Origin: Sphaerodactylus townsendi
Lineage: Eukaryota
Direction of reading: 5' to 3'
DNA length: 64,000 nt
NCBI RefSeq assembly: GCF_021028975.2
Contig: NC_059428.1
Location: 86,428,001 to 86,492,000 of the forward strand
Positions 1 to 64,000 of the stretch are shown here, piece after piece. The translations under genes and the position numbers were made by a program. Under the pieces are notes generated by a model. The model did not search any database, was not told where the DNA came from, and worked only from the letters and a program-made list of their open reading frames with translations. Each line of letters begins with the position of its first letter. The first letter of the stretch is position 1.

Positions 1-1257
1 TGCCGTGAGTGAACTCAAGGATGGAAATCACCAGACACTGTGTTCTCATCATAACTCCTCATTCTTTCCCTGTTCCTCTGCCTCCAAACACCATAGCAGG
101 CTAAAGATCACCATAAGATGCTTTGAAATCACTGTTGCCGCATTCAAGCCCCCCCCCCCCCCATGCCTCCTTTCCTAAAATGTTTGATTTTTCTTGCATT
201 AGGACCTCATTATGTTGGAAAGGCCAGAGGAACATAAGTCTGGAATAGAAACAGAAAAACAAGCTGTAGCTCAACGCTGTTTTAGTATTACATTTTATGG
301 TTACATTGGCCTAGCAGTCCCCAGATGTCTGCTCATGTGACCAGTTGGGGCAGCAAAAATGAGGATTACCTCAGAGCTGGGGAAATCCCCCTAACTGTCT
401 GGTCATGGTTGATTCTTCATATTTGCATGTGGTGGATTCTGGATGGTTGAAATGACATCAATGAGTGAAAGGTACATGAGATTTGTTGGTGTTTAGAACT
501 TATACACCCTGATTTAATTCTTTTTTTACAAGTAGAAATTCAGTGATGCAAAAAGAAGCAAAACTCTGTCAGTACACTACCCAAAAGCCCAAGCCCCCAG
601 TGCCAGCGTTCCGTCAGGCAGAGGTCAAGTGGAAGCCAACTAATGTCATGTCTATCTCGGTCACGCCTCCAGAATGCCCCCACTACTCCACCGGAGGTGG
701 CAGGACCACAGGTGCTGATGTGGCAGCTGCCTTCCAGCGCATTTCCTTCCCCCGGGGGTAAGTGCCACCAGTGTAGCCCTGCGCAGCCTCCATATGTGGA
801 TTCACTCTTGCCCCCATGGATCGTGGTGTAACTTTATCAGTTAGCAAAAGGGTGACATGAAATTACCTATACCATACAGCCTTGTTTCAGCTAGGGGTGT
901 GCCCTATTCATAAATACAGTTATAATTAGTTCAAACTGAAAAATTAATGACAGTAATATTTGTAAATCTTTGCATCCAGCCATTATTCTGAAACCTAGCC
1001 TACATTTCAAGAAAACCAGAGAGATGCAGCAGATATGTAACTGACAGGGACTTGTAGTAGTCAGCCGTTCTGCACACAGATATTGTCACAAAGGATTGTG
1101 TCAATTAGTTTAAAATAATACTGAGAGTCTTTGGCCAGTCATGTTGCACAGAAGCAAATGTTTTGCACACACTGACATACAGATATGGAGGCTGGAGGGG
1201 CAAACAGAAAAAAAGTGTTACCTTCAACCTATAAGAAATGACTGCATGCAGGATTTA

Positions 1258-1470
1258 GGGAGGGGCATGGCTCAATGATAGAGCCTTTGCTTTGCATGCA
1301 GAATGTCCCAGGTTCCCTTCCTGGCCTCTCCTGTTAAAAAAATCAAGTAGCCAGTGTTGTGAAGGGCCGCCTTCTGAGACCCTAAAAAGCTGCTGACAGT
1401 CTGAGTAGATAATCATGACTGTGATAGACCAATGGTTTGATTCAGTATAAGGCAGCTTCATGTGTGTTCA
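1258..1470 (+). mobile_element. tRNA-derived SINE (Ala-like head); related degenerate copies at about 26625-26690, 28245-28320(-), 31375-31552 and 44440-44645
   Basis: A box TGGCTCAATGATAG, tgcatgcagaa, partial B box, and a shared tail ctgattcagtataaggcagcttcatgtgtt. Confidence 0.75.
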
Positions 1471-1663
1471 CAAGTAATGGACAAAGTCAGAAGCAACATA
1501 TTTTGCTGGTACTCTTGCAATCAAAATCTGGGGTGGGGGTGGTGTTACCATACAGCCCTAGCATAGCAGGTGGGGGGGGGAGTGCTTATTCACATGTGTC
1601 CCTGCCTGCGTGCCAGCCTAAAGAATGGCCTTGCAGAGATGGGGAACCGATTCTCCGGCAATA

Positions 1664-1916
1664 CTGTGTTTCCCTGAAAATAAGACAGTGTCTTATATTA
1701 ATTTTTGCTCCCAAAGATGCGCTGTGTCTTATTTTCAGGGGATGTCTTATTTTTCCACTCCACAGCTGCATGCTCTGGTGTTCTGTTCGACGGGCATGCT
1801 TCCAAACAAAAACTTTGCTATGTTGTACTTTCGAGGGATGCCTTATATTTAGCACTTCAGCAAAACCTCAACTACGTCTTATTTTCAGGGGATGTCTTAT
1901 TTTCGGGAAAACAGGG
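1664..1916. mobile_element. Tc1/pogo (Tc2-like) MITE
   Basis: TIRs ctgtgtttccctgaaaataagac / gtcttattttcgggaaaacaggg; TA on both sides (1662-1663, 1917-1918); repeated subterminal motif. Confidence 0.8.
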
Positions 1917-3172
1917 TAGCCAGATCTACCTGCAAGGAATTTCCAGAATTTATTTATTTCTCTTTCTTTCTGTTCTCATGCTCTCAGCTTGCTTGCCATA
2001 GCAGCGCATTTTCAGCTCCACAGCCAAAGAAGAATGTGTCCTCAACACAATACAGTAGCCCTGCTGAATGGATACTCATTTCCAGCCACAAGAGGACCTC
2101 TGATGTCATTGCCTCCCCTGATTATCTTAACCCAGATACTCCCTTCTGTAATTAACATATTCAAGCCATCTTACAATGCACTCTATTGTTTCTCAAACAG
2201 TCCATCCAGACACCTCCCAGAGGTTATCCCAGCACCTCCCAAAGGTTGTCCTGACACCCCCTCCAAAGGTGGTTCTTTACTTATAAATGTCCTACTCTCC
2301 AAAGGGCCAATTGCTCAGTGCCACTGACACCTTTCCACTTTGTCACTGTGCCCAATGCATTGTTTCCTGGAACCAGCACTGGCCATTTAATTCTGAATCC
2401 CAGATCTCCTTCCTGTCACAATCAGGTCATATTCCCCACATATACATATCTCCCATCCCATACCCCACTCTATTCCAAACCTACTTTCCAACCTATTTAT
2501 ATCTTAGGAACTCTCTGTGTATTTACTGCATTGAAACAAGTGATTGTGAACCTCTTATCCCTACAATATTGTCAAATTTGCATTATATTCCTCTCTGTGG
2601 ATTTTCTTCCAAGAGCTGATATTTGTATACATTGATATTAAAGATTCCCTACCCAGCCTCTTGCAATATTAAAAAGCAGACTGCTCTGAGCTAATTTTCC
2701 TCACATATTGAGAGACTGCGTCGCCATCCTGGGTAACAGTGGGGAGGAGAAGGTCTAGAAACCAATGTTTCTGTTGTTCCATCCAGCTGTCTGACTGACA
2801 TCTACATCTTTTCACAACAGTGTGTATGTGATGCAATCAACCCCACACACAGAACCAAACCAGTCCAGACATGAGATATCAGTGATCAGTATGTAATCTT
2901 TCTCAATGTCCTAAATGTCTCTTTAAAACAGCTGCAAATGTAAACAGTTTCAGATCTAGGCCATGGTACTGGAGTGGAACTTAATACCCCCTCCCATTTC
3001 CCCAATGAACAGATGAATACAGCATTTAAGATGTACAAAAGTAACATCTAAACGTGAAATGGAAGCCATACCCACTGTCTGATTTCCTAAATCCTTGAAT
3101 TTTACTCTTGTAAGAAGGACTGACACTAGTCCCCTTATAAACATTCATATGCAGCTCAGTTAAGTTATTACC

Positions 3173-5290
3173 CAGAGGCATATCTAGGGGAAATGGAGCC
3201 CGGGGATAAAATCTGAGTTTTGCGCCCCCCACCCCCCATTGGCAGCTGCCCTTCCCCACCGTGACCAAACAATGATTTTTTTACACCTGGTCGTTTCAAA
3301 GTCACCATCACATTATAGAACATCCCCCAACTCACAAATCTGAACACAACAATGGGCCATGCCACACAGCAGAAATAAATTTTTTTGAAAACGTTTTCAA
3401 AATGTTTTCAAAATATTTTATTACTGCTGTGAAAACATTTTATGGTGTTGTATCCAGTCCCCCCAATTGGGGGAAACAGCATCACTTTCAATGTTATTTA
3501 AACTGGGGACCCCAGATTCTTACTTTACAGTGGATTTAAAAGGAGAATCTGGGCTCCCTAGTTTAAACAAGTGATGCTGGAATCCACCCACAAACAGCAT
3601 TATTTTCAAGTAGCGGGGCCCGGACACGCGTTGCTGTGGCAATTGTCCTTCTCAACACAGACTGCAACCCACACAGATGTCCATGCAGGTCCAATGATCC
3701 GCAGCATAGCCTTTTGGGGTGGTCAATTCACATTGTTATATGGTGGTGTCTTGTTTTTTTAGTATAAGGTAACCCTTTCCATTCCACAACAGAACTGTCC
3801 AGAGAGCGAATCCCGCTGTCCATGAGGCTGGTTGACACGTACAGTCCTGGCTTGGGGAAGGCAGAACTGGGGCAAGCAGGCTATCCCAGTCAGGCAGCAG
3901 AGGCAGGGTGGTGAGGCGCTCAGATTGAGGTCAGCTCCCTGGGTTCTTAAAGGGCCATGTGCAAAAGAAGCGGAGCCAGTAGTGTTGGTTCGCCCCCACC
4001 CTTGCGGATTTTCTAAGAAGAAAAAGGCAAATTCCAGCTCGCTTTTAGTAAAAGAGAGCTGTGGTGAATATGGGTGAGGAAGTGGGTAAGTGGTGATTGG
4101 ATGTGAGGGAGGGCAGAGTGAGGTGTGTGAGGATGAGCTGGATGTGTATGAGAGTAAGTCTGTTGCGTGGTAGCAGTGGGTGAGGCACAGAGAGTGAAAG
4201 TTACCTGCGTGTGGGTGGGGGAACCCCAGCTGATGTCTCACATGGCAAAGTGTGTATGTGTTTCACTTCCACTCTATTACCTAACAGTATTACCTATTTA
4301 CTGTTTTCAATGCTCATCTCTGCCTATCTGCGCGAATATTCTAAGGGCATACCAACTCCTCAGGCCACAGACATGCTGCACGAACATTCTAAGGGTGACA
4401 GTTAAACACAGCCAGCTTCATGGCCTGGTGCGCCAGGAAAAAGACGTTTTACCTGGCTCTGGTATGGACTTTCCGTAATTTGAAGGTCTGATTACCTGCC
4501 TGCAACAGGGAGGGACGTCATGTGAAAATTTGGGGGCGATCCGTCCAGCTGTTTCCGCGTTCGGGCATGACTAACAAAGTCACTGTTAGCTTTTTATATA
4601 TATAGATGGTGTTTAAACAAGGGAGCCCAGATTCTCCTTTTAAATCCACCTTAAAGGGAGAATCTGGGGTCCCTAGTTAAAACAACATTGAAAGTGATGC
4701 TGTTTGGGGGTGGATTCTCCCCCACCCTGAAACAGCATCACTTTCAATGTTTAAACTGGGGACCTCACATTCTCCCTTTAAATTCATGCCGAAGGGGGCG
4801 TTTTTAAAAGGAGAATCTGGGGAAATTTGGGGGGGAGGTGCCTGCTGTCAGGGGTGCAATTATTAAGATAGCAGCACCAAAATTTCAGAGTATCTTCAGG
4901 AGACCCTCCTGATGATACCATCCAGGTTTGGTGAAGTTTGGTTCAGGGGGTCCAAAATTATGGAACCTCAAAGGTGTAGCTCCTATCTCCTATTAGCTTC
5001 CATTGGAAACAATGGGGGATGGGGGCACACCCTTTGGGAGTCCATAACTTTGGACCCCCTGAACCAAACTTCACCAAACCTGGGTGATATCATCAGGAGA
5101 GTCTCCCAAAAAATCCCTAAAATTTTAGTGCTGCTAGCCTAAAACCTGCACCCCCTGCCAAAACAGAAAAAACACTAAAAATACAAAAAAACCCCCCCAC
5201 AAACGGACCTGCATTTCTTGCGCCCCCCCCCCACAAGGGGGTGCCCATAGACATTTGACTCCCCATGTCTCCATTGCAGTTACTCCACTA
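3173..5290. mobile_element. Composite non-autonomous DNA-transposon-like repeat (hAT/Tip100-like ends), interrupted by a Helitron
   Basis: The left end cagaggcatatctaggggaaatgg resembles the reverse complement of the end at about 16240-16267; internal inverted repeats (ggagaatctggg, tttggttcagggggtccaaa) recur at 15100-15660, 18800-18935 and 61860-62570; no clear TSD. Confidence 0.5.
3610..4606 (-). mobile_element. Non-autonomous Helitron (about 1 kb)
   Basis: On the minus strand it starts 5'-TCTATATATAT and ends with the hairpin gccacagcaacgcgtgtc then CTAC (decayed CTAG); inserted between A and T; removing it restores the host motif ttttcaatggtgtttaaac. Confidence 0.75.
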
Positions 5291-5382
5291 TCACCACATG
5301 CGACGTTGGTCTCAAATTATGTTCTACTCCTATGTCAGAGTGCTGAACACCACTACCATCCAGTACGGATAGCATATTCAGA

Positions 5383-5388
5383 TTTATT
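5383..5388 (-). terminator. Candidate PRPS2 polyadenylation signal (AATAAA), about 2 kb after the stop codon
   Basis: tttatt on + strand, U-rich sequence upstream on the minus strand, at the end of a repeat-poor AT-rich UTR-like stretch; another AATAAA lies at about 5847-5852. Confidence 0.45.
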
Positions 5389-7410
5389 GAAAGAAAAAAT
5401 GTAAGCAACCTTTTCCAGACGACATTTGAAACAGAGACCTGATCTAAAACTTGTCACAAATAAAAGATTCAGTTGCTTTGAAAAGATTATGGCTTTTTTA
5501 AAAAGCACAAAACATCCGAAGAATTATAGGATATAACCAAAACTATGGAAGTTGAGTGAAATCCTTCCTCCTTTGGCAGTGGCTCCTAGAGTTATTTAGG
5601 TTGGAGAAAAACTAATTAGGCTGGAAGGAAGCTTCAAAGTTTGCTGAGTACAGTGGTAGAAAACAAGCCATTTTGGGTGGGGGGGGGATATACTCTTTGG
5701 TTCATTAACTTTATGCATTTTTAGTTACCGTTTCCCTCTGTCCTCCTTTTTGTCAAACATAGCAATCAAGGAATGCATTTGAATGTACCTCAAGGCTAGC
5801 CAGTGAAAGCCATTTTAAACTTCCATTCATATTTTCATCTTTTTACTTTATTTTTGCTGTGAAACAAAGGTAGCTGTTATATTCGCAAGACAGCATCTGT
5901 GCACTGCTATCCAATGGGATTATGCACATCCATTAAGAAGAGGAATTGGATGCAGTCTGCATTTATTTTAAGAATGCCAACTTTGGCAGCTGCCTTAATG
6001 AGAAGTTAGCAACTAGTTTCAAACTGTGGATTACTCCATTTTACAGCAGGGTATTTATAATACTGTTTCAGTTCCCCCACAGGTGGAATATTTCAGTTCT
6101 TCTGGAAAGTATTTTAATGCAAAGAAAATATGGATTATTTTCATGGTTTCTTTTTTATATTAAGGATGATAAGAATCCAACTAGAACAGAAAGAGGCCAA
6201 TTTTAGAACTATTACTATGGCTCAAATAAGCTCTAATAGAAAAATTAAGGGCAAATAGTTACAGAGGTTGAATATTGGTGCCTTGAGGCTCATCGAAGTA
6301 AAGAAGAGAGAGATGGCTGAAGCATCATCTCACTTTGGCAAGAACAACAGTGGAACTTCCAGAGGTTTCACAAATATTATAAGGATAAACTGCCAATGGA
6401 CGTGACTTTTCAATATTAAAAAACGTTATGCATTAGAACTAGGCACTAATGTCAACAGTTACTGTTTTAGTTTTTGTAATGTATTGTATTGATTGTGAGG
6501 TACTGTATTGTTTTAAGAGTCTGCAGCTGTTGCACTGGAATTGGTAATCAGTAGGTGTGTTATATTGAGCACAGCTGCAGAGTGATTTTAGGCTTTGTGT
6601 GTGGAGCAGCCATGAAATAAAGTACCATGTTTTGTTCCTCCGACTCCTGATTTCTGAGACATAACAGTTTTAAAATGGCTTCATGTGCTCTAAACCTGAT
6701 TTTTTAAATCACTAAGCAAAACGTTGAAAGCTCAGAAAACCACCTTTAGTTGGGAGACCATGATTTAGAATCAACAGTGCAATTCTAAGCAGCTCTACTT
6801 AGACTTTTACATAAGTTTGATCAGCAGGGCTAACTCCCAGGAAAATGTGCTTAAGAATGCATTGTAAAAATGCCAATTCATAAATCAAATAAACTGTGGC
6901 TACAAGTCAGCTATGAGACCAGACATTTCAGAAGATGTTTTACTTGTTCATTATTGAATAGACATTTTCAAGACAAGTATATAAACTGCCCACAAACAAT
7001 TTATCTGCTAGCTTAAGACAGGGCACTAATGTCTTCAGAAGGACAAAAATATAGGCCCACTACCCAATTTTTAAACATCTGTTGCAAATCTATATTATGA
7101 GTCTGTGTGAGGTTTGATAACTATAAGTGAAAAAAATCTGTTGCATAAAAGCTCCTGAGATAACTTTGGCCTTTGTCACAAAATATTTGCCCATCTCAGT
7201 AATCAAATGTTATATTTCCACATTTAAAGCCCCAAGAGAATTTATAAAAAGTTTTACCCAAAAAAGTAGTCCATTTTATATACTGATATGACATATTGTC
7301 CATATAAGAGGGGATGTATGACACTTTCATAGACATTCAGTATCTTAACTATGTGCTGCATTTTTTTAATATGTTGTTGCTAAGTTCAGCTTGCCAGGAT
7401 CAGTTTGCAG

Positions 7411-7503
<93 letters not shown>

Positions 7504-7810
7504 CTAGAAAATAAGCAAAGAAAAAGAAGGTAAAAAGTTGAAAGCAGTAGGAAAAGAAGAAGATCCAATATGAGAGGGATTGATTCAATAAAGTAAGCCA
7601 TGCCTTCAGTTAGTTTAGTTTATCAGATTTTTATGCCACCCCTCCCTTTTCAAGCTCATAAGCCTGTTAACCATGGGATATTTTGGAGGTCATTTAATTC
7701 ACAGGTGTGCCAGAGGTTGGAGGTGGCTTGATGGCACATTAAATACACACAAAAGGCGATAGGAAAGCAAACATTACAAGTGCAAGCTGTCTGTCTAAAA
7801 ATTGATAGAA

Positions 7811-7995
7811 CAGTGGTTCTCAACCTTCCTAATGCTGTGACCCTTTAATACAGTTCCTCATGTTGTGATGACCCTAACCCTAACATTTATCCATTTTACA
7901 GATGGAGAACACTGATGTAGAGAGTCTTAGGCGACCCCTGTGAAAGGGTAGTTCAACCCCCAAAGGGGTCCCGACCCCCAGGCTGAGAACCACTG
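7811..7995 (+). mobile_element. SPIN-family hAT MITE (URR1-like)
   Basis: TIR CAGTGGTTCTCAACCT...GCTGAGAACCACTG; SPIN-type interior (cctttaatacagttcctcatgttgtg, ggcgacccctgtgaaaggg); perfect 8-bp TSD tgatagaa. Confidence 0.88.
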
Positions 7996-8029
7996 TGATA
8001 GAAGGACAAATGCATTAATCCGCCTCTAA

Positions 8030-8042
8030 CCACTAGAGGGCA
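8030..8042 (+). promoter_or_regulatory. Candidate CTCF site CCACTAGAGGGCA in PRPS2 intron 6
   Basis: Close match to the core consensus CCASYAGRKGGCR; motif only. Confidence 0.45.
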
Positions 8043-8182
8043 ATGAGAAGCCATTTCAAGCACAGTCAAAACTATTTACAGGAAGCCTCCTTAATTCTAC
8101 TGAACCATTTACAGAACCACCATTCACCAGTGGTTTGGTATAGAGGCATTCAGTTAGTCCAAATATCAACCAATGTCTAAAT

Positions 8183-8319
8183 TGGGGTGGCCAACCTATG
8201 GTGCTCCAGATGTTTATGGACTACAATTCCTATCAGCCCCTGCCAATTGGTCATGCTGGCAAGGGCTGATGGGAATTGTAGTCCATGAACATCTGGATCA
8301 CCATAGGTTGGCCACCCCG
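8183..8319. mobile_element. Palindromic hAT MITE
   Basis: Nearly full-length inverted repeat; 8-bp TSD gtctaaat (8175-8182, 8320-8327). Confidence 0.88.
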
Positions 8320-8795
8320 GTCTAAATGATACCTTTACCCTTCGTTTACATTTCTAACAGTTTTTTATGTTCTTTTAGAAAATAAAAGTATAAATAGCAG
8401 GTACACTTGGCTGCAGAATTGGGTGTGTGCCACAAGTATCTCTATCTTCTGTATTTGGTTCATCAACTCTCAGCTTTCTCAGAAGCAACCAATCTGGCCA
8501 TAATAATTAATGCTTTTGTGAGCTACTGAAGCTTAGTTTGAAATGTGGCAGCTCAATTACTGTCAGGGGCTTGCTGACAAGAACAAATCTGCCTATTTTA
8601 AAGCAGTTTGTTTTGGAGTTCAATCTAAGGTGCTGCCTTTGATCTTTTTACAACCTAACACCCACCTATCTAAAGGACTGTTTCTCCCAATGCACCAAAA
8701 ACAGCCCTTAGCTTGGAGCTTATTGGCTTATCTCTTCCTTAAGGTAGCCCTGCTGGCATTAACAGGACCCCTTTAATCTCCGCCATAGTTCTCCA

Positions 8796-9102
8796 GAGGA
8801 GCAGCAGTGGCGTAGTGGTTAAGAGCAGGTGTACTCTAATCTGGAGAAACCAGGTTTGACTCCCTGCTCTGCCACTTGAGCTGTGGAAGCTTATCTGCTG
8901 AATTCAGATTAGCCTGTGCACTCCAACACACGCCAGCTGGGTGACCTTGGGCTAGTCACAGTTCTTCTGAGCTCTCTCAGCCCCACCTACCTCACAGGGT
9001 GTTTGTTGTGAGGGGGAAAGGGAAAGGAGATTGTCAGTCCCTTTGAGTCTCCTTGCAGGAGAGAAAGGGGGGATATAAATCCAACTCTTCTTCTTCTTCT
9101 TC
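8796..9102 (+). mobile_element. Squam3-like tRNA/CORE SINE, full length; a 3' partial copy lies at about 15340-15482
   Basis: A box TGGCGTAGTGG, B-box-like GGTTTGACTCC, CORE-like gggtgaccttgggctagtca, tail ggatataaatccaac(tct)n. Confidence 0.8.
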
Positions 9103-10091
9103 TTTGTGGACCTGGTTCTCTGAGGAAACTCTGGATGATTTTAGGAGCTACTGCAGGGCATTTTACTTGCTAGGGCTTTTAATGGGATGTAGGATGCAGG
9201 TACTTATATGCGTGTGGGGTTTTACTGTGTTTGGATGTTTTCAGTCTGGACTTGTAAACTGCCTTGAGCCACAAAGAAAAGATGGGATATAAATATTTTA
9301 GTAAATAAATATGGTGCTGCAGTGGCTTGACCTGTCCCTCCTCTTCCAAGCAAATTCTTTCCCAAAGAAAGTTCTAGGCTGAGACAGCCTCAGCAATCTT
9401 CACGTGCTGAGAAAATTCGTAGGATTCTTTGTGAGCGTGGCCATTTTATGATCCAGCTGTACTTTGTTCATGATGATTCAGGAACATTTGTGTATGCAAG
9501 GTGTTTTATGCAGTCTCCTAGCAGCTTCAGACTACAAAGACAATGAATCATAAAAAAAAGAGAACCACACTAAAACTCAGCAGCAATAAAACCAATCAGA
9601 TAGATCAACAATAACAAGCCTGAAACACATGGGGTGATGGCTGAGGCAGACTGGATAGCTGCAGCTGTTCGTTTTTCCTTGTAGGGTTTGGCCTGACCAG
9701 TAATACATTATTGTGGTGTTACACTAATAGTATAGCGCATGTAACCAGTTCTACAAACTGAATTGAAAGGCTTGAAGGCAGCTCAGCAGGGAACAGGCTG
9801 CAGCGAGGGGGAGAGGGGAGGAAAGTCATGTTCCTTCTGCCCATGGAAACACTTCATTAGATCTAAGCTTAAATCTGGTACTTATCAACACTCTCAGATG
9901 AGAGAGAGATGGATTTTGATAGCACAAGAATGGGCATTTTAGGTTTCAGATATTTAAACTGTCCAAGAAACACAGATAGAGGAATCTCTCAAGAGTTTAT
10001 TTCCTCCATTTCTTATCTGTGAAACCCAAATTAAAGTGATATTCCAAGGTACAGACTGAGATGAGCTGCACAAAATATGCCAGTACATTAC

Positions 10092-10251
10092 CTGAATCTT
10101 GGGACAATGTTTCATTTTTTCTTCTTGTGGGATTGTGTTTGTTACCACCACTGCTTCAAAAGCTGCATTGTTGATCCGAGAAATAGCAGGGCCAGAGAAA
10201 ATCCCATGAGTAAGGATGGCATAAACCTTAGTTGCTCCTGCAGACACTAGT
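10092..10251 (-). CDS. PRPS2: PRPS2 coding exon 6 ([53 protein letters not shown])
   Basis: 160 nt; ttttatAG| acceptor and CAG|GTAATG donor; lies inside ORF 9954..10295. Confidence 0.97.
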
Positions 10252-10882
10252 CTATAAAACACAGGGTAGGAAAAACACTTGATAAACAAACTCATAATTC
10301 TAGATAGCGACTTTCAGGAACCAGCAAACCTAATTACATCCATGTTTTTATCAGTACAAAGAAAACCATTTTCAATGTAATAAAAAGTGCTGTTTCAAGA
10401 GTCTTCTGACTGGGTTGGATAACCTGCTAGGCAAATGGAACATTTTGTGATCTGTATCTTTCGGGTACTTTGAGGTACTTAAAGTTAAACTACATAAAGC
10501 TTTATAATTGTCTGTTTCATGCCATATGCACTCAAGTAAGCGAGCACTGCAATAGAAGCTGGCAAATGAAGATTGCTTCTCATCTATTCAAGTTCCTAAA
10601 GGCATCTGCAGCCTCCTCCTTTATATCCTGGTTTATTTCCACAGATGAGAGCACATCTTGATAAAACCATCAGAATATTGAATCCAAACAATACCTGGTA
10701 CAGAGTAGTGTCAGAACCACATAGAATGGACACATTCTATTTTATCAACGTTTCTATAGTTTCAACGTTTCTACAGTAAAGCTTAAAAATAATGCTTGTC
10801 TACTGTTTGAGAGTATTCTGGAACCTCCTTGTGCAAAAAGAAATTCAATGAACACAAAAACAGCTACAACTGAAATTATGTT

Positions 10883-11447
10883 TGATTGAGGATGATTGAG
10901 GGATTGGAGCACCTTCCTTATGAGGAGAGGCTGCAGCATTTGGGACTCTTTAGTTTGAAGAGGAGACATCTGAGGGGGGATATGACTGAAGTCTATAAAA
11001 TTATGCATGGAGTGGAAAATGTTGACAGAGAGAAATTTTTCTCTCTTTCTCACAATACTAGAACCAGGAGGCATACATTGAAAATGCTGGGGGGAAGAAT
11101 AAGGACTAATAAAAGGAAACATTTCTTCACACAACGCGTGATTGGTGTTTGGAATATGCTGCCACAGGAGGTGGTGATGGCCATTAACCAGGATAGCTTT
11201 AAAAGGGGCTTGGACAGATTTATGGAGGAGAAGTCGATGTATGGCTACCAATATTGATCCTCCTTGATCTCAGATTGCAAATGCCTTAGCAGACCAGGTG
11301 CTCAGGAGCAGCAGCAGCAGAAGGCCATTGCTTTCACATCCTGCACGTGAGCTCCCAAAGGCATCTGGGGGGCCACTGCGAGTAGCAGAGTGCTGGACTA
11401 GATGGACTCTGGTCTGATCCAGCAGGCTCCTTCTTATGTTCTTATGT
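10883..11447 (+). mobile_element. CR1 LINE 3' fragment (ORF2 C-terminus plus 3'UTR)
   Basis: ORF 10886..11257 with LPYEERLQHLGLFSL..LRGDM..VYKI and FFTQRV..WN.LP motifs; ends in cttatgttcttatgt repeats. Confidence 0.92.
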
Positions 11448-11529
11448 AAGAAACATTCTCTGTTCGCCAGTTCATCTTGTCTTGCATATTATTGTGCTCA
11501 GAGGTCTAAATCTCTTAGGGTTTACTCAC

Positions 11530-11703
11530 TTGTCCGCTGCATAACAAACTGTGCCACATGTGTCTGCCATATCATCCACAAGAATTGCGACACGACCAGT
11601 CACATCACCAACCAATACCATTCTGTCCACTTCATTGGCTTTTTTTCTCTCTTTGTGAATCAGGGCAAATTCAACATTAAGTCTGTCAGCAATTGAAGTG
11701 ACC
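11530..11703 (-). CDS. PRPS2: PRPS2 coding exon 5 ([59 protein letters not shown])
   Basis: 174 nt; atAG| acceptor and |GTGAGT donor; PRPP-binding motif [12 protein letters not shown]; NVEF is PRPS2-type. Confidence 0.97.
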
Positions 11704-14607
11704 CTATATTGTATGGATACAAATGGTGAACATTTTTCTCAAAAGAAAAATTTACGTATAAAGTCAAATTTTAGTAGAGCTAATGAAAACGTTTCACTGT
11801 ATTTGGCATTCATAACATTACCACATGGAGTACCCTAACCATGTCGAGCAGCTGTGAGCCCAGGCCAGAAGTCAGTCAAAGTCAATGGTTCCCTCTTGTC
11901 CCAATCATATGTATCCAAAGCTAGGCAGAAGCATTGATACTGGCCTCCATGTGGAGGGCATAACATTTGACTCATCTCTAAAAGACTTTGTTCATACATT
12001 GCGATGATGCGACAGCCACTAAAAACTATTTACACAAGCAAACACCAGTCTCCAAATTCTTAGCAGCACACTTCCTTGTGGGAATGTTGCCATGAAAAAC
12101 AACTGAATAACCCAGTTGAACCCTGCATATACATTAGTATGCACATAATTTGCTGCAATGATGAGGAGCCAAACTATACTACATAGAAAAAGGTTATAAG
12201 CAGCTGCTACATCACCAGGATAATATGCACGAATTGGGATCAATTCAAGCCATGCTGTTGGGTGACTCAATGTCACTATGCTAGAAGGTTCTGTGGATTG
12301 CAGAACTTGAGACACTAGAAAAACCTAGGACTGACAACTGCCAGGCTTAACTGGAATGGCCAAGTTATTATTCATCTGTGCCATACTAGAGCTGATTGAA
12401 TACAGTTATAGAATTGGATCGAATAGAGGATTCTGTTTCATAAACAGTAAAGGGGCATGATTTCACAGCCCACCACCTCCCATATTGTTCTGGGGGGATG
12501 CCTGTACTCCAGGAGTAACATTGTGGACTGCAGTGGAAGAGGAAGGCAGGAAAGTTCCATTTTGATCAGGCAAATTATTTCCAAAAGAAGCAATTTATCA
12601 TGGGATTGAAGCCACAGACACAGGATTGGATCTAGACCAAATTTTCCACTAACAGAAGGTATGGAGTAATTTTTGACCTCCTTCCTCCTGAAGACTCCTG
12701 ATTTGTCCCGCATTCTGTTCTGCACCACTTGGAGCAGCATTTTTGGGAAATCAATGGGTTGTTGTGGGGGAGGAAGAAGTGCCTTGCATTAGCAGAAAAT
12801 CTAACATGCTGTCTTGAATTTTCTTTGAAGAGATAAATTGCAAATACAATGGATCAGAGTTTTGTTTAATTGTTGATGTAATTACATTTAGCTTTCACAA
12901 AGGTCAACAGACATAAGCACTCTAAAGTATGGCTAATGTATATAATTGTGTGATGCCATACAGGTGAAATTGTTTAGGACCTTGGGAAATTAAAGGGAAA
13001 TATGTACAAAAGTATTTATTCACCAATTCAGTTTGCCATACACACTGAAAAGTGGTAATTTTTATTGGATTGAACAGATGACACCATTCACACCAATAGC
13101 TGCTGGAAGCATTAGCCCAGATGTCTGCAAATTCCTTGTTTTTACTATTTTTTAGAACTTGTAATTTGAACTGGAGAGGATCAGAGATACAAACCTGGAT
13201 TTATTTAGCTTTTGCTTTTAATTAACTTCATTTATAACCTGCCTTTTTTTCCTCAATGGGGAATCAACACAGTTTACATTGTTCTCCTCTCCTACAGTTT
13301 AATGTTTTATTTTATTATGTTGTTTAGATTGTTTTTACATTGTTATTATCCATTTTGGATCCTGGGAAGCCTGGGAGAAAGGCAGGTGTATAAATATTTT
13401 AAAGCAAATAAACAATGTTTAATATTACTATATTTTTTAAGACAGTCTACTGCACCGTACCAATTTTGAATGTAAATGTTGGCTTGGCAAAAGCATTACT
13501 TGAACATACCAGACTTGTGGAACTTCTGTATATCTATATCTAGGTAACAAACATTCTCAGCTACCTCTCAGTCATTACTGTTTACAAAGTTTGCTATACT
13601 TTCAGATGGACAGCTTACATATTACCCAGCCCATCATCACTGCTTTTTTGAACAGCACATAACAATTATTTACTGTGCACATGGGGAAATCTGCTCACAC
13701 CAAAATACACCCCAAAAGCAAAGTCATAGTCCTAAACAGAGGATGAACACAAGTGTGGGCTCAGCATGAAAGTTTGGTACTGTCACAATCTGGATAATAA
13801 TGCAACCAGGAGACTGGGTCAGACACACCTTAGAAAGATTCCAGTTGCTTCCTTACAGGAAACACCCCTTCACTTTAATGAATATACATTTTATCAAACA
13901 AAAGTAAAATTATCAGGAGCATAAAATGGATCTACCCCAAGAGACATTTATTGTTAGATATGTCATAGATAGTTTACTTGAGCTAAAGAACTAAGTCTCA
14001 GTGTACTCTTTCAGTAGGCACTAATTCAATTGAAATAAAGTAAACTCTTACCTAACCTTCAGCAGGGACAGTGAGGTGGGTCTCATATTAGAAAAAGGAA
14101 ACCTGGACAGCTCCAGAGAAGGAGAAAGGAGAAACAGGAAGAACTGCAGCAACTGTGCTACAAGAAGCAAACAGCAGGGAAAAGCTCTTTCCTTCTGTAG
14201 AGGGACTCAGCTAAGGAGGCCGAAAGCAAGGAGAAGAGAGAAAAGAACAGTCTTTAGAGAACTAATCTTAAGCAACACACTGCTTGTGTGCCACTTCACA
14301 TGCACCACTGAAAGAACTAGAGGAGAATTACCAGCAACGTCATGGTTAAGTGCTGGACAGTCTTTGTTTTAGAATGCTCCAGTTGAGTCCTAGTGCCTAC
14401 CTAGTTCTGTTTGGTAGGCACTAGGATTCAAGCGGAACATTCTGAAACAGAGACAGCCCAGCACGTGGCAGATAAAGTTATAATTCCACTAGTTCTTTTG
14501 GTGGAAAAGGGTACCGTTTCCTTAAGCAGACAACAGAAATGTCAAAGCACGTTCATTCTGATTTGCAGAATGAATGCTAGAAAAGGAAGCTGAAGGATAT
14601 ATTCTAC

Positions 14608-14732
14608 CTTTTTGCACCACCTGCATCAGGTGAGACAATAACACAGTTTCTCCAGTCCACAATATTTTCTTTGATCCACTGCAACACTGCTGGTTCTGCA
14701 TACAGGTTGTCCACTGGGATATCAAAGAACCC
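14608..14732 (-). CDS. PRPS2: PRPS2 coding exon 4 ([41 protein letters not shown])
   Basis: 125 nt; ctAG| acceptor and AAG|GTAGAA donor; translated by hand. Confidence 0.97.
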
Positions 14733-15884
14733 CTAGAGAATACAAGAGAGGAATTAGCCATTGTATATTAAACTAGGGCTTGACAAATCCCAAGTGCCCA
14801 GGCACCATGGCACTGAGACATTTTCTCTGTTATTTATTTTAAGTCCCTCCTGGTGGTTTTCAGTAGAAGTGATTAGAAGTACAGTGAGGGATGGAGGTCA
14901 GCTTTTTGTTGTGATGACAACTAGGTTTAACCAATCCTTATTTATAGACACAACATTTTTGTTATACCTTTAAAAAATGACAAGAAATGGAAGTGTTTAA
15001 GATGAGTTTTGTGGTAACAGTAATGAGAAAGCAAAATAAAAAACTCTGAAGGAAGATTCTCTGCTCTGCAGTGCCTTGGCACCATTGTACCCCATGGGGA
15101 ATTTCTGTGCAGGCTGCACATTTTTGTAGAGGCACCAGATTTTCAAGGTGGCTCCAGGAGGCCCTCCTGGTAATAGCATCCAGTCTTCTTGAACTTTGCT
15201 TCTGGGGGCAGTGGGAGGGGTGAGAGTTCTAAGAGAACTCAGTCAGCAGGCTTCATGTGTAGGAGCAGGGAAGCAAAATATGCCTTTTGGGGGCCAATAA
15301 AATTGAACCCCCCAGAAGCAAAGTTCACCAAGCCTGCTGAGTGTTTGCTGTGAGGGGGAAGGGTAGGGAGTTTGTTCCCAAGGGTGTTTGCTGTGAGGGG
15401 GAAGGGTAGGGAGTTTGTAAACCCCTTTGAGTCTCCTATAGGAGAAAAGGGGGGATATAAATCCAACTCTTCTCCTCCTCCTCATCTCCTGTTGGCTCCC
15501 ATTGGAAACAATGGGGGATGGGGCACTCACTTTGGGGGGCCATAACTTTGGACCCCCTGAACCAAACTTCACCAAGCTTGGGTGATATCATCAAGACAGT
15601 CTTCAGATGAGACCCAGAAATTCTGGTACTGCTAGCTTTAAAAATGTGCTCCCTGTAGGCCAAAACACGAAAAAACAAAAACAAAAAAAGCCTGAATGCC
15701 TTGCTTTTTGGATTTGGGCAGGACATATTTGGCCGATTTTGGCCTGAATATGCCCATATTCGGCCCGAATCCAGGATTCAGTGCACCCGAATCTCCAAGC
15801 CTATTTCCCCTCTATTTTTTGTTTTGTTTTTCATGCCAAATGCTCAAGTGAGGAGAGAGAGAGAGAGAGAGAGAGGTTCTATTC

Positions 15885-16267
15885 AGATAACGCAAACCAT
15901 CGCCATTTCCATCGCCAGCTGTGAAAGATCATTCAGCAAGTTAAAACTAATACTTTCATATCTGAAAGCTGCCTTGGGTCAAGACAGACTCTGTAATCGT
16001 GCTCTGCTGAGTGTAGAAAGAGAAGAAACTGGGGAAAAAACTGACTTTGATCACATCATAGACCAATTTGCAACAGTGAAAGAAAGGAAGATTCAGTTAT
16101 AATTTTCATGTAGTGCCATAATTTGTTAATTAAAAGATTAATGTGTTTGACTTGTACTTTTGAGCTGACATCATGGTAAAGTTATCTGAAAGATGGCTGT
16201 CAGATGTTTGGATGGGGTGCAATTTCAGTGCTTGTCCCGGGCGCTATTTCCTATAGATATACCCCTG
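15885..16267 (+). mobile_element. hAT (Tip100/ZMYM-like) transposon 3' end with a hATC dimerization-domain remnant
   Basis: TIAISIASCERSFSKLKLILSYL...QDRL..LALLSVE-like motif, then stop, subterminal region and end ...atagatatacccctg. Confidence 0.85.
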
Positions 16268-17339
16268 CACACTGCCTCTGAATTTCATTTGAGCTTTAGA
16301 GACAATGGGGGAGACTCAGTGACTCCTCCATGCAGTTCTGCTGGCTGTCCCACTGACTGTGAAGCCTGTTTTGGTTTTAGAGGCAGCAGGCAAGAGCTGT
16401 GGGCAGTGATTAGCACAGCCATTCCTTCCACAACGCTCTGCTGGCTGCCCTGCTGCCTCTGAAGCCTGATTGGTCTTTAGAAGCAGCTGGGGAGAGAGAG
16501 AGCAGAAAGCAGAAAAAGCGAAACATTTTTTGGCTTTTTAAGGCTTTGGCTATTTGGCTCTGCCTGGATAGCTGTTTTCTTTTTCTTTTCTTTTTTTTTT
16601 TTTGGGGGGGGGAGCTCAGCCAAAAACCCCTGGGAAAAGCTGAAATAGCTTTTTCCAAGGGGTTTTCCAGCTCGGCTTTATCTGAACATACAATCCAATA
16701 ATCAGTCTGAAAATGTTCTAAAAGCCAAGTTCCTAGTTCTTCATTGTTGGAGGGCTTTCACTGAAATAACTGAAACTACGACAGGGGAGGACTTCAGAAA
16801 GTGCTAAGAGAAGAAAAATGCAAAAATGAACGACTGAAGTCTGATGCATTTCAGAACTAGAAAACTGCAAGGGACACACTAGTTTAAATCAGGATTTTTA
16901 AAAATTCACTGTTTCTAGAATTGCTTTTGATTAGTTCATTTCAGTGAACTGTTTTCCAATACCTTATCAGGTCCTCTCTTCTAATTTCCTCAGCTTATCA
17001 GTGTCATCCTTCACTTTTCCCTTCTCACTGAAATAGTAATCAAGGCTCTGGAATGACTATCTTTGATTTTCCTCCATGAATTCTAAGATAGTGAAACTCA
17101 AGGGAGTGAAAAACAGATGTCTCATTTGGCCTTGGGGTACCATCCAAAATTTCACGCTCTTTTGAGATCATGGTCTAAATCAAGCAGTCTGGGAAAGGAC
17201 AATTTTTTATTTGGACTGCAACTGGGGTCCAAATTTGAAATTAAGAGAATTGAAATGGTTCAAAATAGACCTGGTCATCATGACTATGAAGAGAAAATCG
17301 TGAGAATTTCAGCTGCCACTTTTTAATCACAGCAAGTCA

Positions 17340-17579
<240 letters not shown>

Positions 17580-18299
17580 TTAAAGAAAGGGCAGAATAAA
17601 AATTGAACTAAGTAAATACATAAAATTAATTTTCTAACATTTGGCAGAATGGCACTAATAGTTCATACTGAAATTACTGTTTGAACTATTCTAATTAAAT
17701 GTCTTCAAAATACAAGTGATGTAGTAAGTCATAGACTTTCAAAATCCTACTTTAATGGATACTTTTTATTTTAGGAACTCTGGTGCTTAAGACTAGATGC
17801 AAGTATCCTAAAACAATCAGACAAGCCCTTCTGTTCTGCAGCTTTTATTTGTTGCAAAAGCCTGCCTGGCTGAATTCACAATGGAACATCAATGGCTACC
17901 CAGAAGCAAAGCTTGGACTGTTTATAGAGCAGTTATCTTCTCTTTCAAGTACATGTCACGTAGATAAAAATTATAAACACTGAAGTTAGTGAGGGTAAAT
18001 AGAGGTATTCAGAACATTTCATTTCCAGAGATGTGGCAAAGGGAAAAAAATCCAGAATTTGATTTTTTTTGGGGGGGGGGGGGGAAAGCAGCAGAGAGCC
18101 AATGCTTACTGACTCAACTGTTGTGTCAGCAGCTGTGAGGTAAAGTTCAACATACTGATGACATTATTGATTTCAATGCTGAAAGGACTAAAAATTCAGT
18201 AAATTGTGAAGGGAATGTTTGGCAGTCACCACTTAAAAAGCCCCATCTTGTTCACTAGCAGTCGCTGAGAAAACTCAATAGAGATGACAACTCTGAGAA

Positions 18300-19190
18300 C
18301 TATGTAGGGATGTTTTGGTTCAAAGTTGTTGTTTTGTGCCATGGTGGAAAGATCTTTCCTGGCAAGACAGGAGCACAGCTGAATACAGCGAAAAGCATCT
18401 CTGGCCACCACAGCCACCTGTTTATGCAACAGGAGGCTTGGGTCTAGCAGCACCTCCACACTATGAACCTGCTCCTTTGGAGACAAGCAAGCCATCTAGA
18501 ACAGGAGATAGGCCTGTTTCTGGGTCTTCTTTCACCAGCAGCACTTCCATTTTGCCAGCATTAAGTTTCATCTTGTTATCCATCATTCATTCCTCCTGGA
18601 ACCTGTTTACAGTTTTTACAGCTTCCCTGGTACCTGCTAGAAGTCCAAGAAAGAACTGAGTGTCATCTGCATATTGGTAGCTACTCAGCCCCAATTGTGG
18701 GATGACTTTTCTCAACAGCTTTCTGTAGATGTTAAAAAACAGGCAGGACAAAATGTGGGGGGGCGCCAACATTTCAGGGTCGTTTGTGTGGTTTTTAAAT
18801 GTTTTAAGTGTTTTTTCACGTTCCGGCCTGCAGGGGGTGCATTTTTAAGGCTAGCGGCACCATGATTTCAGGGTACCATCCAGAGACTGCCCTGATGATA
18901 CCACCCAAATTTGGTGATGTTTGGTTCAGGAGTAGCAAACTGCACACACCAAGGTAGGACCAAAACCACTGCAAAACAGTGTCTATGAATCCCAACCCTG
19001 AAAGGTGATCTAGAAGAACACCATGGTAGTGAAAGTGAAAGGAGAATTATATCTATCTCCCAGCACATGTCATCCACCAGGGTGATCAAGGTTGTTTCAG
19101 TCCTTTAACCTGGCTTGAAACTAGACTGGAATAAATCTAAATCACTGAAATTGTTCAACCATCACTTGTTAAACGACCTAACTCTGAGAT
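18300..19190 (-). mobile_element. Degenerate L2-clade LINE RT fragment, split by a DNA-transposon-like insert at about 18760-18940
   Basis: Minus-strand DLFQSSFKPG*RTETTLITLVDD and YQYADDTQ motifs. Confidence 0.75.
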
Positions 19191-20974
19191 TGGATGGTAG
19201 CTATTCAATTCTAATGAGTCCAGAGTAAGCTTTTACAGGAGTGTATGCACCACTGTCTACTTCAAGGCAGGAGAGATCATCCCTCCTTCGGGGAGGCATT
19301 TATTGCCTCCTGGACCCAGTCCGCAAGTCTTCCCACCCGAGGCAGATTTAAGCAGCTAGGAGGGTAAGGCTCATACAAACAAGCAGTAGATTTCAGACTT
19401 CCAAGAATCCTGTCCATTATCTTCAGACTGGACAATCTGAAAGGTTGTCCACACAACTGGACAAATCAGCATTCTGGGACCACCCAATCCTGTCACTGTT
19501 AATTTAGAATGTAGAATCCCAAGTCAGAATGGATACAAGAAGTTTTATTTGCAAACTACTTAGCAATATGATTGCAGAGGGCTATAGAGAACTCTACTTC
19601 CTCCTGGGACCTTCTGTATGTAAAGTTATTCCACTGCCCTCCCCCTTGATATCCCTTTAAACCATTAAACCTAAATCCCACCAGGCAGTGATTTGTACCT
19701 GACAAGGAGACTATCTCCCCCCACCTTCAGATCACAGTCTTCCTGCCCAGAGCAGAATGCGTTTCCAGTAGTGGTAGACATCCTCTATTTTACTTTTTAG
19801 GGTTTCTGGAATGTTTGCACATGGGGAAAATAATTTTACATATTAGGTCTTAATTTTGGTCTGTTCCTCCAAGATCCAAAATGGCAGCTCTGTGCCAGAA
19901 TGGCAAAATCTCATGTAGAACACATTGTTTTCTTGCTAAGGCTAAACAGCCTCTGGTATAGGCTTTTACACAGATATTTACTGATCCAGGTAATAGATGG
20001 CCCTTGTCCCTACAAGGTACAAGTTGGTTTGTTGGGGCAATTTAAATATTTTAAAAGCTAAGAGAAAAAAAGTTGACCCCGTTACAGACAGTTCTATTCC
20101 AGAGAGAATCTTCCTGCAACTTTTTTGGGAAAACACACATACCCTGAAAAACAATATGCATGACTGAATTTTTGAACACCAGGGTTGTAGAAAAATCCTA
20201 GAAGCGTAGAGGCAGCTTCTCCCAACAGGCACAGAACAATTCAGTTACACTTGACTGGAAGAATTCTGTGATGAATTCTGTGATGTTTGGACAGTTTGGA
20301 CTGTTCTTCCAGCTGAAGGAAGCTCAAATGACAATTGGTATTAATCACAAACCCATTTGAGGCAGCTTTTTTCAGCAGGCCAAAGGTCCAGCAATTTCAA
20401 AAAACAACTTTCTCACCAGCTTTACAAAACTTAGCTTCCATCGTTTCCAGCACTGTTTTAAAATGGAAACCAACCACAAAGACAGTGAAGTGAAGATTAC
20501 TCACCCTCAAACAAGGCCAAACCCTTCCGTAATTTCTGCTGTACTCCCAACTGCAGACCTTAGAGGGTGTTTTTTTTTTTGGTAAATTGTCAAAAGTTCC
20601 AGCCATCCCACTGACATTTGTGGCCTCATGTTTCTACTAGCAATCTCAGAGAAGTAAAGTTCTTCAGTTGGTGCTTTATACGTGTATATATGTTGTCAAA
20701 TTGTAACAGACTCATGGTGACCAGCAAGGGACTTTTTGTCAGGCTTATGGCTGAGGACAGCAATGGTATCCATTCTAACTGGCTTCTCTTTTCCTTCCCT
20801 TTTCCTGTCCTCCCACCTTTTCCTCCTATGTTTTCCATAATACGTATGGAATAAAAATGTTTTATTGACCCACTGAATTTAATTATTCTGTATGCCACCC
20901 TGGGCCTGCATGGGGAACGGCAGCCTATAAAATCAAATAAATAAAATTAAAAGCAAGTGAGAAGCAGAAATGTT

Positions 20975-21055
20975 TTGCCATTACCTTCCTCTACAGAGTC
21001 TTCTTTGGTGCTTTTCCATTCAAGCATCGACCCTGCTTAGCTTTCAAAATCTGAG
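20975..21055 (-). mobile_element. Degenerate 5S-derived SINE fragment
   Basis: Reverse complement has the aagctaagcagggtc 5S motif followed by a ggaaggtaatggcaaa Sauria-like tail. Confidence 0.5.
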
Positions 21056-21471
21056 CTATTCCATGCCACCTCCCCCCACCTTCCTGCCCACTTTACATAT
21101 CTGGTGAAAGACATAAAGGCACGATTATTCCATATTTACATGGAATGTAATTTATTAGCATAAAAGCACCCTCACATGTTTGCAATTACAACATAACACG
21201 AAGCAGATGGATTCTGCTTTCAATCTGGCAAATGCCTTTTGGAAAATAGATTTCCTGTCTCACTAACCAAGTCCAGTGTTCTAGGGCTTATGACACAACA
21301 CTGTAGAGTGCAGCCAACCTTGTCTTTCATGGGTTGTGGGATGAGATATGCGGTGAGATTAAAGATGTAGCCGTGTTTGTAGTTGGTAGCACTGAAACCA
21401 TAATTTGAAAGCACATTGAAACCTGCTACCAATTAAGAACTCTTAGGGGCAACCTTCATTAGCCCCTAGCC

Positions 21472-23614
<2,143 letters not shown>

Positions 23615-24802
23615 TTAATTGCCTACTTACTCAGGCACAATACTCTGCCTAAATAATCATTTGCTACTCAAAAAGATTTTGTATAATAGTGTTAGCCTAG
23701 GCTGGTCAGGGTTTAAATCTGCACTCAGCTATGAAACTCACTGGGTGTCCTTGAGGTAATCACTAGCATGTATCCCTCACTCTACTGAGCAAAGTTTGAA
23801 GCCTTCTCCAAGCTCAGAACTCTTCCCCCAACCTAAGTGACTTCTTCCTCTAACAGAAGAGCCATAGGTTGGAAGAAGGCTCCTAAGACTTGTGGGACGT
23901 TCTCCAGCATAAGTGGCAAACTTTGCTGTCCTACTGAGGGGACGCATATGGGCTCCTAAGATTTTTGGGATCCACATTCATTTTGAACTATAACCCTTCC
24001 CCTCTGATTCCAGGAGTTCTGCAGGTAGTGAATGCATAGGCTTTGGGTACGTGGCTGTGAGGAAAGTTTTGTGGTGAACAAGGAGATTATTGAGATCACT
24101 GAGGCAGGCTTAATATACAAACAACAAGTTACAGGTTGGTTTTAAAGGAACAAACCAGCAGCACAGGTCTTCTGATAGACAAAGTAGAAACCTGGATGAA
24201 TACAAAAATTTAAACTGATTATGACTTCAGAGTGTAGTCAGACCTTTCTACAATGCTTCCAGTCATCAATAGACCTTTATGGACTAGTTGGATTCTCTTT
24301 CACACACAGGATTCCACCCACACCAGCCTGCCTTTCTCACAGTCAGACTAAATTGTACAAGGTTTGCTTATAACTGGAGACAGCCCTAACAATCAAACAC
24401 CCCCTTCTCTTCCAGAGATAGAGCTAAATTGCTCTGCCATACTCCCAGGAAGAGCTACCCTCCATTCTGTCTGCTCTTTTTCTTCAGCTGTTACTGATCA
24501 CTCCTTGAGACAGAGCTCAAATCTCTCTTCTCCTGCATTCCTGCCAACATCTCTGGAAGGTGACTGGATGCTGAAGAAGCACTCCTGTGGACTCATCTGA
24601 GTGGCTGATTTTTCCTTCAGGGAAAGGACAGCCTCTTGACCACCACATAAGGTTAGAAAAAACAGAGGCAGAGAGGACTGTATAAATTATTCCGAACTGC
24701 TCGGAGGAAGGACTGCATTAAAAATATGACAGATATTTGTTTCCATGTTTACTGGATTCTTCCCAATTCAGGAGGTCCACCAATCTTTAAGTATCCTATC
24801 GC

Positions 24803-24950
24803 GATCAAGTCTAGTAGCACTGTAGGGACCAACATGATTTTCAGGATAAGAGCTTTCGAGAGTCTAAGCTCCCTCCATCAAAAAGCTTAGACTCTCAAAA
24901 TTTTATACCCTGAAAATCTTGTTGGTCTTTAGGGTCCTGCTGGACATGAA
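24803..24950. mobile_element. Degenerate Penelope-like inverted terminal fragment
   Basis: Inverted arms accaacatgattttcaggataag..gagagtctaagct / agcttagactctc..ccctgaaaatcttgttggt. Confidence 0.55.
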
Positions 24951-25026
24951 CATGGTACTGAACTCAAATCCAGCTGTTTTATTGCAGACCAACATGGCTA
25001 CTCTGTGAAACTATCTTACCTTAGGG

Positions 25027-25172
25027 CCATGGTGGCGAACCTTTGACACTCCAGATGTTATGGACTACAATTCCCATCAACCCCTGCCAGAATAGTCAAT
25101 TGGCCATGCTGGCAGGGGCTGATGGGAATTGTAGTCCATAACATCTGGAGTGTCAAAGATTCACCACCACTG
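25027..25172. mobile_element. Palindromic hAT MITE related to 8183-8319
   Basis: Inverted-repeat body with ggactacaattcccatca; 8-bp TSD ccttaggg. Confidence 0.85.
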
Positions 25173-25554
25173 CCTTAGGGCATTCTATGTGTTTCCACTG
25201 ACCTAATTTATTATAAAATAAAGGCACTGGCTACTTATCTCTTGGATAGGAGCTCTGTTTTCAATATGACTAAAACTCGTTCCCTATCAAGCTTTTTAAT
25301 AAACTGTCCTCCCTCTCTGGAGAAATCGTTGTGGAGAAAGAACATTCTTCTGAGGACCAGCAGCTCTGCTTCATCTCTGATCAGAACTGACAGAATTAGT
25401 CAATTCCATCTGATGTAGAGATATAGCAGAACCAGTCCAACACAGTGGAAGCCAGTGGAAGTGGGAAAGGCTAGAACAGTAAAACCTGCAGAAATGCAGG
25501 AGGCAGCATTCTCAGGTGGCTACAGATACCTTCAAGTTACTTTACTTCTCAAGT

Positions 25555-26100
25555 ATGGAACCAAGAAATCAAAAGGAGATTGAGACTGGGATGGGATGCC
25601 ATAAAGGAGTTACCGAGAATATCCTTAACTTTAAGGAAGTTTCACTGACAACATAGATCAAGTTAATTCATGCCATAGTATTTCCTATTATTATATATGG
25701 GCATATAAAGGTGAACAATGAAGAAAACTGACAGGAAGAAAGTATATTATTTTGAAATGTAATGTTGGAGGAGAGTGTTACAAATACTATGGACCGCCCA
25801 AAAATCAAATAAGTGGGTTCTAGGTCAAATCAAGTCTGAACTCTCCCTAGAAGTTAAAATGACTAAAGTGAGGCTGTTGTATTTTGGTCACATTATGAGA
25901 ACGCAAGAAAAGATAATTATACAAAGAAAAGTTGGAAGCAGCAAGAAAAAAGGATTGCGATGGATTGACTCTATAATAAGAGTAATGGCCCTCAGTTTGA
26001 AATACCTGAGCAAGGCCATTATCAATTAGGGCAATCTGAAGGACACTGTCTCATAGAGCTGCCATGAATCAGAAACAATTTGACAGCACGTAACACACAT
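25555..26100 (+). mobile_element. RTE (BovB-like) LINE 3' fragment
   Basis: QEIKRRLRLG, then LQILWTAQKSNKWVL..LLYFGHIMR and RWID motifs with frameshifts. Confidence 0.8.
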
Positions 26101-26725
26101 AAACATTAGATCCTCTCATGGCTCACTAGTTTAGAAACTGTCATGCTCATTCTTGGATATAAGCACCTAAAATTTGATTCCCAAGTGCAAAGAGGTCTGA
26201 ATAGAGGCTTCTATTCTTGCATCCCAAAAATAATTTTCAAGGTCACTTTCACATGCCAACTGCTTAATGTCCAAACTGCGAGCTGTTAATAAACCAATTT
26301 CAAGTTAGAGACTCTCCATTCTTCTTCAAGTGTCAATTTTGAGAACCCACAAGCTGTTACTAATAGACACTTTTCCAAGTGCTTTTTCAACTTTTCCAAG
26401 AAGCAGCAAATTTCCAAATAGCAACTTATTAATGTGGTATCATACACAGAATGGAACTCATGCTCTTAGTATAATAGATGGTTGTGACAATCAGTTATCT
26501 CTGACTAGTGCCCTACTGGACCCTATGATACGTGAAGGGAAAAAGTTACATTCAAGGTAGAGGAAGAATATACACATCAAGTAACACCAGTATTCCTAGC
26601 TTATTACAGTAATGTACTGTACAGGGAAGGGGTCATAGCTCAGTGGCAGAACATTTGTTTTGCATACAGAAGATCCTAATTTCACTCCCACCTCTCACAT
26701 GGAGAGAGATCCTAGAGAGACACTG

Positions 26726-27165
26726 AGGCCGTTTCCACATGGCAGCGGAAGGGGTTGGGTCGGCGTGGATGCGAACGGTCCCAGAACCTCCCGGGACGAC
26801 CTACCTGTCCTGCGGCCCTCCGGCACATCACCGAGGCCAGGGGACATGCCCTCCTGCCCCGCACAACCGCTCTGGAGTCGCAGGGCAGAGGGTGTGTGTC
26901 CCCAGGCCTCGGCAATGTGCCGGAGGGCCGCAGGACAGGTGGGTCGCCTGGACATGGGGGGAGGGAAGGCACGGCAGCAGCTCCAAGCCGCCGTTTTCCA
27001 AAAACCTCGCTGGGGAAGCGAGGTTGGAAAATGGCGGCTTCGCTCCACCCTCGCCATTTTCCAACCTCGCTGCGAAGCAGCTGCGCCCCCTGTACGAACG
27101 GCTCCCTGGGGACGGCATTTTTGCCGTCCCTAGGGCGCCGTATTCCGCCCGTGCGGAAAGGGCCG
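26726..27165. mobile_element. CpG-rich PIF/Harbinger-like MITE; related element at about 59897-60358
   Basis: Imperfect TIRs ggccgtttccacatgg / ccgtgcggaaagggcc; internal palindromes; the gccgtccctagggcg motif is shared in reverse orientation with the 59.9-kb copy. Confidence 0.6.
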
Positions 27166-28389
27166 GTGAGAGAGAGTGAGAGAGAGACAGACAGACAGAC
27201 TCACTCAAAAACTGGTAATATTTTCCTTGCTGTATACAATTATGGGCAGACCAATCTTTCAGGAAGGATAAAGTCTAAATTAATTTTATCGAAGAAACCA
27301 ACTTATCTTATTAAAAGATGTCACAAGAGAGTAATGAAGCATGAAAAATCAGGCACATTTGACAAGAGACCATTGAATTAAATCCACCATTGTTACTGAT
27401 GTAAAAAATTAAAGGCATGGTACCAGAATTCTATAATATCACATTATAATTGACATTTATATAGCAAGACAGTGTGATGTAGCGGTTAGATGGCTGGAGT
27501 TTGACTCAGAAGCTCCAGCTGATTTTTTGGCTAGTCCAGGAAGCTTATTAGGAAACTGGTTTGTGGCAATGAACGACATATGTTTTTGTCCATAACTAAA
27601 AATGTACTCTTAAATGTGAATTAAGCTGGCAAAAGGTAAAAGTCACGATGTAACCAGAGTTAAACACAAAAGTATTATTGGTTTTGGGATGACTCTATCA
27701 ACTGCATGTTTAACTCTTACACAAAAATCCACTGAATTTAAAAAATGCTTAACACTGACACAATTGCATCAAAAAGTTTGCATCAGCCAGCTTACTGCAG
27801 AGCTTCAATTTAATGTAGACCTATCAAGGACAAAATTACTAATTAACCATGTGGGTCTTTCCCTCCCCCCCCCCCCAAGTTTAAACAATTTTTTGCTGTG
27901 ACAGTGCAGATAAGAGGCAATCAAATGAGGTCTTCCTCCAGTAGGACATATCTGTTTGTTTTATGCAATTTATCAAATCCAGCCATTTGGAACTTTCAGT
28001 TCACTTGAAGTTCAGTAAATAAATGCCAGCAAAGCCCTTAGACAGTGGTGAGGTGGCACTGAACACACAGTGGGTATTTCAGCAGCGCTTTCAAACTTCC
28101 ATCACACTAAATTTATTCACTTTTATACAAACCAATATTGTGCAGTTAACGGCAGACTTAGTAATGGACTTCTTGGGTTCTTTGCTTGACCCATTATGCC
28201 ATCCCTTCTGCATTCTGCTGGAACTCACCAGCTGGTCCTTTTAAATGGAGATGCTAGAGACTGAACCTGAGTCCTTCTGCATAGAAAGGAGATGCTCTAC
28301 CAGCAGGTCATGGTTCCTCCCCTAATGATCAATGTAGGTAAGACAAGACTGATTTCAGTCTGACTTAAGGATAGTAGCTGCCTCTGTCA

Positions 28390-28800
28390 GCCGCACACAG
28401 TCTTTCCAGGAGATAGATGGGGGAAACACCCCTGTTGAGTCTCCTTAGTCTCTCAATGGCTTTTGATGCCACCAATCACAATGTGTTTCTGGATTGATTG
28501 TTGAAAGTAGAGGGTTGTAGTGGTTCTGCTCTTAGATGGTTGGTACATTTCAGAAGTGCTCTCTGCGGCTTTTGCACTATGGGGTGTCACATGATTCCAT
28601 TTCTTTCTTCATGCTACTTAACACACACATGAAACACACAAGAAAGTTTGTTTGGAGATTGGGGTGAGGTGTGATCAACTCTATTTTCTTTTTCATCTAA
28701 TCCAAGCGAGGCATTTTGATATTCTGAATAAGTGCCTGAAGTCAGTAGCAGGACAGATGAGAGGTAAAATACTGAAACTGAATCTAGACAAGATGGGTGT
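28390..28800 (+). mobile_element. Old L2 LINE RT remnant
   Basis: AFDATNHNVFL and LNKCLKSVAGQMRGKILKLNLDK resemble L2 RT motifs. Confidence 0.6.
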
Positions 28801-29296
28801 GGAATCTTGCAGGTAGATAGTTTAACAGAACAATGTCTATGCCACTCTGGATTACGCTGTCTCTTAAAGCTAAGAATGACAATTTGGGATGTTGATAGAG
28901 TCCACATTGCGTTGGTTTGCACAAATAGCATCTGTAACTCAATGTGTTTTTTGCTACTTTCAGCTTGTACACTAATTGCATCTGCCCATGGAAATAAATG
29001 GTTTTGCCATGGTAAATCATGTTTTAGTAACAGCTTGACTAGACAGCTTTAATGTGTAGGTTCTTTTGAGCCATCTTTGGAAACAGCAATTGGTTGAGAA
29101 ATTGTATGGTCAGTTTACAAAATGGGCCCCACCATAACAAATATGTTTCTCATGCTCAAGGATTTTCACTTATTTACTGGTTCAATGTCCAACATCTTTA
29201 AGGCATTAAATGGTCAGCAAGGGAATCTAAGCAGCTTCTGGAGGCTGCCCTTGCTTCAGGGATTTAGCAGCTATCTGCCAGACATAGGGCCTTCTA

Positions 29297-29380
29297 TGGT
29301 GGTCTCCCATCCAAGTACTAACCAGTACTGACCGTGCTTAGCTTCTGAGATATGACAAGATCAAATTAGCCTAGGCCATC
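29297..29380 (-). mobile_element. 5S rRNA-derived SINE head or 5S pseudogene fragment
   Basis: Reverse complement tctcagaagctaagcacggtcagtactggttagtacttggatgggagacc matches the 5S internal control region with mismatches. Confidence 0.8.
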
Positions 29381-29989
29381 ATTTTAAAATCAATAACTTT
29401 GACTAGCAACCAGAAAGAGGAAGGTAGACTAAATGGGCTCTTGAACTGATCTAGGAGGCTCCTACATTCTAAATTTCCCAGTAGATTGCTTGAATTATAA
29501 TACAGAAATGGCAGGTTTGGGTCATAAAAAGAAAATGGTTCTTAACATGCCAAAGAAGTGTGATGGGCTGAAGACAGGGAATTTGTCTGAAGGTACCTAA
29601 TACAGGTCTACTACTGAAGTTAATAAAATCTAGTCCTATAAACTTCCAGCATTGCAGACCTCTTAAGCATCATATGTGAACCACTCAGAAGTATACAGCA
29701 TAATGGAGGCAACTCAACAACAAATGGAAGGCAGAGACACCAGTTTTTAAAGACACACATAGGACATGAAAGCAACAGCATCAGAGGCTACGGCAGGGAT
29801 TCTATCCAAATGGAATTCCATTAATATCACCTGCAACACTGCTCCGCCTCTCACCCATAATGTCAAGGTTTACTTACTCATTAAATCATTGCTCTATAAA
29901 TCCAATAACCATTTAATCATTATACTCTTGCATGCTCCCAGTGTCAATTCATGCTTTGTTTGGCAGCACAGTAGGCCTGATGCAGCAGA

Positions 29990-30709
29990 AGCAGCCCTAC
30001 AGAACAGCGGAATAACAAGCATCTCCAAGTAATTCTTCAATACATGCAGCAATGTAATAAAACTCAATGAGAGGAAAACATTGAGACACTTTAGAATTTT
30101 TAGGGCTACCACTATAAGAATATTTCTATACAATACAGGAATCCACCAACCTATGTATATACTCGCGTATAAGCAGAGTTTTTCAGCCCTGTTTAAAGTC
30201 ACCATTTTCTATACATCACAAAGAGGCTGGGGGCGGGCCTGGGACAACCTCACTGCGGCTGGGAAGCTGCTTGTTGAGGGTGAAGGGGGAACCCTGAGGC
30301 ACCCTGGCTGGCTGGGCTTCCTCACCCCTCACAGAGGGAGCTCCTTATTTGGGCAGTGACATCAGGCGGAGTCACTGCCCAAATAAGGAACTCCCTCTGC
30401 CTGCCTACTGGGTTTTACAAAGCCCAGCTATCAGGCAGGCAGAGGGAGCTCTTTGGGCAGTGACTCCCCCTGATGTCACTGCCCAAATAAGGAGCTCCCT
30501 CTGCCTCCCGGCTTCCCACCCTCGGCTTATACGCGAGTCAATAAGTTTTCCCAGGTTTGGGCAGTAGAATTAGGTGCCTTGGCTTATACACAGGTCGGCT
30601 TATACACGAGTTTATACGGTAGATAATCCCACAAGTTACCATTTCCCATTAAACTAAGTGTGCAACTAAATGTTGAAAGAAGTTTAAAAATGATGGGATA
30701 GTAGTGATT
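29990..30709. repeat. Duplicated copy of 35475-35727 (about 253 bp), interrupted by a MITE
   Basis: Direct visual alignment of the two copies, roughly 90% identical. Confidence 0.92.
30154..30619. mobile_element. Tc1/pogo (Tc2-like) MITE with TA TSD
   Basis: TIRs gtatatactcgcgtataagc / gcttatacacgagtttatac; the empty TA site is seen in the paralogous copy at 35637-35638. Confidence 0.9.
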
Positions 30710-33227
30710 GTTTATAAGCAGCTGCTACATCACCAGGATAATATGCACGAGACATTTTTGCAGACTGGTGATTTCTCCAATTGAAAAGTCTTTTTGAGAA
30801 GCTGAGACTGCATTCACAGAGTCCCAAGCAGAATATCTGCAACAGCGACAATCATGTTTGAGGGGTAAGAAGGAATTGTGGAGGGGGAGCTAGCATTCAT
30901 GTTTACATGCTGTGCAATAATTTAAGATTGAAGCATCATTTTTTCTTATATACTTAACTCAGCATGGCATTCTATATATGTGGCCTTGAACAGGTTACTT
31001 TGCTTTGTTAGATTAATGCGATTACTATGACAGCAAGTGGCTGGCTTTCCCACTTTCTCAATATCACATGATATCGCTTATGAACAGAAAACAACAGGTA
31101 GTTTACCAGCTTATACAGTTTGTGAAGGACTAAGCCCACTTTGCTTCCTTGATTATACAACAGCATTGTTCCTATAGCCCCTGAAGGCAGCCAGATTAAA
31201 TGGAAGACATCTAAACACTTTCTTGTGTCATCTTAAATCTACTACTTTTAGAAGAGGAAAGAGGAATTCGGTAAGAGGAAAAACAAGCAAAATCAAAGCA
31301 AAATCAGTGCAAAGCTCACAAAGGAATAGCAGGCGAAAATATTAAGCAAGTTGTACCCATAGTGGCAAAGGTGAGGTGGAGCCATAACTCATTGGCAAAG
31401 CATCTACTTGGCACACAAATGGTCCCAGATTCAATCCAAAGAATCTCAGCCATTTGCCCGAGACCCCAGAGAGCTGCTTCCAATCAGAGTGGACAGTACT
31501 GAACATGATACATCAAGGGGCTGATTCAGTAGACTGCAGCTTCATGTGTTCTAAGTTGAATGACTGTTTAGAACAGTGCTTCTCAGTCTGCAGCCTGAGA
31601 GTTATAAGAGGTTCCTTTACTCTTCTGCCATAGGTTTTTTGAAACCTGGGAGATGAGGAAGAAAGTGGTGAGAGAAGATAGAAGCCCTCAAGTTGATGGC
31701 AAGTGAGTTAAATACTTGTAGTCATACCAGCTGGCAGAGTCCCTCTTGATGCATTATCTTGGTGGAACATTTCCTCTTCTGTTTCTGCTCCAAATATATG
31801 CAGAGGCACATACACAAAAGGGGAAACTGCCTGATCCTGCTGCGTACCTTCCCTTCTTTTCTCTTTCTTAGGCTTAGTCATCTTTATTGTTGTTTGAAGC
31901 CTAGGAATGCAGGAGCTTGCTTGTAAATGGCTAGACTAAGCTTCCTGGACTCCAGCAAGCTTCTTGCCATTCTTGCTCCTTGGATACAAAATAAGTGAAG
32001 CACAAGTTACAGAGTTCAGCTCTTGCCTTACTCTTCCTTTACCTTCCTGATTCATTCCCAGGAATTATCCCTTTTACTTGGCGGTGGTCCACTGTGTTAC
32101 AATGGAAAACACATGCACTCATCCCGGTCTACCCTGAGAGAAGACAGTAGAACTGAACTCTTATCTTTTCAGCCCTGTTATTCATGAGGGGTATAGGTAT
32201 GTTGGGGCTTTATTAGTTTCAGACCTGTATTACTGAATAGTTAAATAACATGATTAAAGTGCCTCTGACATCTTCAGAGAGCTTTCTCCTCATTATGAAG
32301 AATTCACAGCTAACTATTACAAACCCAAAACTAAGTTTACAATTTAACAAACAGTTAAGGGTGTTCTTAAGGATCATCCTGACACCAGTATGCTTCAGAA
32401 GCAATCCTAAATAAGTAGGTCTAATAGGACTTAACTTGAGATGTGAAGATCCCCTCCCCCTAGAGTGGTAATAGAAAAATATGCTCCCTTTCATTCTTTT
32501 CAATAACATTTTTCCAATGCAAAACTTGGGATATTTCTAGGAAGCATTGGAAAAAGAGCTCCTACAGTATATTTTCTTTTTTAGAATGAGTGAAATGCAA
32601 ATTAAAGCAAGTTTTTTCACTCAAACCCATAGCATGAAAAAGGCAATAATTTCAGGAAAGACTGAAAACTTAGCTGATTTTGTTCCCCGCTTCTCCTTTG
32701 TAATTAGTGAAATGAAATACAATATTTGGCTCAACATGTATAGCATGAAACTTTTCATGACAATCTATAGCATTACATAATGATAATCTCCACTGAAGAC
32801 ATACATAACATTTTCAGTAATGTTTGTTAAAATGTAAATTACTTTGGTAGCAATTACTATGCTGTAACATGTGAAGTCATAATGCATTATTAAAGAAAAG
32901 TCAAGTGTTTTCAATGTTAAAAAGTTTAATAATATCCAAATATGGTGGTAAATATGCCTATTGTGACTATATCAGTCTCTGTCCAAATAATACTTTCTTT
33001 TGTCTACTACAGAATTTGTTTTCTACTTTTTATTTTTCCTACTTCTCAAATGGCAAAAGTTAAGATATGTATACTGTGGTAACATAGGGGGCAGCAGTTA
33101 ACTCCTTTTCAAGTGGTGGGTACATCTGCAATTTCTTATGGAAAATGAAGATATTTATACTTTAAAATCCCATACATATGCCTAAACTATTATTTTATAT
33201 GTTAACTGAATCATAAATGATGTGACC

Positions 33228-33759
33228 AAACTTATTTTGTCTACCCTTGCGTCGAGGAATATGTAGTCTGGGCAGTGCCTTCCTTTTGGATGTTTTCTGT
33301 GTTATTAAATGAGTAAAATAACCTCAGGTTTAATAGGAAAGTAAGTCTTTCATATGTTTAATTTCCTCCCAAATTTGGGTGTTTAAAAATATATTAACCC
33401 CCCCCCCCCTCAAGGTTTGTTGCTTTTTTCCTGCAGCTTCACAATATCTGGAAACTTGAGGCTTGCTCCCAGGAGGGTGTTCTTAGGACTGCAGTCTTTG
33501 TGATACATTACTAAGAATGCCAACTTTTTGTCAGTCAGGGCCTCTTGTGCCTTCAAGCATTGTACAACAAGCATGAATTGTGCAAGCAATTCTGACTATT
33601 TTCAATTATGTGCCAATTAAGCAGTCCATGATCTGAGACATGTACACCAGGAGCCTTTGCATATGACAGACATGACTGCAGTGTTAAACTTATTTGGTCT
33701 ACCCTTGCGTCCAGGAATTTGTAGTCTGGGCAGTGCCTTCTTTCTGGGTGTTTCCTGTG
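33228..33759. repeat. 74-bp direct repeat pair (33228-33301 and 33686-33759)
   Basis: 67 of 74 positions identical by hand alignment. Confidence 0.9.
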
Positions 33760-36700
33760 CGACCTATACTGTGATCTATAGCTTTATTTTACTTCATGCT
33801 GCTGAACTGTTGTAGAGCTCTTTATGCTGAGTTGATACACACGGACGGGAAAATTGAAAGTTTATGATAAGACCATGCTTTTAAAATACATATTGAAGTC
33901 AGATTAAGGTATGAGGTATTTTGTAGCTCTTGCATCTATGAATGAACCTAACTGAATAAATCTGAGCACAATGCACAGAGCTTACAATAATCACGTGGTT
34001 CTTTGGATTGATGGGGAATAGGCCTCTCCGTGAGCCACAAGACGATCACTACTAGCTCAGACATTGCATTGAATACTGATACCAAGTCAACAGCTAGTCA
34101 AATCTATTCCCTCTGATGCTGGTATATGTCAGAAGCAGGTATGACTAATGGATGTCCTGTGGCCAAGGCCTGGTCCATACATATTTATATACTTAGAAAA
34201 TGTATATGCTGCCTCCCCAGAGAATGTCACCCACAAGAGAAAGTGTTGGCAGAGACCAGAGTTGGTAGAATGAGCTACATCACTTCAGACTGAAGGCAGA
34301 GAAATACCGTTTTGAAAGATCCCCTCCAAAATGCTCCCTGCAAATAGAAAAGCAGAGGAAAGAAGAAATAGACCCTGTCTCCTTGCAGATCTAGTTTTCT
34401 ATTTTTATAGAGATTTTTTTGTAATGGAAAACCAGGTTCAGAAGTGGTCATCACAACGTGCAGTCTCAAGCAGCGTACCTCCTTCTACCATCTCAAGGGT
34501 CAGCCACTCCTGCTTCCCACACGCATGGCCCTGACTCAAGTAAACACAATAAATTAACTTCCATTGCTTAAAAAACAGTTACATATAATAAGAGCATAAA
34601 AATAAATGCAACCACTAACTTCTTCTTAGATCCAGCTAACCACACATGCATCCATCACTAACACAGATCTCTTCAAAATAATGAAATAACACTTTCAGAA
34701 GTCCAGTCTACTTGGTAGAGATTTTTACTAAACTGTACAAGAACTCAACTGTACAGTTTTTCTTAATGTGGCTACCACCACAGAAAATCAAGACATTTGT
34801 TCAGTGAAATGTTCCTTTCCTTTTCGTGTATGTATATCATGCTACTCAGTTTGCCTCTGCGTTAGCTTACTTGGACGTAATAGAATGTGTATAATGATGT
34901 GCATTTTTGGAGGAGACAGAATAGCTAAGCAAGCTGGACATACTGAGAGGCTGCTGACTTTGGGACTCGCCCCCTCAGCTGATCCAACAGAACAAGAGTT
35001 TGTTGACCTTCAGGACACAACTTAGCAATGTACACAGGTATGAGCGTCAAGTCTTGCAATGGAGCAGGGGGGCAGGTTTTTTTACTGGGAAAGTATTGCC
35101 AGTATTTTAATACTGAGAATGGGGTTAATTGTTCACTTCTATTAATGTGTAATAGTGAATAAGCCTGCCAATTAATAGTATGGCAAAAAAAAAAGCTGAA
35201 CAAATACAATTAGGCCTCTAGGAATACTAATTCAGAAAGTCAAGTTAATATTTTGCTGTTTGTAAAGAATAGCATACTCCTTTGAACAGACCAGACAACA
35301 TCCTTCATACAAAATATGAACACACTCATTTTAACATATCTACACAGAATGTTTCAACACAGTATAGAAAAATCTAGTATGTATACAATACTGTGATACT
35401 CCTTGGTGACACAGGTTCCTTGGTAGACTGCCACATGCACATGCAGTGATGAAATAGGAATGTGAAGCAATTGTAGCAGCCCTGCAGAACAGCAGAATAA
35501 CAAGCATCTCCAAGTAATTCTTCAATACATGCAGCAATGTAATAAAACTCAATGGGAGGAAAACACTGAGACATTTCAGAATTGTTAGGGCTACCACTAT
35601 AAGAATATTCCTAAACAATACAGGAATCCATCAACCTAGATAATTCCACAAGTTACCATTTCCCATTAAACTAAGTGGGCAGCTAAATGTTGAAAGAAGT
35701 TTAAAAAATGATGGGACAGTAGTGATTACAGTGTTATGTTTGGACATGGGAACCCCAAGTCCAAATTTCAGTTCAGCTGGGAAACTCGTTGGGTTATTTT
35801 TATTTTGTTCAAGTTGTGTTTTTTTCTCATGAACTCAAGGTGGATGACATATAGCAAGTCATTTTAATCACCAAACAAGACACTCAAAAACTAATGTGTT
35901 AGGAAGTCGGGAACTGCTAGGAAAAAACAGAAGAACAAGTATTAACAAGACACTTAAATGGCATAGAGATTACGTAATAGGATCTCACTTACAATCCACT
36001 ATTCTACAGCAGTGAAGAGCACAGGCCCCAATCATTTACCCAAGTAACTGTGCGGAACCATAAGCAAGTTTGTACTGTATAGCTTTATTACCTGAGCATA
36101 AAATCCCTCTTGAATAGTTCAGTTTTGCATAGTTTGCAGAAAGTCAGCAGAGTGATCTTGATCTCCTTGGGCAGGCCATTCCAAAAGGTTGCCGCCCCAA
36201 TGGAGAAAGCATGCATACAGACAGTTGTTATTTTGCCCATTTGCAGGTCAGCACTTGCAGAAACTCTTGCAGACATTAGCTTTGAGTATTAGGCTTTCTC
36301 AGACTTATCAAGACATGACTTTGAGTGGATAGGGAAGGAATTAGAAGCAGCTACATAAAATTTAAAAAATAATTTGACAATTTCAACATGATCATTGTTA
36401 AATGGACTGACCATTGGTTCAAGAACTAAAACAGCATGTAAATAGAAATCTGTAGGAAAAAAGCAAAGGGCACTTTACAGACATTAAGTGAAAACAAATA
36501 GCAATATCCAAGATTAAACAGTGATGTGAAAGCAGACCAAAGAAGTCCCAATGTGACAGATTTTTAACAATGGGATTGGGATGTAGTAGAAACCTAAAAG
36601 TGTGAAAAGACAATATAATTAAGGACATGATGCTGTAGCTGACTGCCTGATTTTCCTAAGAAATGGAGGACAGGCCTACGAGTGAACAAATGCTACACTT

Positions 36701-38128
36701 TGCAACACAGGCAGCCCAATCCAGATGTGGGGAGCTCTACGGTGGCTGGGGACAGTGCGGGAGAGCCGGTGCTGAGCTACCTCCAGTGGAGCTCTGAGGG
36801 GTGTAGTAAGCAGCAGGAAAACCCCACCACTGCCACCCAGAAATCTCAATTGAAAAAATTGAGATTTTTTTTGTGTGTGTGGCATAAATTAGGGTTACAC
36901 CAGGGCAGTTCCAGGTTGAAAGCCTAGTGGAAGTCAACTACTATAATCTTCACTCCCAGAAACATCCCTAGCCTACCTCTAGTTGTGCCAGCATCCTCCT
37001 TTACGCCAATGCAACTCTTGGGGTGGAAGCCTCTTCTTCCAGTTCTGTAGTTCCCACCCACCTCCCTATTCACCCTCCCCTCTGGCATAGGTGTCACTTA
37101 AACTGGTGGGGTGGGCAAATGTGTTGGTGCAGACTCACACTGCTTCCACAGTCCAGTCCACCCTCCCATCTGGATTGGGTTGTAAGATACCAGGTAACCT
37201 CTGAGCAACCTATTTGTTTTGAATGGTGTGTGTCACAATACATTTGTTGATCGAGAATTAGTAGCTATTCCTATTGACAAGGAGGAAGGGCAGCAATTCT
37301 ATTAAAAAAATGAAGGGCAGAAATCCTGAGATCCTGAGAAACAAGAACATAAGTGGAATCCGTTCAAGTGATAGTTAATGATCACATTCTCAAAAACTCA
37401 GAATCAAAAAAACAAGTTCAATAAGGCTTAACTCAGTCATTTTGACTTCTTGGCTTTCACAACTACCATCATGACCCCTGCAGCCATCACTCTGACTGAT
37501 TATGTTTAGATTTAAAGAAACAGAAGCCACACATGTTTTTTGGTTTGCTCATGCAAAATGCAGAAATGATTAATAAGTACTGTGCATTTTCATCCAAGTC
37601 ACTCACTGAAAAATTTAAGAAAGCAGAAACAAGTTATGATGTTGAAGGACCACATGTCAAACTATGATGACTGAACGCTGAACTGTGAAGTGAATATTTT
37701 TGATAGTAATGATGCTGACTTCTGAGTACATATGCTTGGAATCAACATTGCAAGGATCCAAGCACCCTTATCATAAATCCAGTTTATACTGCTATTCATT
37801 TTACAACGCACATTAAATATGTATTAGTACTCACACAGAGGCTCTCAGCTTTACAAAGCAAGTGAGACATTTCCAAGGGTAACAGCTGGGAAACAAACTC
37901 TCCAGTATTCTAGTAACTTCATGGACTGAACACATTCACTGGCCTCATTTCTCATTTTCTATCACCAAGACGCAAGGAGTAGAAAGAAAGTTATTCCTAA
38001 AATCACATATGGAATATCCAGTGTGGATTAAAGTCAAGAGCAATATACTTATATAACGAGGACCTCTGCAGGATGTAAATTAACCAGATCTGAATTAGCA
38101 CTGATGGGCATCAGACTTCTAATGGAGA

Positions 38129-38182
38129 CCTGCAGAAGTGACATACCTACAGTGACTTCCTGCAGAAGTGACATACCTACAG
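38129..38182. repeat. 24-bp tandem duplication with a 6-bp spacer
   Basis: cctgcagaagtgacatacctacag x2. Confidence 0.9.
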
Positions 38183-38639
38183 CAAATTTATCAATACAAA
38201 TAGCCTTACCTTACCATTCCCATCTCTTCCAAAGCAGATCCTAGCGTAAATGCCCATGCACTGGACTTTTTCATTCTAGCGTATCTGTCTGGCATATCTC
38301 AGAATCGTTATAAAACAGCGTAGATGGATATAGGAAAAGAGCTCTGATGCACCTCATTCATTGTGTGAAAGGCACTATCCAGTGAGTGCTTGCAATTTAC
38401 ATCACAGTCACATTTAGTAGAGTTGTGTGATGAAAGAATCTCATTTTCCAGAAACGAATTACCACAATTTGAATTCAGGAACCTGAGATACCCTCCTTCA
38501 CCTGGAAGGGATTCATGCTTGGATACCGCATAATGGAAGACTTATCTGAAAAGGCCATACAAGTTAAAATTATCTATTTCCATTTCAAAAAGACTCCATT
38601 TAAGGAAAGAAATATATGAACAAATGTTATTCTATGTTT

Positions 38640-38907
38640 TGTCAAAGACTTTCACGGCTGGATTCAACTGGTTCTGGTGGGTTTTCTGGGTTGTGTGGCT
38701 GTGGTCCGGTGGATCTTGTTCCTAACGTTTCACCTGCATCTGTGGCTGGCATCTTCAGAGGTGTATCACAGAGGGAAGTCTGTTACTTCACAATGTGTAA
38801 CAGACTTCCCTCTGTGATACACCTCTGAAGCCACAGATGCAGGCAAAACGTTAGGAACAAGATCCACCAGACCACGGCCACACAGCCTGGAAAACCCACC
38901 AGAACCA
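38640..38907. mobile_element. Penelope-like element inverted terminal fragments forming a long hairpin
   Basis: Inverted arms of about 115 bp containing ctgaagatgccagccacagatgcaggYgaaacg, typical of squamate Penelope ends. Confidence 0.8.
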
Positions 38908-40241
38908 AATTTTATTCTGCCTCTGAGCAGGATTAGGAGATATGGAGATAAAAGGAAAAGGGACATTTCCATTGAGACATATAAGAATACCCTGTCACTA
39001 AGAAGGACCCACAAGTTCTTGCTGGTGGAATCTTGAACTCAGCAATGCCTCTGAAGCATTCTTCTGTAATAATCAGAGTTATTGATGTGGAAGAAAATAG
39101 CAAATACTTGTCAATAGTCAAGTCACGCTTATAGGCGAAGCAAAGATTAGAGTGAAGAAGAGCTCTTGGTTGGATTAGCAATGAAAACCAAGGCATGGCA
39201 GATTCTCTGTGCTTATTAATACATTGTATAAACAAAGAAATATTGGGAATTGTGCATGTTTTGAAGTAGTGGCTCGGAGTTAACAATACAGGCAAATATT
39301 CTACAGAGGTCTGATTCACATGTTTTAATAATGTTTCTCCCTCTCTATATATGTTCTCTTCATTCACTTCTAATGCACTCAGCTCTACTCTTTAAAAGCT
39401 TAATAAATGTGTCCTATTAAAAAGAAATGGTGCCTTGTTTTTTGTTTACACCACAGCTGAGCAACATAGCTGACACACTATTTCTTAGATATATGCAGAA
39501 GGTATTTTCAGCATGTATTCAAACATATAAAAACCCATGAATACGATTAGCACAAGCATTGTTCAGACAGGTCACAGTGGCAACTGTAACTTGTCAAGTC
39601 ACTGGCTGACAAATCCAGATTTGCTGATGTCATGTGTAGAACAGTCGTCAGACTAAAACCCATAGAGGTAATGGTAGAATGCAACATTGGGGGATTCTGC
39701 ACAGCAAATGTATTAAGACGTTGCAGTTGTTATAAAGGAACCTGTCTTCCTTTTTTCTGTTCACATGCATGCCATGCAGGCAGTGACTGGAGCCCATAGA
39801 AACAAATCCAGGTTGCTTTGCGCATTTGTTTTGGGAATGGGATCTGTGTGAAGTCCCATACCCCCCCCCCCAAAACGGTTTGTATTGCACCCTACACCCA
39901 TCATATTTGCCCTGGGCGGAATCTACCATTCAGCAAAGGAGCAAGCAACAGTGCCAGAGAACCTGAATGTTTGTTTGCTCGTTTTTGCTCCGAGGTGATT
40001 TTATAAAATGGGGCAACGTGTTCGAGCCTTTACCATAGACCCCCAATTCAGAAATTAAATCTGCCAGTGAAGTCCTGCATAATTTTAATTCAGTTTAATT
40101 ATTCCTCAGCGCTTTTAGCCACGCTGCCAGGCCCACAGCCAGGACGAGACCATTGAGACTCTGGTCAAGCCCCCACCCCCCTTTTCCTTCTATGCTTCCG
40201 AGGCCACTGGAGTCTAGACTACAGGAAGGAATAGTAATCTA

Positions 40242-40750
<509 letters not shown>

Positions 40751-41904
40751 TGTGGGGGGATTAGGAATGTCCTAAATAAGAAAAAAGCACGCATGTTGCA
40801 TAAAGAAAGACAAAGTGTATCACAAGGGCTGCGCCTTCACACCAATAGAAAAACAGTACAGAACCTGAGAGAAGTTTTGCCCTTTCTCCTTGCTTGCTGG
40901 GAATTTTTTTTTAAGGTGACGGTGCAGCATATTAAAATTGGACCCCTCTGTCAGCCTTGAGTATCAGCGAGGAGGGCGGACTGAAAGCAAACCATTTGGT
41001 TTAGCTGAAATATGTTTTCTGGCAGTCCTGGTGTGTTTTGTACGTGGCCACTGCGTCATGACTTAGGCTGACCGCGTGTTAGCAAAGAGGACTCACGTCT
41101 CTTGCCCTGACACCGTGACTTGTTAGCTGCCTGCATTTTTGCTAACACGATGCCTATTGTGTCGTACGCATGGCATTAATCACTTTGCTAAATTCTAGGC
41201 TGCCCTATCAGCCAAAAGCAGCTTACAGAATCACCATAAATTAAAATCCCCGTAATGACAGTGGAGTCCTAGCTGTGCAGCATATTGTGCAGATCAACCA
41301 GGCGACAACTCCTTTCGCCTATTAGAAGTCTGCAAGAATTGCAAGCGCAGAGCTCGACAGAGCCCCACCCCCCGCCCCCCTCAGATCTGAGTTGAAAACT
41401 CCGGGATTTGCTTCTATTTCAGCGGGTCTAACAACATGGGGCCGCCCGATCACAGCCGCGCAAAAGTCCTGGGAGTCAATCTTGCCCCTAACAAACATGG
41501 CGTTATACGGAACCAGGAAGTCCGGTGTGAAGCTGAAGCCATTCCCATGTCTATGTTCCAGAAGAGGAAGAGAGTGATGGGGGTGGGGGTTGATTACTGT
41601 TGAGAGGATTGGGGGATCAAAACTTTAAAAACCATTAAGCATTTGTTCAGGTTAAGAAATGAGCTGGGCGTTATCTGTTGTCCTATTATTGCTGGGGGAG
41701 GGGCGGGGAAACGATGTTGCTATACATAAAGAGTGAGTAGCAAAGAGGATGAGGTAGGAAGCGGGACAAGTGGTGTAACTGAGGGGAAGGGAAAAGGGGG
41801 GTGGGGTGAACAGCGGGAGCCCTAAGGGAAGAGAGCAAGCTGCTGGCAAGAGGAAAGTCGTGTACAGCAAGAAGCAGACTTAAAAAACAAAACGGTTTAA
41901 CATA

Positions 41905-42855
41905 GTAGTCATCCTGGAGAGAAGTGAGCAGTGGGGTACCACAGGGTTCTGTCCTGGGCCCACCGCTATTCAATATCTTTATCAACAATATGGATGATGG
42001 AACAGAGGGCATACTAATCAGATTTGTAGATGACATCAAATTAGAAGGGGTAGGTAATAGCCCAGAGGACAGGGTCAGAATTCACAATGACCTAGACAGA
42101 TTAGAGAGCTGGGCCAAAACTAACAAAATGGATTTCAACAGAGATAAATGCAAGATACTACTCTGTACACTGAGGCAGAAAAATGAAATGCACAGATATA
42201 GGATGGGGGACACCTGGCTTGACATGTGAAAGGGATCTGGGAGTCTTAGTAGACCACAAACAGAACATGAGTCAGCAGTGTGATGTGGCAGCCAAGAAAT
42301 AGAACATAGTGTATAGATCGAGGGAAGTAATAGTGCCACTCTATTCTTCATTGGTCAGATCTCTCCAGGAATCCTGTGTCCAGTTCTGGGCACCACAATT
42401 CAAGAAGGATATTGACAAGCTGGAAGGGGTCCAGAATAGGATGAACCAATGGTCAAAGGTCTGCATTCCATTCCCTATGAGAAGAAACTTAGGGAGCTGG
42501 GTATGTTTATTCTGGAGAAGAGAAGGTTAAGGGGTGACATGGTAGCCATGTTTAAATTTTTGAAGGGATGTCATATTGAAGATGGATCAAACTTATTTTC
42601 TGCTGCTCCAGAGACTAGGACAAGGAGCAATTGATTCAAGGTACAGGAAAAGAGATTCCACCTAAAAGAGATTCCACCTAAAGTTCTTCCTGATGGTAAG
42701 AGTTGTTCAACAGTGGAATACACTGCTTCAGAGTGCAATGGAGTTTCTTTAAGAGGTTTTTAAACAGAGACTGGGTGTCCATCTGTCAGGAGTTCTTTGA
42801 CTGCGTATTCCTGCACAGCAGAAGGTTGGACTTGATGGTCCCTGTGTCTTTTCTA
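41905..42855 (+). mobile_element. CR1 LINE RT fragment with deletions
   Basis: [49 protein letters not shown] motifs. Confidence 0.92.
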
Positions 42856-44948
42856 ATGAAAAGAACATTATTTTACAGAAATGAATTCAGCATACAAAAC
42901 ACCCTGCTTAGCTTCTGATGAGATTAGGCTAGCCCTTGGCTAAATGTTCTGAAAAATATATTCTATTCTGACTGTGCTGTATGATAGTAATATTAGTAAA
43001 TCAGTAAATCCAATAGAGTTAAGGGGGATTTACTTAAAGATTAAACAAGAATGTCATGTTGTTGTAATGACAATCTTTAACCACCCCAAGTTCTCTTACA
43101 GCCTTTGGTAGCTGGATGAGGGATGTAGTATTTTAATGAATACCCAAGACAGTATCTACTGTTTAATTTCTTACCCGTAAGCTATATCCAGAAATTACAA
43201 TAAACTCTAATTAAACTGAGCTTTACCACAATGAGCTTGAACTCAGTTTGTTAAACCCATGTGGTCTCCTTGATCCTTTTCTGATTCTGCAGACCGTACG
43301 GCCATTGAGGCTTCTGTGGTTGGGAAGCCTTGAAATAAATTCCCTTTCTCTGTGGTATTTGAGTATATGTGCCTGTCTGAACTGGATATCGCATGCCTCC
43401 CCCAAACTGGTATTCTCAACTATTTAATCTGGGTTTAGGAAGGAAAAGCAAGCTCGTGATCAGGGTGCCTACATGGGCCAACATGATAAAATCAAGTCCT
43501 ATTAAAAGCTTATGAAATTTATAAGTGCTGTGATTATAAATGTTTTAAACAAATGACTAAACAAATCAGGAAGCCTTGATTGTTTTCTGTGTATGTATTG
43601 TGTGTGTGTGTGTGTTCATTCCCACCCTATCAAATTTCAGTTTAATTACAGCTTGTAATTCCAAGCACAAAACACATCTTTCTCCTAAAAATGCACGTAC
43701 AAACCTTGGCTTGTATTCCTCTTTATTTTAAGAGAGCCTAAACATTAATGAATAAAAGTATTAATCACAAACTGCATGTTTAATTTCATGGGCCTCCAGT
43801 GAGGAATTACAGTGACTCTTGTGGCTTAGAAAAAAAATGTCAAGGGCACTACTAAAGTACTGTTGTATATTTTCCCATAAGTTTGCATAGCAGATAGCTG
43901 GAAATTCATTGGCACAGAAAGCCTCAGCAGTGAAAAAACATAAATTGATTAAGTATGTCAGGAACTCAGTTGCCTTCCCCGCCCCCCCCCCGCCCCCGTC
44001 TTGCTTGCCTCTTCTGTTTTCAATGAGACTGAATGCCAGCTGAGAGTCTGATGCTTCTCATGTGAACTCTGCTATGCAAGGTTTCAAAACCCAGCATTGT
44101 AAACAAGACCCTCATGCTTAGAAACTAATTTATGGATGAATTATATTCTAATTTCAGATACCTGGCCACTGAGCGTCTCGATTCCTCCAGTAAACTGACT
44201 TTATAGAAAGCAAATATGTTCTGTGACAGTCAGACCTTGTGATGGCTAACGGTTTAAGACCTTGTGATGGCTAATGGCTGATTTGGTGCTGACTTTACAT
44301 CCTTAATGAGTTTTTTCCTGGTTTTTTGTATGATGCATGGTAGAAGCATGGTAGATTTCCATGGGCTCTCAAACTGAGGATGATAAAATAGTATACTAAT
44401 CTTGCACTGAAAACAATGAAGAATGGAAAGATCAGTTGGGAAGAGCTGTGGCTCAATAGTACAGCATGTAGCTTGCGTGCATGAAGTCCTTTGGAATTTC
44501 GAGTTAACAGGGTCAGATTGTATGCTCTGTTAAAGTTTTGAAGTTGTGTAGGGACTGTGGCTTAACTTTAGGGCATCTGCATAGCATGCAGATGGTCCCA
44601 GAGAGAGCAGACGGATGGTCTAATTCAGTATAGGGAATTTCACATTTTTTCAAGTTTGTAGAAAGATCTGTCTTGTCTTTCCACAACTCCATTGGATTTA
44701 AGTATCCAAAAATTTGGCCAACTTTGCAATGAGAATATAAGATTCTTTATTTGGATTACTAGGATGTGACATCTGCCACATTTGTACAAAAATATTTTAA
44801 ATAAAATAATTATGCTGCAGAATAAGGATAGGAATAAGATTTACAAGGTTGAGATTTAATGGGTACACACTAGTGATTTAACAATCATACGAATTAGCTT
44901 CCTCTCTGTTTTAGTACTCAAAACAGATAAAAGATTACATCATCTATC

Positions 44949-45183
44949 AGGGAATTATTATTTTTTTAAAAAAGAGAGTACCTATGTAACTGAGGATTTA
45001 TTTATGCAGGTCTGAATGGCTGAAAAGAACATACCATGTTCATCCCAAGGAGAAATTTACTCTGCCAAGCCATGGTTGAAAAGGGCTGTGCTTAGGCATC
45101 CTTATCCCATAGGGAATTATTTTTTTTAAAAAAAAGAGGGCACCTATGTAACTGAGAATTTATTTATACAGGTATGAATGGCT
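44949..45183. repeat. Direct duplication of about 73 bp (44949-45021 and 45111-45183)
   Basis: agggaattatt...acctatgtaactgag.atttatttat.caggt.tgaatggct in both copies. Confidence 0.8.
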
Positions 45184-46269
45184 TGGTTCTGTCAGTAAAG
45201 GGGCACAATATTTTCCACACCTATTTTGGTCACTGGAGTCAGTCTTGTAAGATGGCCAGCTCCAGGTTCCCAGTCTGTCACAAAGAAGTGAGTAGTTTCT
45301 TTTGCATGCAGGTCCATGTTCACCATATCATATCATATATATGCTGAATATTTATGGAAACTAGCATTAAGTTCTCATGGTCAAGATCCATTAAAAGGTA
45401 TGGGAGCAAAGCAAAAATATTTTCATCATAAACTGTGTTTGTCTGGAGCTGTTCAAACAGCACCATATGGTGGCCCAGAGGTTATTTTACCAGTATACAG
45501 GTGATTTCACCATGGCTGATCATGAGCAGTGAAATCCAAAGCATATGTTCTTAGAATCAGTTTCCATTGAGTTCTGTGGAGGTTACTCCCTAATACGTTT
45601 GCTTATTATTGTAGCCTGTTTTGGTTGGACTATGATAGAAGCATCAGTGAAAAGGAGCCCATTGAGCATTTGCATACACTAAGGGTAAAATCCTATCTAA
45701 AATCCATGCATGGAAACATGATTTCCTCCCCCTCCCTTGTTGTAGCCAGGAATTCCCCCCCCCCCACACACACACACACACGCACACACAAATGCTGCCA
45801 ATGGAAGATAGGGGGCATCCAGAAGTAGCATGTGAGGGAAGTGTGTATGGATCTTTTCCATGGGAATTAATGGGAGAGAAGGGTTAACAGTAGCACTGCT
45901 GATACTTGGGGAGATGTTTTCCAGGGGCAGATAAGGGTCTGATCTGGCTTTATGAGCCAGTTATTATGAATTTACCCATGAAGATGACCTAGCTATTGTT
46001 TACCAACATACTTCTAATAAATGTAATAGCTCCTCCACTTATCACAATTGTTGGGAACAATTCTTGCTGGCTATGTTTACTACTGGTTTGAGACAAGAAA
46101 CGACAAGAAATTAATAACTGCCACCTGAAATAGTGACCCCAAAATCTTTTGTCCCTGGTCTCTGGAGATATGGGGGGGGGGAGGGGGAGGAAAGGGACTT
46201 CTGTATTTCCCCAGTCATCTGGGAAGAATGCTGTGCTAATCTTTTTAGCAGCCTGCAAATACATGAAAT

Positions 46270-47720
46270 GCTGCTGCAGGCCCAGGGAATGCTTCCAGCA
46301 TGGCCTGGAGTACTGCCTGAGGAGACTGAGATTTTGATAAACAAATTAAAGTCAGGGAAAGCTCTTAGACTCGATTTAATTACTACAGAAGTCTTTCAAT
46401 TCATTGTTAAAAAGTGGGCCCAATTTCTAGCACACTTATTTACCTTAAGGAGCCGCATGGCATAGTGGTTAAGTGCTTGCACTGCCACTCACACGGTCAG
46501 GAGTTCAAGCCCCCTGTGGGTCAGATATCCTGGCAGCTGGCTCATGGTCAACTCAGCCATCCATCCATTTCTTGGTCAGTAAATGAGTACCTAGCACATA
46601 GCTAGGGGGTAAAGAATAGCTGGGGAAAGCAATGGCAAACTACCCCACAAAAGAGGCTTGCCTATGAAATCACTGCTTGCAGTGGTTCCCCAGGGTCGGA
46701 TACGACTGAAGGGGAAACTTTACCTTTACTTTATTTACCTTAATAGCTCTGGTAAAATACCAAGAACATGGCAACAGACTATTATTGTTCTGATTTATAA
46801 AGAAGGTGATCAATCCAATCCAGCAAACTATCATCCGATTAGCCTTCTGTCAATACTTATATGCACATTTCCTGTATCAAAAGCTTGACCATTGGATTCA
46901 AATATAAAAAAATTATTGGACCTGAGCAGGCTGGGTTTACACATGGCTGCTCGATGTTGGATCAATGTGCCATCTTATTGCATCTGGTCGAGAAAACTAT
47001 GTCATCAAAGGGCTCACCATATGTGGCCTTTATAGATTTACAGGCAGCCTTTGATTCTGTTACTAGGAATTAACTATGGGCCAAACTGGAAAATACATCC
47101 CTTACTGGCAGACTGTTATGGCTTACTAGAAAACTGTATGGACCTTCGTGTGCTTGTGTGTGATGTATTGATTCTGGCCACCTCTCTAGATTTTTTTCCA
47201 CTGCAGAGAGGAGTTTGTCAGGGGTGTGTAGTAGCTCCACTACTATTGTTTAACCTATATTTGGGTGATCTTCTGGACAAACTAAAATAATCTTGTTACT
47301 ATTTCTATACTGCTATACGTAAATGATATAATACTTCTTTCCCATACTCCTATTGGCCTCAGGCTCTTTTCAAAAATTTTCTCCTAATATTATATTGATT
47401 GGAATTTGACTATTTACAACAAGTCTGAAGTGATGCTTTTTACTAAATGATCATGACCACCAGTATATAGTTGGGAAATAAATGGGCAGAACTGGAGCAA
47501 GTTAAACAGTAATAATATCTTGGTATATTCTTTTGATACAATCTATCCTGGGAACAACATATTAAAGAGGCACAACAGATAGCTAAACTGTACAGTACTT
47601 TCAGTCAACTTTTTTTGCTAAGGAAGGTCAATATATTTCTGTGACATTATCTGTATTTAATTCTAAGGTGGCAATTTGGGTACTATACAGAGCACCAATG
47701 TGATCATAATCAGTTAGAGA
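46270..47720 (+). mobile_element. Degenerate non-LTR retrotransposon RT region (RTE-X/RTE-like)
   Basis: INKLKSGKA, IPRTW..IIVLIYKEGD.SNPANYHPISLL, EQAGF, FIDLQAAFDSV, GVCQGCVVAPLL motifs with stops and frameshifts. Confidence 0.85.
46449..46730 (+). mobile_element. Sauria SINE nested in the LINE
   Basis: tRNA-like head, ggtcaactcagcc core, gcaatggcaaac and acctttac tail; 13-bp TSD ttatttaccttaa (46436-46448, 46731-46743). Confidence 0.88.
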
Positions 47721-47744
47721 TTCTCTCTGCCAGATTTTTTTTGT

Positions 47745-50700
47745 AGAATCACAGGAGACACAGCACAACCTTACCTGGTTGCCTCCTGGGAGGGAAGGGG
47801 AGGAACAGGCAGGAAGCCGAACCTGGCAAATGATTAGCTGGCTAGCATCTGAGCTGACCACTTCAACAGGCTTGGCGTGGGTGGGGCCAGGGCACAATCT
47901 TAAAATGCAGCTTCTGCAGCCCTCAGCTCCATGTTCTTGTCAGCCGGCCACTTTTCTTTGTGTCAGAGGGCTTCATGGACTCGAGTGTAGTCGACCCACG
48001 TGGTCAGCGTAGAAGAGCGAAGGCGAGGCAGCCCGGAGACTTAACATCTGAGTGGGGAGATCGCCAGCAGCGGGAGACCGGAGGAGTCCGTGTTCATAGA
48101 GAGTCTCCCGTCTGCAGGTTCCTGGCACCTTTGTGTTGTTATTCTCCGAGGGCGTGTAGGGAGAGGGAGGACGGGGGGGGGAGTTCGGGAAGGGAGAGGC
48201 GGGGAGGAGGTCGGGAGATCATCATGTGAGGCATGATCTCATCTGGCTACGTGCGGAGAGGAGCGTAAGCGTCTGAGCCTAATCCTCACCTGGGGGCAAG
48301 ACCATTGTCCCTGCGCCCGGTGATTGAGCCAGGCAGTTCATGACCCGTGACTCATGGGGGGATGAGGAGTGGGGGTGCGGTGCGACCAGCAAGGCCGTAG
48401 GTCCGTTGGCGTCCCAACGTTCTACCACGGTGCTGCTGGGTCAGCAGTGCATCACTACACTCGAGACAGCTTTACATAACCTTGAGAGCCTTTGGACACC
48501 TTCAGCATGCTTTGGGAAGCCCCAGCAGGACTTGCTGTGGAGCAGCAGCCCAGGGAAGACTTGCAACCTCTGAAGACTTGGAAGAGGGAGGCAAGTGTAG
48601 GAGGATGTGGCTTGGCGCCTGTTCGGCTGAGCTTCCCCACCTAGCCCAGCCAGTCTCTCCAAGTGGCCGGAAGTAGCTGGAGGAAATGTTTGCTTTCCCT
48701 CCCTTCACCCCCCTGCGGACCTGGGTTGCTGCTTCTGGACCTTCCTGCAGGTCGCAATGGCCCGGCAATGTGTTCCAGCCCAGAGTGACCTCGCAGCAGT
48801 GACCAACTCAGCCTGGAGACTGGAGCCATATACATTTGCCGCATTTGCCATCAGAGGTGGATGATGCAGATGATCCTCCGGGAGCCACCTCCCACATAAA
48901 CTGCGTGAGAGGGCCCTAGATGGGTATTATGTAGATGTAGTTTATCACCTGAAGCCTGAGGGAGAGGCCAGGGCCATGAGTTTGAAACCCACCAAGAAGG
49001 GCAAAAAAGCTTGTGCTGAGTGCAACTTTCTCAATTGGTTGAAGGGCTATTTGGTGATTTTGGGGCTTATATCCACCGTATACCCTGACTGAGCTTGGCA
49101 TCTGGCCAACCACCTTAATATTGTTTTGTTGGCATGCACCTTCTGCGATCTGGGTGTTGAAAGTCATGCTGCAGAGGAGCGAGAGACCTAGTGATGCGCA
49201 TGTGTGTGTGTGCAGGGAGGATGCACTTTTCCTGGGGCAGCACACCGAGGGCAAAGGCATGGCTCCGCTTGCTAGGCATCCTTGCCCTCTGCCCGCTTGT
49301 CTGGCTGCCCCCTCGCCTTTTCACTGGCACGGATCAGAGGAAGCCACTGGAGTGAACCCAGCAGATGACTTGCTTTTGCAGGGAGGGCTCCTCCTCCGGA
49401 CTTTTTCGCAGGGCAGGAGGTCTCCCGGCAAAACTGAGTTCACAGATCTTGCTGAGCACCGCGAGCCTAAGGACCTTGCAAAATCTCTCCTCCCTGCCCT
49501 GGGCTCCCAGGCACTAAAAGCCCCATTGCTTTCTCTCCCAGGTTAGGGGGAGGGGGCCTTAACAAATGGTTCACCACAATTGGGGCGAGCGGCCTGAATC
49601 CCACCACTGCACCTGGGCTGCCGTTTTTTAATCCTACCCCCAAAGTTTTAGTTTGATCCCAAAAGTTACATGCCAAGAAAAGCATGCCAGCCTCCCGTCT
49701 CCCACGCGTTGTGGGGGAGTGTGCGTACTCGTGGGGTAGTAGATGGTACTTACAGCAAATCAGGTTGACTCAAGAGGACCTCCCTGAAGCTCAGCCCCAG
49801 CCGACAGAATGCCTTGTGCATGGCCAGCCTGTGCACCATGACTCCCAAAGTGTCTGCTGGCAGCAGACTCTGGCGGGGCGAGGGGGAAATGACAGTGTGC
49901 GTGCCCACAGAGAGGGCTCTGATTGCCGCCTCTGGCAGCTGTGCTGTAGGTTTGTCACCATGGGCATAAGGGGTTAAGGGGGCTCAGGCAGCTTCCACTC
50001 TTTGGGTTTATGAGCAGGCGGGTGCAACCTTCACCTCTTTCTCAGCCTCACTGGGGTTGGGAGAACCTTTTCTAGTCCATGAGGTCACACTGCTGCACTA
50101 TTTGGCATCCCTGCACAACTGCAAGCTGAAGCCCAAAACCATGGGCATCTACCTCTCAGTCATTTGCTTTTACTCCAAAGCCAGGGGCTTCCCAGATCCG
50201 ACAGTCTCATTTTTGCTAGGAAGGCCTTGGAGGGGTGGAGGCACCTCAACCCCAAAACACCTAATCTTCATAGGCCAGTCACCTTGAGCATGTTACAGGA
50301 ATTCTTGCATTTACTGGATTTGCTTTTCAGCATTTGAAACTACCCTGGCTCCAGGCTGCACATATGGCTGCCCAATCAAGGTCCATGCCACTCCATTGGG
50401 TCAGATATGTCCCATTTTTTACACAGCTGAGTACTTAAAACTTTGTTTCTCAGTCACAGGTCCCCTACTGATACACAAAAAAGGCTCGCACTTCTCACGT
50501 TACCAGTTTTTGAGTGTCTTCTGCACATGGACTCCCCCTGGCGATTTTGGCAATAATTCCTTCCGAATCAGGGCCGGCACCTCTGCGGCCCAGGTCAGCT
50601 CCATGCCTAACAAAATTAGGGCCATTGGCCGCTGGCATTCTTCTGCCTATCAATTTTACATTTGACCTGACTCAGTGTACTTATGGTACATTTCTTCTAG

Positions 50701-51130
50701 TTCTTGCAGATATGCGGCACAAGGTTTTGAATATCAGACACAGCATAATCTTTTGGATGAGCCAGTATGCAGCATCTTTTGAATGCAACTCAACTTGGGT
50801 CTTGGTGACAGAGTTTCCATTTTGTGGTTGGGTCACCAAGAAATGCGATGGGATGAACTTTTACCAGCCATTGCAACTGTTGTCTATCAGCATGGCCATC
50901 CTCACACAGTGATGGTTCAGCTTGGGGAGAATGACCTACCTGCAGAAGAAGGCATCACCTTGGCCTGGAAGATGATGGGCAACCTCCAGCTGCTACTCCA
51001 TAGTCTCCTGGAGCTCTTGTTATTTTAGTCATGCCTTTTAGAATAGAGGGAGAGGAGGGGGCCCTCACCCCCCAAAAGGTTGATCTGGTCAGGAAGACCC
51101 TGTGGCAGGTGGCAGCAGCAACTCTTCTGT
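47745..51130 (+). mobile_element. Degenerate Ngaro/DIRS-like tyrosine-recombinase retrotransposon (gag, YR and SGNH-hydrolase remnants)
   Basis: Gag-like GSHLPHKLRERALDGYYVDV..FLNWLKGY (48877-49137); YR NSFRIRAGTSAA..IGRWHSSAYQFYI (50550-50665); SGNH-like RHSIIFW, WLG..MRW..LLP, QLGENDL (50710-50945). Boundaries are approximate. Confidence 0.78.
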
Positions 51131-51320
51131 GGCTCACCCTTTCTCTCCCTTTCCCCCATTCTGTTTTCCCAGTCATTCTGTCCATTCCCCTTTCTCTCTA
51201 TTCTTTTTTTCTCCCTTCCCCATTCTGTTTCCCCCCTCATTCTCTCTGTTCCACTCATTCTGCTGCCCTTTCTGTCTATCCCCCTTTCTTTCCCTTCCCC
51301 CAATTCTGTTTTCCCCCACT
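51125..51320. repeat. Pyrimidine-rich degenerate tandem repeat (cccttccccattctgttttccc units)
   Basis: Three or more imperfect units visible. Confidence 0.7.
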
Positions 51321-52767
51321 TGCACCATGAAAGTTCGCTGGGTTACCTTGGTCACTCTCAGCCTAACCTAGCTTGCAGGGCTATTGTGAATGTAAAATGG
51401 AGGAGAGGAGCAAGATGTCAATCACTTTGGCTTCTATTGGGAAGAAAGGTGGGTTGGGAAATTCCTGAAGATACAGGTATGAAACAGTGTGCATGTGTAT
51501 GTGTTGGGAATGGAAGGAAGCTGAGAAGGAAAACATTGTCATAGAGTTCACCCTCCAAAACAGTCATTTTCTCCAGGGTAACAGATCTGTGTAATTTGGA
51601 CTCCCCCTGGAGGCTGGCCACCCTAATTTAATGTAATTTTTCTGAGTATATGCAGATTGCCCTGGGAGTGAAAGGAACCTCCCAGAATCACTGCTGCCTC
51701 TATGGATGTTCATGGGGGTGGGGGGTGCAGCGAAAAATCAGTTCTGGGAGGATGACATATCTTGCCTGATTTCTCTCCTTGCTTCAGCCTCATTCTGTAT
51801 TTCCTGATTTCCATAGAGTAGTTGGTGGTCAAAGGGGGCCTGTTCTCCCTCTTTCATCATCACAAAAGCTAGTATGATCCTATCCACCAACTTTTTCCTC
51901 TTACATGTCCATGTTGGCCCATTTTGGATAACGGCTGAACAGAAAAATATGTTGCTCAAATCAAAAAGCACACAATAGCTGAACATAAACAGAAAAGCCT
52001 GTAGAAATGATTAAAATATGAGCATCCTGAGGCATTCTTTTCCATTTGTCTGTGAGACATAAGGAGACAGCTGAATGCCGCACAAAGCAGAATCATCTCC
52101 AGTTTGGTTTCATAGTCTCTTGAGCCACATGAAAAGGTATTCTTCCTCCAGCTTTTTGGAAAAGCGTGGACCAGCAATGACCAGAAGTGACATCAAAGCT
52201 TAAACAAGGGAGCAACTGTTGCCCAGAAAAAGATGCTGCAAGCACACAACCTGAACAAAAGATTCATTTATTTTATATATATATATATATATATAATCTC
52301 TAATAAGTTGCAATAGTCTCTGGGGTTTAAAATGTATTTTTGCTATTTTCAATGCTTTAAAAATTATAATTCCAACATTAAATATTGTTATATACATTAT
52401 GATTCCATTCTTATTTCTAAACAAGAATGGTGTAGTTTTCCAAGTAAAAACCCAGATGGGGAAACGCAAGTAATTCCTCTAAACAGAAATATGGATCGTA
52501 CACCTGTAGATTTGACTCTTAAAAGCCCAATTTCCAACACTGTTATACAAGTTATCTTGTTTTCTTTTTGAATGAAACAAAAAGATAGACTGGCCAGTAT
52601 TTTGTCAATTTTATAGGGATTTTTTTTTAAATCTCATATCTATTTTATATAAAATAACAAAATATACAGGGAAAGCGCAGTTTGTTAAGTTTAATTCATA
52701 CACATTAAAAGTAAATAAAGGATTTTATGTATGGCTTTGCAAAGGTAGATTATGAAGTGACTTCTGT

Positions 52768-54119
52768 TTATTTATTTAAAAGCATTTTAAGAGAACGTGT
52801 TAGTGTGCTTACAATAGTGGCCATGGTGGTCGAATGACGAGCCAAGAGTTTAATGCTGGAGTCGCTAGAGGTCTTACCAGACGCTGCTTCTGCAGCCTTC
52901 AGGAGACAAATGTAGTTTATTACAACCTCATCTATTTTAGCTACAATATCCTCCTGCTGTGTTTCAGAGTTCGTGATTTTAACTAAACGCATGCAGGCTT
53001 CTGTTAAGCAACAGAGTACTTGAAAGCTAGAAGTCATAGCTAGGAGCATTTCCTCAGGGCCTTTTTCAGCCATGGCCATTTTCCTGCAGGCACTTCCCAA
53101 ATGTCTTGATTCTACAGATAACAGTTGTTTGTACTGAGAAAGTTGAAGGTCAAATGTTTCTTGACAGACATCATCCCTTTTTCTCACACTGGATCGGACC
53201 AAACAGAGTAGCTCATTGGCGTCCTTTTGTGCTGCAAGAAATCCATCAGGCACTGTGTAATACTTTTCTTTCATTAAACTGAGCCTTGCAATTTGTGCAT
53301 CAAAGGACATATTGCTGGGATTCACATGAGTTTCACCGTCCTGATCTTCAGGCCTGTTCATGTTGCTTTGATTGTTTCCAATATCTTTGGGGGGTTCAAC
53401 ACTTTCTTTCCCACTTTCCTCATTTAGAGTAGAACAAACTTGACTGCATTTTTCTGCTGCTTCATGCTGTTTCTCAGGTTGATACAGGCATGAAAGCTGT
53501 GTGCTTCTGTCTTTATGTTCATCTTCTTCATCATCATCATCTTTGGCAGTTCCTCTTTTTAGAAAACAAGAGCTGAAAGGTCCATGGCATTTCCAGTTGC
53601 TAGCATCTAGTTTCCGCAAGGGTAAAGTTCTGTACTGTTTGGAATCTTTCTGGTTGGTGTTCAAGTCAGAAGACCTTTTCCTGTTCATGCTGACGTTCAC
53701 AGCATCCTGGAAATAACTTTTGGATAACATTTTGCCCAGAGGAAGCTGCCCTCTTTTTTCTAGTTTTGAGTCTTCTGCTTCACTGGTGTTCATGCACATC
53801 AAACTCACACTGGCTTTTTTCTTTCCCTCGATAAGCATCTCAGTGCCTGTAGGTTCTGCAACAACACTACTGCTACGGCGCAAAACTTTCTTCTCGTGCG
53901 GCATTCTGAGGCTTCCTCCCATCATATCATATGGCCATGAATGAACTGTTATCCCACCTGACTGGTCGACTTTGGGAGCAACAAAAGAGTCTTGATTTTG
54001 ACTTGGCACCTTTGATTCTGAGTGAATGTGGGATGATGGCATGGTGGAATCAGCTCTGCGCTGTTTAGGAAAAGCTGAAGGCATGCCTCCTCGTCTTCCA
54101 GTCACAGGCTCTGTGAAAG
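52768..54119 (-). CDS. FRMPD4: FRMPD4 terminal exon, long isoform: 450-aa extension AFTEPVTG...TRSLKMLLNK*
   Basis: A second AG 5 nt downstream puts the exon in frame with the intact ORF 52768..54216; 1350 nt without a stop in AT-rich DNA implies coding constraint. Confidence 0.8.
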
Positions 54120-54124
54120 CTACA
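54120..54124 (-). CDS. FRMPD4: FRMPD4 terminal exon, short isoform: G|TG TAG gives ...ETTV* (class I PDZ-binding C-terminus)
   Basis: Acceptor cccctAG|TGTAG; reproduces the known Preso C-terminus ETTV. Confidence 0.85.
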
Positions 54125-54597
54125 CTAGGGGTAGTAGAAGAACACAGAGAAGCATTAAGCATCAACCTCAGAACATGTGGGTGATTTGAGCATTTCAGTC
54201 TTTTATCATTAAACATTTTTTTTAAAAAAACTTACCATTGTCAACTTTCAAAGCCTTCAGAAAATGCAACCACATATAGTTCTTTCATGAGAGACAAAGT
54301 TCATTAGAGTCACTGTTGTAAATCAGTCATGTTGTTTCTTAGGATGAAGACAAATGGAACCCAAAACAAAAATTCACAGCAAATCTCCCTGTTATGCTGT
54401 ATGGCTTCCCAAAATGACTTACATACCAATAAATAGAACTAATTGTTGAGAGCCTTTCAGCTGCACTGCCCCAAGCCTTCAATCAGACTGTCTGTTTTTA
54501 ACGCTTTTAAGGTAAGTGTACATTTTATCTGTCCATTAATTTCTTCATTAATTTAAAACCTGAAACTTTTTAACCTGGCAAAATGGGATGGATAAGG

Positions 54598-54782
54598 TTT
54601 ACTTTACCCTGCCTTTCTCACCAAGAGAAACCTGAGCCAGCTTATACGGTTCTCATCTCCTACTTTTTAGGCTCATAACAACCCCGTGTGAGTGACTGGT
54701 CCAAGGTCACCGATCCATGGCAAAGTGGGGTTGAACCTGAGTCTCCCAGTCCAAAACTCTGACCAATAGCCACACTGGCTTT
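54598..54782 (-). mobile_element. Degenerate tRNA/CORE SINE
   Basis: Reverse complement has agccagtgtggc..ggttcaacccc..ggtgaccttggaccagtcac. Confidence 0.6.
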
Positions 54783-55161
54783 CTTGTAGTGGCTGATGTC
54801 ATATAGTAGTGAGTTGCCAAAAAGTCGCTACTGGGCCTGACTGAGTCATGCAAGTTGTGTGGTAGTGGTTGTTTGACCCAGTAAGTCCTCCACTCAAAGC
54901 TGGGGAAATGAGAGCAGGGGTGGCCTGGGAGGCCAAAATAGCCCTATAAAGAACCCCTCCCAGGCCTGCCTTTTACTGACAGAAACCAAGGGTTGAACAC
55001 TGGCATTATTGTGACTGCCCAGCAATCCCACAATATTCACTGAGATTTCAGTGGGTATCCATTTCTTAAAGCTATACATGCCACTTGTATTGTAACTCCT
55101 GCAATGCATTTTTTCCAGACATCAGATTTTCCTGCAAACCTGAGGCATTTGTAGAAAGATA

Positions 55162-55430
55162 ACAGAATCATGGAGTTGGAAGGGGCCATTCAGGCCATCT
55201 AGTCCAACCCCCTGCTCAATGCAGGATCAGGCTAGAGAATCCCAGACAAGTGTTTCTCCAGCTACTGCTTAAAGATCACCACTTCCCCAGGCAGCTGATT
55301 CAACTGTTGAACAACTCTAACTGTAAACTTTCCCCCCTAATATCCAGCTGGAACATTTGTCCCTGTAGTTTATGCCCATTATTGCAAGTCCTATCTTCTG
55401 TTGCCAACAGGAACAGCTCCCTGCCCTCTG
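55162..55430 (-). mobile_element. CR1 LINE 3' end fragment
   Basis: agaatcatggagttggaaggg..catctagtccaaccccctgct is the reverse complement of a CR1 3' terminus. Confidence 0.8.
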
Positions 55431-55631
55431 GCTTGTCTGTTCATGACACCTATCTCCAGATTCATGAATCCACATATGGGACCATGCTAAGAATTTCTGG
55501 ATTGGTGAGTGTGAAAAATAGTCCTAAAATTAATAATGTAACACTTGGGGTTCCTTCAAATAAATTTTATGGCTTTAAATCGCACTCTTGACTTTTATAC
55601 ATAATCAGATTAATATCTTTGACTGCCGTAC

Positions 55632-56897
55632 CTGTAGTTTCTTTAATCTTAGGAATTCTGTGACATCCGTCTCTTAAAGTGCCAAACAGAGGGTCAGCAG
55701 AATTAACCGTGGAATGCATAACAGGCACTGCCATTCTATGACACACAGTTTCAGACTGCACATGCTCCTTGTAGGTTGCTCCGTGACTGGGAAGCATAGC
55801 AGCTCTTTCATCCGCTGGAATATAGCTCATGCCTTTTACCATCACATCAGGCATAATGTGCTGAGCATCCGAGTTGCAAAGAGGGGATTCAGCCAGGGTT
55901 CCACAAGTGCTGCTGCCCGTGCTGCATCCTCCATCCACCGAAGAACACTGTGAGCTTTGTAGGGAAAAATGGCCTTCACTCTGCAACGATGACATTCGCT
56001 TAGCTAAGTGATACTCACACAATCTAGTGACACTCTGCTCTGCTTCTGGAAGCTTTGAGGAATGGTCATCTGTTAGTAAGTCAATGTTTTCAGAGTTATT
56101 TAGGTCTGTGTGTGAAGACACAGTGGGCACATCTGATATAAAGTTTTCCTCTGGCCCGTGCCCTAAAATACCATCATGGTCGGTCTCATCTTTACAATCC
56201 ATTTCTATTTTCCCAAGACTAGAAGCCCTTGGAACAGTCTTCCCATTAACTGTTTCTGAGTTTGGTTTCTCTACTGCTCCTTCATCTGAAGCAGAATACC
56301 ATCTTTGGCCATCCCTGTGAAAGGCAGTTCTCTCCACATTAAAAGTGCTTATGCGTTGACCCTCTCTTAAGGAAAGAGTGCCCATTTTGCCCTTTTGGTC
56401 ATCAGTTTCAGTTTTTTTAGTTCCCTGCTGTTTTTTCACAACAGCATTGCCATCAGGGGTTGCTTTTGCTTCCCCATCAGTAACCTTATTTTTCCGTTTA
56501 GTAGTGCAAGAATACACCACAGACCCCATATGCAGCTTGCTAAAATATTCAGTTACAGATTTTGTTTCCATAGTTTCCGGTTCCATTTCCATGTTATCTG
56601 AATGAAGAATCTGCTTTGAAGGCACAACTTTTGACTGCAGTTCAGTAACTTTCTGATTAGCTGAAGGCTGCGAGGATTTCATAAGCCCTCCAGCCTGATT
56701 CTTAGTGATGGAAAATTCGGCCTGTGGTTCCACAAGGGGTTGATAACTTTCATTTGTAGACAAAAACACACGTGTGGCATTTTCATTCAGTTTCTGTGCT
56801 GTGGCCAATTCAGAACTTTCAGTCATTTCAGAAGAGTTTGTTTCATTGCCAGAATCAGATGATGATTCAGGGCTATATGCTCTCAAGATGGCTACAC
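55632..56897 (-). CDS. FRMPD4: FRMPD4 penultimate coding exon ([13 protein letters not shown]...[11 protein letters not shown])
   Basis: 1266 nt open frame (ORF 55567..56946); ataCAG| acceptor and G|GTACGG donor. Confidence 0.92.
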
Positions 56898-57203
56898 CTG
56901 TATGCCACAAAAAATAAGAGCCAGTTAATGAAACCATATCAGGCACTTGAATAAAAATAACTAAATGGGATTTGTTAGCTTAAAAATGGACCTAAAATAT
57001 TGGTTCATATATAGCACAGTTTCCAAGAAAGGCAACTTAACATTATGGTAGTTCTATTAGATGATATGTACAAGGTGATGGGAAAAAAAAGTAGAAAGAT
57101 GGAATATTGCCCAAAGGGTGAATGGTGAAAAAGTGAATGGTAAAAAATGAATGGAATTATATGATTTTTTTTCAATGAATAAATGTAACAGTAGTGAAAG
57201 AAC

Positions 57204-58259
57204 CTGAATTGTCACTTGTCTGCTGTTCCTCTGAAGCCGCCAAGGCCTCCAGTGCTTGAAGAGTAGAAACCACAGCATCATCCAGCCTCTTTTCACATTT
57301 TTCTTCGACATGAGTTGGGACAGCATCAATGAGTGAAACAGGAATATCATCACTACCTAAGCAACTAGTTTGCTCCTTGTCTTCCCTATACTGTGCTGTA
57401 TGATTCTGAGAATCTTCTTCGTCGGAGCTATCCCTAAATCCAGGGGGAGGAGCAGCAATGGCCATGTTCAGAGAATGCAACAAAAAGTCATCTTCATTAT
57501 CATCCCCTTCTGGAGGTGGGAGTGAGGTCAGATCAATGATGTCATCACTGGACCCTGAAAGGCTGAGAAGAGCAGGCCTACTGATTTCTCCCACCATAAT
57601 GTCTTCCTCACAGCTTACTTCATCTTCATCCTCAGCATCATCTGTGTTCTCCGCATAGCAAATATCATGTAGCAAAGGCTCTTCTATTCCCTCAGCAGCT
57701 CCAAATATTTTGTTATCACTGAAGCCTGAATACACAGAATTAGCAGCAAACTGAATGCTTTCTGCATCTGGGGACAACTCCAAATCCTTAATGTCATTGG
57801 CAGGGCTCATATAAAGAGCTCTTTGCTTATCTAATGCTTCTGGGCTTTCATCCAACAGTCTCTCATAGCCAAGAGTTTGGGGATTAATGTCATCTAAACT
57901 GTGATCGCCAAATATAAAGGATACTTTTGCTGCCCTTGGAGATCCCTGTGTCTTCATGCTGGATTCCAGTCCTGAGTATGACAGCACAGACTGCTGGTTT
58001 AAACCTCTATTTTCTTCTGCCTCTGAATCATTTTGTTTAGCCTGCTGCTGATCAACCTCACTTGAATGATAAGCATTTTCTATGTATAGATGCCTGTGTT
58101 CTTTTGGGCATAAGCTGCTGTCAGAACCATCTGTAATTTTCTGCTTCGAGTCTATAAACATGTGTGTCTCCTGCTCCCCCTCTGCTGGGAAAGTTGTGGT
58201 TTTTGCTACACAGTTCCACTCAGACCTGTAGAGATTATGCTTCATCTTGGTTTCAATCC
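57204..58259 (-). CDS. FRMPD4: FRMPD4 large exon with an acidic region and Homer-ligand motif PPPGF (57436-57450)
   Basis: 1056 nt open frame (ORF 57172..58245); tttAG| acceptor and G|GTTCTT donor; phase 1/1. Confidence 0.92.
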
Positions 58260-58963
58260 CTAAATAATTGTAAATAGAAGAAAAAAGACAAAAAAGATCT
58301 ACTTAATTTATGCCTAAGTATACCTTTATATTAAATTATTTATTATTATTATTATTAAATATACATTTTGCAAGTAAATCCGCTGCTTAAAACAATTCCA
58401 TTCTGTTGTTAATCTATTGGAAAGTTCATACCCTTAGACTAAGATTCCTAACAACTACCTCTGATTTTGTCATACAAACTTTTTACTGCATTTTAAATTT
58501 CTTGACATCATTACTGTAATACATAAAAATTTATTAAAAGACTGCTCTTCGTAGCTTCTCTTTATCCTAGGATAATTACACAAGTTTTGTGTTACAACTT
58601 GAGCAAGTATCTTTTTAAAAAAACTCTGAAGACTTCCTTATCAAGTTCTATAGAAATCCTAATAGTCTGTAAATGTATATTGAGATTAGATATATATATC
58701 TAAAACAAAAATAAATGCATATCCAAACAAAGTAGACTAAATTATTCAGTTCTGAGTGATACAAAAGATGAGGAAGTTAGTATTTCCACAGTGATAGCAA
58801 CAATGTTCCCCAGTTCACCATGCCGTTTTTTTGATTTGCAGATAAGATTTGTAGTGGCTTTTGTCCTCATGCAGTTCCAGTGATTGGGGGAAAAAATCTT
58901 GTCCAGAGAGCAAATTGATACATTATTTGCATTTCTGTTTATTGTTTTATGAATATTTATTAC

Positions 58964-59102
58964 CTGATTCACGGCTTCCACCATTTTTCTTACAGGCCAT
59001 GTTAAATATTGAGCGCCTGGAATCAACAAGAAGTCTGTAGTATCCGGCTGTTAAACAGGCAAGATTCATAGCATCTGAGGATTCCATTAGCAAAGTGATT
59101 GG
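58964..59102 (-). CDS. FRMPD4: FRMPD4 exon ([46 protein letters not shown])
   Basis: 139 nt; acaCAG| acceptor and G|GTAATA donor; end of the FERM domain. Confidence 0.93.
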
Positions 59103-59141
59103 CTGTGTAGAAAAGACAGTAAAGTGATGATCAATACTATT

Positions 59142-59362
59142 GTCGAAGGCTTTCAAGGCTGGAATCACTGGGGTGCTGTGGGTTTTCCGGGCTGTATGGC
59201 CGTGTTCTAGCAGCATTCTCTCCTGATGTTTCGCCGGCATCTGTGGCTGGCATCTTCAGAGGATCTGTGGCTCTGAGGATGCCAGCCACAGATGCAGGCG
59301 AAACATCAGGAGAGAATGCTGCTAGAACACGGCCATACAGCCCGGAAAACACACAGCACCCC
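59142..59362. mobile_element. Young Penelope-like inverted-end insertion
   Basis: Arms of about 92 bp with about 3 mismatches; 16-bp flanking duplication gatgatcaatactatt (59126-59141, 59363-59378). Confidence 0.85.
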
Positions 59363-61347
59363 GATGATCAATACTATTCTTCTTGGAGAGAACAAGATAC
59401 ATCAATTCAAAGAGTATAAAATTTGTAGGAAAAAATTATAATTGCAGTAAACAAATTCACTAGGGGAATTAAACTGACAGTGTTCTTAAGCATGATTATT
59501 GAGAAACGTCACATTTTTTTGGTGGGTGGTAGGACAAAAAAGTGTGATGTTTCAAAACGCACCAAGAACCAAAAACAACCATGTATTAATCATTCCTGTT
59601 TACAGGTGGGAGGGATTCAACTGCATTTTAAAGATTAATGACTTCTGTCACAAGAGCAATTTCTGACTTTCATTACAGCTACCAGAACAGAAAAAAGATA
59701 CCATATTCTTTCCTCTAGTGAATTAATCAAGTACTTTCTAAGAAACTGGAAAAACAGCAAAGCCTATGATTTAGTATGCATAACAGCTGGATTCTAAGCA
59801 GCATTGTTGTGATACCACTTGCCATACAGGTTTTTTACAACATTAGGAAATAATAAAATGGAAAAGAAACTTCAAAATATATAATTACAAGTGTGAGGCT
59901 GATTCTGCAAAGCCCAATAACAGCGCCCTAGGGACAGTAAAAACACCATCCTTGGGATGCTGTTCTCGCAGCAGTGCCGTGCTCATGCCATTCAAGCAAA
60001 AACGCCGCTTTTGAATCTTGCTTGGGGAGCGAGGTTTTTCAAAAGCAGTGTCTTCCACCCGCTGCCATGTAAACAGCAGTGGGTGGAAGGCAACATTGTT
60101 CCTGTGCTAGCCCCAAATGCCTCCTTACCTCCTCCTGGCTTCCGTCGCTCTGTGGAGACCAGGGGACACACCTCCTGGCCTCCGTCCCTGCAGCTGTCGT
60201 TCTGGCTATGGGGGTGCTGTGTCCCCTTGCCTCCACAGAGCGACAGAAGCCAGGAGGAGGTAAGGAGGCATTTGGGATGCTGCATGGCCGTGCGGAGCCT
60301 GTCTGCCAGCTGGTTCATGTCGATGCAGCCCCACTACTCTGGCTGTGCAGAAACAGCCTATGATTCATGGGAACTCACTGGATAGAAGAGTTCTGTTCTT
60401 CTCTCCCTCTCCCTCCCCATCCCCATCCCCAACGACGCAGAGTGCTGCCGCGACTGGAGGGGAGCCCCGTCGCCGCACCAACGAGGGACGAGACGGCTCT
60501 GAGCCCTGTCGATGGGGCGGCCGGGGAGCAGAGCTACACCTTGCTCTCCCGGACGGATGCCTCAGCGGCGGGGAGAGGCATGCCGAAGGGGCCAAGCCAG
60601 ACGAGCGGGGACAGCTGGGCCCTGTTGGGCCGAGTCCGGGAGGTGGGCAGAAGCGTGGGGGCGTGGGGGCGGGGTTTTCAACCCCACGGGGTGCAGAGGA
60701 GGAGATAAAAGGGAGGAAACGAAGGGGAGAAGGGCGAGAAGGAGGGAAGGAGGGAGTGTGTGCGTGACAGGGGAAAGAGAAGGAAGTAGTGGGACAAGGA
60801 GAACGACAGTGGGGGAGACCAAGTGGAGGAGAGGAGGGGACAACAGGGGTGAAGGTCTTGGAGAGGAAGGGAGGCGGCGGACGGTCAGAGGGGGCAGGAG
60901 CTGAGAGGGAAGGAGAAGCCAGCAGTCCAGAGGCTGACAGGGGGGCTGCCCTACTCTCTCTCCCTAGCTTTCTGCGAACCCTAGATCAGTTGTGGGCAGC
61001 CAGCTCAACCTGTGGTTAAAGCGGCTGTCCCACTTAGTCCACTCCCCGGAGAACGGGAGTGAGGCCGGAGATTCCAGCATCCGGGCAGGGGAAGGTGGGT
61101 TGGCAACCGGGGCCCCAACGGGAACCCCATTCCGGGCGCAGGACAGAGAGGAACAAAAATATTGCTCCAATATTTTATTGAGCTAGATTTGCTGTTGAAT
61201 TTGATGAATCACCAAATCTGAAATGTCCAGGAAAATCCTTTGCGAGTTTTATGAGGTCATTGTGAATATAATCATGTCTTTTGCTCAGAATAGGATGAAG
61301 CAGATACTTTTAAAGAAGCAATGAAGCTCAATCGACAAACAACTTAC

Positions 61348-61530
61348 TTTTACATCTAGAACATGAAGTTCAACTCTAACAGTGGTTTCGTCTTCTGTAA
61401 ACATCTCAATTCTGTTCACATGGCTGAAATCGGCCAGAAGGGCCACAAGGTTTGTTTTGGTGTTTATGACGTGACTGATGCCATATCGTGGTCCCACCAG
61501 CAATGTCACTTCGGAACGCTTTTCCCCCTG
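61348..61530 (-). CDS. FRMPD4: FRMPD4 exon, FERM C-lobe ([61 protein letters not shown])
   Basis: 183 nt; CAG|CAG (NAGNAG) acceptor, AAA|GTAAGT donor. Confidence 0.93.
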
Positions 61531-61939
61531 CTGCAACACAGGGAGCACAAAAGAAGAGAAACTTTAAATTGCAAGGATAGAACAGCATGTGGACTGAAAC
61601 TGACTATCCAAAATCTCAAATAATTTGTGGATAACGTGCTATACTTCTTAAAGGAAACACTTTTCAACCCCCCCCCCCCAAATGGGTGTACACCTCTGTT
61701 CTTTTCAGTATTTTTTAAATTTGGGTTTAACACATCCAAGAACTTTTAGAAAATCTGGAAAAAGCTGAATCCCCATACCAATTTGGATTTTTCTGGCTTT
61801 TTTCAAATATCTGAAAATTTGTGGCTCTATTAAACTCTATGGATTTTTTTTTGGTGGAGCTCCAGGGTGCAGTTTTTTAAAGTGCAGCCATCAAATTTTC
61901 CGTGTACTTTCAGGTGATTTTTTTTACAATAATCGCTAA

Positions 61940-62077
61940 GGCCCTTCCGCACACACAAAATAATGCATTTTCAAACCACTTTCACAAGTTTGCAAGTGGA
62001 TTTTGCCATTCCGCACAGCTTCAAAGAGCATTGAAAGCAGTTTGAAAGTGCGTTATTCTGCATGTGCGGAATGAGCC
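61940..62077. mobile_element. Harbinger-like MITE nested in an older repeat (about 61860-62570)
   Basis: TIRs ggcccttccgcaca / tgtgcggaatgagcc; flanked by taa and tta. Confidence 0.7.
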
Positions 62078-62812
62078 TTAGTTTGGTAATGACTGATTCA
62101 GGGGGTTGAATTTTATGGCCCTAATAAAGTTGGGCCCCATAAAATTGGACCCTCTGACCCAATCTTCATCAAACTTGGGGGTTCCTGTAAGGATAGTCAT
62201 CAGCAGCTGTGCTGCAAATTTGGTGCCTCTAAAAACAGGTCCTTCCTCCCAGAGTCCTGCAAAAATTACACTGGGAAAATTTTGTCTCCGTGATTCTCAG
62301 CTCTAATATAGCTTTAGTGGTATGTCAGTAGTGTATCTTTGTGGAGCTCTGGAAAGACTGTTTTTTAAGCTAGATGCACCAAATTTGCAGTATAGCTGCT
62401 GGTGAGTTTCTTTACATGAATCCCCGTGTTTGCTGAAGATTGGATCAATGGTTCAATTTTATGGCCCCCCAAATGGAGAAAAAATACATAGAATTGGATC
62501 ACTGACCCAAATTTCATCAAATTTGAGGGTTCTTTTATGAGAGTCATCCAAAGCTATGCTTAAAATTCCCCTAGAGTGAAAAATCTGGGGCGGGGGGGAT
62601 CTGCTCTTTTGGATGTGCCTTTTTAGCACCATTGAAATGGTGCCTCTTTATTTTGTTCGACAAATCCAAAAGTACACCCCAATTATAAATACATGTTACT
62701 GTGAGAAGACCACTTTGTAAACAATGAACGATACAAGATCATTTTCAAGCCATTATCAGTGCTATTTGCATGAGCAGTCTAAATATTAGTTGTGCTTACT
62801 GAAGCTTAATCA

Positions 62813-63037
<225 letters not shown>

Positions 63038-64000
63038 CTAGATATTCCTTAGAGAAATTCCTAAAAGTATAAGCTTTTTCTAGGTCATAAATTTAGGAAA
63101 CAATGTACTGAGTTCTTTGTTATTCAATATGTTATTCATATTCTTGGAAGCTTAAAGGAGAGAAAGAAGCTATTCTCTGAAGGAAAGAGCTCTCTCTTTC
63201 TTACACATACATGTCCACATATACACTTTGGAGTGACTGGAATAGTATCAAAGCAGTTGGGAGACACTGGGAATATGGAATGAACTTTGAGACTGGCTGA
63301 AGATGAGGATCACCTTGCCTATTAGCAACAATGTAAGGAGTGGCATGCCCCCCCCCCCCGCTGCTGTCATGTGGTGGCATCTGGGATGAGGAAGAAGAGC
63401 ACAGGTCTTGCAACTGGTAAGGTGAACAGGTGCTCAGAACTCTGGTCAAAAGTTCAGATCATAACTCTGGAGGACAAGGCACAGGAAAGCATTCAAAAAT
63501 ATAATTTCCAATAGTTACAGTGCTGGACAAAGAAGTTCAGCTCATCTAAAACTGCTTGCTTCTGTGAAAATGCAAAAGAACAGAGGAGTTGAAAGGTAGA
63601 GCAGATAACAAATAAGGCAGAAGTCACACATACCATGTGGTTTAGATGGAGAACAGGAAAAAGGGAAGATGTTAATGGAATTAGTGAAATAAAAGTGGTT
63701 TATCTCCCTATTTGTCTTTCCCAGTTTCCTCCTCTGCTACACATCACCAGCATTTAGGGTTTGCATTTGCATCTCCAGCCTCAATTAATAGTGCTGAGGA
63801 GCAAGAACTTCAGGCTGATTCCATGCACTAGTCTGCATTCAGTATCAGCCTCTTTGCTTTGTCAGCCAGCTATTCTTAAATCCCACTGGTAAATCTGGAT
63901 CCTTGGTGGGGACTTATAAGAACTTCAGATGCTCACCTTCTCTGTCCCTCACTGAGACTTACCCCACTTCTCTCTCTCTCTTCTACCCACAACTTTTTTT

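Follow-up and report, generated by a model that had tools for sequence, protein, structure and literature searches.

The last coding intron of the gecko FRMPD4 gene ends in two AGs 5 nt apart: the first gives a protein that closes with the PDZ ligand ETTV, and the second gives one that runs on for 450 residues into a predicted five-helix bundle of the talin type. The tandem acceptor itself is confirmed, both ends are likely used, and the bundle, by analogy with talin, likely binds LD-type helices; taken as a whole, we consider this account probable.

Two readings of the last FRMPD4 intron

The window, which is the whole 64,000-nt stretch of Sphaerodactylus townsendi DNA analyzed here, contains the 3′ portion of FRMPD4, encoded on the minus strand, and the last 180 residues encoded are 100% identical to S. 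townsendi FRMPD4 isoform X3, a database protein. The splice region consists of the following features.

55632..56904, minus strand: penultimate exon with FRMPD4 coding sequence (5′ boundary approximate, placed by tblastn of P0215 against the window)
54125..55631, minus strand: last coding intron of FRMPD4 (donor and acceptor reading, tblastn)
54127..54162, minus strand: conserved intron end, with a pyrimidine tract and a candidate branch point near 54155
54120..54126, minus strand: tandem acceptor, AG 54126-54125 for the short form and AG 54121-54120 for the long form
52768..52770, minus strand: long-form stop codon (frame reading)

The penultimate exon ends at 55632 with ...KIKETT and one base of a split codon, and its GT donor (55632/55631) serves both AGs, as in a tandem acceptor. 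When acceptor A (AG 54126-54125) is used, the exon begins at 54124 and reads a Val codon followed by a stop at 54122-54120, giving ...KIKETTV and the end of the protein. Acceptor B (AG 54121-54120) lies inside that stop codon; its exon begins at 54119 and reads ...KIKETT-A-FTE, with 450 residues beyond ETT before the stop at 52770-52768. The initial annotation had described these two outcomes of a 5-nt tandem acceptor, and its coordinates and readings were exact. Between 52771 and 54117 the other two frames contain 31 and 38 stops, and the probability of 449 open codons arising by chance at this composition is ∼5e-13. The two readings exclude each other, because ETT is internal in the long form and the bundle codons fall in the 3′ UTR of the short form. 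A class I PDZ ligand is a C-terminal [S/T]-x-hydrophobic; the short form ends in T-T-V, which is such a ligand, and the long form ends in L-N-K. Preso/FRMPD4 was reportedly shown by Lee in 2008 to bind PSD-95 through the C-terminal ETTV, and the short form described here has the identical gene and ETTV end. A third in-frame AG is present at 54110-54111, 9 nt past acceptor B (exon from 54110), and its equivalent is used by 1 of 120 database models (P0009, Phrynosoma).

Conservation and likely use of the two forms

Neither isoform is new, and the guess that the long form had been annotated before held: the NCBI annotation of this gecko includes isoforms X1 to X3 (1765, 1760, and 1720 aa) and X4 (1316 aa), of which X1 and X4 are common to residue 1315 and then continue with A and 449 further residues (X1) or with V and a stop (X4). 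A long human isoform is presumably annotated as well. When the last 180 residues were searched, KIKETT was present in 97 of the 120 top hits, with A as the next residue in 94 of those 97; the remaining 23 were fragments without KIKETT. Both junctions were found in 14 sauropsid species (lizard, snake, turtle, crocodilian, and bird), which were hand-picked because both forms had already appeared in our lists and which do not constitute a survey; the chicken short form was taken from unnamed members of the chicken cluster.

Six Logan proteins of 1312 to 1314 aa (P0262, P0270-72, P0274-75) all ended in ETTV and clustered with chicken FRMPD4. Since they are full length on contigs of 5.7 to 6.5 kb, we treated them as products of spliced transcripts. 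No Logan-marked protein in the cluster and hit lists examined spanned the long junction, which was seen in annotation models alone, and the short junction was seen in these six assembled transcripts. Transcript assemblies tend to retain the commoner path, which suggests that the short form leads in the Logan samples. The long form may be minor, and annotation models for it can be propagated by homology; nonetheless, both forms are likely used.

Support for the second acceptor from sequence conservation is indirect and strong. All 17 genomic read-through frames encode S-V-A across both AGs, as does the teleost-type frame P0132 (unnamed, resembling a named teleost protein). The ∼36 nt of intron ahead of the acceptors (12 codons' worth) read as an almost unchanged peptide when lizard-, bird-, mammal-, and teleost-type read-through frames are compared; the position near 54155 within them is, going by the consensus, what we take to be the branch point. 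Beyond the acceptor, the extension frame is open from gecko to manta, its indels are in frame, and its changes are conservative. Bundle identity to gecko was 80% in chicken, 78% in squirrel (in a protein with the extension that clusters with FRMPD4 despite its FRMPD3 label), 76% in coelacanth, and 67% in manta, and the constitutive upstream exon was less well kept than the bundle in both species compared (71% in chicken, 59% in coelacanth). The frame had been proposed to be old and under selection, and these comparisons agree. A metagenome scan for orthologous acceptor DNA returned 508 pattern matches, 0 of which were confirmed.

A predicted talin R11-like bundle and its family

The 450-residue end divides into a long linker, a short helix, and the bundle. 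Three basic residues, numbered as in the model, are listed with the talin positions to which they align.

53311..54119, minus strand: long-form linker of ∼270 aa, predicted disordered (pLDDT <50 over nearly all of residues 1-266)
53551..53598, minus strand: Trp/Cys/Phe motif W-x-C-x-G-P-F-S-x-C-F in the linker, conserved across homologues
53269..53304, minus strand: extra helix H0 ahead of the bundle (model helix 3-14, pLDDT >90)
52774..53244, minus strand: predicted talin R11-like five-helix bundle (AlphaFold2 model, structural and profile matches)
53106-53104, minus strand: R69, aligned with talin K2024
53085-53083, minus strand: R76, aligned with talin K2031
52788-52786, minus strand: K175, aligned with talin K2133

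We predict that the C-terminal domain of FRMPD4 is a talin-type five-helix bundle nearest to R11. The AlphaFold2 model (53 rows) gave a pLDDT of 90.9 over the last ∼160 aa and a pTM of 0.88, with five long helices preceded by a short one, in keeping with the helical C-terminus suggested by the initial annotation. The modeled bundle helices span residues 23-39, 50-80, 85-112, 116-143, and 151-179, and the first linker has 10 residues. Two structural papers describe the talin-type bundle as a four-helix up-down core with an N-terminal helix on a 9- to 10-residue linker (PMC2659244, PMC2887493), and in the predicted model all five helices superpose on talin structure 3dyj. The closest structure among 48,161 chains was talin R11 (Z 20.7; rmsd 1.9 Å over 156 residues), and talin bundles occupied ranks 1 to 10 throughout, R11 differing from the other talin bundles by a Z of only 2 to 3. 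The first ten Foldseek rows were talin as well. H0 lies ahead of the stretch that aligns with talin, whose first residue is 19-21.

Profile searches point the same way. The 53-row profile had 5 hits among PDB sequences, talin chains alone, with the best stretch in R11 (E 6e-10), and a 21-row profile in which named invertebrate FRMPDs replaced the unnamed invertebrate fragments also found talin R11 (E 1.6e-9). A 28-row vertebrate-only profile had 0 hits among PDB sequences at E 10, and talin was absent from a single-sequence search of the same set; the connection to talin is therefore made by the invertebrate sequences, which resemble talin more closely. Pfam talin rod matches were below the cutoff, in 11 and 10 of the 53 members. 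Hits in the ESM Atlas (vinculin/catenin, DLEU7, and talin rod clusters) all scored <0.9 and serve as leads only, and weak GIT1 and Nup58 rows from the PDB sequence searches (E >0.5) were rejected.

The choice posed at the outset, between a FAT fold and a talin rod, falls to the talin five-helix bundle and not to the FAT four-helix bundle. Helices 2 to 5 superpose on the four-helix bundles of FAK/Pyk2 FAT, the p130Cas C terminus, and the GIT1 paxillin-binding domain (Z 10.6 to 13.6), and FRMPD4 further resembles FAK in having a FERM C-lobe of the FAK1 Pfam type. However, FAT lacks the first helix, FAT rows scored well below talin R11 (Z 10.6 to 12.6 versus 20.7), no FAT-type sequence match was significant, and none of the 53 members matched Pfam Focal_AT. 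The five-helix topology has been called unique to talin (PMC2659244, PMC2887493), yet TLNRD1 (Z 15.1) and the Sla2 C-terminal region (Z 13.9) also match the FRMPD4 bundle, with helices 2 to 5 superposed. Compared with talin R11 (IBS2-A; 3dyj, 9qn7, and Drosophila 3fyq), the FRMPD4 domain shares the five helices, the long first linker, the profile match, and basic residues at the K2024, K2031, K2130, and K2133 positions. It differs in being single and terminal, in following ∼1000 disordered residues, in its extra N-terminal helix, in its 14% identity, in the loss of K2085, K2089, and K2119, and in being optional by splicing.

The rest of the extension is of another kind. The whole-extension fold showed a disordered linker, in which the Cys motif had no visible packing, and linker identity to chicken was 51%, compared with 80% for the bundle. 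The Trp/Cys/Phe motif is kept from gecko to manta and teleosts and occurs as a variant in FRMPD3; it is unstructured in the model, and our guess is a linear motif or a lipidation site. In the disordered middle of the protein, D-L-T-x-L-P-P and a Homer-type PPPGF (57200-57600, 55900-56900) are kept as far as invertebrate FRMPDs.

A search of 1.84 billion representatives found 85 relatives, with matches nearly all at the C terminus; among them were FRMPD3, FRMPD1, and the PDZ-FERM proteins found in Saccoglossus, Patiria, and Lytechinus. A further search begun with an unnamed fragment led to WW-PDZ-FERM proteins of Lineus, Tubulanus, and Ruditapes. The bundle is C-terminal in FRMPD1, in FRMPD3, and in mollusc, nemertean, echinoderm, and hemichordate FRMPDs, so that the domain which the initial annotation had suspected to be shared with the FRMPD1 C terminus extends to FRMPD3 and the invertebrate proteins. 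A quick tree of the last 175 residues (50 rows; SH-aLRT supports only, careful search unfinished) grouped 19 unnamed fragments with named invertebrate proteins and identified the two other matches in the gecko genome as FRMPD3 and FRMPD1. FRMPD3 residues 695-1647 match a single continuous stretch of the gecko genome, and the FRMPD1 domain lies within an 824-codon open frame; both genes thus lack an intron at the matching place in this genome, and in them the same terminal domain is therefore constitutive.

The domain is C-terminal in protostome and deuterostome proteins alike, so the ancestral end is likely that of the long form and the ETTV end likely an FRMPD4 innovation. The 450-residue reading is real, but what had been called an extension is better viewed as the form that ETTV truncates. 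By homology and by the model, the bundle is the long-standing domain at the C terminus of WW-PDZ-FERM (FRMPD) proteins; an FRMPD4-specific intron with an out-of-frame first acceptor would then have created the PSD-95-type ligand, and the second acceptor would keep the old domain available. A second teleost FRMPD4-like copy (P0127, P0237, P0124, P0126) is open and conserved for ∼200 codons at the intron equivalent, with 41 to 43% identity between copies and relic donor and acceptor peptides at both ends. This stretch looks like an intron turned coding, and the copy seems to have retained the bundle and lost the ligand; the gecko last intron showed no similarity to it. In gecko FRMPD3, a frame shift is present at the start of the bundle (L004, ∼2290-2400, in G000:C13, last exon; L002, 1923-1960). 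By tblastn, the change falls between penguin FRMPD3 residues 1481 and 1507, and it may be due to assembly indels or to a real lesion.

A candidate ligand face and the alternatives

In the talin R11-tensin3 complex, according to PMC12637021, the partner helix lies between helices 2 and 5 and contacts K2024, K2119, and K2133, and the K2024E+K2031E change abolishes tensin3 binding. We mapped these residues by profile (HMM) alignment to R11, with talin numbering counted by hand. The K2133 position was K/R in 49/53 rows, K2024 in 46/51, and K2031 in 35/53, and no basic columns of the bundle domain are better kept than those of K175 and R69. Three of the four site residues are thus basic in FRMPD4 (R/R/K); the K2119 position is Thr and was K/R in 0/53 rows, and R158, one turn away, was basic in 42/53. 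All 9 FRMPD1-clade rows had Q at the K2031 position. The integrin-site K2085 and K2089 positions correspond to D127 and I131 in FRMPD4, and a second (R12-like) bundle is absent, so the arrangement is not that of IBS2. Because the K2024, K2031, and K2133 positions are kept basic and the integrin lysines are lost, we favor the reading in which the helix 2-helix 5 face would act as a helix-addition groove, as in talin R11-tensin3, and take up an acidic amphipathic (LD-like) helix from a partner protein; we give this a little under an even chance. A strict LD motif (phi-D/E-x-phi-phi-x-x-phi) was not found after the FERM domain of FRMPD4. An amphipathic stretch at residue ∼820-840 of P0001, common to FRMPD3 and FRMPD4, is a candidate internal ligand for the bundle.

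Two other uses of the bundle have to be weighed against binding in trans. It could act within the molecule, binding the FERM head as talin R9 binds F3 or having its groove filled by H0, so that the long form would be closed and the ETTV form open. A FERM head and a talin-type rod bundle do occur in a single chain, H0 is confidently placed in the model, and Foldseek ranks first the talin autoinhibition complex 4f7g (R9). Yet that match has a TM of only 0.46 and an rmsd of 6.9 Å, and both sequence and full structural alignment favor R11 over R9, which makes an intramolecular role rather unlikely. Alternatively, like R11, which according to PMC2659244 contains IBS2-A and, in helix 50, a cryptic vinculin site, the bundle might be an integrin- and vinculin-binding switch unfolded by force. 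The K2085 position is indeed K/R in 18/18 invertebrate-clade rows, but it is D/E/N in 26/26 FRMPD3/4 rows and the K2089 position is mostly I/M. The same source states that a single bundle binds integrin weakly, and a terminal domain would presumably have no second anchor for tension; we regard this role as improbable.

The long form itself can also be explained in other ways. It could be no more than a conserved 3′ UTR wrongly annotated as coding, which would fit the Logan spliced transcripts, all short-form, but the conservatively changing frame with in-frame indels, open to manta, the confident fold model, and the same domain at the true C terminus of the paralogs leave this explanation with next to no probability. 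Very improbable, too, is that most of the bundle is translated from another transcript, with its own start or a different upstream exon, and that the 5-nt acceptor is rarely used. Three observations favor it: an in-frame ATG lies ∼40 nt upstream in the intron end that many species conserve, the long junction appears in no assembled transcript seen among the Logan proteins, and five Logan frames in one cluster have a different N terminus before S-V-A. Four of these (P0092, P0348, P0350, and P0352; 464 aa) share an alternative short N terminus joined to S-V-A and the extension, which could come from a deletion in the genome, a collapsed assembly, or a further upstream exon yielding a bundle-only protein. 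However, the conservation of the ATG is explained by its overlap with the likely branch-point context; for S-V-A to be conserved both AGs are needed, and in the paralogs the domain is in cis with PDZ-FERM.

If both forms are made, their ratio would be set by competition between the neighboring AGs, with the upstream one probably ahead, and could be no more than unregulated wobble, making FRMPD4 a fixed two-product gene with no switch. We put this at not quite an even chance, and it is compatible with the readings, the old domain, and the intron-origin steps of the main account. According to PMC8055015, most tandem sites have no functional characterization and are thought to be noise, and the stronger acceptor is usually the upstream one; the same source reports raised intronic conservation near tissue-specific minor sites. 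Against wobble, the ∼36 nt of upstream intron are kept from teleost- to mammal-type frames. Frame-shifting tandem acceptors are described there as common, with minor sites mostly removed by NMD. FRMPD4 resembles these frame-shifting TASS in having acceptors a few bases apart with a shift that is not a multiple of 3, but both of its products are coding and conserved and the short-form stop falls in the apparent last exon, so that the short mRNA would escape exon-junction-dependent decay. The fullest version of our preferred account, in which FRMPD1, FRMPD3, FRMPD4, and the invertebrate ortholog are LD-helix binders built as "FERM plus one talin rod" and jawed vertebrates gained a regulated FRMPD4 switch that trades the bundle for PSD-95, is possible but somewhat doubtful.

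The R11-like domain with its kept contact residues, its presence across the family, and the exclusion of the ligand appear undescribed in the searchable literature and Pfam. A full-text literature search, which did not extend to the founding Preso papers, returned no paper on a long isoform or a talin-like domain in FRMPD1, FRMPD3, or FRMPD4, and FRMPD4 was absent from the text supplements of the TASS catalogue (9 files; larger tables may be missing). In the portions available of a 2026 FRMPD4 preprint (PMC13060437), the C-terminal region is disordered with the PDZ motif at its end, and the word isoform does not occur.

FRMPD4 is a cause of X-linked intellectual disability and epilepsy, and possibly of hearing loss, and the protein is described as a scaffold whose disordered tail closes with a PDZ ligand. 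Should the long form be produced, a second product would exist that lacks a usable PDZ ligand and carries a folded, talin R11-related interaction domain; variants in the last 450 codons would be coding rather than 3′ UTR changes, and experiments done with cDNA would have looked at a single form. If the regulated switch holds, Preso1 as studied so far would be one of two scaffolds that differ in function. For FRMPD1 and FRMPD3 there would be a domain to test, with candidate residues already named.

Elsewhere in the window, minus-strand exons at 9954-10313 and 23279-23614 belong to a phosphoribosyl pyrophosphate synthetase gene adjoining FRMPD4, PRPS-like by its motifs. Three further regions (10886-11257, 41909-42229, and ∼55170-55360) hold fragments resembling CR1-type LINE reverse transcriptase or 3′ ends, and one such CR1-like fragment lies within the last FRMPD4 intron.
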